A DNA stretch of 64,000 bases from an uncultured cyanobacterium (GTDB lineage Bacteria > Cyanobacteriota > Cyanobacteriia > Cyanobacteriales > CAWCAG01), in the NCBI GenBank assembly GCA_963803805.1, contig CAWDOD010000002.1:1280001-1344000 (forward strand), given 5' to 3'. Below, in pieces: positions 1 through 64,000 of the stretch; the first letter of the stretch is position 1; each line of letters begins with the position of its first letter. The notes beneath the pieces were generated by a model. It did no database searches and was not told where the DNA came from. It saw nothing but the letters and a program-made list of their open reading frames with translations. Made by a program: the position numbers and the translations under genes.

Positions 1-79
1 AAGAAATGTCCTTTAAAGCACATCTATCTTAACTAAATTTAACTTAATTCTCATCTTTTGTACAACCAAAAACAAACTT

Positions 80-124
80 AGCGCGTTAGTATCGTTCAGT
101 CTTAACTGAAAATACCAACGCGCT
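80..124 (-). terminator. Stem-loop downstream of petH, probable terminator
   Basis: AGCGCGTT..TTCAGT/ACTGAA..AACGCGCT inverted repeat; an A/C mismatch becomes G-U only on the minus strand, where a T-rich tract follows. Confidence 0.5.
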
Positions 125-273
125 TGTTCTAGAAAATATTGGTTGCTACAAACCAGTTAAAAGAAACTAGTGGTCTGTCAAAACTAAATTTGGGGATAGC
201 TTGACTATCAAATCTACTACCCCTGACCCTTGACCTCTAACCTCTGACCTGTCAATTTCCAATTGACAGAACA

Positions 274-1524
<1,251 letters not shown>

Positions 1525-2035
1525 CTACTTCACAATCCTCAACCCATCAAGATTTCACTGATGATTAGCTGAGACTTGAGAAGAAGTTACGCTTTATAAA
1601 GCGTATCATTGCTAGCGTAGCTAGCTGTAGAGTTGGGGTGATATTGAATATTCCTCTTAAAGGAGTTCTTTTAGAGAAGATACTTGTTTTGCAACCCATA
1701 AACTGTCAATATTGAGTCAATTTAATGTTTTCTTTAGCCAAAATGCACTGGCTACTTTAGCATAAGTACTGGGCGAGATATTCCAATCCCACTCAGCCTT
1801 GTAAGGAAAATCCTCTTCTGACCAAAGCCCACAAGTAAGTACTTAGTATGAAATACCTACTAGAGTTGACTTCGGTTTTGTTTAATGATGTTGCTTGAGA
1901 TGTAACTACGCTATTTTATTCTTAAAAAGCTTAATTGCTAAAAGCTACATTATTACTAGGGGGAGTAACTTCAAGGGGCAGGATTTTAACTTGCTTAATA
2001 CTTTTTAGAATATCAGTTTTGTATAGAGGGAAGCT

Positions 2036-3037
2036 ATGACCACTAAGTTTGATCGTGTGGTTTTAATTGGTGTTGCGGGGGACTCTGGATGCGGTAAATC
2101 GACATTTTTACGCCGCCTCAACGATTTGTTTGGTGAAGAGTTTATGACGGTTATCTGTTTAGATGATTATCATAGTCTTGACCGCAAAGGTAGGAAAAAA
2201 GCCGGAGTCACCGCACTCAATCCAAAAGCCAATAATTTTGACCTGATGTATGAGCAAATTAAAGCTCTCAAAAATGGTCAGGCAATAGACAAACCTATTT
2301 ATAATCATGAAACAGGAGAACTTGATCCTCCAGAAAGAATTGAACCAAATAGAGTTGTTGTCATTGAGGGTTTGCATCCTCTCTATGACGAAAGGGTTAG
2401 AGAATTAGTTGATTTTGGTGTTTATCTAGACATTAGCGATGAGGTCAAGATTAACTGGAAAATTCAGAGGGATATGGCCGAGCGAGGCCATACTTATGAA
2501 GATATCTTAGCTTCTATTAATGCCAGAAGACCCGATTTTACTGCTTATATCGAACCACAAAAGCAACACGCTGATGTGGTTATTCAAGTACTACCAACGA
2601 AGCTAACTGATGATAAAGAAAGCAAACTTTTACGGGTGCGCTTAGTTCAAAAAGAAGAAGTGCCAGGTTTTGATACAGTGTACTTGTTCGATGAAGGTTC
2701 TACTATTGACTGGCGACCTTGTGGACGGAAGCTAACTTGTGCTTATCCTGGTATTAAGATGTACTATGGCCCCGATAATTTTGAAGGCAACGAAGTTTCT
2801 ATTTTAGAGGTTGACGGTCAATTCGATAACCTCGAAGAGATGATCTACATCGAAAGCCATTTGAGTAATACAGCAACTCGCTACTATGGTGAAATGACTG
2901 AACTATTACTTAAACGCCGAGATTATCCAGGGTCTAAAAATGGTTCAGGGCTATTCCAAATTCTTGTCGGTTTGAAGATGCGCGAAGTTTATGAGCGTTT
3001 GACTTCTGCTGAGAGTAAAGTGGCAGCTAAGGTTTAG
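2036..3037 (+). CDS. prk: Phosphoribulokinase
   Basis: GVAGDSGCGKST P-loop, ICLDDYHSLDR motif; divergent from petH. Confidence 0.97.
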   Translation: MTTKFDRVVLIGVAGDSGCGKSTFLRRLNDLFGEEFMTVICLDDYHSLDRKGRKKAGVTALNPKANNFDLMYEQIKALKNGQAIDKPIYNHETGELDPPERIEPNRVVVIEGLHPLYDERVRELVDFGVYLDISDEVKINWKIQRDMAERGHTYEDILASINARRPDFTAYIEPQKQHADVVIQVLPTKLTDDKESKLLRVRLVQKEEVPGFDTVYLFDEGSTIDWRPCGRKLTCAYPGIKMYYGPDNFEGNEVSILEVDGQFDNLEEMIYIESHLSNTATRYYGEMTELLLKRRDYPGSKNGSGLFQILVGLKMREVYERLTSAESKVAAKV

Positions 3038-3077
3038 TTGGCTTTTTGTCGTTAAAATCAACTATTAATTGTGCTAG

Positions 3078-3120
3078 TCGCGAGATACTTTCAAAGGGGA
3101 ATCTCGCGATCGCCTTTTTT
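3078..3120 (+). terminator. Intrinsic terminator after prk
   Basis: TCGCGAGAT...ATCTCGCGA stem followed by T6. Confidence 0.6.
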
Positions 3121-3167
3121 CATAATTTTACTTTTGAAATAATTTAGTGTTTGTGGGGTTTTTGAAC

Positions 3168-3443
3168 GTGAGATTTTGGACGGCTAGCTTTTTGGTATTA
3201 TTGGGCGTTGCTGAATTTTATCAATGGGTGAAAGATTTCACTTTACCTTTACCCATTTATGTTTTTGGTGGGGCATTTCTTGCCCTTGCTTCCAATTACG
3301 AGAAAGGTATAGCTCTTTTAAATCCACCACAATCTGTTTCTGTTAGCTTTCCAGTAGGTTCAACAGAAGTCAAACCTGTACCCCCTTCTCAAAAAATCTC
3401 TCAACCTCCTAAGCCCATCTCTTTTAAGATTAAGCAGGATTAG
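3168..3443 (+). CDS. Small hypothetical membrane protein
   Basis: Two hydrophobic segments, Pro-rich tail; GTG 3168 chosen as start. Confidence 0.65.
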   Translation: MRFWTASFLVLLGVAEFYQWVKDFTLPLPIYVFGGAFLALASNYEKGIALLNPPQSVSVSFPVGSTEVKPVPPSQKISQPPKPISFKIKQD

Positions 3444-3467
3444 TTTTTCATTAGGGAATGAAGCTTG

Positions 3468-4058
3468 CTATTTACCCAAATCCCGTTTCATTTCTTCAAG
3501 TTCTTTATCTAATTCCCAACGCTGAAACTGACTATCTAAAGGATCTGCGGCGCGACTATAGTTAGTGGAGTTAGAATTTGTATAGCCTTGATTCCAACCC
3601 GAACTTTCTGAAGAATAAGTGCTTTGGGTTGTTGTCTGTTCGGTTTTGACTCTAGCGGCTTCTGCTTTTACTTCCTTCCTTTTCTCTTGGGTTTGTTGTA
3701 AAAGTTCCTTAGCTTTAGAAATACGCTGTTTGACACCTTCCATTTGTCCCCAGCGCTGATTTCCCAAACGTAGTAAAGACTCCTCCCTTTCTTGGGCTGC
3801 TTTAGCTAAGTCCTCTCTCCCCGAACTTTGAGCCTTGCTAATCCGCGAGTGCCAAGTTTGAATATCTTTAGCAAGGGTGAGAATCTCCTCTTGAAGTTTG
3901 GTTTCCTGGTGTTGCAAATCGATAAGTAGTCGCAGAGTATCTTTTTCTTGCTCCCGGAGTTGTTCATCTAGTGCTTGTAGCTCTAGATGGGGATGAGCGC
4001 GCAGAAATTCGTCTAACCGGCTTTCAAAAAACCGACTGAAATCGTCAAATAAGCCCAT
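3468..4058 (-). CDS. PspA-like coiled-coil protein (TIGR04376-type)
   Basis: MGLFDDFSRFFESRLDEFL N-terminus, long coiled coil. Confidence 0.75.
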   Translation of the reverse strand: MGLFDDFSRFFESRLDEFLRAHPHLELQALDEQLREQEKDTLRLLIDLQHQETKLQEEILTLAKDIQTWHSRISKAQSSGREDLAKAAQEREESLLRLGNQRWGQMEGVKQRISKAKELLQQTQEKRKEVKAEAARVKTEQTTTQSTYSSESSGWNQGYTNSNSTNYSRAADPLDSQFQRWELDKELEEMKRDLGK

Positions 4059-4141
4059 TACTTTTATACTGCTTTGGGTTGATTACTGCCGTAAGGCTTA
4101 TAGGTAGGATTAAGAGTTAAAAAACTTAACTCTAATCTCTC

Positions 4142-5236
4142 CTAAAAACCTTCTCCAGCATAGATAGAGCGTACTTCTCCGTTACGACGAATTGTGGCCT
4201 TTTCGTTAGCAATAGATACCAACTTCCAGCCGCTTGAGCCAATATCTTCCCCTAGCATTATACGCTGAGTGACTCCATTAAATTTAAATAAGGCTGCTGA
4301 GCGTTCACCTAAGTCTAGTACTCCTACCAAAGTATAGTCGATAGTTGGAGTTGCTGTTGCTACTGCGGTATTAGCTGGAGTTTCTGCTGAATTAGTAGGG
4401 GGCGGAGTGCTAGCAGAAGGTGCTGGTTTGGGAACAGGTTTAATGGCTGGCTGAGCAGTAGTTGCGGGCTTGGAAGCAGGTTTAGCAGTTGGTTGAGATG
4501 ATTGGGAACTTGATTGAGGGCTAGGACTAACTTGAGGATTTGCTCGCAGGGCTGCCCCCGCAGAGGGATTCTGATTAGGGGGAAAAACAGGTATATAAAC
4601 TCGCTCCAAAGTTTTTTGTCCTTGAGGAGCAACAGGAAAATTGCTGGGGAGAGGGTAAGGAGCCACACTAGGAGGTACTCCAGGAGGAACATTCCCGTTT
4701 ACCCCTTGAGCAGCTTTAGCTTGGCTCTCAATGGCATCTAACGACTGACGCATATACTTAGCAAAAGGCTCTTCCTCTTGAATCGAACTAATTTGGGCTA
4801 CTTCTTTACTACTGTTAGCAAAAAAAGGTAAGCGGAGCTTATTTTGAATAAATAGCCAAGCAACTACAGCAACTAAAGAAGCACAAGCTGTACCAAAGAG
4901 GGCTTTTTCTACAGTTGTAACCTGACGACCGGGAGAACGAGATTTTTCCTGTTGCTCTTCTGGGGTTAAAACTTTAGTCTCTCCAGTATCTTCAGATAAC
5001 TGTTCTAATAATTCTGAAGACTCTCTTAAGGCGGGAGGCAAACTTGCAGCAGGAACAACAATGTTTTGCAAAGAAACGTATTCTGGTTGTGCCGTTTGGG
5101 TTGGCAACTTACTGCCCCCTTCTAAGATCCGATCAATATCAGAAAACAGATCATTCATTAATGTATCGGCATCAGTTTCTACTGACCAAGGTTGGTTAGT
5201 AGCAGCTAGTTGGTTCTTACTGGCATCCTGAGACAT
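4142..5236 (-). CDS. Hypothetical membrane-anchored protein with C-terminal GspC/PilP-like beta domain
   Basis: Single TM, Pro/Ser-rich linker, C-terminal LVGVL..SAALF..GEDIGSSGWKLVSI. Confidence 0.65.
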   Translation of the reverse strand: MSQDASKNQLAATNQPWSVETDADTLMNDLFSDIDRILEGGSKLPTQTAQPEYVSLQNIVVPAASLPPALRESSELLEQLSEDTGETKVLTPEEQQEKSRSPGRQVTTVEKALFGTACASLVAVVAWLFIQNKLRLPFFANSSKEVAQISSIQEEEPFAKYMRQSLDAIESQAKAAQGVNGNVPPGVPPSVAPYPLPSNFPVAPQGQKTLERVYIPVFPPNQNPSAGAALRANPQVSPSPQSSSQSSQPTAKPASKPATTAQPAIKPVPKPAPSASTPPPTNSAETPANTAVATATPTIDYTLVGVLDLGERSAALFKFNGVTQRIMLGEDIGSSGWKLVSIANEKATIRRNGEVRSIYAGEGF

Positions 5237-5418
5237 GGATTCTATTTATTTAACCTATACAAATCGAGGATACGGTGGCTCACTCTTTTACTGAAAAACT
5301 ATTTGTGTTTCCCAATTAAATTATTTTTGCCAGACTTTTTTGACGATTCTAAACTTTTTTCGTCATTTGACCAATTTTTGTGTCAAAATTCCCAAGGCAT
5401 TTAATATAGAAAAATTTT

Positions 5419-6924
5419 ATGATTCCTTCAAGGGCTAGCGGTATTTTGTTACATCCTACCTCTTTACCTGGTCGTTTTGGTATTGGTGATTTGGGTAAAG
5501 AAGCTTATAACTTTGTAGATTTTCTAGCCGAGAGTGGCCAACAGCTTTGGCAAATTCTACCTCTGGGACCGACAGGGTTTGGTAACTCTCCTTACTTGGC
5601 TTATTCTGCCTTAGCAGGGAATCCTCTACTCATTAACCTAGAATGGTTGGTTTCAGAAGGATTACTAGATGAAGCAGATTTAGCTAATTTACCAGAATTT
5701 TCTGAAGACTCGGTAGATTTCGATTTAGTTATTGAAACTAAAATGCCTTTGTTGAAAAAGGCCAGCGGTAATTTTTACAACAGGGCATCTGAGTCGAGAA
5801 AAGAAGAATTTCACAAATTTTGTAGTCTTCATAGTTATTGGCTTGATGATTATGCCCTGTTTATGGCCATCAAAACTGACCAAAAAGGAGCGAGTTGGAA
5901 TAGTTGGGACGAAGATATTGCCCAAAGGGAACCCCTCGCTATTTCTAGGTGGCAACAAAAGCTGGAGCAAGAGATTTTTCACCACAAATACCTCCAGTCA
6001 GAATTTTTCCGTCAATGGTCGCACCTTAAGCTTTATGCCAACGAAAAAAGAGTCAGGATTTTTGGGGATATTCCCATTTATGTCGCCCATGATAGCGCTG
6101 ATGTCTGGGCCCATCAAGAAATTTTTTGCTTAGATGAAGAAACAGGGGAACCAGCTTTAATGGCTGGGGTTCCTCCTGATTATTTCAGCGCCACAGGGCA
6201 GCTTTGGGGCAATCCTGTTTACGACTGGGAACAACTAGAAAAAAATGGTTTTCAGTGGTGGATACAACGTATTGAAGGAATGCTCGATTATGTAGATATC
6301 ATGCGTATCGATCACTTCCGGGGCTTTGAAGCGTTTTGGGCAGTGGAAAAAGGAGAAACCGTTGCTACTGAAGGAAAATGGATTGAAGCTCCTGGAGAGG
6401 CTTTCTTCACCCTACTGAGGGAAAAATTGGGACAACCTCCTATTGTTGCCGAAGATTTAGGAGTAATTACTCCAGAAGTAGAAGCTTTGCGGGATAAGTT
6501 TGGCTTTCCGGGGATGAAAATTTTACAGTTTGCTTTCGATTCTGACCGTTCCAATGCTTTTTTACCCTTTAACTACGCTTCCCGTAACTGCGTCGCTTAT
6601 ACAGGAACCCACGACAATAATACAACTGTGGGTTGGTATGAAGAGCGTAGTGACGAAGAAAAACAGCGAGTGATTGATTATTTGGGTTGTATTTGTCCAG
6701 AGGGCATACATTGGAGCCTAATTCGCCTTGCTTTAAGTACTATAGCTAATAATGCGATTATTCCTTTACAAGATGTTTTGGGCTTAGGTACAGAAGGGAA
6801 AATGAATGCTCCGGGTAAAGCCGAAGGTAATTGGGCTTGGCGTTACAAAAGTGGGGATTTGACTCTAGATTTGCGTGATCGCCTTAAGGAGTTAACTTAT
6901 CTTTATGGTCGTGGGCCTCAGTAA
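5419..6924 (+). CDS. malQ: 4-alpha-glucanotransferase (GH77)
   Basis: RASGILLHPTSLP, RIDHFRG, AEDLG, GTHDN motifs. Confidence 0.96.
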   Translation: MIPSRASGILLHPTSLPGRFGIGDLGKEAYNFVDFLAESGQQLWQILPLGPTGFGNSPYLAYSALAGNPLLINLEWLVSEGLLDEADLANLPEFSEDSVDFDLVIETKMPLLKKASGNFYNRASESRKEEFHKFCSLHSYWLDDYALFMAIKTDQKGASWNSWDEDIAQREPLAISRWQQKLEQEIFHHKYLQSEFFRQWSHLKLYANEKRVRIFGDIPIYVAHDSADVWAHQEIFCLDEETGEPALMAGVPPDYFSATGQLWGNPVYDWEQLEKNGFQWWIQRIEGMLDYVDIMRIDHFRGFEAFWAVEKGETVATEGKWIEAPGEAFFTLLREKLGQPPIVAEDLGVITPEVEALRDKFGFPGMKILQFAFDSDRSNAFLPFNYASRNCVAYTGTHDNNTTVGWYEERSDEEKQRVIDYLGCICPEGIHWSLIRLALSTIANNAIIPLQDVLGLGTEGKMNAPGKAEGNWAWRYKSGDLTLDLRDRLKELTYLYGRGPQ

Positions 6925-6966
6925 ACTTAGTTGCTAGAAACCAATCCAAGTAAAAGCTTCGTCAAC

Positions 6967-7067
6967 AGGACTTACCCACGAGAGTGCCTCTAATCTACGA
7001 CAACGCTACGCGAACCCTGTTCACGACGGCTGAAACCACTAACTTCTCGTTTCATTGCGTAAGTCCT
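6967..7067. repeat. MITE/REP-like element with AGGACTTAC(G/C)CA terminal inverted repeats
   Basis: AGGACTTACCCA (6967-6978) vs TGCGTAAGTCCT (7056-7067), 11/12 complementary; between convergent malQ and phoH. Confidence 0.55.
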
Positions 7068-7099
7068 AGCTCACACAAATTAGGTGCGGAGTTCTTAAT

Positions 7100-8050
7100 T
7101 CAGTTTTCATATTCCTCATAGGCTGCCACAATCTTTTGTACCAAAGGATGGCGCACTACGTCCTTCTGGGTTAACTGACAAAAAGCAATGCCGTTGATAG
7201 ACTTGAGGATTTTCGTGGCCATTGATAAGCCGGATTCTTGATACTTGGGTAAATCCGTTTGGGTAATATCTCCTGTCACTACCATGCGAGAATTAAAACC
7301 TAAGCGGGTTAGAACCATTTTCATTTGTGCCGGGGTGGTATTCTGGGCTTCATCCACAATCACAAAAGCATTACTTAAAGTGCGCCCTCGCATATAAGCT
7401 AAGGGGGCCACCTCGATTTTGCCGTCAGCCATCAAGTCAGGAATGCGATCTGCTTTAATTAGTTCATATAAGGCATCATAAAGGGGACGTAAAAAAGGGT
7501 TTACTTTTTGCTGCAAGTCCCCTGGTAGGAAGCCTAACTTCTCCCCTGCTTCTACCGCAGGACGGGTCAGAATCAACCTTTCGTAATCATCATTCAATAA
7601 AGCTTGTACTGCTAAAATTGCTGCTAAAAAAGTTTTTCCTGTCCCGGCAGGACCAATACAAAAAGTAATATCGTGGGTTTGAATTGCTTTAACGTACTGT
7701 TTTTGCTTAAAGGTTTTTGCTCTAATTGTTTCTCCCCGTAGGGTAGTAGCTAAAACATTTTTTTGCAAATCCTTTAACTCATCTGTTCGGCCAGTATCTA
7801 CTGCTTGAAAAGCCGTTTGTAAATCTGCTTGGGAAATAGTCTTACCTTCTACCCAATAAGGTTTAAGGGAACGCACTATTTGTATAGAGCGTTCCACAGC
7901 CCTTTCTTGACCAGACACTAACAAATCTTGACCTCGGAGAACTAATTGCGCCCCCGTATGGCGGGATAAAAGTTGTAAGTTATCTTCTCGATTACCTGCT
8001 AGGGCGATCGCGCTTTCAGTACTTGGTAGCTGAATGGTCTTTGATATCAA
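7100..8050 (-). CDS. phoH: PhoH-like ATPase
   Basis: GPAGTGKT, RPAVEAGEKLGFLPGD, YMRGRTL, DEAQN. Confidence 0.95.
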   Translation of the reverse strand: MISKTIQLPSTESAIALAGNREDNLQLLSRHTGAQLVLRGQDLLVSGQERAVERSIQIVRSLKPYWVEGKTISQADLQTAFQAVDTGRTDELKDLQKNVLATTLRGETIRAKTFKQKQYVKAIQTHDITFCIGPAGTGKTFLAAILAVQALLNDDYERLILTRPAVEAGEKLGFLPGDLQQKVNPFLRPLYDALYELIKADRIPDLMADGKIEVAPLAYMRGRTLSNAFVIVDEAQNTTPAQMKMVLTRLGFNSRMVVTGDITQTDLPKYQESGLSMATKILKSINGIAFCQLTQKDVVRHPLVQKIVAAYEEYEN

Positions 8051-8192
8051 AGCAACTGTTAATTGAGGTTGAAAGTATTAAGTAAAAAGAGAATGCAGAA
8101 TTTTCTCTCTGGGCTATTCTGTAATGAGAATATAGCCTTTGTTGACGGCTGTTTATCCCTTGTTTATCCCTAATTGCTGATGCCTAAAAAAA

Positions 8193-8621
8193 TTAATTGA
8201 TTAGTTTTTGAGGACGAGATTTGAATTTAGGGGGTGCTACACGGGAAGGAGAGGAAGAGGGTCTTCTGCCATTATACTGACTACTGGAGCGAGAATTACG
8301 CTCAGAACTACTGTTGGTGCTACCATAAACATCTAAGTAAATAGACTGGCCTACGAGCTTTCCAGTCGCTTCTAGAACTGACCTTATCGCTTCAATATTG
8401 CGTCCACCGCGACCAAATACTCTTCCTTTATCTGAGTCATCAAAAGCTAGCCGAATCCATACTCTTTGGTTACCCCTAGCATTTTCGCAGTCTACTTTTA
8501 AAGAGTTTGCTGATTCTAATAAGGGCTGAATGAGAAACTTAACCATTTCCAGATAATCTGGCTTGGTTAGGCTAGCTTGGTCAGATGACACTTGAGTCTT
8601 AAGAGGCATTGACTTGTTCAA
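8193..8621 (-). CDS. khpA: KH-domain RNA-binding protein
   Basis: [19 protein letters not shown] motif; downstream of rpsP. Confidence 0.85.
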
Positions 8622-8850
8622 AAACTTGCGCTTTTTTCAAAATGGCACGTACTGTATCTGTAGGCTGGGCCCCTTGTTGGAGCCGCTTAACAATAGCAGG
8701 TACGTCTAAGCGGGTTTCGTTAGTTCTGGGGTTATAAAAACCTAACTCTTCTAAGGGTCGTCCGTCACGACGCACTCTACTATCCATTGCGACTATGCGA
8801 TAGCTAGCTTCACGCTTTTTGCCGTATCTTTTTAATCTTATTTTGATCAT
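8599..8850 (-). CDS. rpsP: 30S ribosomal protein S16
   Basis: [30 protein letters not shown] at 8850. Confidence 0.97.
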
Positions 8851-8998
8851 CTTAGTTAAAAATCCTCCTGATCTGATTTTAAAGGTTTTAGGCAACCTTG
8901 GCGATAGGGCATTTAGCCCTAGGGATTGGGTATTTGATTATACTCTACTTGTAGAGGGAGCGGGGGTAGGGTCAATCAAAGATTAAAAATTCCGAAAA

Positions 8999-10471
8999 CT
9001 AGAAAAGTTCTCCGAAGCCTTTTTTCTTTTTCCCTTTCTTCTTCTTTTTCTTGGAACCCCCTGAATAGCCACGGAAGCCAGGGCGAGGAGCATTCCCACC
9101 TATGCCACCAAACATTCCCCCCATATCGCCTCCCATACCACCCATTCCAGGCATTCCCATTCCGGGCATTCCTCCCCCCTGTCCCATTTGCTGCATCATG
9201 CCTCGCATCCGGGTAAAATCTTTGACTAATTTGCCGACATCGCTTTCTTTGAAGCCGGAACCTTTAGCGATGCGGCGGCGACGGCTGGGAGATTTGGCTA
9301 GTAAGTCAGGGTTTGACCTCTCTTCTGGGGTCATGGAGTTAATCATCGCCTCAGTACGCTTAAGTTGTACTTCCCCTTTTTCCAAGTCTGAACTACTCAA
9401 CTTGCCCATACCGGGAATCATCTTCATCAATCCCCCCAAAGAACCCATATTTTTCAAGAGGCGCATTTGTTTGAGGAAGTCATCAAAGCCAAATCTGGCT
9501 TCCATGATTTTGGCTTGCATTTCGGCAGCATCAGCAATATCAACTTCTTCCTGGGCTTTTTCTACCAGGGTTAGAACATCCCCCATACCCAAAATGCGAG
9601 AGGCCATACGGTCAGGATAAAAGGGTTGCAGGGCTTCTACTTTTTCTCCTACTCCCACAAATTTAATGGGTTGACCAGAAATGCGACGTACCGAAAGTGC
9701 CGCCCCCCCACGAGTATCTCCATCTAATTTGGTGAGAATTGCCCCGGTGATGCCGATTTGTTCGTGGAAGGTGTAGGTAAGGTTAGCGGCTTCTTGCCCT
9801 GTCATGGCATCTACAACCAGGAGAGTATCGTCAGGTTGAATCGTTTCTTTAATTTGCCCTAACTCCCCCATCATTTCTGGGTCAATTTGGAGTCTTCCGG
9901 CAGTGTCAATGATGACGGTATCAACACCCATTTCCTGGGCTTTCTCTACCCCTTGGCGGGCAATTTCTACCGGGTTAGCATCCGTACCCATTTCAAATAC
10001 AGGTACGTTAATTTGTTCTCCTAAAGTGACTAACTGATCAATAGCTGCTGGGCGGTAAATATCCGTAGCCACCATTAAGCAATCGCGGTTTTGCTTACGC
10101 AAATGTAGTGCTAGCTTAGCTGTGGCAGTGGTTTTTCCTGTACCTTGCAAACCTGCCATTAAAACTACAGTTGGTTTAGTTTCAGCTTGGGCGAGGGGAA
10201 CATTGGTTTCTCCCATCACCTTAACTAATTCATCATGAACAACTTTAATAAATTGCTGATCAGGACGTACCCCGGAAACTACTTCAGCCCCTTGGGCTTT
10301 ACTTTCTACCTCAGCGATAAAGTTCTTAACCACTTGGAGGTTAACATCAGCCGCTAAAAGGGCGCGGCGTACTTCTTTTAAGGCTTCTTGAATATTAGCT
10401 TGAGAAATTTTATCTTGACCGCGTAGCTTTTTCCAAGCATCCTCTAAACGGTCGGCTAGGGCATCAAACAT
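8999..10471 (-). CDS. ffh: Signal recognition particle protein
   Basis: GLQGTGKTT, DTAGRL, TKLDGDTRGG, Met-rich M domain. Confidence 0.97.
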   Translation of the reverse strand: MFDALADRLEDAWKKLRGQDKISQANIQEALKEVRRALLAADVNLQVVKNFIAEVESKAQGAEVVSGVRPDQQFIKVVHDELVKVMGETNVPLAQAETKPTVVLMAGLQGTGKTTATAKLALHLRKQNRDCLMVATDIYRPAAIDQLVTLGEQINVPVFEMGTDANPVEIARQGVEKAQEMGVDTVIIDTAGRLQIDPEMMGELGQIKETIQPDDTLLVVDAMTGQEAANLTYTFHEQIGITGAILTKLDGDTRGGAALSVRRISGQPIKFVGVGEKVEALQPFYPDRMASRILGMGDVLTLVEKAQEEVDIADAAEMQAKIMEARFGFDDFLKQMRLLKNMGSLGGLMKMIPGMGKLSSSDLEKGEVQLKRTEAMINSMTPEERSNPDLLAKSPSRRRRIAKGSGFKESDVGKLVKDFTRMRGMMQQMGQGGGMPGMGMPGMGGMGGDMGGMFGGIGGNAPRPGFRGYSGGSKKKKKKGKKKKGFGELF

Positions 10472-10555
10472 AATTAGTTATTCTATAAACGATAGATTTA
10501 GGGGTAGGGAGTGGGGAGTAGGCAGCAGTTAATAGCTATTTTAAAACTTTACCGA

Positions 10556-11152
10556 TTAATTCAACTCGGAGTTGAACTCGTTGAAGGAACGCCTTTTCAA
10601 CTCCACTGACTCAGAACGAGGTAGGAGATCAAATACTTCCCGGAAAACACTATCAATGTCTTCAAACTTAGCTTGTCCAGTTTGATTAAAGACAATCTCA
10701 CGATTTTGATTTAGTAAGACAGTTTGAGGAATTGCCCCTTGGTAGTAATAACCTACTTCTTCAGGACTGTATTCAGCCTTGATCGGAATAGAATCGACAT
10801 TGATGGGAATAAAACTCGCTACTTTGCCGTAAAATCGCTGTAACTGAGAGATAACCTCAGAAAATCTTTTACAATCGCTGCTATCTTCTACATAAAAAAC
10901 TAACAGAGCAACTTTATCTCTTTGGAAAGATTCTACTAAGGTCATGCGAGGGGGGACTAAAGAGCCATTCCCGGCATAAAGAGCAAAGATATTGCCATCA
11001 AACCTGTCGTCTTCAAGCCCTGCTTTGGCTGAGGGGGTTCCGAAAAGCAAGAAACTGCTTAGCCCAGCTATGAGTATTATTGAGCAAAAACGAAAGCAAA
11101 TTTTTCTTAACTGAAGGTTATTTAGCCAGTGGTGCAACCGCGAAAAAATCAT
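10556..11152 (-). CDS. Thioredoxin-fold thylakoid membrane protein (photosystem I accumulation factor-like)
   Basis: Signal/TM then DDRFDGNIFALYAGNGSLVPP; start trimmed to ATG 11152 because the longer ORF overlaps the tRNA. Confidence 0.7.
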   Translation of the reverse strand: MIFSRLHHWLNNLQLRKICFRFCSIILIAGLSSFLLFGTPSAKAGLEDDRFDGNIFALYAGNGSLVPPRMTLVESFQRDKVALLVFYVEDSSDCKRFSEVISQLQRFYGKVASFIPINVDSIPIKAEYSPEEVGYYYQGAIPQTVLLNQNREIVFNQTGQAKFEDIDSVFREVFDLLPRSESVELKRRSFNEFNSELN

Positions 11153-11236
11153 AAGGTTCTTTTTACCAATTAAATCAGCTATTATTAATAGTACAGCTAG
11201 GGGCTGTGGCTCAGTTGGATAGAGCAAGCGCCTCCT

Positions 11237-12086
11237 GAACAATCGGGCCTCTTGGGGGAAACTCCAGGTAGTGAATGCGGTCAAATTCAAGGAAGCCTAA
11301 GTCTGTTTAAACAGAGAGGGTAATCTTGAGCCAAGCTTATATTTGTCTATATAGACAAGTTATTTGAAGGTGCAGAGACTGGTTGAATGAGAGCTAAAAA
11401 ATGATGGACTATGATGTCTCATCAAAAGTAGAGCAAAGAGGCATTCTGGCCGGGATGTTATTGGGTGCAGGCAGGAGAAATAAACAAAATTTCTATCTTC
11501 TAAACCTGAATTTGCCAGAGGAATATGTTCTATTTAAAAAGCAACTCCTTGAACAAATCATCCGTAAGCCAGTTAGTCTTCGGGAAAGAAAAACTAAAAA
11601 CGGTACTGCCTTAATACGCTTAGAGCCAAAGTTAATTCCCTTAACTAGGGTTTTGGTTAAAAAGTTTTATCAAGGAACAACTCCTAAAATTACGAGGAAG
11701 TTTCTTGGTCTTCTAACCCTTCCTAGTATCGCAATTTGGTTTATGGATAAAGGTTCTAAATCTTTTAAGAGAAAGAACGGAAAAATCCATAGCCTGGAAG
11801 TTAACTTCAATACCAATATCTGCCAAGCAGAAAACGAGTTGATAGTAGCTTATTTTGCTGAAGTTTGGGGTTTTAAGTGGGGATTAAGCCAAGGTAGAAA
11901 CGCTTACCGTTTAAGGATGGGGACGAAAGAAGGTAAAAGGTTTTTCCGTTTCCTTCATCCCTATATTCATCCCGCTATGCTCTACAAAATAGAAACCTCT
12001 TGTCAACATAACGGCCGCCACCTAAAAGAGTTTTGTTCTTATGGTGAAGGGATAGTCCAGAGAGTGGGGAAACTCACACAAATCTG
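11237..12086 (+). ncRNA. Group I intron (IC3/Azoarcus-like core), 850 nt, containing a LAGLIDADG ORF
   Basis: Exon U before 5' splice site and terminal G at 12086; P1 CCT|GA-ACAA-TCGGG; P2 with GAAA loop (11251-11268); AAATTCAAGGAA..AATCTTGAGCCAAG P4-P6; P7 GAGACT (11375-11380)/TAGTCC (12053-12058); P3 GCGGTC/GGCCGC; P8 CCTAA..TATGG receptor; P9 GTGGG-GAAA-CTCAC. Confidence 0.92.
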
Positions 12087-12087
12087 A
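11401..12087 (+). CDS. Intron-encoded double-motif LAGLIDADG (I-SceI-like) protein lacking catalytic aspartates; candidate maturase
   Basis: ILAGMLLGAG and SIAIWFMDKG match I-SceI GIGLILGDA and LAYWFMDDG; domain ends HPYIHPAMLYKI (cf. KPYLIPQMMYKL); very basic. Confidence 0.85.
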   Translation: MMDYDVSSKVEQRGILAGMLLGAGRRNKQNFYLLNLNLPEEYVLFKKQLLEQIIRKPVSLRERKTKNGTALIRLEPKLIPLTRVLVKKFYQGTTPKITRKFLGLLTLPSIAIWFMDKGSKSFKRKNGKIHSLEVNFNTNICQAENELIVAYFAEVWGFKWGLSQGRNAYRLRMGTKEGKRFFRFLHPYIHPAMLYKIETSCQHNGRHLKEFCSYGEGIVQRVGKLTQI

Positions 12088-12535
12088 AGCGCTAGGTCGC
12101 CGGTTCAAATCCGGCCAGTCCCGTTTTTTCAATGCTCAATGCTAAGTTATCTTGGTTTAGCCACTTAAGTTCAATCTAGTATAAGTAATAGTTTGTCTAA
12201 GTTCAGTTGGTTATTAAATCTTTTGAATTTACATAACTTCAACTTAAAATTTGTCAAGTCCCAAAAATTTCTCCAAAGGACGCATTTGTGTGGTTTAATT
12301 AGGAAATCAGAAAATTACACTGCTACGTTTTTGTCTAAAGTCAACATCAAATCTCTATAAGGTAGATAAATCGTTGGTTTTGATGCTATTTTTCCACAAA
12401 AGCATAGTGATAAGAAGGGCTAGGTCGAACAAATTTTGAGGCAATTTCAAAAGTTTTTTTGACAAATAAAGCGCTTTAAGTTAGAAGCAATTTGCTTGTG
12501 ACTTTTTTTGTCTATTCCATTTTTCTTCCTTGACA

Positions 12536-12580
12536 TTCCCATTTACTAAAACATCGTTCCCATTTACTAAAACATCGTTC
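12536..12580. repeat. 21-bp direct tandem duplication
   Basis: TTCCCATTTACTAAAACATCG x2 plus TTC. Confidence 0.9.
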
Positions 12581-12647
12581 TCTGTTTGTAAGGTTGCCTG
12601 ATGAGTATTCGTTAGTTGAAGCTAAATTATTACAATGTTAAGCAGAT

Positions 12648-12698
12648 TCGTAATTCATCCCCACACCTACCTGCAAAGAGGTGTGGGACTTCTTACGA
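12648..12698. other. Strong intergenic hairpin, possibly an IS200/IS605-type end remnant
   Basis: TCGTAA-ttcat-CCCACACCT-loop-AGGTGTGGG-acttc-TTACGA. Confidence 0.4.
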
Positions 12699-12762
12699 TT
12701 GAATATTAAATACAGAATTGTTGGTACGGACAGTAAAATAATTGCTGCACCAACCTAATAAT

Positions 12763-12909
12763 CTAATTTTTCCTTGCTCTCTTATCCCGATCTTGACGAC
12801 GGCGATCACGCCATCCTGCGGAAGTCAAATAGACTATGCCCCCGGTAACTAATATGAGCATAGCTAAAGCCGAGAAAAAGAGAAAACTGAGAAGATACTT
12901 TTCTGCCAC
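12763..12909 (-). CDS. Small single-TM protein downstream of petN (48 aa; not in ORF track)
   Basis: GTG start 7 nt after petN stop; MAEKYLLSFLFFSALAMLILVTGGIVYLTSAGWRDRRRQDRDKRARKN. Confidence 0.7.
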   Translation of the reverse strand: MAEKYLLSFLFFSALAMLILVTGGIVYLTSAGWRDRRRQDRDKRARKN

Positions 12910-12915
12910 TTGCCT

Positions 12916-13005
12916 TTAAAACCCGTTACGACCCCAAATGACCATGGTAATTGACCAAGTGAACAGAACTAAAAGGGATACCCAGCCTAAAGTTAAAATA
13001 TCCAT
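12916..13005 (-). CDS. petN: Cytochrome b6f subunit PetN (not in ORF track)
   Basis: Manual translation [29 protein letters not shown]. Confidence 0.96.
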
Positions 13006-13089
13006 AATGCGCTTGTAAAAATCGTTGGTAAACAATAAAATAACTCCACCCATTATGATACTTCTAAGTGGTCGTATCTTCGTAGAATT

Positions 13090-13536
13090 TTGAGAAGTTT
13101 GCAGGAAGAAAGAATTGAATCTATTAAAGCCGGACTAATCTCTAGTGCTGCTTTTACCCTAGCTTATGTCGTTGTAGCTTTGCTTAACCACCTTTGCTTA
13201 GCAAGTATTTCACCACACTTAACTTTGCTGCAAACGGCTACAACTGCTGAGTTTTCACTAAAGTTGGCCGTTTCTTGCCTAAGTGGTTTCCTGTTTGGCA
13301 TTGCCTATCGCTACATTATCAGGGGCGATCACAATTCTCACCTTAGTGAAGGTGCAGTCTTAGCATTCGGTTTGGTTAGGGGTTTAGCTACCGTAGAAGT
13401 AAAAGGTAACTTACTCACTAACTTTTGGTTTGTAAGTATTTTAACTGTCGAAAGTTTAATTTGTTTTGCGATCGCTCGTTTCATTCTTGATTTTGCCTTA
13501 CATCAATCCTGGATAGAGCCTTATAACCCTCAATAA
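13090..13536 (+). CDS. Hypothetical membrane protein
   Basis: Multiple TM segments, ERIESIKAG and [20 protein letters not shown]. Confidence 0.7.
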
Positions 13537-13687
13537 ATATCTTCCTTAAGTTGTATTTATTAGTCAAATTTAGATGACATCAGCAATTTACTTCTTTAAG
13601 TTTTAGATAGAAAATCAGCCCACTAAGCAATGTTACTTTGCTAACCTAATTGTTCTAGCCAAGACCAAAGCTAGAGCAACAACTTTG

Positions 13688-13722
13688 TATATTGTATAAA
13701 AATATTATTTTTATACAATATA
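13688..13722. promoter_or_regulatory. Perfect 35-bp AT-rich palindrome upstream of the EPS cluster
   Basis: TATATTGTATAAAAATA-T-TATTTTTATACAATATA. Confidence 0.45.
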
Positions 13723-14038
13723 ATAATTGTTTAGGGGGAATTGACAAGGTGAGAAATCTGTTTTTAACTTATATTAAATCTGCATTTTGACTTTATTTTA
13801 ACATAAAGGGTTCTTCCAAAGAAGCTATTCTTTTTCCAGAGAAAATTAATGTCAAAGCAACTGAAGTTTTTAGCTACTGTCTCTAGTCTCGATTCCACTA
13901 AAGCTTCTCTAAGCTAATAACAATTGCGAATATGAGGAATTATTATCTAGATATTTTCATGAATTCATTGGCTAGAACTGGGTTTATTTAGTCTATCGAG
14001 CAGTTTAGATTCCGTGTTTTCCTCACTCTCTCAGGGTT

Positions 14039-15466
14039 ATGCTCAAAAACGCTAACGACATACGCTCTCCTGTTTCTACTAAAATTCCTTATCGAATCAT
14101 TGTTAACTGGTTAAGAATTATTGTCTTAATCGTTTTAGACACTGTAAATTTGTCTTTAGCTTGGTTAGCGGCTGAGAGATTAGGTACACCAGTCAATAAC
14201 TTCAACTTAGTTTGGCAACCTGGACAAGAAGCGCCTCTGCTAATACCCATTTTGATAATCACCTTGGGTATTTTGGCAGCATCTGGACTTTATAGCACAG
14301 ACGATAAACGACGCAGCTTCATAGCTTTGCTCAAAGCTATACTTCTAGCTCATACCCTCTTGTTGATCACTGCATTTCTCTACAACCCCAAAACTTGGAT
14401 ATCCCGCTCAGTATTCCTCTGGGCTTGGTTGCTAACCCTTGTCTTTGTTAGCATAGAGCGTTTTCTGCTGCACTTTGTCATAGTCAACCTACGTCGCCGA
14501 AAAGCTGTTTTACGTCCCCTAGTTTTTCTCCTCGGTAATCCAGAAGATATTACTGGGGCTCAAAAGCTACTTAAGCGTTCTAGGGAATTTAAGATTTCTG
14601 GGACAGCAGATTTATCAATTCGTGAAGATCCGGAAAAATGGGCACAAATGCTCCAAGATATCGCAGCACAAAGGGTTAGCGAAGTATTCGTCTGTTCCTG
14701 GCAATCTGTTCAAGACCCAATTATTTTATTTTGGGAACTAAAATCAGCCGGAATCCAACTAAGAGTTCTACCCATTAGTTTGGATCTACCAGGACAGTGG
14801 TCTGAAATAAAAATGATTGGTCAATTTACCACCATTAGATTCAGTACCCCTCCAATAATAGGAGGGGATTTCTGGCTTAAAAGAGGTTTTGATTTGGTTG
14901 CTTCATCAACATTGCTACTCTTGCTGAGCATACCATTACTAATAATTTCTATTTCTATTCAACTAGATTCCCCTGGCTCCATATTTTACAAGCAAACTCG
15001 TGTAGGTTTAAAAGGTCGCCGTTTCAAAGTCTGGAAATTTCGTACTATGGTTGCTAACGCTAGTCAATTGCAAAAGCAGCTTGAAGAAAGAAATGAAGTT
15101 GAAGGAGGAATTTTATTCAAGATTAAAGACGACCCACGCATTACTAAAGTAGGTAAGTTTCTGAGACAGTATAGTCTTGATGAATTACCTCAATTAATCA
15201 ACGTCCTGCGGGGAGAAATGAGTCTGGTTGGCCCCCGCCCTCTGCCCGTAAGAGATGTAGAAAAGTTTTCAGAAACACACTTTTTGCGCCACGAAGTACT
15301 ACCGGGAATAACAGGTCTTTGGCAAGTTAGCGGTCGTTCTAATGCAGATTCTGAAGAGGTATTTTACTTAGACCTTGCCTATATTCAACATTGGTCTTTG
15401 GCTCTTGACTGTAAAATTTTACTAAAAACTATTCAAGTTGTTCTAGCCAGGGAAGGAGCTTATTAA
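14039..15466 (+). CDS. Priming polyprenyl-phosphate glycosylphosphotransferase (WcaJ/WbaP family)
   Basis: N-terminal TMs; KFRTM, DPRIT..G.FLR..SLDELPQL, SLVGPRP, PGITGLWQV. Confidence 0.92.
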   Translation: MLKNANDIRSPVSTKIPYRIIVNWLRIIVLIVLDTVNLSLAWLAAERLGTPVNNFNLVWQPGQEAPLLIPILIITLGILAASGLYSTDDKRRSFIALLKAILLAHTLLLITAFLYNPKTWISRSVFLWAWLLTLVFVSIERFLLHFVIVNLRRRKAVLRPLVFLLGNPEDITGAQKLLKRSREFKISGTADLSIREDPEKWAQMLQDIAAQRVSEVFVCSWQSVQDPIILFWELKSAGIQLRVLPISLDLPGQWSEIKMIGQFTTIRFSTPPIIGGDFWLKRGFDLVASSTLLLLLSIPLLIISISIQLDSPGSIFYKQTRVGLKGRRFKVWKFRTMVANASQLQKQLEERNEVEGGILFKIKDDPRITKVGKFLRQYSLDELPQLINVLRGEMSLVGPRPLPVRDVEKFSETHFLRHEVLPGITGLWQVSGRSNADSEEVFYLDLAYIQHWSLALDCKILLKTIQVVLAREGAY

Positions 15467-15467
15467 A

Positions 15468-17744
15468 ATGGAATCCATAGAATTTCCTGAAGAAATAAAT
15501 ATCCGCAAATACTGGCTAGTGCTAAAAAGGCGTTGGTTACCTATAGTTTTGGTTTTTACTGCAGTTGTCACCCTGGCTTTTCTCTATGCTTCTCGCAAAG
15601 AAAATATGTATGAAGCCAAAGGTAAACTTTTATTCAAAGAAGACCGTTCTTCTTCTTTAACAGGTTTAGAAGGGTTAGATGATTTAACTCAAATTGAAGG
15701 TTTAAGTAGAGAAACTGAACCAGTATCTACAGAAGCAGAAATTGTTATTTCTCACCCCATAGCTAGAAAAGCCATTGAAAAAATCAATCTCAGAAACGAA
15801 GATGGCGACTTATGCAAACCTAGTTGTATTACATCTGAAATAGAGGTAGAACCTTTGCCAGGAACTGATGTCATGCAAATCGCTTACAAGTCTAAATCTC
15901 CTGAAGTGGCAGCTAAAATAGTTAATGCTGTCATGGAAGTCTACATAGACAGTGACGTTTCTAGCAATCGGGCCCAAGCTATAGCCGCGAGGGAATTCCT
16001 TGAAGAGCAGCAACCCAAGGCAGAAGCAAGAGTGAGTCAAGCTGAAGCGGAATTAAGGAAATTCAAAGAAGCAAATCGTGTTGTTTCTCTTTCTGATGAA
16101 GCTAAAACATCTGTAGAAACCATTGCTCAATTAGATCAAAATATAGCCAGAGTTAGGGCTGAACTAGCCAAATTTAGCAGTAGAGCAGCCGAACTTCAAG
16201 AACAGATAGATTTAACCCCATCTGAAGCATTAGCTGCAACTTCTCTGAGTGAATCTAATGTAGTGAAAAACCTACTCGAACAAGACAGTACAGTTCAAAG
16301 CAAACTCGCTGAAGCTCGCAGTCGCTACAGACCAGGGCATCCAATTGTAGAACAGCTTGAGCGTGAATCTGAAGCTTTAAGAGCAAGATTACTAGACAAT
16401 ATTCAATCAGTGGCTGGAGATGATATATCCTTAAGCTCTCCTGAATCAACTCAAAGTAGCGTAGCTATACCTTTAGAAAAAATTCAGTTAGGGGAAGTAG
16501 AACGAGAGTTAGTTGCTGATTTTGTCCAAGCAGAAGTAGAGCGTCTAGGCTTAGTAAACCAACTAGATACCTATATTAGCAGCAGAACTGCCTACAGAGA
16601 TAGGCTTGATAGCCTACCAAGACTAGAACAAAAACAAGGAGAGCTAGAAAGGCGCTTGGAAGTTGCTAATACAACATATGCTAGTCTTCTCGGTCGTTTG
16701 CAAGAAGCTCAAGTAGCAGAAAATCAAGACGTAGGTAATGCTCGGATTATTTCTCCTGCTGTAGAACCCCAGGAGCCTATTCCCGCTCGAGAAAAATTAA
16801 TCATTTTGGCTGGTAGTGTAGCTGGGTTACTCTCTGGTATTGCTGCTGCCTTCTTACTTGATCTCATTGATAGTTCTGTTAAAAATGTTAAGGAAGCCAA
16901 AGAGCTTTTAGGCTATACCTTATTAGGCATTATTCCTCAATATGCTAAAGAGAAAAAAGCTCCTAAGTTTCTCAAGGAAGAAGACGAAAAAATTCCTCCT
17001 CTTTATGTTAAGGACAAACCCCATTCTCCCATTAGCGCAGCTTATCAAATGTTGCAAGCGAATCTTAAATTTCTTAGCTCAGATAAGCAGCTCAAAGCTA
17101 TTGTGGTCACTAGTTCTATTCCTAAAGAAGGGAAATCCGAAGTCTCAGCAAATTTGTCCGTAGCCATTGCTCAAGTTGGTCGTCGCGTCTTATTAGTAGA
17201 TGCCGATATGCGAGATCCGACTCAACACCATATCTGGAGACGGACTAATGCTGTGGGTTTGAGCAACGTCCTAGTTGGTGAAGCCGAATTGGACATTGCT
17301 ATTGAAAAGGTTATGCCTAACTTAGATATTCTGACTGCTGGGGTAATACCTCCTAATCCAGTAGCACTACTTGATTCTAAGCGCATGGCTTTTTTAATTG
17401 AATCTCTTTTAAAAGATTATGACTCGATTATCTTTGATACTCCTCCCTTAGTTGGGGTTGCTGATGCGCCCATTCTCGGTAAAATGGCAGATGGCATCCT
17501 CATGGTAGTTAGGCCTAAAGTTCTCAACGTTGCTGGTGCAAAAGCTGCCAAAGAATTTTTAATCCAATCTGGTCAAAAAGTTTTAGGTTTAGTTGCTAAT
17601 GGGGTAATCATCAAAAACGAGCCAGATAGCTATTTTTATTACGCTAAAGAGCAATATGGAGCGCAAGCTTATGCGAAACAACAGCAAGAAGAATTAGGTT
17701 TCCCTAGTCTTTCTCAGTTGCCTTGGAATAAAGGCGAAAAATAG
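15468..17744 (+). CDS. wzc: Polysaccharide co-polymerase/tyrosine autokinase
   Basis: Two TMs around a coiled coil, Walker A SSIPKEGKS, DADMR, DTPP, C-terminal Tyr cluster. Confidence 0.9.
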   Translation: MESIEFPEEINIRKYWLVLKRRWLPIVLVFTAVVTLAFLYASRKENMYEAKGKLLFKEDRSSSLTGLEGLDDLTQIEGLSRETEPVSTEAEIVISHPIARKAIEKINLRNEDGDLCKPSCITSEIEVEPLPGTDVMQIAYKSKSPEVAAKIVNAVMEVYIDSDVSSNRAQAIAAREFLEEQQPKAEARVSQAEAELRKFKEANRVVSLSDEAKTSVETIAQLDQNIARVRAELAKFSSRAAELQEQIDLTPSEALAATSLSESNVVKNLLEQDSTVQSKLAEARSRYRPGHPIVEQLERESEALRARLLDNIQSVAGDDISLSSPESTQSSVAIPLEKIQLGEVERELVADFVQAEVERLGLVNQLDTYISSRTAYRDRLDSLPRLEQKQGELERRLEVANTTYASLLGRLQEAQVAENQDVGNARIISPAVEPQEPIPAREKLIILAGSVAGLLSGIAAAFLLDLIDSSVKNVKEAKELLGYTLLGIIPQYAKEKKAPKFLKEEDEKIPPLYVKDKPHSPISAAYQMLQANLKFLSSDKQLKAIVVTSSIPKEGKSEVSANLSVAIAQVGRRVLLVDADMRDPTQHHIWRRTNAVGLSNVLVGEAELDIAIEKVMPNLDILTAGVIPPNPVALLDSKRMAFLIESLLKDYDSIIFDTPPLVGVADAPILGKMADGILMVVRPKVLNVAGAKAAKEFLIQSGQKVLGLVANGVIIKNEPDSYFYYAKEQYGAQAYAKQQQEELGFPSLSQLPWNKGEK

Positions 17745-17772
17745 AACTTATTCACTCGGTTGACATAAATTC

Positions 17773-18876
17773 ATGCCAAACCTAAATAGACTTTGGACTA
17801 CTAAGGGAGCAGCTAGTTTGGGAATATTATTCTATTTTGCTTTCCCTTTACCAACACTTGCTCAAATACCTACATATCCAGCTCAAGAAGCACTACCTTC
17901 TTCAATTGTTAGGCCAACTAATTCATTAGCCCCTGGCAGTAATTTATCTGATTATTTTCTTGGTGCAGGGGATCGAGTAAATATCAATGTTTTTGGTTAT
18001 GAAGAATTTACTGATTTAGAAAGAGTTATTTTGCCAGATGGCACGATCACTTTACCTTTACTAGGTAGCGTTGAAGCAGCAAGTAAAACACCAGAAGGGT
18101 TACAACAAGAATTAACTGTTCGCTTAAATGAGTACCTTATTGACCCCCTAGTCACGGTTAGTATTAGTCTCTTGCGACCTGTAGTAGTAAATGTAGCTGG
18201 AGAAGTAGAGCGTCCCGGTCCGGTTCAACTCAATAGTATAACCACCAATAATAACCTCAATAGATTTGAGTTAAACGAACGTGATCGCAGACTACCTACA
18301 GTCAGTGCGGCTTTGGTTGCAGCAGGGGGAATTACCAGAAAAGCAGACTTACGCCAAATTGTTTTAAGGCGTTTTACAGGAACAAATAATGTAGTTGTTA
18401 GAGAAATCAATCTTTGGGATGCGCTAACTTCTGAAATAGCTCCTGAAGATTTGATTCTTCAAGAGGGAGATTCTATTTTTGTACCTAAGTTAGGAGTAGA
18501 TTCTGATATCAATCCTAGGCTACTATCTCGTTCTAGTCTAGCTCCAGAAAGCGTCAAAGTCCGAGTAGTAGGGGAGGTGAAATTACCAGGAGAAGTCTCC
18601 ATTTCACCTGACAGCAGTGTTTCTGGGGCAGTGGCAGCAGCGGGTGGTCCAACAGATGATGCTGAAATCAATTCAGTAACTTTTGTTCGCATTAACGAAG
18701 AAGGCTTTATTGAAAACAAAGAAATTGATTTGAGCAATCTAACAGACAACTTTCAAGTACAAACAGGAGATGTGATATTTGTCCCAAAAACCAATGTTGC
18801 AACTGGGTTAAATGCTGCAGGGAGGGCAGTCGGACCAATAAATGTTCTATTAAATATTCTCGATTTTCTATTTTAA
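17773..18876 (+). CDS. wza: Polysaccharide export protein (Poly_export + SLBB)
   Basis: YFLGAGDRVNINV, ILPDGTITLPLLG, SLBB repeats. Confidence 0.88.
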   Translation: MPNLNRLWTTKGAASLGILFYFAFPLPTLAQIPTYPAQEALPSSIVRPTNSLAPGSNLSDYFLGAGDRVNINVFGYEEFTDLERVILPDGTITLPLLGSVEAASKTPEGLQQELTVRLNEYLIDPLVTVSISLLRPVVVNVAGEVERPGPVQLNSITTNNNLNRFELNERDRRLPTVSAALVAAGGITRKADLRQIVLRRFTGTNNVVVREINLWDALTSEIAPEDLILQEGDSIFVPKLGVDSDINPRLLSRSSLAPESVKVRVVGEVKLPGEVSISPDSSVSGAVAAAGGPTDDAEINSVTFVRINEEGFIENKEIDLSNLTDNFQVQTGDVIFVPKTNVATGLNAAGRAVGPINVLLNILDFLF

Positions 18877-18910
18877 AGCAATTTATTAAGCTCACCAATT
18901 AAAAATTTAG

Positions 18911-20704
18911 ATGATTAACTATCTTTCTAAGGTTCTATATGTATTAACAGGGCGCAGAATCCAGCTCCTTTTTCTGCTGTTGATTTTTGGTATAACCTCA
19001 ATTTTAGAAGCAGTTGGTGTTGGATTAATAGGGCCTTTTCTTAGTGTTGCTTCTCGACCTGAATATATTCGGGAAATAGCTGTACTCGAATGGTTTTACC
19101 AGCAACTTGGCTTAGAATCTACTAGAGACTTTATCCCTGTGCTTGGCTTGACAATAATCGTAGTATTCTGCCTTAAGTCATGCTTGTATTTTTTGGCTCG
19201 TTCTTATATCTTTAAGTTTAGCTTCACACAAAAAAGCATTCTTTTTTCTCGGCTACTTAGTGCTTATATGAAAGCTCCTTACACCTTTTATTTAAGCCGC
19301 AATACTGCTAGCATCATCAAAAATATTATTACTGAAACCACCCAATTTATTTTGAATTCGCTTCTGCCGTTACTAACGGGAACCGCTAATTTTGTAGTTA
19401 TTGTTTTCCTTTTAATAGTCCTTGGTTATACAGACTTATTATTGTTAGTGATGATACTAGCTATTATTTTACCTACGTTTATTTTATTTCAAAGATTAGG
19501 TACAAAGTTCCAGAACTGGGGAGAAACTCTCTCTATTTCCCATCAAGAAATGATCCGAGTTATTAATCATGGCTTAGGAGGAGTTAAAGAAATGAGGATC
19601 ATAGGTTGTGAACGATACTTTGAAAATCAAATGAAGGAGCAAGCAAAAAACTATTCTCGGTCTGCTACTTTATTTCAAAGTTCTCAAGTATTACCGCGCA
19701 TCCTAATTGAAACAACTTTAGTAATATTTTTGATCGCTTTCCTTTGCCTTTCCTTTGCTTTTTCCCAATCTAGCTTTGAAAATTTAACTGCGGTTATGGG
19801 GGTTTTTGCGGTGGCTGTAGTGCGTTTAATTCCTGCTTCAAGCCAGTTTATCCAAGCTCTGGGACAACTAAGAAATTCAACCCATGCCCTTGATATGCTC
19901 TATTTAGATTTAAAAGAAATAGAAGAACAAACTTCAATTAGGGCTTATTCACTTGAGAACAAGAAGTTATCAAAAGCTGGTGATTTGGAAAATAAAGTCA
20001 TTAAGTTTGATAATAAAATTGAATTACTTAATGTTAGTTACCACTATCCTAATGCCACTGAAGAATCGGTAAAAAATATTTCCTTTGAGATTAAAAAAGG
20101 TCAATCTATTGCTCTAATTGGAAAATCAGGAGCAGGTAAAACAACTCTTGTTGATATTATCTTAGGTCTTTTAGAACCTCAAAATGGAGATATTCGTGTA
20201 GATAATGTTTCTATATATGATGAGCTACGTTCTTGGCAAGATTTGATTGGTTATATTCCCCAATCAATATTTCTTACTGATGACACAATAGAAAGGAACA
20301 TTGCCTTTGGAACTCCTGATGAGTTAATTAATAGTCAAAAAATGTATGAAGCTATTGAAGCAGCTCAGTTAGTTGAATTAGTTGAACAATTACCCCAAGG
20401 TCTAAAAACCAACGTTGGCGAAAGGGGTGTTCGTTTATCCGGAGGGCAACGACAACGTATAGGTATTGCGAGAGCGCTTTATCACCAAAGAGAAGTTTTG
20501 GTTCTTGATGAAGCAACTTCTGCTTTAGATAATGAAACAGAACGACTTGTTAGTAAAGCTATAAACTCTCTAGCAGGTACAAAAACAATGATTATTATTG
20601 CCCACCGCCTCTCTACAGTAGAAAATTGTGACTTTGTTTATGTGTTAGAACGAGGTCATATCACTAAAGCCGGTAGCTACGAAGAGGTTGTTCTAGAAAA
20701 GTGA
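18911..20704 (+). CDS. ABC transporter, fused permease/ATPase (HepA/PglK-like flippase)
   Basis: TM domain + GKSGAGKTT, LSGGQRQR, LDEATSALD. Confidence 0.85.
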   Translation: MINYLSKVLYVLTGRRIQLLFLLLIFGITSILEAVGVGLIGPFLSVASRPEYIREIAVLEWFYQQLGLESTRDFIPVLGLTIIVVFCLKSCLYFLARSYIFKFSFTQKSILFSRLLSAYMKAPYTFYLSRNTASIIKNIITETTQFILNSLLPLLTGTANFVVIVFLLIVLGYTDLLLLVMILAIILPTFILFQRLGTKFQNWGETLSISHQEMIRVINHGLGGVKEMRIIGCERYFENQMKEQAKNYSRSATLFQSSQVLPRILIETTLVIFLIAFLCLSFAFSQSSFENLTAVMGVFAVAVVRLIPASSQFIQALGQLRNSTHALDMLYLDLKEIEEQTSIRAYSLENKKLSKAGDLENKVIKFDNKIELLNVSYHYPNATEESVKNISFEIKKGQSIALIGKSGAGKTTLVDIILGLLEPQNGDIRVDNVSIYDELRSWQDLIGYIPQSIFLTDDTIERNIAFGTPDELINSQKMYEAIEAAQLVELVEQLPQGLKTNVGERGVRLSGGQRQRIGIARALYHQREVLVLDEATSALDNETERLVSKAINSLAGTKTMIIIAHRLSTVENCDFVYVLERGHITKAGSYEEVVLEK

Positions 20705-20858
20705 GAGTAATTGTCCAACAAAAAGCTTTTTAAAGTCTTGAGGATAGCTATAAATCAGCTTGATTTGCTTGTTATAAGTTATCTATTGTTTAGTCTAGAC
20801 GAGAATAGAATCTAAACTGTATAACTTATGCTATCACAAGATTTATTTAAGTGTAACC

Positions 20859-22055
20859 ATGGATAAAATTGGGTCTTTAATGGGAAAAAAATCGAGTATA
20901 CTTCCTCAATATATTAAAAGTAAACTGAAAATCTTCATCATTAATTTAGTCAGAGAAAACAGTCTCTTTCATGCCCTAGGATTATTTACTTGTAGAGAAT
21001 ATGTCCAAATTAAAGCTAGTAATATTGGTAAAACCCTTCCTGAAAATGAGCTAATTGAGTTTCAAACAATTGTAGATCAGAATGAAGAATCAACCCAAGA
21101 CCCAGTTCACCTCAAAGAACAAATAATAGAAGCAATTCAACCAATTACCCCCAAGACAGAAACTGTTATCTTGACCATAAAAGATCCTGGATTTTCCTTG
21201 CGCAACAACCATTTATTTGATCAAAAAATGAACGTTTGGGATGAAGGGGGAATGAAATTTGAGAGAATGCCTGTAAGACAGAAGTTACTTTCTAGACCTC
21301 AAAAAGTATCCGGGACTGTAGCTTATTTAACTAATGTTGATCCCTTAAACTATTATCATTGGTTGTGTCGTACTTTACCTCTGTTGAGAATATATCAAAA
21401 GCTCTTTGATCTGTCCAAAATAGACTTTTTTTATATTGGAGAGTTTAGTTTAGCTAACTTCCATCAAGAAAGCTTAGTTAGGGCAGGTATTGAGGAAAAT
21501 AAGCTTCTGCAAAAAGCTTGTAAAGCAGATAAAATTTTGGCAGCTATTAGCACGAGAAATAAATATTTTGGCTCAGCTCCTATTAGCAAGAAAAACTACC
21601 TCTTTAGTCGTAGCTTATTTGCAGAGGAAATAAATCAATCTAAACAAGAGCCAAAAACTCGTATCTACGTCCAGAGAGGGAAGGTAAAACGCAGAAAAAT
21701 TATTAATGAAAAAGAAGTTATTAATTTACTAGCATATTATGGTTTCCAATCGGTAACTATGGAGGGTAAAGCTATTGAAGAACAAGCCAAGATTTTTGCC
21801 CAAGCAGAAGCAATTATTGCTCCTCACGGTGCAGCTTTAACTAACTTACTTTTCATACAACCAGAAACCAAAGTAATCGAATTACTTCCCTATGGTTATA
21901 CTAATAATTGTTATTATGCTATGACTAACTATGGAGGGGGACAATACTTTTATCTACAAGGAAAACCTACTAGTCAAAATAAGCAAATGCACAGTCTTGA
22001 TATCGTCTTAGATATTAATCAACTCAAGCAAATTTGCCAATTAGCATTTTCTTAA
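20859..22055 (+). CDS. Glycosyltransferase family 61-like protein
   Basis: NYYHW, RRKIINE, IIAPHGAALTNLLF. Confidence 0.8.
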   Translation: MDKIGSLMGKKSSILPQYIKSKLKIFIINLVRENSLFHALGLFTCREYVQIKASNIGKTLPENELIEFQTIVDQNEESTQDPVHLKEQIIEAIQPITPKTETVILTIKDPGFSLRNNHLFDQKMNVWDEGGMKFERMPVRQKLLSRPQKVSGTVAYLTNVDPLNYYHWLCRTLPLLRIYQKLFDLSKIDFFYIGEFSLANFHQESLVRAGIEENKLLQKACKADKILAAISTRNKYFGSAPISKKNYLFSRSLFAEEINQSKQEPKTRIYVQRGKVKRRKIINEKEVINLLAYYGFQSVTMEGKAIEEQAKIFAQAEAIIAPHGAALTNLLFIQPETKVIELLPYGYTNNCYYAMTNYGGGQYFYLQGKPTSQNKQMHSLDIVLDINQLKQICQLAFS

Positions 22056-22072
22056 ATTGAATATCATCATCC

Positions 22073-22966
22073 ATGAATCTACCTAACTTCATAATTATAG
22101 GTGCTGCTAAATCAGGAACTACAGCTCTTTATCATTACTTAAAACAGCATCCCCAAATTTACCTCAGCCCTATCAAAGAAACCGAATTTTTTGCCTTTGA
22201 AGGAGAGGAATTGAACTTTTATGGGCCCGGTGATTTACCCCGTGCTACTATTACTAATTTTGCTGACTATCAAGCTCAGTTCCAGGGGGTAACTGATGAA
22301 ATAGCTATCGGTGAAGCTTCTCCGGTTTATATTTACAGTTCTAAAGCACCAGAACGCATTAAAAACTATTTACCAGATGTTAAACTGATCGCTATTTTAC
22401 GGGAACCAGTTGAGAGAGCTTATTCTCAATATCTCATGTTTATTAGAGATCAACGCGAAACATTAATGGATTTCGCTCAAGCGGTTAAACAAGAAGAAAC
22501 CCGCCAGCAAAAAGGTTGGGCTTGGGGATGGCGTTACTTGGAATTAGGCTTTTATTACACCCAGTTAAAACGTTACTTTGATATATTTGAGCGTCAACAA
22601 ATCAAAGTTTATCTTTATGACGATTTACGCGACAACCCTCTAAAAGTTATTGAAGATATTTGTGGCTTTTTGAATGTGGATACTAACTTCAGCCCTGATA
22701 TGTCCTTTAAGCCCAACATATCAGGAGTTCCTGACAATAAATTACTCCATGATTTTCTCAGGAAACCCAATGCGGTCAAAGATTTATTGAAGCCTTTGCT
22801 GCCGGCTAAGCTGCGTAAAAGTATGCGCCTCAATTTGCAAAATAGCAACCTTTCCAAACCAAAACTAGAGCCAGAAGTAAAAGAGCAACTATCACCTCTA
22901 TTTCGCAAAGATATTTTACAGCTACAGGATTTAATTCACAGAGACTTATCTGGTTGGCTCAAATAA
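22073..22966 (+). CDS. Sulfotransferase
   Basis: PNFIIIGAAKSGTTAL 5'-PSB loop, GEASP, LREPVERAYS. Confidence 0.9.
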   Translation: MNLPNFIIIGAAKSGTTALYHYLKQHPQIYLSPIKETEFFAFEGEELNFYGPGDLPRATITNFADYQAQFQGVTDEIAIGEASPVYIYSSKAPERIKNYLPDVKLIAILREPVERAYSQYLMFIRDQRETLMDFAQAVKQEETRQQKGWAWGWRYLELGFYYTQLKRYFDIFERQQIKVYLYDDLRDNPLKVIEDICGFLNVDTNFSPDMSFKPNISGVPDNKLLHDFLRKPNAVKDLLKPLLPAKLRKSMRLNLQNSNLSKPKLEPEVKEQLSPLFRKDILQLQDLIHRDLSGWLK

Positions 22967-23009
22967 ACTTTTCATTCTCTCAATCAACATCTCAATCCAA
23001 GGTCAAAAA

Positions 23010-23891
23010 TTGATAAATTTTCCAAACTTTCTAGTTATTGGGGCAATGAAAGCAGGGACAACCTCGCTCTATCATTATCTAGATCAACATCCCCAAATTT
23101 TTATGAGTTCTCTGAAAGAGCCACACTTCTTTTCCTATGAAGGTAATAGGCAACAACCTATAACTACAAAAGAAGACTATTCTTCTTTGTTTGCTCAAGC
23201 GAGGAATGAAATAGCAATTGGGGAAGCTTCTACTACCTATTTAGCTAACCACAATGCTCCGGAGCGAATCTATCAGCTTATTCCCCAAGTTAAGCTAATA
23301 GCTATTTTGCGAGATCCCGCAGATAGAGCCTATTCTCAGTACCTTATGCATTGTCGTATCGATAAATCCGATCAATCAGTTTTACAAGAACAGGTACTTC
23401 TTGAAAATTTTGCTCAAACAATTGCCGAGAAACGCCCCGGATTAATAGGAGGAGGAAGGTATTATCATTGCTTGAAGCACTATTTACATTTCTTCGAGCC
23501 ACAGCAACTCAAGGTATGTTTTTTTGAAGATTTAAAAGATCAACCTGTTACCTTGCTTCAAGAAATTTTTGCTTTTCTGGGAGTAGAAGAGGATTTTGTT
23601 ATCACTAAAGCTAATCAAGCTTATAATTCTGGAGGGATACCAAATAATCAGAGCTTTCATGCTTACTTAGAGACTGTGAAAGACCAATTTAACCAAATCG
23701 TCAAACCCCTTTTACCTAAAACATTACTAGACCCAATATATGAAGTCTATGCAAACTTCAGAAATAGTAATCTAGTCAAAGCACCTCCTCTTCCTGAAGC
23801 CATGCGACAGCAAGTTATTGAGGTATATCGTTCAGATATTCTTGCTTTGCAAGAGTTAGTCCAACGGGATCTTGCCCACTGGTTAAAGTAA
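23010..23891 (+). CDS. Sulfotransferase
   Basis: PNFLVIGAMKAGTTSL, GEAST, LRDPADRAYS. Confidence 0.9.
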   Translation: MINFPNFLVIGAMKAGTTSLYHYLDQHPQIFMSSLKEPHFFSYEGNRQQPITTKEDYSSLFAQARNEIAIGEASTTYLANHNAPERIYQLIPQVKLIAILRDPADRAYSQYLMHCRIDKSDQSVLQEQVLLENFAQTIAEKRPGLIGGGRYYHCLKHYLHFFEPQQLKVCFFEDLKDQPVTLLQEIFAFLGVEEDFVITKANQAYNSGGIPNNQSFHAYLETVKDQFNQIVKPLLPKTLLDPIYEVYANFRNSNLVKAPPLPEAMRQQVIEVYRSDILALQELVQRDLAHWLK

Positions 23892-23915
23892 TTATAAGAA
23901 GGGGGAAGATAGTTT

Positions 23916-24836
23916 ATGAAGATGAATATGCCCAACTTCCTAATCATTGGTGCAGCAAAAGCCGGGACAACCTCCCTGCATAGTTTTTTAGGTCAACATC
24001 CCCAAATCTATTTAAGTCCTGTCAAAGAGCCAAATTTTTTTGCCTTAGAAGGGGAGAAACTGAATTTTCCTGTTGGTACAATTAGCCCAGGTTACTTAGC
24101 TGAGTGTAAAACTGATTTGACGGCTTATCAAGAACAATTTCAAGATGTTACTAGCCAAAAAGCTGTGGGAGAAGCTTCCCCCCTTTATCTTTACCATTCT
24201 CACGCTCCCCAGCGCATCAAAAACCATCTTCCTGATGTCAAACTAATTGCTATCCTCCGCAACCCAGTAGAAAGAGCTTACTCTAACTTCCTACATCATG
24301 TTCGAGAAGGTTTTGAAACTTATACAGACTTTGCTGAAGCTTTGAAAGCAGAAGAGCAACGCAAGCAAGAACATTGGTGGTGGGGATTTTATTACCTTCA
24401 AGGAGGATTTTATTATCAACAACTGCAAAGATATTTCCAACTTTTTGAACCTCAGCAAATTAAAGTTTATCTTTACGAAGATTTAAAATCTCAATCGGTT
24501 AAATTGCTTCAAGATATTTTTCAATTTTTAGGAGTAAACGCTGATTTCACCCCTAATACTGCTGCACAATATAATGTCGGTGGTGTGCCTAAAAATCAAA
24601 CTTGGTATCGTTTCCTTACTACTAAAAACCCTTTAAAAGAACCTCTCAAACTATTATTGCCGGAAGAAGTACGTAAAAGTTTAGTACTAAAGTTAAAAAA
24701 TAAAGCCTTAGCCAAACCACAACTATCTCCAGAAATTCACGCTCAACTCACCGCCAAATATCGTGAGGATATCTTGAAATTACAAGACTTGATCGGGCGG
24801 GATCTTTCATCTTGGTTAGAGGAGGGGAAAAGATGA
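23916..24836 (+). CDS. Sulfotransferase
   Basis: PNFLIIGAAKAGTTSL, GEASP, LRNPVERAYS. Confidence 0.9.
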   Translation: MKMNMPNFLIIGAAKAGTTSLHSFLGQHPQIYLSPVKEPNFFALEGEKLNFPVGTISPGYLAECKTDLTAYQEQFQDVTSQKAVGEASPLYLYHSHAPQRIKNHLPDVKLIAILRNPVERAYSNFLHHVREGFETYTDFAEALKAEEQRKQEHWWWGFYYLQGGFYYQQLQRYFQLFEPQQIKVYLYEDLKSQSVKLLQDIFQFLGVNADFTPNTAAQYNVGGVPKNQTWYRFLTTKNPLKEPLKLLLPEEVRKSLVLKLKNKALAKPQLSPEIHAQLTAKYREDILKLQDLIGRDLSSWLEEGKR

Positions 24837-26089
24837 AAACTTTGCTTCTTAGTACTGATGATATCCAAGGGGGTGCAGCTAGGGCAGCTTATCGCTTGCA
24901 TCAAGGTTTGCAGAAAGCAGGGGTAAGTTCCCAAATGCTAGTCAAGGAAAAATCCAGCCAAGATCCTACAGTTATTGCTCCTGCAACTAAACTAGCAGAA
25001 GGCATCGCGAAAACAAAACAAACCTTTGCTGCTTTCCCCCTCAAACTTTACTCCCAAAGGCAAAGTACCACCTTTTCTACCCAGTGGTTGCCCGACAACA
25101 TTCTGCCTCAAGTTGCTCAAATTGCTCCTGATATAATTAATTTGCATTGGATTAACAACAGCTATATGCAGATCGAAACCTTGGGGAAACTAAAGCAACC
25201 TCTGGTTTGGAGTTTGCATGATATGTGGGCATTTACCGGAGGATGTCACTATAACCAAAACTGCCATGGCTACACAAATTCCTGCGGTAGCTGTCCCCAA
25301 CTAGGTAGCAACCAAGACTGGGATCTCTCCCGTTGGATCTGGCGACGCAAGGTTAAAGCTTGGCGAAATATCAACTTAACCATTGTCGCTTTAACTTCCT
25401 GGTTAGCTAGTTGTGCCGCTTCAAGTTCCCTCTTTAAGCAACAGCGCATTGAAATCATTCCTAATGGCATAGATACCAATATATATCGCCCCATCTCCCG
25501 CCAGCTAGCACGAGAAGTGCTTAATTTGCCCCAAGATAAAGAATTACTCCTCTTTGGTTCCCTCAATGCTACCAGTGACAAACGCAAGGGCTTTCACTTG
25601 TTGCAAGCAGCTCTTCAAGATTTAAGAAACTCCAGTCCTTGGCAAGATAGGCTGGAGTTAGTAGTTTTTGGAGCCTCAGAACCAGAAAATCCCCCAGACT
25701 TAGGCTTTAAAACCCATTACTTAGGTACATTCGCTGATGATCTTTCCTTAGCGTTAATCTACTCAGCGGCAGATGTATTTGTCTTACCTTCTGTGCAAGA
25801 CAACTTACCCAATACCATTATGGAAGCGATCGCCTGTGGCATTCCTTGCCTTGGCTTTGAAATAGGGGGTTTACCAGACATGATTGAGCATCATGGTAAT
25901 GGTTACTTAGCCCAACCCTTCAACATTGAAGACTTAGCCCAAGGGATTACTTGGTTGCTAGAAAACCATGATAGACATCAAAAGCTTTCCCGTCGTGCAA
26001 GGGAAAAAGCCGAACAAGAGTTTACCTTAGAATTGCAAGCACAGCGCTACCTAAAACTTTTTCGGGAGCTTAGGGAGGAGGAACAGTGA
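24833..26089 (+). CDS. Glycosyltransferase family 4 (WcaC-like)
   Basis: GGAARAA, LHDMWAFTGGCHY, DNLPNTIMEA; ATGA overlap with upstream stop. Confidence 0.88.
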   Translation: MKTLLLSTDDIQGGAARAAYRLHQGLQKAGVSSQMLVKEKSSQDPTVIAPATKLAEGIAKTKQTFAAFPLKLYSQRQSTTFSTQWLPDNILPQVAQIAPDIINLHWINNSYMQIETLGKLKQPLVWSLHDMWAFTGGCHYNQNCHGYTNSCGSCPQLGSNQDWDLSRWIWRRKVKAWRNINLTIVALTSWLASCAASSSLFKQQRIEIIPNGIDTNIYRPISRQLAREVLNLPQDKELLLFGSLNATSDKRKGFHLLQAALQDLRNSSPWQDRLELVVFGASEPENPPDLGFKTHYLGTFADDLSLALIYSAADVFVLPSVQDNLPNTIMEAIACGIPCLGFEIGGLPDMIEHHGNGYLAQPFNIEDLAQGITWLLENHDRHQKLSRRAREKAEQEFTLELQAQRYLKLFRELREEEQ

Positions 26090-27348
26090 AAATAAGTTTA
26101 CTCCAATATCTAGCTAGGTTAGAACCAGTAATTGTTATCCTATTACTGGCATTTTATGCTGGGGTTAACTTACCAGAACCTCTGGGATCTCCCTGGTCAA
26201 AATTAATGAAGCTTACGGCCTATGCTTTAGTGCCTTTATTAGCCTTGATACGCTGGAAAAGATGTTTATATGTTGCTAGCAAAGATATTCCCCTTTTGCT
26301 TTTGACAGGTCTAGCTTTATTATCTTTTCTTTGGTCTGCATCCCCAGATGCTAGTCTGAGTTATGGTAAGGCCCTATTCCGTACCACAATATTTGGTCTC
26401 TATCTAGCGACCTGCTATAGTCCTAAAGAACAAATGCGTATGACAACTTGGGCTGTAGGAATAGCGAGTCTCTTAAGCCTGTTTGTTTGCGTTGCCATGC
26501 CTGCTACAGGAGTTTCAGAAGAAGGTCTTTGGCAAGGAGTTTTCAACCATAAAAATACTATGGCCCGGTTTATGGCTTTAGCAACTTTACTACTTACATT
26601 AGTGAGTATAGATAATAGAAAACGACGCTGGCTTGCTATTTTAGGTATTGGTTTAAGTCTTTTTCTACTTGTGAAAACTCAAGGCAAAACCTCCTTATCC
26701 CTATTACTTTTTGGATGGGGTTTGTTACCTATTTACTACGCTGTACAGCAAAAGTACAAGCTGCGAACCTTACTAATCCTGGCAGTAATAGTTATAGGAG
26801 GTGGTGCGGCTTTGTGGCTAGCTAACAACCTAGAAACTATCATTGTCGATGGCTTGGGCAAGGATATGACCATGAGTGGAAGGGATGAACTCTGGGATGC
26901 CTTAATTTATCGAGGTATGCAAAGACCTTGGTTTGGTTATGGCTTTGCTGGCTTTTGGAATAATAAACGCGAGATATTTATTGTCGCTCGTCTAGTATCT
27001 TGGTTTGGTACAAAGACTCATGGCCATGCCCACAGTGGTTTTATCGATCTATTTCTGCAAGTAGGCTTTGTGGGTGTGGGACTTTATGTTTTGAGTTTAG
27101 TAACTTTAATCGGGAGGATAATTGCTTTATTAAATAATACCGGCAAAGTAGAATATTTTTGGTTTCTTGAATTCACAATTGTCAGTTGTTTATTCAACTA
27201 TACTTTAACTCAGACTATTCTTAACCAAAGCGAATTAATTTGGCTTTTATATATAGCCAATGCTTTTTCTACCGCTCTACAGCAAGAACGCCTAAATAGA
27301 ACTCGCCACTGGATGGCAAGTAAACAAAAGCAAATGATAACTAGCTAA
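26086..27348 (+). CDS. Wzy/O-antigen ligase-family polymerase (ExoQ-like)
   Basis: ~11 TMs, GVFNHKN, SGRDELW, RPWFGYG, HAHSG. Confidence 0.8.
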   Translation: MKISLLQYLARLEPVIVILLLAFYAGVNLPEPLGSPWSKLMKLTAYALVPLLALIRWKRCLYVASKDIPLLLLTGLALLSFLWSASPDASLSYGKALFRTTIFGLYLATCYSPKEQMRMTTWAVGIASLLSLFVCVAMPATGVSEEGLWQGVFNHKNTMARFMALATLLLTLVSIDNRKRRWLAILGIGLSLFLLVKTQGKTSLSLLLFGWGLLPIYYAVQQKYKLRTLLILAVIVIGGGAALWLANNLETIIVDGLGKDMTMSGRDELWDALIYRGMQRPWFGYGFAGFWNNKREIFIVARLVSWFGTKTHGHAHSGFIDLFLQVGFVGVGLYVLSLVTLIGRIIALLNNTGKVEYFWFLEFTIVSCLFNYTLTQTILNQSELIWLLYIANAFSTALQQERLNRTRHWMASKQKQMITS

Positions 27349-27368
27349 ACTAAATTACAACCAGGAGT

Positions 27369-28430
27369 ATGTGCATGAAAGTATTAGTAACAGGATCAAG
27401 CGGTTTAATTGGCTCTGAAGCTGTGGCCTATTACGACCAACAAGGTCATGAAGTGATTGGCGCAGATAATAATATGAGGGCAGAGTTTTTTGGTAAACAG
27501 GGAGATACTACTTGGAATCTCAATCGCCTTAAAGAAGTGAGCAATAACTTTACTCATTATAATCTTGATATCCGCGATCGCGACGGGGTTTTTGAGTTAT
27601 TTAAAAATAATCCCATTGATTTAATTATTCACTGTGCAGCCCAACCTTCTCATGACAAAGCTTGCGAAATTCCTCTGTTGGATTTTGAAGTTAACGCTTT
27701 GGGTACTGTGAATTTGTTGGAGGCAACGCGGCAGTTTTGCCCAGAAGCAGTTTTCATTCACATGAGTACCAACAAAGTTTATGGTGATGCTCCCAATGAA
27801 GTACCAAGGGTGGAGTTAGAAAAGCGCTACGATTACGCTAACCCAGAAGATCATGATGGTATTTCTGAAGAGTGTCGCATTGATCGTTGTTTGCACTCCC
27901 TATTTGGGGCTTCTAAAGTTGCTGCTGATGTTGTTGCCCAAGAATATGGCCGCTACTTTGGCATCAAAACAGGTATTTTCCGGGGTGGCTGTTTGACAGG
28001 CCCTTCCCACTCTGGGGTTGAACTGCACGGCTTCCTTTCTTACTTAGTTAAAGTGGGGGTAACAGGGGGAACTTATAAAGTATTTGGTTACAAAGGCAAG
28101 CAAGTTAGGGATAATATTCACAGCTACGATGTCATTCAAGCCTTTGAAGCTTTTCGCCGCAACCCAAGACCAGGAGAGGTTTATAACTTGGGGGGAGGCC
28201 GGGATAATAGCGTCTCAGTGTTAGAAGCTTTTGACAAGGTGGGGGAGTTAGTAGGCAAAGAAATGAACTGGACTTATGTGGACAAAAATCGCATCGGTGA
28301 TCACCTTTGTTATATCTCTGACTTGAGTAAGCTGAAGGAGCATTTTCCTGACTGGGGTATTACCCGCAGCTTGACGGATATTCTTGAGGAGATGGTTGCA
28401 GTGGAGCAAGAAAGATATGCCCAAGTCTAG
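27369..28430 (+). CDS. NAD-dependent nucleotide-sugar epimerase (CDP-paratose 2-epimerase-like)
   Basis: [24 protein letters not shown]. Confidence 0.85.
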
Positions 28431-29631
28431 GGATGATAACTTACTGCTTTTCGATCTTTTCTCTACAGGGCATCATGCTGGCTACCTCCTGCATCTCATT
28501 GAATATTGGCGAAAAATGTCTCTTCCTGGCAGTTTGCAGGTGTTAGTAACTCCCACCTTTATCCAGTCTCATGCCGATGTGGTTGCAGCAGCCTCTTCAG
28601 AAGTTAGTTTAGTTACAATCACCCCTGAAGAAGCAGGGGAACTCAAATCGGAACAGTCTAGCCGCGATCGCCTGACCCGTAGTTTTCAAGAATGGAAGTT
28701 GTTGCAAAAGTATGTTCAAGAGTTGCAGCCGACTCATTGTTTACTGATGTACCTTGATTCCATCCTTTTAGCTTTAGCTATGAAAGGGCAACTGCCTTGT
28801 GCAATGTCAGGAATTTACTTTCGCCCCATCTTTCACTATGGAGGGTTTGCAGATTTCCATTCTTCCTGGAAAGAACGCATTTTGCAAGGGCGCGATCGCC
28901 TAATACTCTCACGATTATTAGGGAAAGAAAAATTTCAAACTCTTTTCTGCCTTGATCCTTTTGCTGTAGAGAAAATTGACCAATTCGACACTACCGTTAA
29001 ACCACTCTATTTAGCTGATCCTGTACAAATATATCAGCATTCTGATGCTCAATTAGAGAAACTTAAAGCAAGTCTAGGTTTACCCCAAGATCGACAAGTT
29101 TTTCTCATGTTTGGAGTTCCTCAACCCCGTAAAGGCATTTATCAATTATTAGAGGCGATCGCTCTTTTACCTAACAACTTAGCCGAGAAATTTTGTCTAT
29201 TATTAGTAGGACCTAAAAGTGAAGATCCTTTTATCCATAAGCGTATCACAGAACTGCAACAAGTCCTACCTATAAAAATACTTAAACGGGAACAGTTTAT
29301 CCGAGATCAAGAAATTCAACCTTACTTCCAACTAGCTGATGTTATTCTTGCCCCCTATCAACGCCATATTGGTATGAGTGCTATTTTAGTCCGTGCTGCG
29401 GCAGCTCAAAAACCAGTACTTAGTTGTAATTATGGTTTGATGGGTGAAATGGTAAAACGTTATGAATTGGGCATAACAATTGATGCTAGTTCCCCAAAGG
29501 AAATTGCGAAGGGGATAACTCAGTTTCTGCAACAACCAGGAGAAAAGTTGAGTAATTCTTCTAGTATGAAATCTTTTGCCCAAATTAATACCGCAGAAAA
29601 CTTTGCTCAAACTATTTTCGAGAATTTATGA
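28417..29631 (+). CDS. Glycosyltransferase (GT-B, family 4-like)
   Basis: [18 protein letters not shown]. Confidence 0.8.
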
Positions 29632-30785
29632 ACATCCTTTTCTTGACAACAATTCTCTTAAGTAAAAATAGAAATGGCGGTGAAGTTGCTTCCCAATGTT
29701 TTATTGATAGTTTGAGAGAAGGAGGACATGAAGTTAAAGTAGTTGGTTATCTTCGTAAAGGAGATATCTTTGAACATAATTCTCAAAATACTATTGTTGT
29801 TGAGGAACGTTACACAGAAACTAGCAAAAATAAAGTTTATCCTCTAATTTGGTTTATCTTGAGTATTTTACTCAATTTACCTTATTCTGCTGCTAAGTAT
29901 TATTCAAGTAAATATAAGCAGATTGTCAAACAACTTCTAGCTACTGATAAATACGACTTAGTAATTATCGACCATTCTCAACTCAGTTGGCTAAAAAATG
30001 TAGTTAATTCTCAAACTAAGTTGATCTTTGTTGCTCACAATATTGAACACGAAAACTATCAAGAAAATTCTCGCAATGCTAGTAACTTAGTTGCTAAGTC
30101 GGTTTATCAAAGAGAGGCTACTTTGATGGCGAAACAAGAAAACAAATTAGCAATGAAAGCAGAGCAAGTTTGGACATTAACTCATTATGATGCTAAATAC
30201 TTTGCTAAATTCAAAAGTACCAATCAAGTTAAGGTATTTTCTCTTCCCCCTAGTAAGGGTAAATTACCAAACAAACCCCCTAAAAAACAATGTGATATAG
30301 GTCTTTTAGCCAGTTGGTCATGGCAAGCTAATCGAGAAGCTTTACAATGGTTTCTAGACAAAGTTTATCCTCTTCTACCTACGGACTTTTCCATTCAAGT
30401 TGCGGGCAAAGGTGCAGAATGGTTAAAAGAAAAATATCCTCAAATCAACTATTTAGGAGTAGTGCCAGATGCCCAAGAATTTATGGCCCAAGCTAAGGTA
30501 TTTGCAATTCCTACCCTTAGTGGTGGTGGTATCCAAATCAAAACATTAGATGCCCTTGCTTCCGGTTCAGCTATTGTTGCTACTCCGGTGGCTTTAAGGG
30601 GGATTGAAAAATTGCCAGCAACAGTCAAGGTAGCTCAAAATCCTGAAGAATTTGCCCATTGTCTCAAAACAGTAGTTACTTCTCCAACTTCAAACCAAGA
30701 TTTTGCTAAATCTCGACATTGGTATCATCAAAGACAGGAGCAGTTTGATACAGAATTAATGACAGCAATCAATGAAGCGGAGTGA
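29628..30785 (+). CDS. Glycosyltransferase family 4
   Basis: HNIE, N..AL.WF, GGGIQIKTLDAL. Confidence 0.8.
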   Translation: MNILFLTTILLSKNRNGGEVASQCFIDSLREGGHEVKVVGYLRKGDIFEHNSQNTIVVEERYTETSKNKVYPLIWFILSILLNLPYSAAKYYSSKYKQIVKQLLATDKYDLVIIDHSQLSWLKNVVNSQTKLIFVAHNIEHENYQENSRNASNLVAKSVYQREATLMAKQENKLAMKAEQVWTLTHYDAKYFAKFKSTNQVKVFSLPPSKGKLPNKPPKKQCDIGLLASWSWQANREALQWFLDKVYPLLPTDFSIQVAGKGAEWLKEKYPQINYLGVVPDAQEFMAQAKVFAIPTLSGGGIQIKTLDALASGSAIVATPVALRGIEKLPATVKVAQNPEEFAHCLKTVVTSPTSNQDFAKSRHWYHQRQEQFDTELMTAINEAE

Positions 30786-30933
30786 TTATTGACTAAATGC
30801 TATTTTAACGAGGCGATTTAGATTGGTGGATTTGCGATTAGCAATAGTTGCACATCCTGTTAATATGTATGTTAAATTTACACAAGCTTATTACTTAACT
30901 AAATCTCCAACCTAATCAAAGGGGCAAGAAGGC

Positions 30934-31545
30934 ATGAATAAAGCTAAAGTATTCGGTATTGGCTTCCACAAAACAGGAACTAGTAGCTTATCTAATGCAC
31001 TAACTAAATTAGGCTATCGTGTTCGCACTTGTGGACCCTTTGTAGAAGACTTTGAAAGTAGAAACAGCGTTTGTGAGGCGGCCTTTGCTGAGGTTGAAAA
31101 ATATGACGCATTTCAAGACAATCCTTGGCCCATTATCTATAAAGAATTAGACCAAAAATATCCTGGCAGCAAATTTATACTCACTACAAGACCAACAGAT
31201 AAATGGCTTAAAAGTGCTGTGAGATATTTCGGCTCTAAAGATACCCCAATGAGAAAGTGGATTTATGGAGTTGGTCATCCTGAAGGACATGAAGAGGTTT
31301 ATGTTGAGCGTTATGAACGCCACTACCGAGAAGTGAAAGAGTATTTTCAAAATAGACCTGAAGACCTTTTAATAATCAGTTTAACGGAAGGGGAAGGTTG
31401 GGAAAAACTTTGTTCTTTTCTTGATAAGGAAATACCTGATTTTGCTTTTCCTCACACTAATAAGCAGGAAAATAAATATCAATCAAAAATAACTAAGCTA
31501 AAACAGAAGATTGTCAGAAAGTTACGTTCTATTAGCGCAAATTAA
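30934..31545 (+). CDS. Sulfotransferase-family protein (short type)
   Basis: KVFGIGFHKTGTSSL, YPGSKFILTTR, GWEKLCSFL..FPHTN. Confidence 0.8.
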   Translation: MNKAKVFGIGFHKTGTSSLSNALTKLGYRVRTCGPFVEDFESRNSVCEAAFAEVEKYDAFQDNPWPIIYKELDQKYPGSKFILTTRPTDKWLKSAVRYFGSKDTPMRKWIYGVGHPEGHEEVYVERYERHYREVKEYFQNRPEDLLIISLTEGEGWEKLCSFLDKEIPDFAFPHTNKQENKYQSKITKLKQKIVRKLRSISAN

Positions 31546-31588
31546 GTAAATCAAAATAGGTATTTTGTTAAATAACAGAGGTGCTTTA

Positions 31589-32335
31589 ATGAGGGTCAAT
31601 ATATGTGGGGTGAGTATTGACCAATACTCTTTTAATGAAGTAGTAGAAATTATTGTTCAACAGTCCCTTAATGGTAAAAAACCAGAATATGTTGTTACTC
31701 CTAACGCTCAACATTTGGTGACACTACAAAAGGATGCTGAGTTTCGGGAAATATATCGCCATGCTTTTTTGGTTGTACCTGATGGTGTCCCTTTGCTTTG
31801 GGCAGCAAATTTTTTGCAAACCCCATTAAAAGGTCGTGTTAACGGAACAGATCTCTTTGAGAGTTTGTGTGCCGTTGCTTCGGAGAAGGACTTAAAAGTA
31901 TTTCTATTAGGAGGTCGTCCTGGGGCAGCAGAAGAGGCAGCAAAGCTCTTGAAAACTCGACACCCTAGGTTAAACGTTGCAGGTACTTACTGCCCACCCT
32001 ACGGCTTTGAAAACGATGCTGTTGAGTTAAGCAAGATTAACCAAATAATTAAGGACGCTGCACCACAACTCCTTTTTGTTGGTTTAGGCGCACCGAAACA
32101 AGAAAAATGGATTTACGCTCATTATCAAGAACTAAAAGTACCTGTTTCCCTTGGTATTGGTGTCAGTTTTGAGTTAGTTGCAGGAACAGTAAAAAGAGCG
32201 CCTAAGTGGATGCAAAAGACAGGATTAGAGTGGTTTTTCCGCTTATTAGTAGAACCAGGCCGCCTTTGGAAGCGTTATGTTTTTGGTAATACTCTTTTCC
32301 TTTGGTTAGTTTTGAAGCAACGTTTTTCTCTCTAG
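31589..32335 (+). CDS. WecB/TagA/CpsF glycosyltransferase (GT26)
   Basis: VTPN, VPDG, RVNGTD, GLGAPKQE, GLEWFFRL..EP.RLWKRY. Confidence 0.92.
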   Translation: MRVNICGVSIDQYSFNEVVEIIVQQSLNGKKPEYVVTPNAQHLVTLQKDAEFREIYRHAFLVVPDGVPLLWAANFLQTPLKGRVNGTDLFESLCAVASEKDLKVFLLGGRPGAAEEAAKLLKTRHPRLNVAGTYCPPYGFENDAVELSKINQIIKDAAPQLLFVGLGAPKQEKWIYAHYQELKVPVSLGIGVSFELVAGTVKRAPKWMQKTGLEWFFRLLVEPGRLWKRYVFGNTLFLWLVLKQRFSL

Positions 32336-32528
32336 AAAAACTGAATTTGTAACTTGGAAAAAATTACTTTTAGAAAAGAAAATATCTTTTTATACTGTTT
32401 GATTTTTCTTTCAAAAATGACTAAAAGAATTCACTGAATCTTTATAAAAAGAGCCTCAGTCTTCATCCCGTTTTCATATGAATCACCAGATAATGTTACT
32501 AACAACTTCCTGATCTGCTCTAATCATT

Positions 32529-33251
32529 ATGAAACGCCAACTCTTAATCAGCTTAATCGCTACTGCTGCTACAACTGCGACCCTTAGTACATTCTCTGCC
32601 AACGCTTTTGCTGGGAGCCTTGTTCCCCAAAAAGAAGGAGAAATTAATGTTGGTCTTGGTTGCATAGATACAGACCCTGATAAGTGCATTGACCCTAGTT
32701 CTATACCATTTATTGAAAGCATTGAATCTATTACTGACAGCAGCACAGATGCTAGAAGTCGCCTCTTTGTAGATGATTTTAGTACTGCCAATACTTATGG
32801 TAGTGGTACAAATGCTATTCAATTTCAAATAAGAGATGCTGGAACTAACCCTAATAAGTTTTGGTTCCGTCCTTCGGAACACAATGAAGAAAACGGTCAA
32901 CTCGAAGTAGGAACCTTTAAGTTTACCTTTACCCAGGCGCTAGCAGATTTGACTATAGATTTCTTTGATACAGAGTCAAAAAATACTACCGGGGTTATCG
33001 CTATTAACGGTGTTGAGTTGAATAGCCCGGAGTGGATAGAAAAAGGCAATGATGGCAATATTGTCAGTCAAACTTTCTTTGACATTACTTCTATAACACT
33101 CAAATTGGGTCACGATAATAATAGAGGTACAGGAGATGGAGTAGATTTCAATGTCAGTAGTGTAGATGTACCTGAACCTGCTGCATTGTTGAGTCTTCTC
33201 GCTGTTGGTTTGGTTGGGGCAGCTTCTAGGAGTAAGAAAGAAAATAATTAA
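32529..33251 (+). CDS. PEP-CTERM sorting-signal protein (LEVG-type)
   Basis: Signal peptide, ENGQLEVG motif, C-terminal VPEP + TM + basic tail. Confidence 0.85.
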   Translation: MKRQLLISLIATAATTATLSTFSANAFAGSLVPQKEGEINVGLGCIDTDPDKCIDPSSIPFIESIESITDSSTDARSRLFVDDFSTANTYGSGTNAIQFQIRDAGTNPNKFWFRPSEHNEENGQLEVGTFKFTFTQALADLTIDFFDTESKNTTGVIAINGVELNSPEWIEKGNDGNIVSQTFFDITSITLKLGHDNNRGTGDGVDFNVSSVDVPEPAALLSLLAVGLVGAASRSKKENN

Positions 33252-33288
33252 TTCTTGTCGATTATTTCTGGGATGAATAATTGACAAT

Positions 33289-33334
33289 GAAAGAGGTTGA
33301 GTTAATTTGGTTCGACTCAACCTCTTTCCTTTTT
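33289..33334. terminator. Terminator between convergent PEP-CTERM gene and dps
   Basis: GAAAGAGGTTGAGT/ACTCAACCTCTTTC 14-bp stem followed by T tract. Confidence 0.75.
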
Positions 33335-33367
33335 GGAGCAAAAATCTCTAACTATTGATGAGAATTA

Positions 33368-33856
33368 TTACTTGAGAATACTCCGTAGCATCCAAGCATT
33401 TTTCTCGTGAGTTCGCATCCTTTCTGTAAGTAAGTCTGCTGTTGATTCATCGTTAGCGCCTTCAGCCGCAGGAAAAGCCGAACGAGCAGTACGAACTACA
33501 GCTTCGTTAGCTTCTACTAAAAGGCGTACCATTTCTTCAGCTTCGGGAACGCCGCGAGTTTCTTTGATAGAAGCTAATTCCATATATTCGCTATAGCTTG
33601 CAGGGGCAGGGTAGCCCAAAGTACGAATACGTTCAGCGATGTCATCCACGGCTAGAGCAAGTTCAGTATACTCTTCTTCAAATAAAGTGTGTAGAGATTG
33701 GAACATTGGCCCAGTGACGTTCCAGTGGAAGTTATGGGTTTTAAGATATAAAGTGTAGCTATCAGCTAAGAGGCTAGAAAGTCCTGCTACAATCTCTTTG
33801 CGATTTTCTTCGCTGATACCAATATTAACTGGGGCTGTCGAACCTACAGTTGCCAT
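33368..33856 (-). CDS. dps: DNA-protecting ferritin-like protein Dps
   Basis: LYLKTHNFHWNVTGP.F..LH, DDIAERIR, HEKNAWML. Confidence 0.95.
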   Translation of the reverse strand: MATVGSTAPVNIGISEENRKEIVAGLSSLLADSYTLYLKTHNFHWNVTGPMFQSLHTLFEEEYTELALAVDDIAERIRTLGYPAPASYSEYMELASIKETRGVPEAEEMVRLLVEANEAVVRTARSAFPAAEGANDESTADLLTERMRTHEKNAWMLRSILK

Positions 33857-33898
33857 AATTTGTCTCCTTGGGTAATTTAATTAACAACTAGACTGCTT

Positions 33899-34162
33899 TT
33901 AAGCCAAATGCCTTTGTAAAACCGAACGAGGTGCGCGGCGTACTCTGCATTTAATGGTTTCTTTGCCTAGACGTTGATGGGCTTCATAACGGTGACAACC
34001 GGAAAAGCCATAGTATTGACCATCTACTTCTAACACGTCTATGGGTTCTCGCAAACCTTCTTTAGCAATTGATTCCATCAGTGCCGCTACTTTATTTTGA
34101 TCGTTTTGGCGGGGTAGAGGACGGCGAATCTGATTTAAAGGAATTTCTTGAATAGCAACCAT
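33899..34162 (-). CDS. srxA: Sulfiredoxin
   Basis: YYGFSGCHRYEA signature. Confidence 0.92.
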   Translation of the reverse strand: MVAIQEIPLNQIRRPLPRQNDQNKVAALMESIAKEGLREPIDVLEVDGQYYGFSGCHRYEAHQRLGKETIKCRVRRAPRSVLQRHLA

Positions 34163-34202
34163 CCTGAATTTTGTTTCCTCCGTTTATTCTCCCTTAGTTA
34201 AA

Positions 34203-34217
34203 TCATACTCGTTATGA
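34203..34217. promoter_or_regulatory. Putative PerR/Fur-type 7-1-7 operator upstream of srxA-dps
   Basis: TCATACT-C-GTTATGA ~40 bp upstream of srxA; resembles TTATAATnATTATAA. Confidence 0.45.
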
Positions 34218-34873
34218 GTTTAAGCTGCAAGCTTTTTTACTTTCCAGTGGTAAATGGCTTTTATGACGTTAAGCTGATTTGATTTTGGAAAGCTTTGGGA
34301 TGAATCATGCCTCTTACTTAAGCAAATAATTTCGATGGTATTTTTATCTTTTTTAATAAATAATTTCATGTAACAAAAAATACCACCTGTATAGCTGTAG
34401 CTAATGAAGTATAGGTTATAAATAATACTTAAAAATAGAATTTTGAAATTTTCTATGAAGAAGAGATATTAATACATTAAAGAATCATTAAAGTCATTTA
34501 CTTAGTATATACTTAGGCATTATTCATGATGTATAGTATTTAAGTCTCAAGAGACAGCCTTGGTTTCTCTCTGAATATAACCAAACATTCATTTTCTACC
34601 ATCAAAGATTTATTGGCTATGAATAAAGCTACATCTTCCTTTTTAACAAGGTCAAGTATTGCCTCATTACCTTTACCTATATTAGCTTCAGCCCAAGCTC
34701 TCCTCACTAAATTTTGGACTAAAGCCAGTTTCCTCATTGGTGTTTCAGCTTTGATGAATACATCTTCAGTTCAAGATTTAAAGCTATTTGGATGTTCAAG
34801 ATAAGTAGTATTACTTCTTTGTTTGATTCCCTTGATCACTCAATGGATATTGTGAATTAGGAGCTTATTTGTT

Positions 34874-35047
34874 GTGAAAATTTCTCTCTTTTTAATTCTA
34901 ATTTTTGTACTAGGTTTTATGGGCCTGTGTAGCGTACCATCATCAGGGGAAATTTGCTCTCCTAGTAACGGAGGAGGAGCCGGTGTAGGGCAAGGTTCTC
35001 ACTCCCAAGGCAACGAAAATATCACCCAGAAGTGTGAAGACTCTTAG
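34874..35047 (+). CDS. Candidate small secreted Cys/Gly-rich peptide (57 aa; not in ORF track)
   Basis: AGGAG 10 nt upstream of GTG; MKISLFLILIFVLGFMGLCSVPSSGEICSPSNGGGAGVGQGSHSQGNENITQKCEDS. Confidence 0.45.
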   Translation: MKISLFLILIFVLGFMGLCSVPSSGEICSPSNGGGAGVGQGSHSQGNENITQKCEDS

Positions 35048-35230
35048 TAAGAGATGGATGCTAAATATGATGTTGATACCAACAAGAAAGATGGTGGTGA
35101 CAACAACTATGACTTTAGAGGTATATACTAAATTATCAATTACTTTGTTTAGTTGCTATAGATAGATGTAAAAATACGACAATAATCTTTATGCTCCTGG
35201 AAGTAAAACTATTTAACAAAGGAGGATTCT

Positions 35231-35749
35231 ATTTTATTTAACGGTTGGGATAGCATAATTCATACTCTCTGTGTAGGTACTCTTGCTTATGTTTTTATAA
35301 TTATTCTGCTTCGTATTTCTGGAAAGCGAACTTTAGCAAAATGGAATGCTTTTGATTTTGTGGTGACAGTAGCATTCGGTTCTATTTTAGCAAGTATGTT
35401 GTTGTCAAAAAGTACTTCCTTAGTTCAAGGAACTCTAGGATTCGCTCTTTTAGTAGTGCTTCAATTTCTAATTAGCTGGCTTTCTGTTCATTCTGATAAA
35501 TTCCAAGCAGCTATTAAATCAACACCAAGTTTATTGCTTTATCAAGGACAGTTTCAAGAGCATAGTTTACGGAAAGAAAGAGTTACTCAAGGAGAAGTTA
35601 AGGCAGCGATTCGTACTAAAGGTATTGGTGCTATAGAGGATGTAGAAGCTGTGGTTTTGGAAACAGATGGTAGTTTTAGTGTGATTCAAAAGCTCAATGG
35701 TAAATCGGCATCAGCCCTTGTTGATGTGAAAGGATTTCCTCAGAGTTAA
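35231..35749 (+). CDS. DUF421/YetF-family membrane protein, apparent ATT start
   Basis: Frame open 43 codons upstream of the track GTG (ILFNGWDSII..LLRISGKRTLAKWNAFDF); AAGGAGG SD 5 nt before ATT; C-terminal VVLETDGSFSVI. Confidence 0.75.
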   Translation: MLFNGWDSIIHTLCVGTLAYVFIIILLRISGKRTLAKWNAFDFVVTVAFGSILASMLLSKSTSLVQGTLGFALLVVLQFLISWLSVHSDKFQAAIKSTPSLLLYQGQFQEHSLRKERVTQGEVKAAIRTKGIGAIEDVEAVVLETDGSFSVIQKLNGKSASALVDVKGFPQS

Positions 35750-35887
35750 TGGGAGTTAAGCAGATGCTCTATTTTTTGTAAAATGTTTCTTATAATTCAT
35801 TTACAAGACCTTCAATAAAGCCTTATAAATATCCTTTGATTTGTTCACGCGTTTGCGAACTGATAGCATTCATAGTTACTTCAAAGT

Positions 35888-37267
35888 TTATAAAATTACT
35901 TTTAAAAGAGATTTAGCAAGATGATAAACAACTGGTACAGAAACAGCATTACCAAGCTGCTTTTTAGCTATAGTTTCTTCTTTGTCCAAAATAAACCAAT
36001 CAGGAAAGCCTTGTAGCCTAGCATAATCTCTTGCAGATAAAGGTCTAAACTTTCGGGGCTTATAGATTTTTTTGATGAAGTCTCTTTTATATATTTCTGG
36101 CTTTTGGCATTTAAGAGATTTTGTGGCTACAAAATCTCTAGTTCCGGTAGCTGTTAAAGTTGCCATCACTTCTGAGTGAGGTAAATAAATTTTGGCAATA
36201 CCATTAATACCTGTAGAAATTTTAGAATTGACAAACTCATAACCTTTAGGGTGAATATAGCGAAGAATTTTTTTAGCTATTAAACTATCAAGTTCTTTTA
36301 AAGTTAAGTTAGGAATCAGTTCTTGCAATACCAATAAACTTAAAGGATTACCATCTTTCTCTCCATATTTCTTCTTACGTCTATTTTTAAGGATTGTCTG
36401 ACAAATAAACTTTTCTTGGGCAGTAGTTTCAATTAAATCCCAGGAATGAATAGTTGTATGCCCATCTCGGATATCGGCAAATGTGAAAAAGTCATTTAGT
36501 TCATCATCTTTTTGGAATCTACCCCGAGAAGCAGGTTTTGTTTCCCCGAATAGTTCTTGAGGAGAAAATTTCTTTTTGTTAATCTGACTAGCTTTGATAC
36601 CTTCAATGAATTGATGAAGCTTAGGTTTCTTGCCTAAAGGTAAAGGGAACTCAAAACAATTACCCTTATGAGTATCTTTTCTAATACCAACTATAAATAC
36701 TCTTTCTCTATCTTGGGATAAGCCAAAATCATAGGAATTGATTAAACGCCACTGTATTTGATATCCCAACTCTCGAAGACTTGTTAAAATAAGAGCAAAA
36801 CTTTCCTGATGTCTTGGTTCGGTTAAACCTTTAACATTTTCCCAAATAAAACCCTTGGGTTGATTATTTTCAACTATTCTAATCACATCAAACCATAGTT
36901 TACCTCTGGGATCTGCAAAGCCTTTGATTTTCCCAGCAATAGACCAAGGTTGGCAAGGAACTCCACCTACTAATAAATCGATATTAGCAAAGGGCAATTT
37001 TCCTAGTTTAGTAATATCTCCCAGGTTCATTTCATGGGCATTAAGATAACTGCCGAAATTCTGGTGGTAAACAGCAACAGATTTGGGGTTAATTTCTGAA
37101 TAACCTAAACATTTACCACCTAACTCTTCTAAAGGAATTCTAAAGCCACCAATACCAGCAAACAAATCGACAAAAGTGAAAGAATAACTATTCCTAATCT
37201 CTATATTTAACGGCTTAGCTAAATTAAACAATTCTAGCTGCTGAACTTGCTGTTTTTCTACAGACAT
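35888..37267 (-). CDS. dcm: C5-cytosine DNA methyltransferase, no adjacent REase
   Basis: DLFAGIGG, GGVPCQPWS, ENVKG, Q.RERVF, RLQGFP, QLGNAV. Confidence 0.93.
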   Translation of the reverse strand: MSVEKQQVQQLELFNLAKPLNIEIRNSYSFTFVDLFAGIGGFRIPLEELGGKCLGYSEINPKSVAVYHQNFGSYLNAHEMNLGDITKLGKLPFANIDLLVGGVPCQPWSIAGKIKGFADPRGKLWFDVIRIVENNQPKGFIWENVKGLTEPRHQESFALILTSLRELGYQIQWRLINSYDFGLSQDRERVFIVGIRKDTHKGNCFEFPLPLGKKPKLHQFIEGIKASQINKKKFSPQELFGETKPASRGRFQKDDELNDFFTFADIRDGHTTIHSWDLIETTAQEKFICQTILKNRRKKKYGEKDGNPLSLLVLQELIPNLTLKELDSLIAKKILRYIHPKGYEFVNSKISTGINGIAKIYLPHSEVMATLTATGTRDFVATKSLKCQKPEIYKRDFIKKIYKPRKFRPLSARDYARLQGFPDWFILDKEETIAKKQLGNAVSVPVVYHLAKSLLKVIL

Positions 37268-37406
37268 AATCAAAATATAATCACTTTCTCTTTCTATATC
37301 AATCAACAACCAGCAACTAGCAATTAGCAATAATGTCCATTTCAACATAAAGAGTGGCCATGTTTTATGCTAATCGTTGATTTGGTCATTTATCGGTGAA
37401 ATAGAT

Positions 37407-38798
37407 ATGGTGGATCTTACTCCTAACCCTAGCTTCAGTTTAAGTATTCGCGTCAGTATTCCTAATCAGGCTGGCAGTTTGGCGCGAGTTATCCAAGCGA
37501 TTGCCTCTTGTGGGGGAAATTTAGGACAGATTTCTTTGATAGAACAAACTCGCAAGGTTTCCCAGCGAGAAATCACGGTAGATGCTTCAAGTACTGAACA
37601 CGCCGAGAAAATTGTTGAGGCAGTACAAGCTGTACCAAACACCAAGGTGTTGAAGATTTCTGATCGCACTTTTGATCTCCACCGTGGTGGCAAAATCCAC
37701 ATCCAAAGTAGTTTGCCCCTCAAAGCACAGTCTGACTTGGCGATGGCTTATACTCCTGGGGTGGGGCGCATTTGTAAGGCGATCGCCAAAGATCCTGAAG
37801 AGGTTTATTCTTTAACCATTAAAAGCAATACCGTAGCCATTGTTACTGATGGCAGTGCCGTATTAGGATTAGGTAATCTTGGACCAGAAGGGGCTTTACC
37901 TGTAATGGAAGGTAAGGCGATGCTTTTTAAAGAATTTGCTGGTATTGATGCTTTTCCTCTCTGTTTAGCTACCCAAGAGACTGATGCTATTGTCGAAACT
38001 GTCAAAAACTTAGCCCCGGTATTTGGAGGAGTTAATTTAGAAGATATTAGCGCCCCTCGATGCTTTGAAATTGAAAAACGCTTGCGGCAAGAATTAGATA
38101 TTCCCGTTTTCCATGATGATCAACACGGCACAGCAATTGTGGTTTTAGCGGCACTCTACAACGCCCTGAAACTGGTTAAGAAGCCCTTAGAAGAAGTGAG
38201 AATTGTTATAAATGGGGCTGGGGCTGCTGGGGTTGCCATCGCTTCTTTATTACGCAAAGCGGGGGCCAAAACTATTTGGCTATGCGACTCTAAGGGTTTG
38301 ATTTCTACCAGTCGTAATGATCTCAATCCTCAAAAACAAGCATTTGCCGTCGAAGCTAGCGGAACCTTAGTGGGGGCATTAAAAGGTGCAGATATTTTCT
38401 TAGGAGTAAGCGCCCCTGGAGTCTTGACCCCAGAAATGGTAGAGTCTATGGCGAAAGATGCCATTGTTATGGCTATGGCTAACCCCATTCCCGAAATTCA
38501 GCCAGAATTAGTAGATAATAAGGTTGCTGTCATTGCCACCGGGCGTAGCGACTACGCTAACCAAATTAATAATGTTCTCGCCTTTCCTGGGGTTTTCCGA
38601 GGTGCATTAGACTGTCGGGCGGCTGCCTTAACCACCAATATGTATCTAGAAGCTGCTAATGCGATCGCTTCTTTAGTTTCTCCCACAGATTTAGACAGAG
38701 AACATATAATCCCTTCTGTCTTCGACGAAAGAGTAGCCACCGCCGTGGCTGCCGCCGTTCAAAGGGCAGCAAGACAAGATGGTGTAGCAAAGAAGTAA
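37407..38798 (+). CDS. Malic enzyme with N-terminal ACT domain
   Basis: AYTPGVG, TDGSAVLGLG, FHDDQHGTA, NGAGAAG, NQINN. Confidence 0.93.
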   Translation: MVDLTPNPSFSLSIRVSIPNQAGSLARVIQAIASCGGNLGQISLIEQTRKVSQREITVDASSTEHAEKIVEAVQAVPNTKVLKISDRTFDLHRGGKIHIQSSLPLKAQSDLAMAYTPGVGRICKAIAKDPEEVYSLTIKSNTVAIVTDGSAVLGLGNLGPEGALPVMEGKAMLFKEFAGIDAFPLCLATQETDAIVETVKNLAPVFGGVNLEDISAPRCFEIEKRLRQELDIPVFHDDQHGTAIVVLAALYNALKLVKKPLEEVRIVINGAGAAGVAIASLLRKAGAKTIWLCDSKGLISTSRNDLNPQKQAFAVEASGTLVGALKGADIFLGVSAPGVLTPEMVESMAKDAIVMAMANPIPEIQPELVDNKVAVIATGRSDYANQINNVLAFPGVFRGALDCRAAALTTNMYLEAANAIASLVSPTDLDREHIIPSVFDERVATAVAAAVQRAARQDGVAKK

Positions 38799-38799
38799 G

Positions 38800-38932
38800 T
38801 TGCTAATGGCTAATGGCTAATTGCTAATTGCTAATTGCTAGTTGCTAGTTGCCAACTTATAACTAATACTGAATAGCAACGGCAAGCCATACACTGATCA
38901 TTGATCATTGATCATTGATAACTGATAACTGA
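38800..38932. repeat. STRR heptamer arrays flanking a GCAACGGCAAGCC motif
   Basis: ~8 x T(T/G)GCTA(A/G) then ~6 x A(C/T)TGAT(C/A). Confidence 0.85.
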
Positions 38933-38936
38933 AAAA

Positions 38937-40430
38937 ATGACTATCTCGAAAAAAACTAGATTCCTTGCCAACATTAAAGCGAAAAATAAAAGAGTTCGTA
39001 CTGCTAGTCTTTGGTTTGAAAGGTTGATGGCAATTTTGGCTGCTATCAACCTCCTTTTAGTACTATTTGACTTAAGCTACATTCCCTTAAGAAATTTTTG
39101 GCTACAAGGCAGAATTAATGTTTTTGGAGTCTTGCTTGAAGTACCTCTTCCCCCGGTAACTGATTGGTACGATCCTATTAAAGGTATTGAACCAGAACGA
39201 GATACAACTAAGTACTTAGAACAAGTAGAGGAATTAGAAAATAAACTAATTGGTGAAACTTTAACTTCTCCAGATGTCGCCAAACTTCTTGAAGAATTGC
39301 GTTTTAGAAGTATGGAAATGATTGATACCAATCCTTTTGAAATTGCCAATAAAACAGGGACTTTAGAGAAGATCAAAAATCGGATGCGGGAGCATATTTT
39401 CTCTACAGAAGATGCTTCTTCTAAGGACGCATTTCAGCAATTCTGGAGTCAAGAATATTTAAGGCAAAATAATGGTAAGGAAGAATTAGACTTTTTCAAC
39501 ACAGAAATTCGTCCCCTGATGGAAACCAACTACTATCGCCCCATTGGCGAAAGTGGCGAACCTTTTGATAGATTTGGTTTCCTTGACTTTCCTTTCGGAG
39601 TAATTTTTGCTATCGAACTTCTAGCCCGTAGTTGGTTTATTAGTCGTAGTCGTACTGGGGTTAGTTGGTTAGATGCAATGTTGTGGCGTTGGTACGATAT
39701 TTTCTTGTTAATTCCTGTTTTCCGGTGGTTACGTTTTATTCCTGTCACCATTCGTTTAAGCCAAGCAGAATTAATCGATCTCAATAAGATTAAGAAGCAA
39801 GCAAGTCAAGGTTTTGTAGCCGGTATTGCTGAGGATTTAACGGAAGTGGTAATTGTTAGTACCCTCAACCAAGTTCAAGGTTCCATTCGCCGAGGGGAGA
39901 TTGCCAAAATCATCTCTCAGCAAGAGGCCAATCCTTATATTGATATTAACAATACTAACGAAACAGCAGAGATTGCTAAGTTAGTAATCGAAATGTTTGT
40001 CTATCAAGTATTGCCAAAAATAAAACCGGATGTAGAGGCTTTATTGCAACATAATATTAGCAAAGTTTTTACTGAATTACCTGCCCATGAAGGTATACAA
40101 ATGCTTCCGGGAGTAGAAACTATAGAAAGAAATTTAATTAAACAACTATCAGCAAGAATTTTTCAAACAGTTAATGAAAGTCTCCAAGGTGCTTTAAAAG
40201 AGGATAAAGTCAATGAGGAGTTGATGGAGCATTTAATTGAAAAGCTTAGTAAAGTTTTGGCCGAAGAAATTCAAGCAAAACAAACGATAGAAACTATTCA
40301 ATCTTTATTAGACGCTCTCATTGAAGAAATCAAAATTAACTACGTTGAACGCCTTTCTCAAGAAGATGTCGAAGAAATTCTAGAACAAACAAGAGCTTTA
40401 CGTCAAATGACTCGAAACGTTAAACCATGA
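38937..40430 (+). CDS. Hypothetical membrane protein
   Basis: 497-aa ORF with TMs; DLSYIPLR, YDPIKGIEP motifs. Confidence 0.75.
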   Translation: MTISKKTRFLANIKAKNKRVRTASLWFERLMAILAAINLLLVLFDLSYIPLRNFWLQGRINVFGVLLEVPLPPVTDWYDPIKGIEPERDTTKYLEQVEELENKLIGETLTSPDVAKLLEELRFRSMEMIDTNPFEIANKTGTLEKIKNRMREHIFSTEDASSKDAFQQFWSQEYLRQNNGKEELDFFNTEIRPLMETNYYRPIGESGEPFDRFGFLDFPFGVIFAIELLARSWFISRSRTGVSWLDAMLWRWYDIFLLIPVFRWLRFIPVTIRLSQAELIDLNKIKKQASQGFVAGIAEDLTEVVIVSTLNQVQGSIRRGEIAKIISQQEANPYIDINNTNETAEIAKLVIEMFVYQVLPKIKPDVEALLQHNISKVFTELPAHEGIQMLPGVETIERNLIKQLSARIFQTVNESLQGALKEDKVNEELMEHLIEKLSKVLAEEIQAKQTIETIQSLLDALIEEIKINYVERLSQEDVEEILEQTRALRQMTRNVKP

Positions 40431-40442
40431 ACAATTATCAAT

Positions 40443-40544
40443 TATAGCAATTCTGCGACTTGTGAGGTACAGCATAGATTCTGGTTTTTGCTAATAGCTA
40501 GTGGTTGGTGGAAATATGGAAATAGACCAAATGTACCTCATGAA
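40443..40544. mobile_element. MITE-like repeat, copy 1 (right end eroded)
   Basis: TATAGCAATTCT..TGAGGTACA..TGTACCTCA; aligns with 44706-44832. Confidence 0.6.
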
Positions 40545-40685
40545 TTTTTAGTAACCTAATAGAGCAAAACATAATTTAGTTAAGAATTTTATCTTTGCGA
40601 TTTTGCAACTGTCACAGAAATAGAAAAACCAGCAAAAGCTAGAGGTAAGCTTACAACTATAAAGAAGCATTACTTGAATAAGATC

Positions 40686-42083
40686 ATGGTGACAGAGAAA
40701 TTTCGCCACCAATTGCAGCAAGAAGCAAAACAGTGGCAAGAAGAAGGATTGATTGATTCTAGTTTGTATGAAAACTTAGCTACTCGCTATCAATTCAGTG
40801 AGTTAGAAACCTCAGCTAAAAACCGCTTTGTGATGATTATGCTAGGGCTAGGGAGTATCCTCCTAGGCTTAGCTATAATTACTTTTATAGCGGCTAATTG
40901 GCAGGTTTGGTCAAGGGAATTAAAAGTAGTTTTACTGCTAAGTTTGTTTATCCTCATCAACACAGCAGGCTTTTATCTCTGGCGGCAACCTACGCAATCC
41001 TGGCAATTCCGTTCGGGACAAGGATTGCTGCTGCTAGGATCTTTAGTATTAGGGGCAAACATAGCACTAATGTCTCAAATGTTCCACCAAACTGGGCCAG
41101 TTTATCAACTGTACCTTATTTGGGGTGCAGGAGTGCTAGTTATGGCTTATTTTTTAAGATCAACTTTCTTGGGAATCCTGGCTACTATCCTCATCACTAT
41201 CAGCCATGTTTGGGGATTGCAAGATATGTTGAGTTTCGGAATATTTTACGAACTTTCTTACCTAAACGCATTGCGACATATGCCTTTGTTGGCTAGTGTA
41301 GTTTTAATTCCCTTAGCTTATTGGTGTCGTTCACGCTGGATTTTTGGTATAAGTGCAGTCTTAATCGCCTTCTCCTTGCAAGCTAACCTAAGTTACTATT
41401 GGCAAATAGGATTTATAGCTGCGATCGCAGTTACTTTGCCCCCTGCCTTACTATGGGGCTATCAAGATTACTTTTGGTCAAATGATGATAGTGAAAGAGC
41501 AAGTTCGTTTGCACCCATCGCCCGTGGTTTAGCAATTTTTGACCTTAGTTTGCTATTTTACATCTTTTCCTTTCACTACCTCTGGTATAGACCTGGATCT
41601 GTATATGAATCAGCCCCAAACTTGTCATCTCAAGACTGGCTAACCTTATTAGATCCTTTCTTTCTCATAGCCATAGCCATACTTTTTTGGTTGCGTCTAA
41701 GCTATTCAGTCAATCGTCGTCGTTGGCATTTAGATTCTACATCTGTGGTTATTGCTGTGATGCTGTTAACTGCGGGCTTCATTTTTTGGTGGCATATCAG
41801 CATCAATTCTTTAGAAGTCTTAGCTACCGCAGTTTTTAATATCCTCTTAGGTTTATTAGGCATTGGCTTAATTCGAGAAGCTTTAGGGGATGGTAAAAGA
41901 CTAGGTTTTTGGTGGGGAATTATTTTGGTGGTAGTGCAGATTCTTTCTCGGATGTTGGAATACAACACTAGCTTAGTCTTTAAAGCAGTTGTCTTGTTCC
42001 TTTGTGGCATAGGTGTAATTGCTGCTGGGCTTTGGTTTGAACGCTATGTTAGAACCCTACGCAACCTACCAGAAGGTGGGTAA
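40686..42083 (+). CDS. DUF2157-family multi-pass membrane protein
   Basis: W..EGLI N-terminus, LG.ILLG..IITFIAANW, GANIALMSQMFH; precedes GDYXXLXY gene. Confidence 0.8.
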   Translation: MVTEKFRHQLQQEAKQWQEEGLIDSSLYENLATRYQFSELETSAKNRFVMIMLGLGSILLGLAIITFIAANWQVWSRELKVVLLLSLFILINTAGFYLWRQPTQSWQFRSGQGLLLLGSLVLGANIALMSQMFHQTGPVYQLYLIWGAGVLVMAYFLRSTFLGILATILITISHVWGLQDMLSFGIFYELSYLNALRHMPLLASVVLIPLAYWCRSRWIFGISAVLIAFSLQANLSYYWQIGFIAAIAVTLPPALLWGYQDYFWSNDDSERASSFAPIARGLAIFDLSLLFYIFSFHYLWYRPGSVYESAPNLSSQDWLTLLDPFFLIAIAILFWLRLSYSVNRRRWHLDSTSVVIAVMLLTAGFIFWWHISINSLEVLATAVFNILLGLLGIGLIREALGDGKRLGFWWGIILVVVQILSRMLEYNTSLVFKAVVLFLCGIGVIAAGLWFERYVRTLRNLPEGG

Positions 42084-42129
42084 AATGCAAGATTGTTGAA
42101 GCAAAAAAGAAGCAAAAAAATTAAAAACC

Positions 42130-42759
42130 ATGAACTCTCCTCGTACTTCCTCCCCTTTAACCGCAGCTTGGCGTTTTTGGCTACCTTTGTGTTTGCAGAT
42201 TGTACTTATTTTAGCTATCCCTGCCCAAGCTGTTTACATTCATTTATCCGGGCAAACAGTTATACTGCAAACCGCCCCCGTAGATCCCTATGATTTCCTG
42301 CGGGGTTACTCCCAAACCTTAAGATACGAAGTCTCTCAATCAGAAACTTTCAAGGATTTGCCTGGGGCAAAAATTCTCTCACCAGACAACAACCAACAAA
42401 AGCAGCAACAAAAGCAGCAAAACATTGTCTATGTCACTTTGCAAGCCCCCGCTAATCCTAACTCTCCTTCAGGAAATCCGACACCTTGGCAACCTGTAGC
42501 CGTTAGTCGTAACCTGCCTGACAATTTGCTACCAAATCAAGTAGCCTTGCGGGGTGAACAGTATTACAATTCTATTGAATATGGTTTAGAAACCTATTAT
42601 TTCCCTGAAGATCGCCGCGACGAAATCAACAGCGATATTAGGCAAACTTTTGGTGATTCCAGCCAAGAACGACCTTTTGTGGTAGAAGTTAAAGTTGATA
42701 GTCGAGGTAATGCTGTGGCTGATAGTTTGTGGGTGCGCGATCACAAATATAAGTTTTAG
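42130..42759 (+). CDS. GDYXXLXY-domain protein
   Basis: TAPVDPYDFLRGYSQTLRY, YGLETYYFPE. Confidence 0.8.
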   Translation: MNSPRTSSPLTAAWRFWLPLCLQIVLILAIPAQAVYIHLSGQTVILQTAPVDPYDFLRGYSQTLRYEVSQSETFKDLPGAKILSPDNNQQKQQQKQQNIVYVTLQAPANPNSPSGNPTPWQPVAVSRNLPDNLLPNQVALRGEQYYNSIEYGLETYYFPEDRRDEINSDIRQTFGDSSQERPFVVEVKVDSRGNAVADSLWVRDHKYKF

Positions 42760-42834
42760 CAAATTACCTCATGTTTGCTTCTTCAGATAGTTATCTTGAA
42801 CTTCTCATTTGTAACATAATTCTTTGCTTATCAA

Positions 42835-43944
42835 TTACTCATTCTCGCCCACAAAACTAGTAAAACTTTGCTCATTAATACTATCCCAAGCCATAATTTC
42901 TTCCCGAAATTTCTTCCACTGTTCGTACACTTCCTTGAAAGTATTATCCCCCCTAGCATTCTCTTCATAAATTTCAAAAGCCGCCTTTTGTGCTGCCTTG
43001 AGGACTGCTTTGGGATAAGCCTTAAACTTAGTTCCATTTGCTTTCAAAGTTGCTAAAGATTCCCGGTTCAAAGCTTCATATTGAGAAAGCATATTTAAGT
43101 TAGCTTCGGTTGCCGCAGTTTTCAATACTTCTTGATATTCTTCCGGTAACTTTTCCCATTCACTGAGGCTAACTTGCAAATCTAAGGTTGCGCCAGGTTC
43201 CCACCAACCGGGATAATAATAAAAAGGTGCAGCTTCATTTAGTCCTAACTTTAAATCATCGTAGGGACCAACCCATTCTGCTGCATCTATAGCCCCCCTT
43301 TCTAAAGCGAGGAAGATTTCTCCTCCGGGTAAAACTTGGGGATTAACCCCCAAACGTTCCATTACTTTACCCCCCAAGCCAGGAATACGCATTTTTAAAC
43401 CCTTAAGATCTTTGAGAGACTTAATTTCTTTTTTGAACCAGCCTCCCATTTGCGTACCCGTATTACCTGCGGGGAAATTAATAATATTAAACTCGGCATA
43501 AATTTTGTGCATGGCTTCTAAACCCCCGCCGTAGTAAAGCCAAGCATTTTGTTGTTGTGCCGTTAAGCCAAAGGGCATGGAAGTAGCGAAGCCCAGGGCT
43601 GGGTTTTTACCCACATAATAATAACTGGCTGTATGACCACATTGGGCTGTGCCAGATTGTACTGCATCCAAAACTTCCAACCCTGGTACAATTTCTCCAG
43701 CAGCATAGGGAGTGATTTTGAAGCGTCCCCCTGTCATAGCTTCAACGCGATCGCAGACTGTTTTAGCCCCGCCATAGATAGTATCCAAAGATTCTGGCCA
43801 ACTAGTGACCATATTCCATTCTATAGTGGGTAAATCTCCCGTTTGGGCAGTGCTGTTATTAGTGTCTCCTTGTTTGCAAGCTTCTAAGATAGCGGCACTA
43901 GTAACACCAACAGTTACATGACTAAAAAGTTGTCTGCGTTTCAT
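42835..43944 (-). CDS. TRAP transporter substrate-binding protein (DctP/TakP-like)
   Basis: Twin-arginine signal, GNTGTQMGGWF, KMRIPG, AEWVGP. Confidence 0.88.
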   Translation of the reverse strand: MKRRQLFSHVTVGVTSAAILEACKQGDTNNSTAQTGDLPTIEWNMVTSWPESLDTIYGGAKTVCDRVEAMTGGRFKITPYAAGEIVPGLEVLDAVQSGTAQCGHTASYYYVGKNPALGFATSMPFGLTAQQQNAWLYYGGGLEAMHKIYAEFNIINFPAGNTGTQMGGWFKKEIKSLKDLKGLKMRIPGLGGKVMERLGVNPQVLPGGEIFLALERGAIDAAEWVGPYDDLKLGLNEAAPFYYYPGWWEPGATLDLQVSLSEWEKLPEEYQEVLKTAATEANLNMLSQYEALNRESLATLKANGTKFKAYPKAVLKAAQKAAFEIYEENARGDNTFKEVYEQWKKFREEIMAWDSINEQSFTSFVGENE

Positions 43945-44047
43945 CTGTTCTTCTCTTAATTAGTAATTATGGTAATTGCTAATTGCTCAGTTTAGGTAAC
44001 ATTAAGTAAAGTGAAGATATTAATAAATTAAGTTACTACTTACAACC

Positions 44048-44695
44048 ATGGTATTATTCGGATTCGGTAAAAAGCTCAACCTACCTAAACCTGAGCAAGC
44101 TTTACCAGGAAGAGATGAGCCTCTACAAGTGCCTGCTTCTCATTATGTTAATGGTAATCCCCTTAAGCCACCTTACCCAGAAGGAATGGCAAAGGCGGTG
44201 TTTGGTTTAGGCTGTTTTTGGGGCGCTGAACGCAAGTTTTGGCAATTAGAGGGGGTTTTCACCACTGCTGTAGGTTACGCGGGAGGATATACTCCTAACC
44301 CCACCTATGAAGAGGTTTGTAGCGGGATGACAGGACACAATGAAGTAGTCCTGGTGGTTTATGATCCGAAACAAATTAGCTATGAAGAATTACTAAAGGT
44401 ATTTTGGGAAAGTCATAACCCTACCCAAGGTATGCAACAAGGTAATGATGTTGGTACTCAGTATCGTTCCGGAATTTATGCTTATTCTGATGCTCAAAAA
44501 GAGTTAGCTAAAGCATCTGAAGAGACTTATCAGCAAGCTTTAACTAAGGCAGGTTTCGGGGAAATTAGTACAGAAATTATTACTGCCCCAGAGTTTTACT
44601 TTGCTGAAGGATACCATCAGCAGTATTTAGCTAAAAATCCCAATGGTTATTGTGGATTAGGAGGTACAAAAGTTAGCTGTCCGGCTTTAGTTTAA
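44048..44695 (+). CDS. msrA: Peptide-methionine (S)-S-oxide reductase
   Basis: [20 protein letters not shown]. Confidence 0.96.
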
Positions 44696-44705
44696 AAGAA
44701 AAATA

Positions 44706-44832
44706 TATAGCAATTCTATGACTTGTGATGTACGGCATGGATTCTGGTTTTTTGCTAATAGCTAGTTGCTAGTTGAAGCGTAGAAATATAGAAATAGACC
44801 GAATTTACCTTATAAGTCCGAGAAACGCTATA
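44706..44832. mobile_element. MITE-like repeat, copy 2 (complete)
   Basis: Ends TATAGCAATTCT and AGAAACGCTATA are imperfect inverted repeats terminating in TA. Confidence 0.65.
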
Positions 44833-44854
44833 AGTAAGGTGGACATCAACCACC

Positions 44855-45787
44855 TTACGAGTCTTTAATTATTTTGATTAGTTGCTCTTCATCAAGAATC
44901 GGCTCGTATTTTTCTTGCCTAATTTCATTACTTTTAATATCAATTCTTACACGCTTAATAAACCGTTTAAAATCCCTATTCATTACAGTTAGCTTATTTA
45001 CTGTATCCCAATCTAGATTTTCTCTTGTTTTTGCCGGAAATAATATATCACTTGAATTGGGATCTTCTATATCAAGTTTGATTACTCCAATTCCGAAAGA
45101 ACTTGATAATCTACCTAATTCTGTTTTGAAATCGGGATTTTGAGATATTTCTGTAGCAGCTAAATAGCTTTCATTTGCCCAAGATGAATTGGAGACAGTT
45201 TGAAAAAACTTCTCTCTTAATGTAGATAAGTTTAATTCTTTTTTGACTTCAAATGAAATGAATTTTACAGAGTTATTACCAATTGCTGAGCTTAACTCAA
45301 GAACTTCATTATCCCATTCATTGATAGGAAAAACACATCCAATCATATCAGGGTGAACCCATTGTCCAAAACTTTTCTGAGCAGATTTTGTATGATTGAT
45401 TGTTTGGCAATAGCAGTTTAGGGAATAAAAACTAAAGTAAGCTAGAAATGGGTGTAAATCTTTCTCAAAATATGATTTTGTAGCAATTGTCGTTTCTTCC
45501 TCTGTTTTTCCTTTTTCATATTCTTGAAAATCTAGATCATATTTTTTGTTTTTTAAATAAAATCGTTTCGGTCTTTCTCCAATAGTTTCAAAGATGGAGT
45601 CTGGATTATCTCTTGAAACCACATAAAGTTTAGCTCCTAACGTTGCCCAAGGCGTTTTTCCAGAACTATTTAACTGTTTGTCAAGTCCTTCTTCAACAGC
45701 TAATTCCCAAATTTCATTTGGTGTTAGGGGTCTATCTATCTTTATTAAAACTTTTTTAGCTAGTTCGTGAAATGTTATTTTATTCAT
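44855..45787 (-). CDS. HTH + nuclease-like protein (COG2958/HrgA-like)
   Basis: GKTPWATL HTH; EKDLHP, W.HPD, SFEVK, FFQTVSNSSWAN. Confidence 0.75.
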   Translation of the reverse strand: MNKITFHELAKKVLIKIDRPLTPNEIWELAVEEGLDKQLNSSGKTPWATLGAKLYVVSRDNPDSIFETIGERPKRFYLKNKKYDLDFQEYEKGKTEEETTIATKSYFEKDLHPFLAYFSFYSLNCYCQTINHTKSAQKSFGQWVHPDMIGCVFPINEWDNEVLELSSAIGNNSVKFISFEVKKELNLSTLREKFFQTVSNSSWANESYLAATEISQNPDFKTELGRLSSSFGIGVIKLDIEDPNSSDILFPAKTRENLDWDTVNKLTVMNRDFKRFIKRVRIDIKSNEIRQEKYEPILDEEQLIKIIKDS

Positions 45788-45852
45788 TTGTAATACTAAA
45801 TCGGTGCTTAGGAGATTTATAATCTTAGCTTCTTTTTTCATTATTGAAAGCC

Positions 45853-46620
45853 ATGTTAACATTAAAAATATCCCAACAAAAACGAGAAGAGTTAGTTGAA
45901 TTATTAATTCAACAACTTAAGGAAAACTCTGATTTAAAAACCAAACAATGGTTCGATAATTACCTTAAGGGTGCTATTGAATACCGAGGTGTAAAAACAC
46001 CACAGGTAACTTCTTTAGTGAAGCAGTGGCATTCAGAAAATAAACTCTACAACTACGATACTAAAGAACAACTAACACTTTGTTCTGACTTAATCTCTAG
46101 CTCCTTTGCAGAAGATAAATTTGCCGGGACAATTTATCTTCAAAAGTTTCTGTTAAATAAAATCGACTATAAATTTTTATTAGCTAAGTTTGATTTACTC
46201 TTCAAACAAAGTTATTTCTTTGATTGGGCAACAACAGACTGGTTTTGTCATCGGGTTTTAGACCCAATCATTATTAAAAATGGTATCAATGCTGCTAAAA
46301 CTATAGCGAAATGGAGATATGCAGAGAACTTTTGGCAACGCCGGGCTTCTATCGTTTCTTTTAGACATGGCAGTCTCAATCAAGATTATCATCCTTTAAT
46401 TGAAGAAGTTGTTAACCATCTTGTCAAAGAAAATGAGCGTTTTATCCAAACAGGAATTGGTTGGGTTTTAGCTGATATGTCCAAGAAATATCCCCTTCAA
46501 GTAGAAGCTTTATTTCGCCAATATATTGATAATCTTAGCAAGGAAGTAATTGATCGCCACAGCAAACATCTTTACTGTCATCAAGAATTAAAACGACTGA
46601 AGAGGAAGTCAAGCCATTAA
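45853..46620 (+). CDS. DNA alkylation repair protein (AlkD-like)
   Basis: RGVKTP, DWATTDW, WQRR, FIQTGIGWVL. Confidence 0.8.
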   Translation: MLTLKISQQKREELVELLIQQLKENSDLKTKQWFDNYLKGAIEYRGVKTPQVTSLVKQWHSENKLYNYDTKEQLTLCSDLISSSFAEDKFAGTIYLQKFLLNKIDYKFLLAKFDLLFKQSYFFDWATTDWFCHRVLDPIIIKNGINAAKTIAKWRYAENFWQRRASIVSFRHGSLNQDYHPLIEEVVNHLVKENERFIQTGIGWVLADMSKKYPLQVEALFRQYIDNLSKEVIDRHSKHLYCHQELKRLKRKSSH

Positions 46621-46709
46621 AGCAACATAATGTTATCTTCGCAACTGCAACTGCTCAATAAATAAGCTATTTTAAATTTAGCGGTGCATTGAATTAATGG
46701 AGTTATAAC

Positions 46710-48431
46710 ATGACTGAAAATAGCTACGATGTTGTTATTTGTGGGGGGGGGTTGGCGGGATTAACCTTAGCCAGACAACTTAAATTAGAGATCCCTCATC
46801 TTTCTATTCTTATTCTCGACCGATTAACTAGACCTTTACCAGAAGTAACTAATAAAGTAGGAGAATCTACAGTTTATCCTGGGGCTTGTTATCTTAGCCA
46901 AGTTCTTCAGTTAGAAAAATACTTTGAGAGTGACCAATACATCTCTAAATTAGGTCTACGTTTCTTTTTTGGTAATGGTCACGATGAATTTCAAAATAGA
47001 CCAGAAGTCGGCTTAAGAGAATTTCAACCTGTCCCCCATTCTTACCAAATTAATCGTGGTAGGTTAGAAAATTATTTAAGGGAGTTAAATAGTTCCGCAG
47101 GTATCAAAATACTAGAAGGTTGCACCGTTAAAGATGTTCACCTTGGGGATACTTCAGAATCTCTTCATCAAATCACTTATACTCAAGGTTCTAATCATTG
47201 CACCCATAGTTGTCAAACCCCCTGGCTAATTGATGCCATGGGTCGTCGTCGGTTTTTACAAACTAAGCTAGGTTTGAGAAAAGCAAATGATCCGAGATTT
47301 AATGCTGTGTGGTTTCGGGTTAAGGGAAAAATTAACGTAGATGACTTTGTACCTGTTACGGAACAAAGTTGGCATAACCGCGTTCCCGGAGAAAAAAGAT
47401 ATCTTTCCACCAATCATTTATGTGGGCAAGGATATTGGATTTGGTTGATTCCTTTGGCTTCTGGACATACTAGCATCGGCATTGTTGCCCAAGAAAAGTT
47501 TCATCCCCTCCAGCAGCTTTGTAACTACGAACAAGCCTACCGTTGGTTAGGAAACCACGAACCTACTTTAGCATCTCGTCTTCAAGATAAAACTCCAGAA
47601 GACTTTATGAAGATGCCCAGGTATAGCTACTCAGCGACACAAATATTTTCTGAACAACGTTGGGGTTGTATAGGAGAAGCGGCAACTTTCCCCGATCCTT
47701 TTTACTCCCCTGGTATTGATTTAATCGCCTATGGCAACTCTTTATTAACCAAGCTGATTAAGCTAGAAAGGGAAAATAACCTTAGTACCAAAGTAGTTGA
47801 AGAAGCGAATCTCTTTTACTTAGCTTTTAGCGATAGTACAGCTTCCTTTATTCAAGAAGTTAATTATGCTTGTTTAGATCAAGGGGGAATAATGGCCATG
47901 AAATTTATTTGGGATATTGCGGCCTTTTTAAGTTCCTTTGCCCCTATTGTTATGAATACTCCCTATCTTGCTTGGGAAGAACATAGTCAAGTTTGGTACA
48001 GTGCTGCGATGAAATTTCCTAGCTTAGGAATGGCGATGGGCAGATTATGTTTAGATTGGGCTAATAAATCTCAAGGTAAGCTGGCTTATGAATTTATTGA
48101 TTATGGTAAGCTATCTTTCTTAAAAGAATTGAGAGAGCGTAATCTGCAAGCTAATAAACCTATTAGTGAGTTGATAGCTGATTTAGAAAGAAATTACCAA
48201 CGTTTAGAAGAATTAGCACAGGTAATTTTTCTTTTGGCTATAGAAGATACAATGCCAGAATTACGGAGTAAGTTTTCCGCACCAATTTGGCTTAATGTTC
48301 AAGCTATGAGTTTAGAGCCTAGCTGTTGGGAAACTGAAGGCTTGTTTAAACCAACATCGCAACCTCGTGATTTACAACCTCTGCAAAAAGATTTTGACCA
48401 GTTTAAAATGAGAATTCCTGCCTCAATATAG
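46710..48431 (+). CDS. Flavin-dependent halogenase-like protein
   Basis: GGGLAG, KVGEST, WIWLIP (WxWxIP), F.DPFYSPG. Confidence 0.75.
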   Translation: MTENSYDVVICGGGLAGLTLARQLKLEIPHLSILILDRLTRPLPEVTNKVGESTVYPGACYLSQVLQLEKYFESDQYISKLGLRFFFGNGHDEFQNRPEVGLREFQPVPHSYQINRGRLENYLRELNSSAGIKILEGCTVKDVHLGDTSESLHQITYTQGSNHCTHSCQTPWLIDAMGRRRFLQTKLGLRKANDPRFNAVWFRVKGKINVDDFVPVTEQSWHNRVPGEKRYLSTNHLCGQGYWIWLIPLASGHTSIGIVAQEKFHPLQQLCNYEQAYRWLGNHEPTLASRLQDKTPEDFMKMPRYSYSATQIFSEQRWGCIGEAATFPDPFYSPGIDLIAYGNSLLTKLIKLERENNLSTKVVEEANLFYLAFSDSTASFIQEVNYACLDQGGIMAMKFIWDIAAFLSSFAPIVMNTPYLAWEEHSQVWYSAAMKFPSLGMAMGRLCLDWANKSQGKLAYEFIDYGKLSFLKELRERNLQANKPISELIADLERNYQRLEELAQVIFLLAIEDTMPELRSKFSAPIWLNVQAMSLEPSCWETEGLFKPTSQPRDLQPLQKDFDQFKMRIPASI

Positions 48432-48505
48432 CAATTATTAGTACCATGAGCTACGAGCTAGACGTTGATAAGCTTTAATTAAATTTAGCAACTAGCAACT
48501 AGCCA

Positions 48506-49255
48506 TTAGCCATTAGCTTTTGGATCAGCTTTTTCTTCCCCCTTTCTCAAACTTACAACCTCACCAATCACCATAACCGCAGGAGAAAGAGTAAAATCTT
48601 GGGTTTCTTCTACTATGGTTGCTAAAGTTCCTTGCCAAATCTCTTGGTTGGGGCGATCGCAATTACGTATAATCGCAATGGGAAAATCAGCAGAGCGTCC
48701 ATTTTCCTGTAGCTTTTGGACAATAAGCCCTAAATTACGTCCTCCCATCAAAATAACCAAAGTATCCAATCGAGACAAAGCCTCCCAGTCTAACAACTCT
48801 GGATCATGGGCGCTCATCACCGCAAAACAACTACTTAAATCCTTATCTGTTAAAGGTATACCTGCAAGTAAAGGTGCAGCAAGGGCTGAGGAAAGACCAG
48901 GAATAACCTCAAAATCACAACTTGCCTCTCGTAAAGCTGTCATTTCTGGTTGGGCGCGACCGAAAATAAACGGATCACCACTTTTAAGACGTATAACTTG
49001 CTTACCCTGTTGACAATAATCTACCAGTAATTGGTTGATTTTAGCTTGAGGAGTACTAGGGCGATCGCCTCGTTTGCCCACATCTAACTTGACACAACTA
49101 GGAGGTACTAACTCCAAAAGTTGGGGGTCTATCAAAGCATCATAAATCAAAACCTCCCCTTGTGCCAATAACTCTTTCCCCCGCCAAGTAAGGTAAGCAA
49201 CGCTACCGGGGCCAGCCCCCAATAAATAAACTTTGCCGTATTTATTCTTTGTCAT
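48506..49255 (-). CDS. cobA: Uroporphyrinogen-III C-methyltransferase
   Basis: GAGPG, RLKSGDPFIFGR, AGIPLT. Confidence 0.9.
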   Translation of the reverse strand: MTKNKYGKVYLLGAGPGSVAYLTWRGKELLAQGEVLIYDALIDPQLLELVPPSCVKLDVGKRGDRPSTPQAKINQLLVDYCQQGKQVIRLKSGDPFIFGRAQPEMTALREASCDFEVIPGLSSALAAPLLAGIPLTDKDLSSCFAVMSAHDPELLDWEALSRLDTLVILMGGRNLGLIVQKLQENGRSADFPIAIIRNCDRPNQEIWQGTLATIVEETQDFTLSPAVMVIGEVVSLRKGEEKADPKANG

Positions 49256-49304
49256 AAGTAATCAGGATTAAGATAGAAAATAGCAAAACAAAAGCGAAGA
49301 CCTC

Positions 49305-50582
49305 ATGACTTCAACCCTGCTCAAATCTCCACCTTTAAATGCTCCCACAGTTCGTAAATTACCTAATGGTTTAACCATTGTCGCAGAGCAAATGCCTGTA
49401 GATGCTGTTAATTTAAATATCTGGTTTAATGTTGGTTCCGCTTTAGAGTCTGATGCTATTAATGGTATGGCTCATTTTTTGGAGCATATGATCTTTAAAG
49501 GTACATCTCGTTTAAAATGTGGTGAATTTGAACGCTTAATTGAAGAGCGAGGCGCAGTAACTAATGCTGCCACTAGCCAAGATTATACCCACTACTACAT
49601 TACCACTGCACCCAAGGATTTTGCGACCTTAGCACCCCTGCAACTTGAGGTGGTAATGAATCCTAGTATTCCCGATGAAGACTTTGCTAAAGAGCGTTTG
49701 GTTGTCTTAGAAGAGATTCGCCGTTCTCAAGATAATCCTGGCCGTCGCACCTATCATCGCGCCATGGAAACTTGTTTTACCAAGTTACCCTATAGTCGCC
49801 ATGTTTTAGGCCCTGCGGAGGTTATTGAGCAGCTTCAACCTCAACAAATGCGCGACTTTCATGGCTCTTGGTATCAACCCCAGTCTATGACGGCGGCGGT
49901 GGTTGGGAATCTACCGGTGGAGGAATTAATTAGCATTGTTGCTGAAGGTTTACCTACCCTAGATCGTCCTTTCCTGCCCCTGCCTCCTCGTCCTCAATTA
50001 GAATCAGAAACTCCCTTTGCAACTATTGTACGCCAAGAAGCAGTGGAAGAAAGGTTGCAACAGGCGCGGTTGGTGATGTGTTGGCGAGTTCCCGGCATGG
50101 CACAATTAGAACAAACCTATGCTTTAGATGTCCTAGCAGTAATTTTAGGACAAGGGAAACTTTCGCGACTATTCCGGGACTTACGAGAAGAACGAGGTTT
50201 AGTATCTCATATCGGAGCAAGTAACTTAACCTATGCACTCCAAGGAGTGTTTTATATTTCTGCTCTCTTACCTCCAGAAAACCTCCCAGAAGTGGAACAG
50301 GCGATCGCCCAACACATCAGCAAGTTGCAAACGGAATTAGTCGCAACAGCAGATATTGAACGCATCCGCACCTTAGTCGCAAATCGTTTTATTTTCGGCA
50401 ACGAAAAACCCAGCGCCCGTGCCAACCTTTATGGCTATTACCAATCTCAATTAGGAGATTTAGCGCCGGCTATGGATTACACCAAAAAGATCCAAGCTTT
50501 GGAACCAGAAGATTTACAAAAAGCGGCACAACGCTATCTAACCAAAGATGCTTACGGAGTAATAGCTGTAAAACCAGCTTAG
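49305..50582 (+). CDS. M16 family zinc peptidase
   Basis: HFLEH inverted zincin motif, NAATSQDYT, RLFRDLREERGL. Confidence 0.92.
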   Translation: MTSTLLKSPPLNAPTVRKLPNGLTIVAEQMPVDAVNLNIWFNVGSALESDAINGMAHFLEHMIFKGTSRLKCGEFERLIEERGAVTNAATSQDYTHYYITTAPKDFATLAPLQLEVVMNPSIPDEDFAKERLVVLEEIRRSQDNPGRRTYHRAMETCFTKLPYSRHVLGPAEVIEQLQPQQMRDFHGSWYQPQSMTAAVVGNLPVEELISIVAEGLPTLDRPFLPLPPRPQLESETPFATIVRQEAVEERLQQARLVMCWRVPGMAQLEQTYALDVLAVILGQGKLSRLFRDLREERGLVSHIGASNLTYALQGVFYISALLPPENLPEVEQAIAQHISKLQTELVATADIERIRTLVANRFIFGNEKPSARANLYGYYQSQLGDLAPAMDYTKKIQALEPEDLQKAAQRYLTKDAYGVIAVKPA

Positions 50583-50672
50583 AATTTGGGGACTGCCTAA
50601 AGTATTATTGATCACGGAGAACTGATAACTGTACGGCATTGCCGTTATTGTAAACATCATTGATCATTGAAG

Positions 50673-51539
50673 ATGTGGAACGAAATTGCTGAGCATATTT
50701 CCCAAGTTACAGGGGAAGCATTTACTATTAATAATCAGCACTCTGTTAGTGGAGGCTGTATCAATCAGGGTTATGCTATCGAGGGTGATAATCGTAGTTA
50801 CTTCGTCAAGCTTAACCAAGCTTCCCAAATAGAAATGTTTGCGGCGGAAGCTTTGGGCTTAAAACAAATGTACGCAACTAAGACGATCCGCATTCCTCAA
50901 CCAATTTGCTGGGGTAGTACAGGCTCTTCTGCATATATAGTTATGGAATGGCTGGATCTTAGTCGCGGTGGCAGCAATGAAGCTTGGCAAGCAATGGGTC
51001 AACAATTAGCCCAAATGCACCAGGTTGGTAAAGCAGATAAGTTTGGCTGGCAACGCAACAATACTATCGGTTCTACCCCTCAAATTAATACCTGGGGCGA
51101 GAATTGGGCCGAGTTTTTTGCTAAACACCGCATTGGTTATCAATTGCAGTTGGCAAACAGGCGAGGTGGTAACTTCCCTAAGCAAGAACGAGTAATCGCA
51201 GCAGTAAGAGAATGCTTAGCCAACTTGCAACCCCAGCCTTCTTTAGTACATGGGGATTTGTGGTCAGGAAATGCTGCTGTAACGAACTCCGGGGAACCTG
51301 TTATTTTAGATCCGGCTACTTACTACGGCGATCGCGAAGTTGATATTGCCATGACAGAATTATTTGGTGGTTTTCCTAGAGCTTTTTATCAAGGTTATGA
51401 CCAGGAGTGGCCCCTTGATTCTGGCTATCCCGCCCGCAAAAGCCTCTATAACCTCTATCACGTCCTTAATCATTTTAATCTTTTCGGTGGTAGCTATGGT
51501 TCCCAAGCTAATCGCATCATCAAGGAAGTTCTGGGATAA
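50673..51539 (+). CDS. Fructosamine kinase family protein
   Basis: GGCIN, FVK, HGDLWSGN, DPA.YYGDRE.D. Confidence 0.9.
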   Translation: MWNEIAEHISQVTGEAFTINNQHSVSGGCINQGYAIEGDNRSYFVKLNQASQIEMFAAEALGLKQMYATKTIRIPQPICWGSTGSSAYIVMEWLDLSRGGSNEAWQAMGQQLAQMHQVGKADKFGWQRNNTIGSTPQINTWGENWAEFFAKHRIGYQLQLANRRGGNFPKQERVIAAVRECLANLQPQPSLVHGDLWSGNAAVTNSGEPVILDPATYYGDREVDIAMTELFGGFPRAFYQGYDQEWPLDSGYPARKSLYNLYHVLNHFNLFGGSYGSQANRIIKEVLG

Positions 51540-51733
51540 GCACTTAAGTAATAACTTGCAGGTAAACTATAATTAGTCTACAATTACTTAAAGATAAAAT
51601 AAAGATGCGATCGCAATCACCAGGTTGTGTGTATCTGTGACACTTAGGTTAAGTACTTACTATCACTACTTTTTTTAACCAAGTGAGAGATATTGAACAT
51701 AGTTTCTTAAGAAACCTCAACCTAATCAAGATT

Positions 51734-51952
51734 ATGCTCCCTTACGTTCAACTTATTCCCGGCTCTATTTCAGAAATTCTTGTTTCTGCTAACGAAACAG
51801 GTACAATCACCTTAGCCGACCGCTACGGGCTTATGGCCGCTTCTTTAGATGATTCTTTAGAAGAAGATGAAAGGCGCTCAGTTAATCGTCTACTGCGGGC
51901 TGTTATGAGAGGCAAAATTAAAGTTTCTCAAGAATTATCTGCTACAGAATAG
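51734..51952 (+). CDS. Small hypothetical protein
   Basis: ITLADRYGLMAA..L.EDE..SVNRLL motif. Confidence 0.7.
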   Translation: MLPYVQLIPGSISEILVSANETGTITLADRYGLMAASLDDSLEEDERRSVNRLLRAVMRGKIKVSQELSATE

Positions 51953-52009
51953 TTAATAATTGATAATTGATGCCAAACGGCAACGGCAAGCCGTAAATTG
52001 ATAAGTGAT

Positions 52010-52681
52010 TCAATTTTGTCGGCTAAAAAATCTATCTAGAATTTCTGATTGTTGAGTTGTATTTAACTGAGGAGCATTTTCGCGGACTGTTAAGTCATCT
52101 TGATTGGGTTTGTTTCTAACAAAAACTAAAGTATCAGTTCGATCTTCTAATGATTTCTCTTCGAGTAAATTAACTTCCCCTAATTTTTCTCGAACACCAA
52201 CCGGAACATTTTCAATTATTTTAACAGTTTGACAGAGGAAGAATGGGAAAATCAGACTGCCAACACGAATCAAGTCGCCATCTTGTAGTAAAGTCGCTTC
52301 TTTAATTGGTTTGTGGTTAACAAAAGTACCGTTGGTACTATCAAGATCCCTGAGATAAAAACCTTTGTTTTCGATGTATTGAATCACTCCATGATAGCGA
52401 GATAAAAGTTTATCTTGAATCGATAAAGCTGCATGGCAACCACGACCAATTGTCCAAATGTTTTGAGCCTGAAACAAGCTTTGAGTTTTACAATTTAAAA
52501 GGTTGGCAATTAAATAAACTTGACTACCTTGGGCTATGCCAACAACATACTGAGTTTTGATGCTATCTAAACTTTGTTCGTTACTATGTTCCAATTGTAA
52601 AATATCATCGAGCAATTCACGATTATTCTCGTAAAGCTTCAGAAAGAGCTGATAAAGAGTCAGTCTTTGTTCCAATTCCAT
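52010..52681 (-). CDS. FHA-domain protein
   Basis: IGR, SRYH, DLDSTNGTFVN, L.DGD.IRVG. Confidence 0.88.
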   Translation of the reverse strand: MELEQRLTLYQLFLKLYENNRELLDDILQLEHSNEQSLDSIKTQYVVGIAQGSQVYLIANLLNCKTQSLFQAQNIWTIGRGCHAALSIQDKLLSRYHGVIQYIENKGFYLRDLDSTNGTFVNHKPIKEATLLQDGDLIRVGSLIFPFFLCQTVKIIENVPVGVREKLGEVNLLEEKSLEDRTDTLVFVRNKPNQDDLTVRENAPQLNTTQQSEILDRFFSRQN

Positions 52682-52828
52682 AATTTTGGGAAAAATAGAA
52701 GGTGGTAGATGTAATTCGGGCTATGATTTCAATTACCAACGTTACATATTAGCACCAAGATTATTAATAGCAAGTTGATTTGCCAAGCAAAATCATACTT
52801 TTGGTTGAAAAATGTTGAGGCATTCCCC

Positions 52829-53125
52829 TTATTTGCCCTCAACTTTTTGCTCCCATCGAAATAACCAAACCATTAAAGCAATAATACCTAGTTGTAAAGC
52901 TAAATTAGGTAAAGCCGTGCTAACATCTCTGCCGGCAGCAACTTGAGCAAAAAAGATGAAAGCACCAATGAATCCTGAAGCGCCAAAGGTGACATAAATC
53001 GTTTTCCTTAATCCTCGATAAGGAGCCTTAGCTTCTGCCCTCAATTTAGCATATTTTTCCGGACTTAAAGGTTCTTTGCGGCGGCGTTTTTTGCCCTGAT
53101 TTGGGTTAGACTTTGAGTTAACCAT
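52829..53125 (-). CDS. DUF3493-family (LPA1-like) small membrane protein
   Basis: LRAEAKAPYRGLR..FGASG, two TMs. Confidence 0.75.
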   Translation of the reverse strand: MVNSKSNPNQGKKRRRKEPLSPEKYAKLRAEAKAPYRGLRKTIYVTFGASGFIGAFIFFAQVAAGRDVSTALPNLALQLGIIALMVWLFRWEQKVEGK

Positions 53126-53260
53126 CGGCGATTTCTGATTGGAGTAATTCAATAGGCGACTACATCAAGATTGCAAAGTGCAGTTCGCCTCTACACTTTA
53201 CCAAATTTGGCCATTGGTGGGGTGTAAGCAATGACTAGATAAAATGACTATGACAACTTT

Positions 53261-54565
53261 ATGAAAACCTCAACTTTAAGTACTGCGATCGCAGCAGCAA
53301 TTGTTTGTTATGCTAGCCCAGCCTTCAGTAGCAACCCTGAGCATTTGCAGAGGTTATTAGAAACTAATCAATGTCCTCAATGTGACCTATCTGGGGCTGA
53401 TTTAGGGGAAGCGAACTTATTTGGGGCAAATTTAGTTAATGCTAACTTAGCAGGAGCAAATCTGGCTAAGGCAAATTTAGGAGAAGCAGATTTTACCGAT
53501 GCTAACCTAACTGGGGCAAAACTCAACCAAGCTTATTTACGAGGAGCAATTTTGGATGATGCCAATTTGAGTGATGCTGATCTTACTAATGCTTACCTGC
53601 GAGACGCTTCATTAACAGAAGTTGAAATCAACAACGCTACTCTTCAAGGAGTTAATCTTAGCCGTACTAATTTGAGTGGTATTGATTTACAAGGAGTCAA
53701 TTTAAGCAATGCTAACCTCAAACATACTATCTTTAGTGGTTTCACTCTTGGTAACTTAACTACCTCAAATCCTTCTTCGGGTTTTGCTGCTTTTTTTCCT
53801 CAACTTTTTTATGGTTCTTTATGTAATGAAAGTTTTGGTAGTTCTGATCTTGTAGATGAGGAATTAGAACAATTAGGCTTTACTCTTGGCAATTTAAAAG
53901 ATGCTAATCTTAGTGGCGCAAACCTTAGTAACGCTATATTAATAGGAGCAAATTTAAGCAATGCTAATCTTAGCAATGCTAATTTAAGAAATACTTGTTT
54001 AGCTCAAGCTTCCCTCAAAAATGCTAATCTCGATAACGCTAATCTCCAAGGCGCACAATTAAATTTAGCCATAGTAGAAAGGGCTAGTTTCCGGGGTGCA
54101 GAAGGGGTTAATTTAGAAGGAACCTACGCCACTGAAAGGGCAGCTTTTTTAGCACCTAAACAATCCCAAGCTCTTTCTTATGTAGGAAGTATGAATAGAG
54201 CGCAACAAGCTTATCAATTAGAAGAAGGAAAATTCACAACCGTTTTTGCAGAAATGGGTCTTGGTTTCGGCCTAGAAGACGAATTTTATCGTTACCAAAT
54301 TGTACCTCAAGGAGACAATACTCAAAGCGTAAAACTTGTTGCCCAAGCAAAAGAAGCAGGATTAAAAAGTTTCACCGGGGCAGTATTTGTGGTTCCTTTT
54401 GAAGAAAATCCTGATACTGAATATACAACAGTAACAATCATCTGTGAAAGCAATAGCCCTTCTAAAACTCCTCCTTCTATGCCAGAAACTCCGAAAAATA
54501 TTGAGGCGGAAATTACTTGCCCTGTTGGTTCTAGTCCTATTGTAGGTTATAGTTATTATCCCTAA
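53261..54565 (+). CDS. Pentapeptide-repeat protein fused to a type IV pilin-like G/H domain
   Basis: Signal peptide, C..CDL then A(N/D)L repeats; C-terminal VGSMNRAQQAY.LE..LKSFTGAV..ICES. Confidence 0.8.
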   Translation: MKTSTLSTAIAAAIVCYASPAFSSNPEHLQRLLETNQCPQCDLSGADLGEANLFGANLVNANLAGANLAKANLGEADFTDANLTGAKLNQAYLRGAILDDANLSDADLTNAYLRDASLTEVEINNATLQGVNLSRTNLSGIDLQGVNLSNANLKHTIFSGFTLGNLTTSNPSSGFAAFFPQLFYGSLCNESFGSSDLVDEELEQLGFTLGNLKDANLSGANLSNAILIGANLSNANLSNANLRNTCLAQASLKNANLDNANLQGAQLNLAIVERASFRGAEGVNLEGTYATERAAFLAPKQSQALSYVGSMNRAQQAYQLEEGKFTTVFAEMGLGFGLEDEFYRYQIVPQGDNTQSVKLVAQAKEAGLKSFTGAVFVVPFEENPDTEYTTVTIICESNSPSKTPPSMPETPKNIEAEITCPVGSSPIVGYSYYP

Positions 54566-55071
54566 AGGAAGCTTTGTAAAATCAATCGAAAATCTTCTTT
54601 AATTTGAGAAGCATTTTCTTCAGTTAAAAGAGGGACATGAACAAAAATAGCCGGACAGTTAAATTGACGTATTTTTAAATGCTGCAAAACATTATAGTAA
54701 AGTCCTTCGCAAACAAACTTGCCTGCATCTTGGCTAATTTCTGTATAGGTTAATTTAGTAACTAAAGCTTCTAAATCTACAGAAGTAGACAATAACTTTT
54801 CGCCACAACTAGCACCCGATTCTATAGTTAATTGAGGGCGCGATTCTGCCATGCCACAACAAATTACTACATTAGGACGTATTTCTTCAATTTTGTTGAT
54901 AGTTAAAATGCTAGCTTGAGGAGTATCAACAGGAAGCTTTCTTAACCAAAAAAAAGAAGTATTATCTACAAATTTCTTTTGAAATATCTCTAATAAATCA
55001 TCGGAAGTATTAGACTTTTGGTGAGGCAACCAAGTTTGAAAAGAAGTTAAGAGGATTTTGTTATTAAGCAT
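54562..55071 (-). CDS. Pyroglutamyl peptidase (C15) family protein
   Basis: ILLTSF, S.DAGKFVC..LYY, FVHVP. Confidence 0.82.
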   Translation of the reverse strand: MLNNKILLTSFQTWLPHQKSNTSDDLLEIFQKKFVDNTSFFWLRKLPVDTPQASILTINKIEEIRPNVVICCGMAESRPQLTIESGASCGEKLLSTSVDLEALVTKLTYTEISQDAGKFVCEGLYYNVLQHLKIRQFNCPAIFVHVPLLTEENASQIKEDFRLILQSFL

Positions 55072-55134
55072 TTAATCATTAAGCATTTATCATTTATCAT
55101 TTATCAGTGGTACTAGCCAAATAGGGGGATTTTT

Positions 55135-55758
55135 ATGTCAGCGATCGCAGTTATTGATTATGATATGGGGAATATGCACTCTGCTTGTAAAGGTTTAGAA
55201 AAAGCCGGGGCAACAACTAAAATAACTGACTCTGCTGCGGATCTTGAAAAAGCAGATGCCATTGTTTTACCTGGAGTAGGTGCTTTTGATCCGGCGATGC
55301 AACATTTGAGAAGCCGAGATTTAATTAGTCCCCTCAAAGATGGAATTGCCTCCGGTAAACCTTTTTTGGGGATTTGTTTAGGTTTACAAATTCTTTTTGA
55401 TGGTTCTGAAGAAGGTACAGAAGCAGGTTTAGGTATTATTAAAGGAACTGTTCGCCGCTTTCGTTCTGAACCAGGAATTACTATTCCTCACATGGGTTGG
55501 AACCAGTTAGAATTTAGTCAACCGGATCTTACTCTCTGGCAAAATTTAGGGGTTAACCCATATGTTTATTTTGACCATTCCTATTATGTTGATCCTCTAG
55601 ATATTAAAGTAAAAGCAGCTACTGTTACCCATGGTTCTCAACAGGTAACTGCTGTAATCGCCAAAGATAACGTATTAGCAGTGCAATTTCATCCAGAAAA
55701 GTCTTCTACTGCGGGGCTGAAGCTTTTGTCTAATTTCGTATCATCAATTGATAACTGA
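55135..55758 (+). CDS. hisH: Imidazole glycerol phosphate synthase subunit HisH
   Basis: LPGVGAF, GICLGLQ, QFHPEKS. Confidence 0.95.
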   Translation: MSAIAVIDYDMGNMHSACKGLEKAGATTKITDSAADLEKADAIVLPGVGAFDPAMQHLRSRDLISPLKDGIASGKPFLGICLGLQILFDGSEEGTEAGLGIIKGTVRRFRSEPGITIPHMGWNQLEFSQPDLTLWQNLGVNPYVYFDHSYYVDPLDIKVKAATVTHGSQQVTAVIAKDNVLAVQFHPEKSSTAGLKLLSNFVSSIDN

Positions 55759-56318
55759 TGGCTGTGAGAATATACGGAAACAGACAACTAAAAACTTTGC
55801 CTGGGCAAGAAACTCGCCCTACTTCTGCTAGGGTGCGAGAAGCTTTATTCAATATTTGGCAAGGTAGGATAGCCCATTGTCGTTGGTTAGACTTATGTAG
55901 CGGTAGTGGGGCAATGGGGGCAGAAGCTTTGTGTCGAGAAGCAAGTTATGTAATCGGCATTGAACAGTCTGGGGCTGCTTGCAGTATTATTAAGCAAAAT
56001 TGGCAACAAGTAGCTCAACCTGAACAAAAGTTCCGAGTTTTGCGGGGAGATGTGGTATTGAAGTTAAAGACTTTAGCAAAACAGCAGTTTGATTACATCT
56101 ACTTCGATCCTCCCTATGCTAGCAGTTTATATCAACCAGTCTTAGAAGCGATCGCCAATTATAACTTACTAAACCCTGATGGAGAAATTGCCGTAGAACA
56201 CAACCCAAAATTCTGGACAGCTACACCAATAACCAATCTCACCATCTCCCGCCAAAAAACCTACGGTAAAACCAATCTAACTTTCTACCATCTCAAAGAA
56301 CAGATCAATGAGCAATGA
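55758..56318 (+). CDS. rsmD: 16S rRNA m2G966 methyltransferase
   Basis: TRPT..RVREALFN, LDLCSGSG, DPPY. Confidence 0.92.
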   Translation: MAVRIYGNRQLKTLPGQETRPTSARVREALFNIWQGRIAHCRWLDLCSGSGAMGAEALCREASYVIGIEQSGAACSIIKQNWQQVAQPEQKFRVLRGDVVLKLKTLAKQQFDYIYFDPPYASSLYQPVLEAIANYNLLNPDGEIAVEHNPKFWTATPITNLTISRQKTYGKTNLTFYHLKEQINEQ

Positions 56319-56400
56319 TGCTCAACGGCAACAGCAAGCCGCACACTGCTCATTGATCATTATAGGGCTTGCCCTTGTCGTAGACACCATTGATAACTGA

Positions 56401-56517
56401 TTAATCAATGCCCAGATCGTTACCGCGTTTGTACTGCATATAAGCAGCAAAAAACAAACCTGCGAGAGTGACGGGTACTAAACCAAGAACCATGCCTAGT
56501 AACATCGGTTCAATCAT
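56401..56517 (-). CDS. petG: Cytochrome b6f subunit PetG (not in ORF track)
   Basis: Manual translation [38 protein letters not shown]. Confidence 0.96.
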
Positions 56518-56754
56518 TCTATTGCTCCTTTGTCATACTTGTTTACTGATTTCTTATCGTACTCGACAAGGGAGATTTCGCCTATAACTTCACAAGCATA
56601 AAACAATTTCCCTTGCTTCCTTCCTCTATAAATTTTAAGCTATGTTTAGGAATCGAAATATTTAGAGAAGTTCTGTCACCCAGATTGCTTTTTTAATATA
56701 CTGATTATCTATGTCAACTTAATAGCCTTAATTTTTAAACTTGCCCCTTGTTAT

Positions 56755-57132
56755 GTGTCAGTGAACAATGAAGTTACTCAAGAAACAATACCGATACAGC
56801 GAATTGTTTGGTTCGCTGTAGCAATTCTGTTGTTTATATTAGTCAGTATTTTTGCTTTCCAAATTCGTACAGCAGATCCTTATATTCAACAAGTATTAGC
56901 CATTCAAGGCAATACAGCCAAAGGTCATGCTATTTTCCAAACAAACTGTGCCGCTTGCCACGGAAGTAATGGTGATGGTCATGTTGGCCCCAGTTTACAC
57001 CATGTACCGAAGCGTAAGTCCAAATCTAGTTTAATACACCAAGTCGTTAGCGGCGAGACTCCACCCATGCCCAAGTTCCAACCCAATCCCCAAGAAATGG
57101 CAGATTTGTTGAGTTATTTGGAAAAGTTTTAA
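56755..57132 (+). CDS. cytM: Cytochrome cM
   Basis: N-terminal TM, CAACH heme motif, GETPPMPKF; divergent from petG. Confidence 0.88.
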   Translation: MSVNNEVTQETIPIQRIVWFAVAILLFILVSIFAFQIRTADPYIQQVLAIQGNTAKGHAIFQTNCAACHGSNGDGHVGPSLHHVPKRKSKSSLIHQVVSGETPPMPKFQPNPQEMADLLSYLEKF

Positions 57133-57163
57133 GTTTTTTAAACTATACAAAATTTTGAAATTA

Positions 57164-58441
57164 ATGAAGCAAAAGAAATTTAAAAAACTAGCCTATGTTG
57201 TTTCTTTATTTCTCATTGCAATTCAGTTAACCTTACTACTTATTTTAGCTCAAAATTGGCCAGTAACCCTAAATCTTTTAGTACAAGACTCTTCTATTCC
57301 CTACCAAGAATTCATTCAAGCTTTTGAGGCTGAATATCCGCATATTCATATTAAACTCATCGTTGCTTCGGGGCAAAGCAACGCCATTGCCATCACCGAT
57401 GACATAGAAGCTAGTTATCGTAACGTCTTTAGAACTAGCAATGGTTCTCCTTTTGATTTAATTTATTTAGATATTATTTTAGTAGAAGAATTTGCTCAAA
57501 AAGGTTGGCTACAAGATATCAACAGTCTCTCTTCCCCTCGCCAACTAGAACAGTTTCAAAAAAACTTCCGCCTCCTCGATTGGCAAGGAGGAACCTATCA
57601 AAATAAACAGTATCGCATTCCTTTCTTTTCTGGAGTAGGTATGCTTTTCTACCGAGAAGATTTGTTAGCTGGCAAAAAAGTTCCTCAAACCTTTAGTGAA
57701 CTACTAACTGTCGCCCAAGAAGTACAAAATCCTCAAGCTGGTTTATGGGGCTACAGTTGGCAAGGAAAACAGTACGAAGGGTTGGTAGCAATGTTTGTTG
57801 AAATTCTCAAAGGTTATGGCGGTTTTTGGCTTAACTCTGAAACTAAGGAAGTAGGGTTAGATCAACAAGCGGCATTAAAAGCCGCGCAGTTTTTACGGCA
57901 ATTAAAGCAAGTTTCGCCACCAGATATTACCACTTACGATGAGAGTAAGTCCTTACAAACATTTCTGCAAGGAAAAGCTGTTTTCTTACGTAATTGGCCC
58001 TATGCTTTAAAAGAAATAGATGCTTCGATTTATAAAGGTAAAGTGAAAGTAATGCCTTTAGTAACTCAAACTGGACAAAATAGGGCAGGCTGTCTCGGTG
58101 GTTGGGGATTTGGTATTGCTAAAAATAGTAAACATCCCCAGGAAGCATGACAAGCAATTCAATTTTTCACCAAAGAAAGTAACCAAAGAAAACTGTTTAT
58201 TGAAACAGGATTTATACCCAGCTATCAAAATCTTAATGTGGGGAGACTAGCCCAAGAAAACTTAAATACTCTAGAAAAAATAGCTACTAATGCTGTTACT
58301 CGCCCTCAAATTCCTGAATATAAGCAAGCGAGCAAAATTCTACAAGATTATCTCTATAAATTATTAACTAGCGAAGAAACTATTGCTAAACTAATGAATG
58401 ATGCAGCAAAAGAAACTCGCGAGTTATTAGGATATGGCTAA
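57164..58441 (+). pseudogene. Sugar ABC transporter substrate-binding protein with in-frame TGA at 58148-58150
   Basis: ORFs 57155-58150 and 58238-58441 are in the same frame: ..HPQEA*QAIQFFTKE..; WQGKQYEGL and LRNWPY motifs. Confidence 0.8.
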
Positions 58442-58528
58442 TTGATGGGAGTAAAAAAAGTTTATTAGCTTTAATTTTTTTAATTCGTAAGTAATAGGTG
58501 AAGTTGGTTTTAGCTCAATGATAAATAT

Positions 58529-58954
58529 TTAGCGATCGCCGATTTCTGCTAATTCTCGGCCGCCAAAAATCGCTTCATAATGGCGATAGAATTTAAACTC
58601 TAGTAAGTTGTGAAAAGGATCTGCTAAAAAGAAAGTTCTGTGTTCTGTTAGTTGTCCAGGAAAACGATGTTTTGCAGCTTGATAAAACTTTAGATCCATT
58701 TCCTGCGCCTTAGCAAGAAGATTTTCCCAATCTGTTTCTTGAGGGAAAATCAAACCAAAATGGCGGGGATAAACACCTTTTTGTGGTTGCAATGGTTCTT
58801 TCGTCATATGGGCTACTACCTGATGCCCATAAAAATTAAATATTACAGCATGGATACTTTCGCGGCCGATTTCACAACCTAAACAATCAGCATAGAAAGC
58901 TTTTGCTTTAGCAAGATCATTAATGGGAATAGCTAGGTGAAAAATAGCTGTCAT
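58529..58954 (-). CDS. VOC/glyoxalase family protein
   Basis: FHLAIP, FYGHQVVAH, RHFG, DPFHNLLEFK. Confidence 0.88.
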   Translation of the reverse strand: MTAIFHLAIPINDLAKAKAFYADCLGCEIGRESIHAVIFNFYGHQVVAHMTKEPLQPQKGVYPRHFGLIFPQETDWENLLAKAQEMDLKFYQAAKHRFPGQLTEHRTFFLADPFHNLLEFKFYRHYEAIFGGRELAEIGDR

Positions 58955-59048
58955 AGGGACAATTTAGTTTAGGATTATTTACAAGCAGCCAAATTATAAC
59001 AACAAATTTTATTGTAGGGGTGATCTTCCCTTTGCCCTACATTTTGAT

Positions 59049-59819
59049 ATGAATACAATCTTAGAACAAATTGCTTCTGTTAATCCTTGGTTAATAGGCA
59101 TAGGTTTAAATACCTTCTTATTAGCCATAGCTTGGCTACTACCAAAAAAACTACTTACCCCTGGGGGCTATTTTAATGCTTGGTTATTAGGAGTTTTGGT
59201 TTGGGGAAGTTTGGGTTGGCGAGGTTACAGCGTAGTTATGTTCTATTTCTTGGTAGGTTCTGCTGTTACTCGCATTGGTAAAGCCCAAAAAGAAGCCCAA
59301 GGCATAGCGGAAAAGCGTTCGGGAATGCGGGGACCAGAAAATGTTTGGGGTTCGGCTTTGGTTGGGGCAGTTTGCGGAATCGCAACTTTATTTGTTCCCT
59401 CCCCTGGGAAAGAGTTATTGATTTTAGCTTATGTAGCTAGTTTTTGCACAAAACTCTCTGATACAACCGCCAGCGAAGTAGGCAAAGCTTATGGCAAGCG
59501 CACTTTCTTAATTACCACTTTACAACCTGTCCCTAGGGGAACAGAAGGGGCAGTTAGTTTAGAAGGTACTGTAGCCGGAGTGGTTGCTTCTGCTGTAATT
59601 GCCGTTGTGAGTTGGGCTATTGGTTTAATGACTCCTTTGGGCATTATTTTGTGTATCATTGCCGCATTTGTAGCCACTAACTTAGAAAGTTTAATTGGGG
59701 CAACTTTACAGAATAAATTCTCTTGGTTAACCAATGAAGTAGTTAATATTATCAATACTTTTATTGGTGCGGTTGTAGCTGTTTTGCTAGCTTGGTTGAC
59801 GTTGGGATTTGGCAACTGA
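59049..59819 (+). CDS. DUF92/TIGR00297 membrane protein (VTE6-like)
   Basis: RGPENVWGS, KLSDTTASEVGK, GTEGAVSLEG. Confidence 0.88.
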   Translation: MNTILEQIASVNPWLIGIGLNTFLLAIAWLLPKKLLTPGGYFNAWLLGVLVWGSLGWRGYSVVMFYFLVGSAVTRIGKAQKEAQGIAEKRSGMRGPENVWGSALVGAVCGIATLFVPSPGKELLILAYVASFCTKLSDTTASEVGKAYGKRTFLITTLQPVPRGTEGAVSLEGTVAGVVASAVIAVVSWAIGLMTPLGIILCIIAAFVATNLESLIGATLQNKFSWLTNEVVNIINTFIGAVVAVLLAWLTLGFGN

Positions 59820-59860
59820 TAAGCAATAATTAATGAATCACGACTTCTGCTCACAAAATA

Positions 59861-61015
59861 ATGCCAGAAAAACCAACAACCTATCCTCAAAATCCTTACT
59901 TCTCATCAGGGCCTTGTGCTAAACGTCCCGGCTGGTCATTAGATGCCTTAAAAGATGCTGCTGTGGGGCGTTCCCATCGTTCAGCTTTAGGAAAAACCAA
60001 GCTTGCTGAAGCCATTGAATTATCTAAAGAAATCTTACAACTTCCCCAGGATTATAAACTAGGTATTGTCCCTGCTTCTGATACAGGGGCATTTGAAATG
60101 GCTATGTGGACGATGTTGGGGGAACGAGGAGTTGATGTTGTTGCCTGGGAAAGTTTTGGTAAAGGTTGGGTAACTGATATTGTTAAGCAGTTGAACTTAG
60201 AAGATGTCAACACCTTTACAGCAGATTATGGCGAAATTCCCAATCTTTCAGAGGTAAACACAGATAGAGATGTTATCTTCACCTGGAATGGTACAACTTC
60301 CGGCGTTAAAGTTCCCCATAGTGATTGGATTAAGGATAACCGTCAGGGGTTAACCCTTTGCGATGCTACCTCTGGGGTTTTTGCCATGGAAATTCCTTGG
60401 CAGAAAATTGATGTCCTTACCTATTCCTGGCAGAAAGTTATGGGTGGGGAAGCAGCACACGGCGTTATTATTTTATCTCCCCGTGCCGTAGCTAGATTAG
60501 AAAGTTATACCCCAAAATGGCCCTTACCGAAGATTTTCCGTCTCACCAAAGGGGGTAAATTAATTGAAGGGATTTTCCAAGGTTCCACCATCAACACCCC
60601 TTCAATGCTATGTGTTGAAGATGCCTTAGATGGTTTGAAATGGGCTAAATCTTTAGGGGGTTTACCGGCCTTAATTAAGCGTTCCCAACAAAATCTGCAA
60701 ATATTTGAGGATTGGGTGGCAAAAACAGATTGGATTGATTTTTTAGTAACAGATCCCTCCCTGCGTTCCAACACTTCGATTTGTTTTCGCATTGTTGATG
60801 AAGGCTATAAATCCCTATCCCCCGTAGAACAAGCAGCTAAAGCCAAAGAATTAGTCTCTCTGTTAGCTAAAGAAGGAGTCGCTTACGATTTGGGTTCCTA
60901 CCGCGACGCACCTCCAGGGCTACGTATTTGGGGTGGCGCCACCGTAGAAAATGAAGATGTTCAAATTTTAACTCATTGGTTAGATTGGGGTTTTGAGGAG
61001 GTAATGGCTAATTGA
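59861..61015 (+). CDS. serC: Phosphoserine aminotransferase (Methanosarcina/alpha-proteobacterial type)
   Basis: [31 protein letters not shown] (PLP Lys), [11 protein letters not shown]. Confidence 0.88.
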
Positions 61016-61060
61016 TAATTGCTAAACTTGAACTAGCAATACCAAAACCGGTATAGGATA

Positions 61061-62008
61061 ATGCCGAACACCCATATTCGCTTTGATTGGGCAATTAAAA
61101 AACTACTACGAAACAAAGCTAACTATGTAGTCTTAGAAGGATTTCTAAGCGAATTATTACACCAAGAACTTACTATTAAAACTCTCCTCGAAAGTGAAGG
61201 CAATCAACAGACAGAAGAAGATAAAAGCAATCGGGTAGACATTCTTGCTGAAACTGGAGAAGGGGAGTTAATTCTGGTGGAGGTGCAAAACAACTCTCAA
61301 CTGGATTACTTCCATCGGATGCTTTACGGGGCTTCAAGGTTAGTTGTGGAATATTTGGAAAAAGGAGAAGAGTACGGCAAGATTAAGAAAATTTACTCTG
61401 TGAATATAGTCTACTTTAACCTTGGGGTCGGGGATGATTATATTTATCATCATCGTGGTAACTTTGTGGGGGTGAATAGAGGAGATATTCTTCAACCTTT
61501 AAAAAGCCAAGAAGTAAAATTTCATATAGAAGCAGTAGCAGATATTTTCCCCGAATATTATCTGTTGAAAGTAAACAACTTCGATGATGTAGCCAAGAAT
61601 AGCTTAGATGAATGGATCTACTTCCTCAAAAATAGCAACATCAAAGAAGAATTTGCTGCCAAGGGAATGCTACAAGCCAAAGAAACTCTGCGAGTAAATA
61701 ATTTATCAGAACGAGAAAGGGTGGCATATTCCCGTTATATGGAAAATAAAAGTTATGAAGCGAGTATGTTGAGTACCCAGGAGTTTGAAACCCAGTGGGA
61801 AATTCAACAAGCAGAAATAAGGGCAAGAGAGGAAGGGCTTGAACAAGGTATCGAACAAGGTATCGAACAAGGTATCGAACAAGGTAAACAGGAGGGAAAA
61901 CTAGAAGAAAAAATGACCATTGCCCGTTCTTGTAAAGAACAAGGCTTAGATGTGGAGACTATTATGAAAATAACTCAACTCTCCATTGAAGAGATTGAAT
62001 CCTTGTGA
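61061..62008 (+). CDS. Rpn family recombination-promoting nuclease / PD-(D/E)XK putative transposase
   Basis: RFDWAIK, RVDIL, ILVEVQ, LDEWIYFLK, C-terminal EQG repeats. Confidence 0.88.
   Translation: MPNTHIRFDWAIKKLLRNKANYVVLEGFLSELLHQELTIKTLLESEGNQQTEEDKSNRVDILAETGEGELILVEVQNNSQLDYFHRMLYGASRLVVEYLEKGEEYGKIKKIYSVNIVYFNLGVGDDYIYHHRGNFVGVNRGDILQPLKSQEVKFHIEAVADIFPEYYLLKVNNFDDVAKNSLDEWIYFLKNSNIKEEFAAKGMLQAKETLRVNNLSERERVAYSRYMENKSYEASMLSTQEFETQWEIQQAEIRAREEGLEQGIEQGIEQGIEQGKQEGKLEEKMTIARSCKEQGLDVETIMKITQLSIEEIESL
61841..61886 (+). repeat. 12-bp coding tandem repeat (EQGI)
   Basis: GAACAAGGTATC x3 plus partial. Confidence 0.9.
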
Positions 62009-62015
62009 AGTAATT

Positions 62016-63230
62016 ATGAAAATTCTCCTCATTTGTTCTACTTTTCCCTATCCTCCTACTCGTGGGGGAACTCAGGGTAGAACTTTTAACTTACTTAAAT
62101 ACTTAACTCCAAATCATCAACTTACCCTAATTACCCAACGTTCTAACGACGTTACCGAAGAAGAAATTGCTGGGTTAAAAGAGTGGGTAGAAGAGTTAGT
62201 AGTTTTTCCTGCCCCGACAAATATAGGAACAGGCATCTGGGCTAAAGTTTGGCGCTTTGCCCAGTTTTTACAACAGGGAACCCCTCCCAATGTTCTGCAC
62301 CTGTACTCATCGGAAATTCAGCATTGGATTGATGAAGCTGTTGCTGCTGGTAAGTTTGAGGCTATCACCTGTGAACATAGCGTCAATGAGGTCTACGTGC
62401 GCCCTCAATGGCGAGAAAACCTGCGTACTGTGGTGAATGTTCATAGTTCCCTTTATCGTACCTGCAAGAACCAATTAGAAACGGCAACCTCAGATAATGA
62501 ACTTCGGGATCGACTTTTTCTACCCTTACTAAAACGCTATGAACAAAGGGTTTGTCGCAAGTTTTCCCACGTGGTAGTTACTACTGATGAAGATCAACAG
62601 CAAATGCGCCTCTTTGCCCCCCAGGCAGAGGTAACAGTGGTTCCCAACGGAGTTGATTTAGATACCTTTCCCTACCGAACAAAAGATCCAGGAGGGCATC
62701 ACTTAGTATTTGTGGGGGGGTTAGATTATTTTGTGAATATTGATGCTGCTTGCTTCTTTGCTCAAGAGATCCTACCACTCTTGCAAAAAAAGTATCCAGA
62801 TACAACTCTAACCTTAGTCGGTTCTAAACCTGCGGCTGAAGTAAGAGCTTTACAAGCAGAAAATGCTGCCATTACTGTCACCGGGCGTGTCCCTTCCATT
62901 GCCGAATACCTCCACCAGGCTACCATCTCTATTGTTCCTTTACGTACCGGGTTCGGCATGAAGATTAAAACCCTAGAGTCTATGGCTTCAGGTGCGCCAA
63001 TTGTGGGTAGCGATCGCGGTTTAGAAGGATTAGAAGTAGATACTCCCAACGTACTTCTACGGGCGTTACGGGCTAATACTGTAGAGGAATATCTCCAAGC
63101 TATCACCCGTCTCTTTGAAAATCCTCAACTCAGGGCAGAATTGTCAAGTAACGGGCGATCGCTCATCGAACAAGAATATACTTGGTCAAGTGCTGCTCAC
63201 AGTTACGAGAAAATTATTACTGGGCAGTAA
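62016..63230 (+). CDS. Glycosyltransferase family 4
   Basis: FPYPPTRGG, VPNGVD, GMKIKTLESMASG. Confidence 0.88.
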   Translation: MKILLICSTFPYPPTRGGTQGRTFNLLKYLTPNHQLTLITQRSNDVTEEEIAGLKEWVEELVVFPAPTNIGTGIWAKVWRFAQFLQQGTPPNVLHLYSSEIQHWIDEAVAAGKFEAITCEHSVNEVYVRPQWRENLRTVVNVHSSLYRTCKNQLETATSDNELRDRLFLPLLKRYEQRVCRKFSHVVVTTDEDQQQMRLFAPQAEVTVVPNGVDLDTFPYRTKDPGGHHLVFVGGLDYFVNIDAACFFAQEILPLLQKKYPDTTLTLVGSKPAAEVRALQAENAAITVTGRVPSIAEYLHQATISIVPLRTGFGMKIKTLESMASGAPIVGSDRGLEGLEVDTPNVLLRALRANTVEEYLQAITRLFENPQLRAELSSNGRSLIEQEYTWSSAAHSYEKIITGQ

Positions 63231-63273
63231 TAGCAGCAAATGAGTTGCGATTTACCTATAAAATCCAGTGTAC

Positions 63274-64000
63274 TCAAGTGTTTGGTTGAGCGTAGCAAAC
63301 CTCATTAATAGCCCAACTCCAGTTTAAACACAACTCGATCTTCAGATCAGAAAACTCATCACATATCGGTTTTTTCGCATTTCCACTTCTCTCACAGTAG
63401 TCATTGCTATTTGAAGTGAAGAAAATGATTTTCTCTGTAAATCCTTGGTTTCTGAGTAATGACGATATTTTGAGACAATGCTCATAAATAATGCAGTCCT
63501 GAATTGCTCCTTTTGTTGATGGGGGTATATTATTCACTACACGTTCATTTGCTTTCAAAACCAACTCATCGTGTTGCTTCACATGGATACCTAATGACAA
63601 AAGTTCACGACAAACTTTCTCTAAAACCAATTCAGTTTTTGATGAGAGGGAGTCTGGGATTGGTAGTTTCTCTAGACCAGATGAATGTAGAGAGATTAAT
63701 ACTTCCATTCGCGAAATGGTATCTTTTATATGGTGTGACAACTCATTCTTGGTCTTGGGGAAATTATCCTCAAACTCTTTTTGAATAAGGGGGAGAATTA
63801 CAATTTTCAGCTTTTTTTCTTTAGTTAACCGGATTGCACTTTCGGCTGAATCTAAATATGCTCTTGCTGTTGTTGGTTTCTTTTGACGAAAAGGCAGCCG
63901 AATTAAATCTAGCAATACACAAGTGTCTACAAATAGAATTGGCGTTGGCTTATTGATAATTTCATCTACAGCATCACCGATTTCTAACTGATTGATGCTC
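63274..64000 (-). CDS. PIN-domain-like protein, 5' end just outside the window
   Basis: Frame open to the window edge: ..PILFVDTCVLLDLIR; DCIIYE and FFTSNSNDY acidic motifs. Confidence 0.65.
   Translation of the reverse strand, partial: SINQLEIGDAVDEIINKPTPILFVDTCVLLDLIRLPFRQKKPTTARAYLDSAESAIRLTKEKKLKIVILPLIQKEFEDNFPKTKNELSHHIKDTISRMEVLISLHSSGLEKLPIPDSLSSKTELVLEKVCRELLSLGIHVKQHDELVLKANERVVNNIPPSTKGAIQDCIIYEHCLKISSLLRNQGFTEKIIFFTSNSNDYCERSGNAKKPICDEFSDLKIELCLNWSWAINEVCYAQPNT

Follow-up and report, generated by a model that had tools for sequence, protein, structure and literature searches.

Group I introns are known in the tRNA-Arg(CCU) genes of alpha-proteobacteria and in the tRNA-Ile(CAU) gene of Azoarcus (subgroup IC3). 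The protein of the cyanobacterial tRNA-fMet intron, I-Ssp6803I, is of the PD-(D/E)XK type. The monomeric LAGLIDADG_2 homing endonucleases I-SceI and I-WcaI, on the other side, come from introns in yeast mitochondrial rRNA genes, and the loss of catalytic residues under continued selection is thought to be the origin of those LAGLIDADG proteins that do not cut DNA. In introns of subgroup IA, such as those of phage T4 td and of Twort, the elements P7.1 and P7.2 lie between P7 and P3'. Group I introns in the anticodon loops of bacterial tRNAs were reportedly described by Reinhold-Hurek & Shub in 1992 and by Paquin et al. in 1999.

An alpha-proteobacterial tRNA-Arg(CCU) intron is given for Bartonella bacilliformis in the accessible part of 10.1101/2020.08.04.235903, published as PMC7717549. 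[quoted passage not shown] The available text of PMC3984707 also names P7.1 and P7.2 as peripheral elements, cites Mo et al. 2011 for a maturase-like LAGLIDADG protein of a 23S intron of Thermotoga neapolitana, and states that an endonuclease may adopt a maturase role and thereby avoid loss. The "group I introns" of 22-49 nt that the available text of PMC5733544 gives for cyanobacterial tRNA-Arg(ACG), tRNA-Gly and tRNA-Lys were set aside as too short and located in other genes. Searches of open full text, a scope outside which the classic papers lie, turned up no account of a group I intron in tRNA-Arg(CCU) of cyanobacteria.

The locus reported here was found in the genome of an uncultured cyanobacterium, in a stretch of 64,000 nt that was analyzed as a whole (hereafter the window). 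Positions are those of the window, and all features lie on the + strand. When long introns were allowed, ARAGORN called a single tRNA-Arg(cct) at 11200-12123 with a spliced length of 74 nt, and a cloverleaf with the anticodon CCU was obtained once the intron was removed. Exon 1 (11200-11236, 37 nt) holds the 5' strand of the acceptor, the D arm, the 5' strand of the anticodon stem and the anticodon CCT. Exon 2 (12087-12123, 37 nt) holds A37, the 3' strand of the anticodon stem, the variable loop, the T arm, the 3' strand of the acceptor and the discriminator G; CCA is absent from the encoded exon, and the region gives a partial Rfam tRNA match of 19.8 bits. The intron (11237-12086, 850 nt) lies directly 3' of the anticodon, between base 36 and base 37. 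The preliminary description of this DNA had proposed the same two 37-nt exons and the same intron position, and had expected tRNA callers to overlook the gene. ARAGORN with introns agrees with it on the first two points, and the third is borne out as well: default ARAGORN and Rfam at the gathering score both returned nothing for the window.

ARAGORN with introns allowed, run over the entire 5.3-Mb genome, gave 5 calls with introns out of 50, and an intron call alone is therefore weak evidence. The split-tRNA call stands because the same split was present in every related locus examined, that of the congener G001 included, because the fold covaries, and because the genome has no uninterrupted copy of tRNA-Arg(CCU). 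There was no other Arg(cct) among the 46 tRNAs called in the genome, where the remaining Arg tRNAs are acg, ccg and tct. Exon 1 was recovered in 44 related loci and in 50 further loci. In the relatives, 99-100% pairing was seen in the acceptor, anticodon and T arms; compensatory changes occur in the T arm, and the T-arm and acceptor pairs of exon 2 covary. We conclude, with a probability of roughly 0.8 for the explanation as a whole, that 11200-12123 is the sole gene for tRNA-Arg(CCU) in this genome, split after the anticodon by a group I intron that carries a LAGLIDADG ORF in an extra hairpin.

In the permissive mode of Rfam, Intron_gpI (RF00028) matched 11224-11551 with 43.3 bits (E 1.8e-9), below the cut-off of 50 bits. 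The 5' half of this alignment (P3-P7) is correctly placed. The 3' half is misplaced onto ORF sequence, because the true P3'/P8/P7'/P9 segment (12011-12086) follows the ORF; the score stays under the cut-off because the ORF splits the core. An ORF-less relative (L013) passes the cut-off (56.7 vs 50 bits) over the full model with its 3' segment aligned at full length, and L004 scores 53.2 bits against the same model.

The pairings of the core were then followed through the window. The internal guide GGG (11245-11247) pairs with the exon bases CCU (11234-11236) as P1 (3/3), where the last base of exon 1, a U, forms the U.G pair at the 5' splice site; the guide columns are invariant in 24/24 relatives. 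The 5' half of the core (11248-11381), placed by the Rfam alignment and a pair check, consists in order of P2 with a GAAA loop, the 5' strand of P3 (11277-11282), P4, P5/P5a, P6/P6a and the 5' strand of P7, CAGAGACTG (11373-11381). Its pairs form in full (P3 6/6, P4 6/6, P5 2/2, P6 3/3, P7 6/6). The 3' half (12011-12086), placed by the pair check, consists of P3' (12013-12018; ACGGCC from 12011), P8 with a receptor-like CCUAAA...UAUGG motif, the 3' strand of P7 (TAGTCC, 12053-12058), P9.0 and P9, the latter capped by GAAA, and it ends with the last base of the intron, the terminal G (omega-G, 12086), which is invariant in 24/24 relatives. Here, too, the pairs are complete (P8 4/4, P8a 4/4, P7 6/6, P9.0 3/3, P9 5/5), and the P3/P7 pseudoknot and the remaining P3-P9 pairings all form. 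The 3' strand of P5 reads AGAGAGG in the window, against a family consensus of AGATANG.

Covariation was scored with a hand-drawn structure of P1-P9 plus the tRNA on 24 ORF-less relatives. Of the cells in this structure 96.9% are paired, and compensatory change on both sides is seen in 32 of the 91 pairs. In 500 shuffles the observed value was not attained for any of the five measures, and slid controls paired at 31-41%. The intron is thus a group I intron of the type of bacterial tRNA anticodon loops; the partial Rfam match, the full pairing and the covariation in 24 relatives uphold the P1-P9 assignment proposed at the outset. A second group I candidate in the genome (27.4 bits) was rejected, being absent at E<=0.001 and having neither tRNA halves nor a conserved core; it is probably a chance match.

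The intron shares its host, tRNA-Arg(CCU), with the alpha-proteobacterial introns. It also appears to resemble the bacterial tRNA-loop introns in lying just 3' of the anticodon, with a U as the preceding base, in its small core, and in having GAAA loops on P2 and P9 and receptor-like motifs within P5 and P8. From the proteobacterial tRNA introns the present family differs in its cyanobacterial hosts and probably also in a further hairpin, inserted between P7 and P3', which most members have and which often holds a LAGLIDADG ORF. Like the Synechocystis tRNA-fMet intron, which encodes I-Ssp6803I, it encodes a protein of the homing-endonuclease type; unlike that intron, it resides in a different tRNA, and its ORF is of the I-SceI-type LAGLIDADG class.

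The ORF had been described at first as lying in a J7/3 linker expanded to about 630 nt. The size and the place were right, since the insert between P7 and P3' is 629 nt and contains the LAGLIDADG gene, but the linker itself is not stretched: the ORF sits in the loop of a P7.1-like hairpin. The 5' strand of the hairpin, GTTGAATGAGAG (11382-11393), forms a duplex with the 3' strand, CTCTTGTCAAC (11997-12007), which is inside the coding region. The duplex has an energy of -11.1 kcal/mol, compared with -4.5 for shuffles, of which 2 in 200 reach -11.1. A Shine-Dalgarno-like GAGAG (11389-11393) lies within the 5' strand, and the reading frame takes in the 3' strand, P3' and the first part of P8.

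All 54 distinct ORF-bearing introns have the same stem, with energies of -10 to -16.6 kcal/mol that at most 5 of 200 shuffles reach. It is conserved and covarying, and it occurs without an ORF too: 18 of the 24 ORF-less introns have it, and it is absent from the other 6. The gap between P7 and P3' is only 1-3 nt in the introns L022, L031, L034, L036, L040 and L044/45. In the other introns of the family it is filled by a hairpin of 34-65 nt or by an ORF insert of 625-661 nt, which measures 625-632 nt in all but one of the ORF-bearing introns; the ORF-less introns are 204-319 nt long. The hairpin resembles P7.1/P7.2 of subgroup IA in position, as an extra helix between P7 and P3'. It differs in being a single hairpin of a small tRNA-type intron, in being optional, and in housing an ORF.

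The ORF (11401-12087, 228 aa), characterized from the ORF list, Pfam, PDB matches, AlphaFold2 and Foldseek, encodes a LAGLIDADG_2 protein of the I-SceI type. The match to PF03161 (E 2.9e-27, 96.1 bits against a cut-off of 25) agrees with the LAGLIDADG identity given in the preliminary description. The expectation that such an ORF would be annotated as a free-standing endonuclease also proved correct: in public records the homologues are stand-alone genes named either "LAGLIDADG/DNA endonuclease" or "hypothetical protein". Translation probably begins at the second ATG (11404), the conserved one. The stop codon, TGA, spans the 3' splice site (TG|A), whereas the ORFs of relatives stop 44-73 nt upstream of the intron end. 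The 3' strand of the hairpin in the window has one base more than in relatives, and the usual stop (TAA, 12023-12025, in P8) is consequently out of frame. The resulting extra tail, residues 203-228, has a pLDDT below 50. A scan of 10900-12400 for promoters and terminators gave nothing exceeding shuffles.

The AlphaFold2 model of the 228-aa protein (pLDDT 87, pTM 0.82) predicts a two-domain fold with two LAGLIDADG motifs in a single chain. The best Foldseek matches were I-WcaI (6x1j; TM 0.71, E 4e-12) and I-SceI (1r7m; TM 0.68, E 7e-10). The protein is thus similar to these two enzymes in its Pfam family, in its best sequence and fold matches, in having two motifs per chain and in being encoded inside a group I intron. 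It differs from them in sequence (about 20-23% identity), in the residues A23 and K117 that replace catalytic Asp, and in its bacterial tRNA intron host. The LAGLIDADG fold is also kept in the bI3 maturase (2ab5) and WhiA (3hyi), with Foldseek E values of 5.8e-7 and 3.6e-6; the modeled likeness to these proteins (TM about 0.5) is much weaker than that to I-SceI.

Motif 1 of the protein ends in ...GMLLGAG (A23) and motif 2 in ...WFMDKGS (K117). In the alignments A23 corresponds to the Asp within the ...LGD... of 6x1j, and K117 to the second of the two Asp residues in the WFMDDGG of I-SceI, whose D44 and D145 we take to be the catalytic residues. Neither LAGLIDADG helix therefore ends in an acidic residue. 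Among 120 relatives, the two catalytic columns are Asp/Asp in 33, have one acidic residue in 20 and none in 67, and the clade of the window lacks both acidic residues throughout. D116, which adjoins K117, is invariant in 120/120 relatives, and it might support an unusual chemistry.

The proteins without the acidic pair are nevertheless constrained. In a simple Nei-Gojobori count, in which the pairs are related and not independent of each other, the median dN/dS was 0.155 in the Asp/Asp clade (38 pairs), 0.19 in the Gln/Arg clade (15 pairs), 0.16 in the Trp/Lys clade (10 pairs) and 0.20 where Ala, Thr or Val is combined with Lys (4 pairs); the window and its congener gave 0.206. In 53 of the 54 distinct ORF-bearing introns the reading frame stays open over 206 aa or more, and one ORF, in L012/L097, is frameshifted.

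Since Ala and Lys occupy the catalytic positions and the tail is both frameshifted and disordered, we consider it quite probable that the protein of the window does not cut DNA in the canonical manner. The label "endonuclease" may accordingly be wrong for this copy. Since the Asp-less copies are under purifying selection, a nucleic-acid-binding role has most likely been retained. In the loss of the canonical catalytic residues under continued selection the protein is similar to the non-cutting LAGLIDADG proteins, and our best guess, a tentative one, is that it aids the folding or splicing of its own intron. The ORF-less introns evidently cope without a protein, which speaks against such a helper. 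On the RNA side, P2 and P9 keep their GAAA tetraloops, and the receptor-like motifs are likewise kept, in ORF-less, Asp/Asp and "dead" introns alike; a decay of the RNA that would imply dependence on the protein was thus not seen.

The combination of host, intron and ORF had been thought unusual. It is rare in print, but it is common in genomes: in a sample of 400 other genomes of the phylum Cyanobacteriota, at least 49 have the intron, and the family is common yet overlooked in filamentous cyanobacteria. Many matches in this sample were to exon 1 only, representing intron-less tRNA-Arg(CCT) genes, and the distribution is patchy. Of 30 loci retrieved from the sample, 24 were ORF-less. On a core tree built from a short alignment without support values, ORF-bearing, hairpin-only and minimal introns interleave.

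Whether the ORF always lies inside tRNA-Arg(CCT) was a question raised with the first description, and the answer is nearly always. The ORF homologues among 60 relatives were all inside a tRNA-Arg(CCU) intron (9/9). In a species-wide scan 51 of 53 homologue loci were in tRNA-Arg(CCU), 50 of them called as such and the 51st cut by the contig end with an Arg exon 2 downstream. The other two lie in a tRNA-Leu(UAA) intron, in Pyrinomonadaceae genomes. The tRNA-Leu(taa) gene of the present host genome is uninterrupted. A search for phage carriers gave five matching phage records, all from gut phages at about 30% identity and none of them close.

Parts of the window are contained in 13 RNA runs, four of which were examined as contigs. 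In one run, near-identical contigs extended across 11379-11996 in the ORF, which indicates only presence in an RNA library. No exon-exon junction of this organism was found among the RNA contigs from the four runs. The one contig joining 11236 to 12087 was rejected as evidence of splicing, being a metatranscriptome contig of 6.2 kb with 5 mismatches in exon 2; most likely the joint represents an intron-less allele of another organism.

Group I introns are spliced in two steps initiated by guanosine, and the structure of the present intron suggests the following course. The pre-tRNA would fold into the P1-P9 core, and free guanosine would attack after the last U of exon 1, held in its U.G pair by the guide GGG (11245-11247). 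The freed exon 1 would then attack after the terminal G at 12086, to give a 74-nt tRNA to which CCA would be added afterwards. Because the ribosome-binding site is in the 5' strand of the hairpin, and because the reading frame extends from the 3' strand through P3' into P8, folding of the hairpin and the core would be expected to compete with translation. In the Asp/Asp relatives, the protein would most likely drive homing into intron-less tRNA-Arg(CCU) genes.

A wider reading of these results, which we regard as possible but doubtful, concerns the family as a whole. According to it, the I-SceI-type protein of a widespread cyanobacterial Arg-CCU intron family has repeatedly lost both Asp residues while remaining under selection as strong as that on its active relatives. 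There, the window included, it would now serve as a maturase or a sequence-specific binder for the only tRNA-Arg(CCU) of the cell; its translation would be gated by P7.1, and the module of an ORF within P7.1 would have spread from one tRNA intron to another across phyla (Arg-CCU, Leu-UAA and possibly Asn-GUU).

It is also conceivable, if unlikely, that the protein of the window remains active in homing, as an endonuclease or nickase whose active site is non-canonical, and that the selection reflects ongoing homing. The intact ORF with its confident fold, the dN/dS of about 0.2 and the invariant D116 are consistent with this, and so are the patchy occurrence of the intron beside many intron-less tRNA-Arg(CCT) genes and the interleaving of the ORF-bearing, hairpin-only and minimal forms. 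However, Ala and Lys replace the catalytic Asp residues of I-SceI and I-WcaI, and the acidic pair is missing from the whole clade of the window. Outside the 33 Asp/Asp proteins the two columns are highly variable (Q/R, V/K, A/K, W/K, K/K and others), a variability that resembles relaxed constraint at those sites only.

That the ORF is a functionless relic nearing deletion, late in a homing cycle in which only the ribozyme matters to the cell, we consider improbable. Such a relic would agree with the lost catalytic residues, with the one-base insertion that extends the ORF across the core as far as the splice site and gives it a disordered tail, with the many relatives already without an ORF (24/30 loci in the phylum sample) and with the frameshift in L012/L097. 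It is difficult to reconcile with a dN/dS of 0.16-0.20 in wholly acid-less clades, equal to that of the canonical clade, with the open frames in 53/54 distinct ORFs, or with the nearly constant length of the insert. As for the possibility that the split gene is a pseudogene whose intron no longer splices, with tRNA-Arg(UCU) reading AGG, a tRNA-Arg(tct) gene does exist, the RNA contigs examined showed no spliced RNA, the ORF spans the whole 3' core so that translation could unfold it, and the 3' strand of P5 deviates, but the window keeps every core helix and every tRNA arm intact, together with the guide, the U.G pair and the terminal G, and these are conserved with the congener and dozens of species, the changes in the P7.1 stem are compensated, and we hold this to be very improbable.

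As standard pipelines miss the split gene, many cyanobacterial genomes seem to be without tRNA-Arg(CCU) and to contain a stray "DNA endonuclease"; the effect on annotation extends to at least 49 of 400 other genomes of the phylum and to 51 species-level ORF loci. As far as the searched literature reaches, tRNA-Arg(CCU) is the third tRNA host gene for cyanobacterial group I introns. The locus is an example of a LAGLIDADG gene inside a bacterial tRNA intron, and of an ORF placed between P7 and P3' and overlapping strands of the core. The cases of Leu-UAA and Asn-GUU in Pyrinomonadaceae suggest that further tRNA introns with an ORF between P7 and P3' exist. Canonical members, such as the Coleofasciculus form (L048), are candidate rare cutters of the I-SceI type with a defined target in a tRNA gene. 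The introns of the family form a natural series of minimal introns, hairpin-only introns, introns with a canonical endonuclease, and introns with a catalytically "dead" but conserved protein, and with this series both the long-discussed route by which a homing endonuclease becomes a maturase and the gain, decay and loss that make up the homing cycle can be tested directly in culturable bacteria.

The sequence from 11000 to 12400 was read, and ARAGORN with long introns allowed, a check named in the preliminary description, recovered a clean tRNA-Arg(CCU) of 74 nt at 11200-12123. Exon 1 (11200-11236, +) and exon 2 (12087-12123, +) are separated by an intron of 850 nt (11237-12086, +), which lies directly after the anticodon. 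Rfam at curated thresholds gave no match, and default ARAGORN found no tRNA in the whole window, as expected for a gene that escapes tRNA callers. The intron-allowing call is weak by itself, since five of the 50 calls made in this mode across the 5.3-Mb genome have introns. The other such calls are tRNA-SeC (1195-nt intron), tRNA-Glu(ttc), tRNA-Gln and tRNA-Val(tac); the last is probably a false join, because it spans a separate tRNA-Met gene seen in normal mode. The 46 normal-mode calls of the genome include Arg acg, ccg and tct and lack cct, which leaves the split gene as the sole tRNA-Arg(CCU) found. [quoted passage not shown] Its true start is probably further in, so that gene callers may extend the ORF over the tRNA.

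In the permissive mode of Rfam, the Intron_gpI model matched 11224-11551 (43.3 bits, E 1.8e-9, cut-off 50), the ORF splitting the core. The alignment was good for P3-P6 and the 5' strand of P7, and its 3' half was pushed into the ORF, since the genuine P3', P8, P7' and P9 lie at 12011-12086. The model was also to be checked without the ORF. A homologous locus, L013, is a natural ORF-removed control: its 259-nt intron at the same site matched the whole model at 56.7 bits. For covariation, 24 distinct ORF-less introns were aligned with their exons, and pairs were counted on a hand-written structure of P1-P9, with P7 as a pseudoknot, and the tRNA arms. Pairing was found in 96.9% of 2130 cells and both-side changes in 32 of the 91 pairs; on each of five measures the observed value lay beyond all 500 shuffles, and slid controls paired at 31-41%. 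The two core halves of the window, mapped onto this alignment by script, paired fully in P1 (3/3), P3 (6/6), P4 (6/6), P5 (2/2), P6 (3/3), P7 (6/6), P8 (4/4), P8a (4/4), P9.0 (3/3) and P9 (5/5). P2 and P6a seem to mispair only because the alignment is shifted in these variable-length helices; P6 is also paired in Rfam's own alignment of the window. A G of the guide GGG (11245-47) pairs with the last U of exon 1, and the final base of the intron is G (12086). Elsewhere in the genome, Intron_gpI gave one further weak match (G000:C2:997698-997787, 27.4 bits). This locus lacks a split tRNA, drops out at E<=0.001 and probably reflects chance.

Pieces of the window were present in four metatranscriptome runs, in which no spliced RNA was seen. 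A lone exon-exon joint is best read as the intron-less gene of another organism. Contigs from these runs (X1-X4), representing several habitats, match the window at 11319-11338/12040-12072, with high depth over the conserved 3' core and exon 2 and with other flanks. Related tRNA-Arg introns are therefore common in environmental RNA libraries.

The ORF (11401-12087, 228 aa) matches Pfam LAGLIDADG_2 with E 2.9e-27. At the spot between P7 and P3', the introns show 1-3 nt (loci L022, L031, L034, L036, L040 and L044/45), a hairpin of 34-65 nt, or an ORF-bearing insert of 625-661 nt. Compensated variants of the hairpin stem are many, such as GTTGTAGG/CCTACAAC, GTTACAGA/TCTGTAAC, GTTATAGG/CCTATAAC and TTTAAGGAG/CTCCTTAAA. 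A duplex flanks the ORF in all 54 distinct ORF-bearing introns (-10 to -16.6 kcal/mol), and at most 5 of 200 shuffles were as stable; the window's own duplex, 11382-93 with 11997-12007, has -11.1 kcal/mol. Since the flanks pair in every case, the ORF sits in the loop of an extra hairpin. The J7/3 placement of the preliminary description thus holds as to position, between the 5' strand of P7 (11373-81) and P3' (from 12011), and is amended as to structure. Subgroup IA introns carry P7.1/P7.2 at the matching place.

Shine-Dalgarno-like bases lie on the 5' strand of the hairpin, as GAGAG in the window and as AAGGAG in other introns. The coding sequence takes in the 3' side of the hairpin, P3' and the beginning of P8. 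Because these elements are coding, folding and translation of one RNA should be mutually exclusive. Passages of a review state that ORFs reaching into the core require tight control (PMC3984707). The usual stop in most relatives is TAA within the CACCTAA of P8. In the window, a single additional base in the hairpin 3' strand shifts the frame past this TAA; reading goes on across P3', P8, P7' and P9 and ends at a TGA that spans the splice site. The resulting tail (residues 203-228) is predicted to be disordered in an AlphaFold2 model. In eight of the 54 ORF-bearing introns (L005, L012, L033, L047, L074, L075, L082 and L096), ATA replaces the start ATG of the others, 8-10 nt after AAGGAG and with no alternative start codon between. 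In all eight, the catalytic position of motif 1 is acidic (Asp or Glu). The ATA may initiate poorly and so hold expression down.

Among 60 same-order relatives, an ORF homologue occurs in nine and the ORF-less intron in a further one, all ten in tRNA-Arg(cct) at the same site. When 400 other genomes of the phylum were scanned at DNA level with a query of exon 1 and the 5' core, the match continued into the intron in at least 49 (48 labelled same order, one same class) and covered exon 1 only in many others; 30 fetched loci comprised 24 ORF-less (204-319 nt) and six ORF-bearing introns. The protein database held 155 ORF relatives at E<=1e-5, with Coleofasciculus, Oscillatoria, Symploca, Laspinema, Lyngbya, Phormidium, Spirulina and others as named sources. 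These are labelled stand-alone endonucleases or hypothetical proteins, much as had been anticipated. A species-wide genome scan gave 53 ORF loci, of which 50 were called inside a tRNA-Arg(cct) intron; one more ends at a contig edge with Arg exon 2 downstream. Whether the ORF always lies in this tRNA had been asked, and the other two loci lie in a tRNA-Leu(UAA) intron. None of these statements depends on G447, an unpublished genome.

In two Pyrinomonadaceae genome bins (loci L093/L099, 1315-2323, and L098/L100), a 56%-identical Asp/Asp LAGLIDADG ORF lies in a tRNA-Leu(UAA) intron of 921 nt, directly after the 5' strand of P7 and with the flanking stem GAATTGGAG/CTCCAATTC. This is the same ORF-in-hairpin module in a different tRNA and phylum. 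At L102 (1285-2220), from the same family, ARAGORN calls tRNA-Asn(GUU) with an 862-nt intron (Intron_gpI 48.3 bits, E 3.7e-10), and a 43%-identical Asp/Asp LAGLIDADG ORF begins just after CAGAGACTG, after P7. We know of no described group I intron in tRNA-Asn.

The AlphaFold2 model of the ORF product (pLDDT 87, pTM 0.82) was closest in structure comparison to I-WcaI (TM 0.71) and I-SceI (TM 0.68), and weaker matches included bI3 maturase and WhiA. In sequence alignments, A23 corresponds to the Asp of LGD and K117 to the second Asp of WFMDDGG, a pair that we take to be the catalytic D44/D145 of I-SceI. Of 120 relatives, 33 carry Asp/Asp in these two columns, 20 carry a single acidic residue and 67 have no acidic residue there, and adjoining columns are near-invariant. 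Both acidic residues are missing from the deep clade to which the window belongs. Median dN/dS was 0.155 for the Asp/Asp clade (38 pairs), and the Asp-less clades were on par: 0.19 for Gln/Arg (15 pairs), 0.16 for Trp/Lys (10 pairs) and 0.20 for Ala, Thr or Val with Lys (4 pairs; 0.206 between the window and its congener). The frame is open for at least 206 aa in 53 of 54 distinct ORFs. These facts speak for a function that has been kept, rather than for simple decay. Help in splicing would be the most natural candidate; tetraloops and receptor motifs, equally kept across ORF classes, gave no RNA-side sign of protein dependence. A non-canonical nuclease is another candidate.

Full-text searches of the open literature, whose reach did not extend to key older papers, turned up no report that tRNA-Arg(CCU) of a cyanobacterium harbours a group I intron, or that such an intron holds a LAGLIDADG gene; passages of PMC3984707, PMC5733544, PMC8450103, PMC2686568, PMC4853749, PMC12220804 and PMC4023601 gave none either. 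Only Leu(UAA) and fMet are named as previously known cyanobacterial tRNA group I introns in passages of PMC5733544 and PMC8450103. We rate the case as an ordinary mechanism in a new arrangement of host gene and ORF, to which the protein side adds an interesting and testable twist.

Follow-up and report, generated by a model that had tools for sequence, protein, structure and literature searches.

A LAGLIDADG reading frame that stops across the 3' splice site of a cyanobacterial tRNA-Arg(CCU) group I intron, probably as a by-product of a frameshift

Within a 64,000-nucleotide stretch of DNA from an uncultured cyanobacterium (the window), a group I intron in a tRNA-Arg(CCU) gene was found to carry a LAGLIDADG ORF whose TGA stop codon straddles the 3' splice site, being composed of a U of helix P9.0, the terminal G of the intron and A37 of the tRNA (12085..12087; this and all other features lie on the + strand). 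The junction-spanning stop is real, and it is probably an incidental and recently derived state. The anatomy of the intron, an indel in the lineage of the window, the distribution of stops among homologs and the invariance of the junction triplet in introns that lack the ORF were each established directly.

The host gene occupies positions 11200-12123 and is interrupted after U36 by an 850-nt intron resembling the IC3 tRNA introns (11237..12086, with G11237 first and the terminal G12086 last), as recognized from ORF-less homologs above the Rfam cut-off, their consensus fold and a contig joint. The 5' exon (11200..11236; anticodon CCT at 11234-11236) matches the intronless tRNA-Arg(cct) genes of four relatives, as does the 3' exon (12087..12123), which extends to the discriminator G12123 and is followed by a run of T. 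When joined, the two exons read ...CCTCCT/AAGCGCT... across the junction, exactly as do the intronless genes called by ARAGORN in the relatives (four of four), with the same anticodon arm and the anticodon CCU. An unambiguous joint from 11236 to 12087, skipping 850 nt, was observed in two of the four sequencing runs, all of which consisted of contigs and not raw reads. The exon match and this joint together establish that the terminal G of the intron is G12086 and that the 3' exon opens with A12087, the nucleotide next after the anticodon CCU (tRNA A37), so that the boundaries fit those given in the earlier note. ARAGORN called no tRNA in the window or at the ORF-less homolog loci, the intron being too long for the program. 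Two other sets of joints (11338 to 12040/12041 and 11642 to 12043) were taken to reflect the introns of other organisms, given their short sides (20-22 letters) or intervening letters.

The local sequence reads ...ATC TGA AGC..., with T12085, G12086 and A12087, and the sole + strand ORF (11401..12087; 228 codons plus TGA) includes this stop, such that both the sequence and the boundaries seen in intronless relatives agree with the splitting of the codon as TG/A that had been noted earlier. Read in silico, the excised linear intron provides 228 sense codons and two left-over bases with no stop in frame; at the sequence level, RNAs retaining the 3' exon are the only species that carry the stop, in keeping with the earlier note. 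If the intron ends are joined in silico to form a circle, the frame gains 21 residues before a TAA at 11298-11300, and the earlier arithmetic on this point was right. The excised intron had further been regarded as a non-stop message and a likely substrate for tmRNA; the lack of a stop holds in silico and the genome from which the window comes encodes a tmRNA (125.3 bits versus a cut-off of 47), while the role as a substrate is a prediction. RNA-library contigs of X2 span 11379-11996 at 95-99+% likeness, for which carry-over of DNA is possible, and as contigs instead of raw reads they and the other runs are uninformative about RNA ends, strand, circles and expression. No joint from 12086 to 11237, as expected of a circle, was listed, a result that in such data is neutral with regard to circles.

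The Rfam model Intron_gpI (RF00028) scored the window at 43.3 bits (E 9.4e-09; gathering cut-off 50), the 3' half of the model being forced into the ORF. Four of four ORF-less homologs that share the 5' and 3' parts of this intron exceeded the cut-off (57, 59.5, 67 and 83.5 bits), and the cyanobacterial ORF-less copies above it measure 204-330 nt. A consensus fold generated with RNAalifold from an alignment of 20 ORF-less homologs, with the window left out and its helices mapped by eye, comprised 62 pairs, 26 of them with compensatory changes, and covered P3, P4, P5, P6 and P8. In P1 (11234..11247), the exon CCU and the first two intron bases pair with 11243-11247 (consensus columns 7-11 with 17-21); the wobble at the 5' splice site, U11236-G11245 in the window, is U-G in all 20 aligned homologs (columns 9 and 19), and 57 of 57 introns terminate with ...TCTG, with G as the last base. 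The 5' strand of P3 (11277..11282) pairs with its 3' strand, P3' (12013..12018), as supported by the Rfam structure line, the Rfam alignment of an ORF-less homolog, the consensus fold and 4 + 1 compensatory changes in homologs. There follow the P8 hairpin (12019..12046; columns 328-339 with 384-394, with compensatory changes and the Rfam alignment in agreement) and J8/7 with the 3' strand of P7 (12047..12057), which is near-invariant in 30 of 30 introns. The putative P7 pairing of 11377-81 with 12053-57 was read by eye alone because, as a pseudoknot crossing P3, it is absent from nested models. P9.0 (12058-61 with 12083-86; columns 406-409 with 432-435) ends in the terminal G, and P9 (12064-68 with 12073-77; columns 412-417 with 422-426) bears a GAAA loop. 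By the Rfam homolog alignment and the consensus fold, the last ~25 codons of the ORF thus traverse P3', P8, J8/7 and the 3' strand of P7, P9.0 and P9, which bears out the earlier statement that the 3' part of the frame reads through P3, P8, P7 and P9; with the ORF lying over core helices, ribosomes and ribozyme folding would compete for the same RNA.

The loop that holds the ORF, between P7 and P3', appears to be closed by a long-range helix (5' strand 11382..11393, 3' strand 11997..12007), a duplex that was predicted in seven ORF-bearing introns; its E was -17.0 in L001 (shuffled -5.9, sd 2.1) and it was weaker in the window, with an E of -11.1 (shuffled -7.7, sd 2.5). In the lineage of the window, the 3' strand has gained a single nucleotide, near 12001-12003, and the frame is shifted as a result. 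A Shine-Dalgarno-like GAGAG (11389-11393) lies within the 5' strand, 7 nt ahead of the ATG. A scan for internal promoters and terminators gave only chance levels, with two promoter-like sites versus 2.8 expected.

All 57 distinct homologous introns examined, of which 20 lack an ORF, have the TG/A triplet at the junction, and the triplet is thus unrelated to the presence of an ORF. The U preceding the terminal G is paired in the predicted P9.0 of the ORF-less homologs (A-U in 18 and G-U in 2 of 20). In all of 30 introns the frame leading to the junction likewise stays open over 10 codons or more, and in 29 of these over 14 or more; both this frame and the triplet also occur in introns that have no ORF. 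Whether homologous introns place their stop at the junction had been proposed as a check, and the position proved not to be conserved. In 37 distinct ORF-bearing introns, the frame ends at a UAA 59 nt upstream of the intron end in 20 and at a UAA 44 nt upstream in 9, with single cases at 45, 57, 64, 73, 80 and 199 nt upstream; the junction is used in two, the window and G436 (58% identity). The usual stop of the family is the UAA within CACCUAA, a conserved motif of the P8 5' strand; in the window this UAA (TAA, 12023..12025) is out of frame. As judged by C-termini, the P8 UAA is the stop in 70 of 120 protein clusters and a junction tail occurs in 4, these classes having been assigned by regular expressions on gene-caller C-termini, with 25 of the 120 ('distant' 15, 'other' 10) lacking a placement on the ribozyme. 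Among 17 homologous loci, none ends at the junction and 12 end at CACC/TAA, 59 nt upstream, and of the 69 genomes with the ORF in an order-level sample of 401, two have matches that reach residue 228 without an internal stop.

The sister species G001, of the same genus (87% identity), shares the frameshift and stops at a TGA 45 nt upstream of the intron end. In alignment A1, a 1-column gap at column 838 was observed in all eight Coleofasciculus rows, identifying a 1-nt insertion in the lineage of the window; the window differs from Coleofasciculus by a 1-nt and a 2-nt indel. The insertion moved the frame off the P8 UAA and, given that the frame thereby entered is stop-free from P8 to the junction in the 30 introns checked, the junction triplet became the next stop. 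The resulting C-terminal tail (residues 201-228; 12001..12084) has no counterpart in canonical homologs in the protein alignment, and its residues 203-228 are predicted to be disordered.

These observations suggest the following course of events. The ancestral ORF of the intron family, housed in the loop of the extra helix between P7 and P3', would have passed P3' and stopped at the UAA of CACCUAA in the P8 5' strand, and in the genus of the window the extra nucleotide immediately 5' of P3' shifted the frame past that UAA. Beyond P8, the ribozyme sequence appears to set one fixed backstop for each frame: a UGA in the P8 3' strand, a UAG in J8/7 and, for a third frame without stops through P7, P9.0 and P9, the U of P9.0 with the terminal G and A37. 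The window lies in this third frame, the choice among backstops depending on how long the P8 loop is, modulo 3, and the 28-residue tail would be a by-product coded by the ribozyme core. A frameshift together with the RNA constraints on a base of P9.0, on the last G of the intron and on A37 of the tRNA would then suffice for a striking coincidence of codon and splice site, and the position of the junction stop is probably not under selection.

A quick IQ-TREE phylogeny of the protein clusters requires three changes for the junction-stop state. The window groups with P0002 (support 98), and the sister group of this pair consists of two clusters that end at the canonical stop (support 99); another frameshift, with loss of the ancestral stop, marks a 95-supported clade of five clusters with three different stop positions; within sister clusters, P0086 stops at the junction and P0079 at the UAG in J8/7. 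The junction stop hence has at least two independent origins (the window clade; G436/P0026 and P0086), and 4 of 8 clusters or loci among the frameshift lineages that bypass the UAA stop there. Both observations weigh against an incidental origin, in that the recurrence could be read as convergence and the junction is not rare within the UAA-bypassing subset.

The earlier note had seen in this arrangement a built-in feedback, in which complete protein would be produced solely from the precursor or the intron-3' exon intermediate, tmRNA would rescue run-off and supply would track the precursor. The stop-free linear intron, the tmRNA gene and the appearance of the junction stop in at least two lineages are in keeping with it, and such control would make sense if the protein were a maturase. 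Selection for this feedback is nonetheless improbable because the stops of homologs lie at scattered positions, with 20 of 37 at the P8 UAA, and the junction is used in just 2 of those 37 introns and 4 of 120 clusters; moreover, in the sister species the frame ends 45 nt earlier, the sister clusters P0086 and P0079 disagree, the triplet and its open frame occur without any ORF, and the tail is predicted to be disordered. The sequence-level consequences of the earlier note thus stand, and its feedback interpretation is not supported. Judging from the relatives, a conserved control device is not the favoured reading, and the junction stop would be a rare side effect of frameshifting instead. A narrower version, confined to the few junction-stop lineages, would have a nuclease-dead maturase completed only on RNA with the 3' exon, tmRNA clearing the excised intron and a self-switching supply of convergent origin; we regard this as very unlikely.

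The protein encoded by the ORF is of the I-SceI type. It matched Pfam PF03161 (LAGLIDADG_2) at 96.1 bits versus a cut-off of 25 and the sequence of PDB 6x1j with an E of 5.6e-06. Its predicted structure had a mean pLDDT of 88 and a pTM of 0.83, with residues 1-202 predicted confidently and residues 203-228 at pLDDT < 50; the best fold matches were I-WcaI (TM 0.71) and I-SceI (TM 0.68), and the bI3 maturase ranked eighth (TM 0.51). The Asp closing each LAGLIDADG motif, an established catalytic residue, is replaced at both sites, by A23 (11467-69) and K117 (11749-51), the alignments showing GD changed to GA and MDDG to MDKG. Across the 120 clusters, the acidic residue ending each motif is missing from both motifs in 67, retained in one in 20 and retained in both in 33; a Coleofasciculus homolog has kept both Asp.

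The two replacements, the C-terminal frameshift and a visibly broken homolog (L018, with a 169-codon open frame and three internal TAA) could together indicate a decaying pseudogene, that is, a dead homing endonuclease gene yielding no useful protein, for which the position of the stop would be without consequence. This is improbable, given that dN/dS is 0.18 between the window and G001 (dS 0.378; 195 codons) and 0.25 between L012 and L013, both nuclease-dead pairs, compared with 0.14 for a homolog pair keeping both Asp, that a long open frame is retained in 36 of the 37 distinct ORF-bearing introns, and that the fold is predicted with the confidence noted above. Loss of the Asp residues coupled with purifying selection suggests a nuclease-dead protein maintained by selection, possibly as a maturase, for which the nuclease residues would be dispensable. 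The protein is probably still functional, and a role in assisting splicing as a cofactor is the likeliest. Such a role is plausible in view of the missing Asp and the low dN/dS, and to that extent it counts in favour of feedback; a protein under purifying selection is also probably made, and where its stop lies could matter; this too is a point against regarding the junction stop as incidental.

Known IC3 tRNA introns include those of Azoarcus tRNA-Ile(CAU), Agrobacterium tRNA-Arg(CCU) and cyanobacterial tRNA-Leu(UAA), of which, to our knowledge, the classical examples have no ORF. Like them, the intron in the window interrupts the anticodon loop and has a short P1 that includes a U-G wobble, as well as a core arranged as P3-P8 followed by P9.0 and a P9 with a GAAA loop, and its 3' end region presumably resembles that of the Azoarcus intron; it differs in the 687-nt ORF between P7 and P3'. 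The Synechocystis tRNA-fMet intron, which Bonocora and Shub are said to have described with its endonuclease in 2001, is likewise a cyanobacterial group I intron of the anticodon loop that bears an endonuclease ORF, although it resides in a tRNA other than tRNA-Arg(CCU) and its endonuclease, as we understand it, belongs to a different nuclease family and not to LAGLIDADG. With I-SceI and I-WcaI (PDB 1r7m, 6x1j), the window protein shares the LAGLIDADG_2 family, by both sequence and fold, but lacks the Asp at the end of each motif. Like the LAGLIDADG maturases (bI3, PDB 2ab5; I-AniI), it is intron-encoded and conserved despite the loss of nuclease residues, whereas its closest folds are nucleases and its host is a cyanobacterial tRNA gene. 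IC3-type bacterial tRNA introns are mentioned in PMC5733544. The accessible text of PMC3984707 cites the Thermotoga neapolitana 23S intron protein among LAGLIDADG maturases and describes homing endonuclease ORFs that run on into the core of group I introns (Figure 2b legend). The 3' end of the window ORF overlaps core helices in the same manner as the cases in that text, but its overlap takes in the final nucleotide of the intron and the one that opens the 3' exon; that portion of PMC3984707 makes no mention of a stop codon divided by the 3' splice site. In the literature searched, which excluded most subscription journals, no description was found of an ORF-bearing cyanobacterial tRNA-Arg(CCU) intron, of a group I 3' splice site that falls within a stop codon, or of tmRNA action on an excised intron.

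The intron family offers a clean natural case of ORF ends that would drift among backstop codons imposed by a ribozyme. An I-SceI-type protein that is mostly devoid of active-site residues and under purifying selection would represent a candidate family of bacterial group I intron maturases, few of which are known to us. Were the non-stop consequence true in the strain, a single movable stop codon would provide a genetic handle on the coupling of translation and splicing in a tRNA intron. A widespread cyanobacterial tRNA-Arg(CCU) intron is also documented here, the ORF being present in 69 of the 401 genomes sampled from the order; a phylum-wide protein search gave matches in 6 of 401, with one genome newly added.

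The tRNA-Arg(CCU) gene of the window was read from the sequence at 11200-12123, split after the third anticodon base; ARAGORN, run on the window, missed this gene. The 5' splice-site side reads ...GCGCCTCCT|GAACAATC... and the 3' side ...AATCTG|AAGCGCT.... Intronless tRNA-Arg(cct) genes of relatives (...CCTCCTAAGCGCT...) were recognized by ARAGORN in four of four cases, and contigs from two of four public runs join 11236 to 12087, skipping exactly 850 bases without ambiguity. Such joints are intronless alleles from other organisms and no proof of splicing; together with the intronless genes, they therefore define the intron as 11237-12086, with G12086 as its terminal G and the 3' exon beginning at A12087, which upholds the 3' splice site proposed in the earlier note. 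A mechanical ORF list also holds a 244-aa, TTG-started frame on the minus strand (10556-11290), covering the tRNA 5' exon together with the beginning of the intron; its true start probably lies further downstream.

With the Rfam group I model the window reached only 43.3 bits (E 9.4e-09), short of the required 50, because the model is unable to bridge the inserted ORF and pushes its 3' half into coding sequence; four of four ORF-less homologs that share the 5' and 3' parts passed (57 to 83.5 bits). The consensus fold of 20 ORF-less homologs comprises P1, with its U-G wobble in 20/20, P2, P3, P4, P5, P6, P8, a P9.0-like helix between CAGA and the final four intron bases, and P9, with compensatory changes in 26 of 62 pairs. 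Mapped onto the plus strand of the window, it places P3' at 12013-18, P8 at 12019-46, J8/7 and the P7 3' strand at 12047-57 (P7 read by eye only), and P9.0 with P9 at 12058-86. The ORF (11401..12087, plus strand; 228 codons and TGA) encodes a LAGLIDADG_2 protein (PF03161, 96.1 bits, residues 13-181) and, as had been claimed, passes through P3', P8, the P7 3' strand and P9; both the sequence and the ORF listing bear out a stop at T12085-G12086-A12087, straddling the splice site. The sliced sequence likewise agreed with the RNA products foreseen: the excised linear intron holds 228 sense codons and two left-over bases without a stop, and in a full-length circle the protein would gain 21 residues, those listed in the note, before TAA at 11298-11300.

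The earlier note had read this arrangement as a built-in feedback acting through a non-stop excised intron and tmRNA. When homologous introns were checked, however, the stop position was found not to be conserved, the homologs ending at scattered sites. A first set of 17 ORF-bearing introns, from eight Coleofasciculus loci and nine loci of relatives, all occupying the same site of the same tRNA gene, includes no junction stop (0/17): 12 end at the TAA of CACC|TAA in the P8 5' strand, 59 nt short of the end of the intron, another three at a TAA 57, 64 or 73 nt upstream of that end, and one has a broken ORF; in G001, a same-genus relative with 87% identity, a TGA lies 45 nt upstream. An order-level sample held the ORF in 69 of 401 genomes, and residue 228 was reached without an internal stop in only two of these 69 matches, the window and genome G436, whose junction, checked on its DNA, reads ...ATC|TGA|AGCGCT. 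Pooled and de-duplicated, with locus L076 left out, the loci amount to 57 distinct introns, 37 with the ORF and 20 without; among the 37, the stop is a TAA 59 nt upstream of the intron end in 20 and 44 nt upstream in nine, a TGA at the junction in two, and a single stop 45, 57, 64, 73, 80 or 199 nt upstream in the other six.

At the protein level, matches at E <= 1e-10 numbered 155, and the best 120, analysed as clusters, were sorted by C-terminus with our own patterns: 70 clusters have the P8-UAA tail, 16 have the UAA replaced and a stop a few codons on within P8, three end in ...VKE (UAG in J8/7), two are frameshifted with a stop inside P8, and four carry the junction tail, namely the window, P0002 (87%), P0026 (57%) and P0086 (54%); the remaining 25, a more distant subgroup of 15 and 10 others, lie outside the ribozyme-position assignment. 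A quick maximum-likelihood tree requires three changes to account for the junction state. It groups the window with P0002 (support 98), this pair being sister to two canonical-stop clusters (support 99), and a five-cluster clade (support 95) sharing a different frameshift shows three different stops, with P0086 (junction) sister to P0079 (UAG in J8/7). Within the distant subgroup, the frame of P0111 (231 aa, 51% identity) also crosses the conserved J8/7-P7 segment (...GEGIVQ...) before passing into 3' sequence of another kind, perhaps a further case of translation into or beyond a splice site, within some other type of intron.

The junction triplet is TG|A in 57/57 distinct introns, including the 20 without the ORF, and each of its bases is fixed for reasons other than the ORF: the U is base-paired within the predicted P9.0 (A-U in 18/20, G-U in 2/20), the G closes the intron as its terminal G, and the A occupies tRNA position 37. 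Upstream of TG|A, the frame that ends there holds at least 10 codons without a stop in 30/30 introns and at least 14, from the P8 3' strand onward, in 29/30, ORF or not. Between 12040 and 12087 of the window, one frame meets a first backstop, TGA in the P8 3' strand, another a second, TAG in J8/7, and the third is open to the junction; all three outcomes occur among lineages without the P8 stop. Against all eight Coleofasciculus rows of nucleotide alignment A1, the window carries a 1-nt insertion just upstream of P3' and a P8 loop 2 nt longer. Owing to the insertion, TAA at 12023-25 is out of frame and now read cTA Aaa, and the longer loop brings translation back into the frame open to the junction. 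G001 carries the same 1-nt change (tail ...TSCQHNGRHLKE...) with a different P8 loop in an intron of 851 nt, vs 850 in the window, and meets TGA in P8. The model of the window protein (mean pLDDT 88, pTM 0.83) is confident at residues 1-202 and falls below pLDDT 50 at 203-228, the frameshifted part. The straddling stop is thus quite probably a by-product; the junction arrangement is both rare and unstable from one sister taxon to the next, and RNA constraints together with an indel account for it.

If the ORF were translated from excised intron RNA, ribosomes would meet a 3' end without a stop; the window's genome encodes a tmRNA (125.3 bits). Ribosomes reading to 12087 would cover P3', P8, the P7 3' strand and P9 and hence compete with ribozyme folding, a competition that would apply, to a lesser degree, to all homologs, the ORFs of which cross P3' and enter P8. 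A scan for an internal promoter found none that stands out. A review (PMC3984707, figure legend) already describes ORFs overlapping group I core sequence, an overlap of which the stop codon divided between intron and 3' exon is a variant; neither such a split stop nor this ORF-bearing cyanobacterial tRNA-Arg(CCU) intron was found described in the open-access literature, which most subscription journals lie outside.

The ORF is located between the P7 5' strand and P3', outside any classical peripheral loop. In seven of seven ORF-bearing introns examined by duplex prediction, bases directly 3' of P7 pair with the last conserved ORF codons. At Coleofasciculus locus L001, GUUUAAGGA pairs with UCCUUAAAC (E -17.0 vs shuffled -5.9, sd 2.1); the window helix, 11382-11393 with 11997-12007 on the plus strand, is weak (GUUGA..GAGAG with CUCUU.UCAAC; E -11.1 vs shuffled -7.7, sd 2.5) and would close an ORF loop of roughly 620 nt. 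The pairing covaries across lineages (AAGGA/UCCUU vs GAGAG/CUCUU). The last conserved codons lie in the 3' strand of this helix and a Shine-Dalgarno-like purine run in its 5' strand, and therefore the folded ribozyme may mask the ribosome-binding site.

More promising as a lead than the straddling stop is the protein family itself, nuclease-dead yet conserved. The best fold matches of the model are I-WcaI (TM 0.71) and I-SceI (TM 0.68). The Asp residues that end the LAGLIDADG motifs are active-site residues; in sequence alignments with these two enzymes both are replaced, GD by GA at residue 23 (11467-11469, plus strand) and MDDG by MDKG at residue 117 (11749-11751, plus strand). Among the best 120 of the 155 matches, 33 clusters have an acidic residue at both positions, 20 at one and 67 at neither, the last including all four junction clusters. 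The ORF is nevertheless intact in 36 of the 37 distinct ORF-bearing introns, and dN/dS was 0.18 between the window and G001 (195 codons, dS 0.378) and 0.25 between loci L012 and L013, all nuclease-dead, and 0.14 between Coleofasciculus loci L001 and L003, which keep both Asp, more distant pairs being saturated and left out. At the sequence level, purifying selection on the ORF is evident, and the nuclease-dead protein is most likely kept for another function, probably to help splice an intron with a core interrupted by ~640 nt. The family thus looks like one of candidate bacterial group I intron maturases or otherwise domesticated proteins. Maturases derived from LAGLIDADG nucleases are already known: one source records a bacterial LAGLIDADG maturase for a Thermotoga 23S intron (PMC3984707), and another describes the route from endonuclease to maturase (PMC3943268).

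Among 61 related genomes (G000-G060), the intron 3' core was found in 32 and the ORF in only 10; nine matched the query in the exon only, and the four of these that were examined hold intronless tRNA-Arg(CCU) genes. As expected, this patchy pattern of intron and ORF fits the life cycle of a homing endonuclease. The 20 ORF-less introns (loci L022-L049) have a 40-90-nt hairpin exactly at the ORF place in 12 cases and nothing in eight, the hairpins being either remnants of ORF loss or an ancestral landing hairpin. A group II intron domain (61 bits to RF00029) occurs on the minus strand of locus L022 (genome G053) at 1187-1264, and ~280 nt separate it from the tRNA-Arg group I intron.
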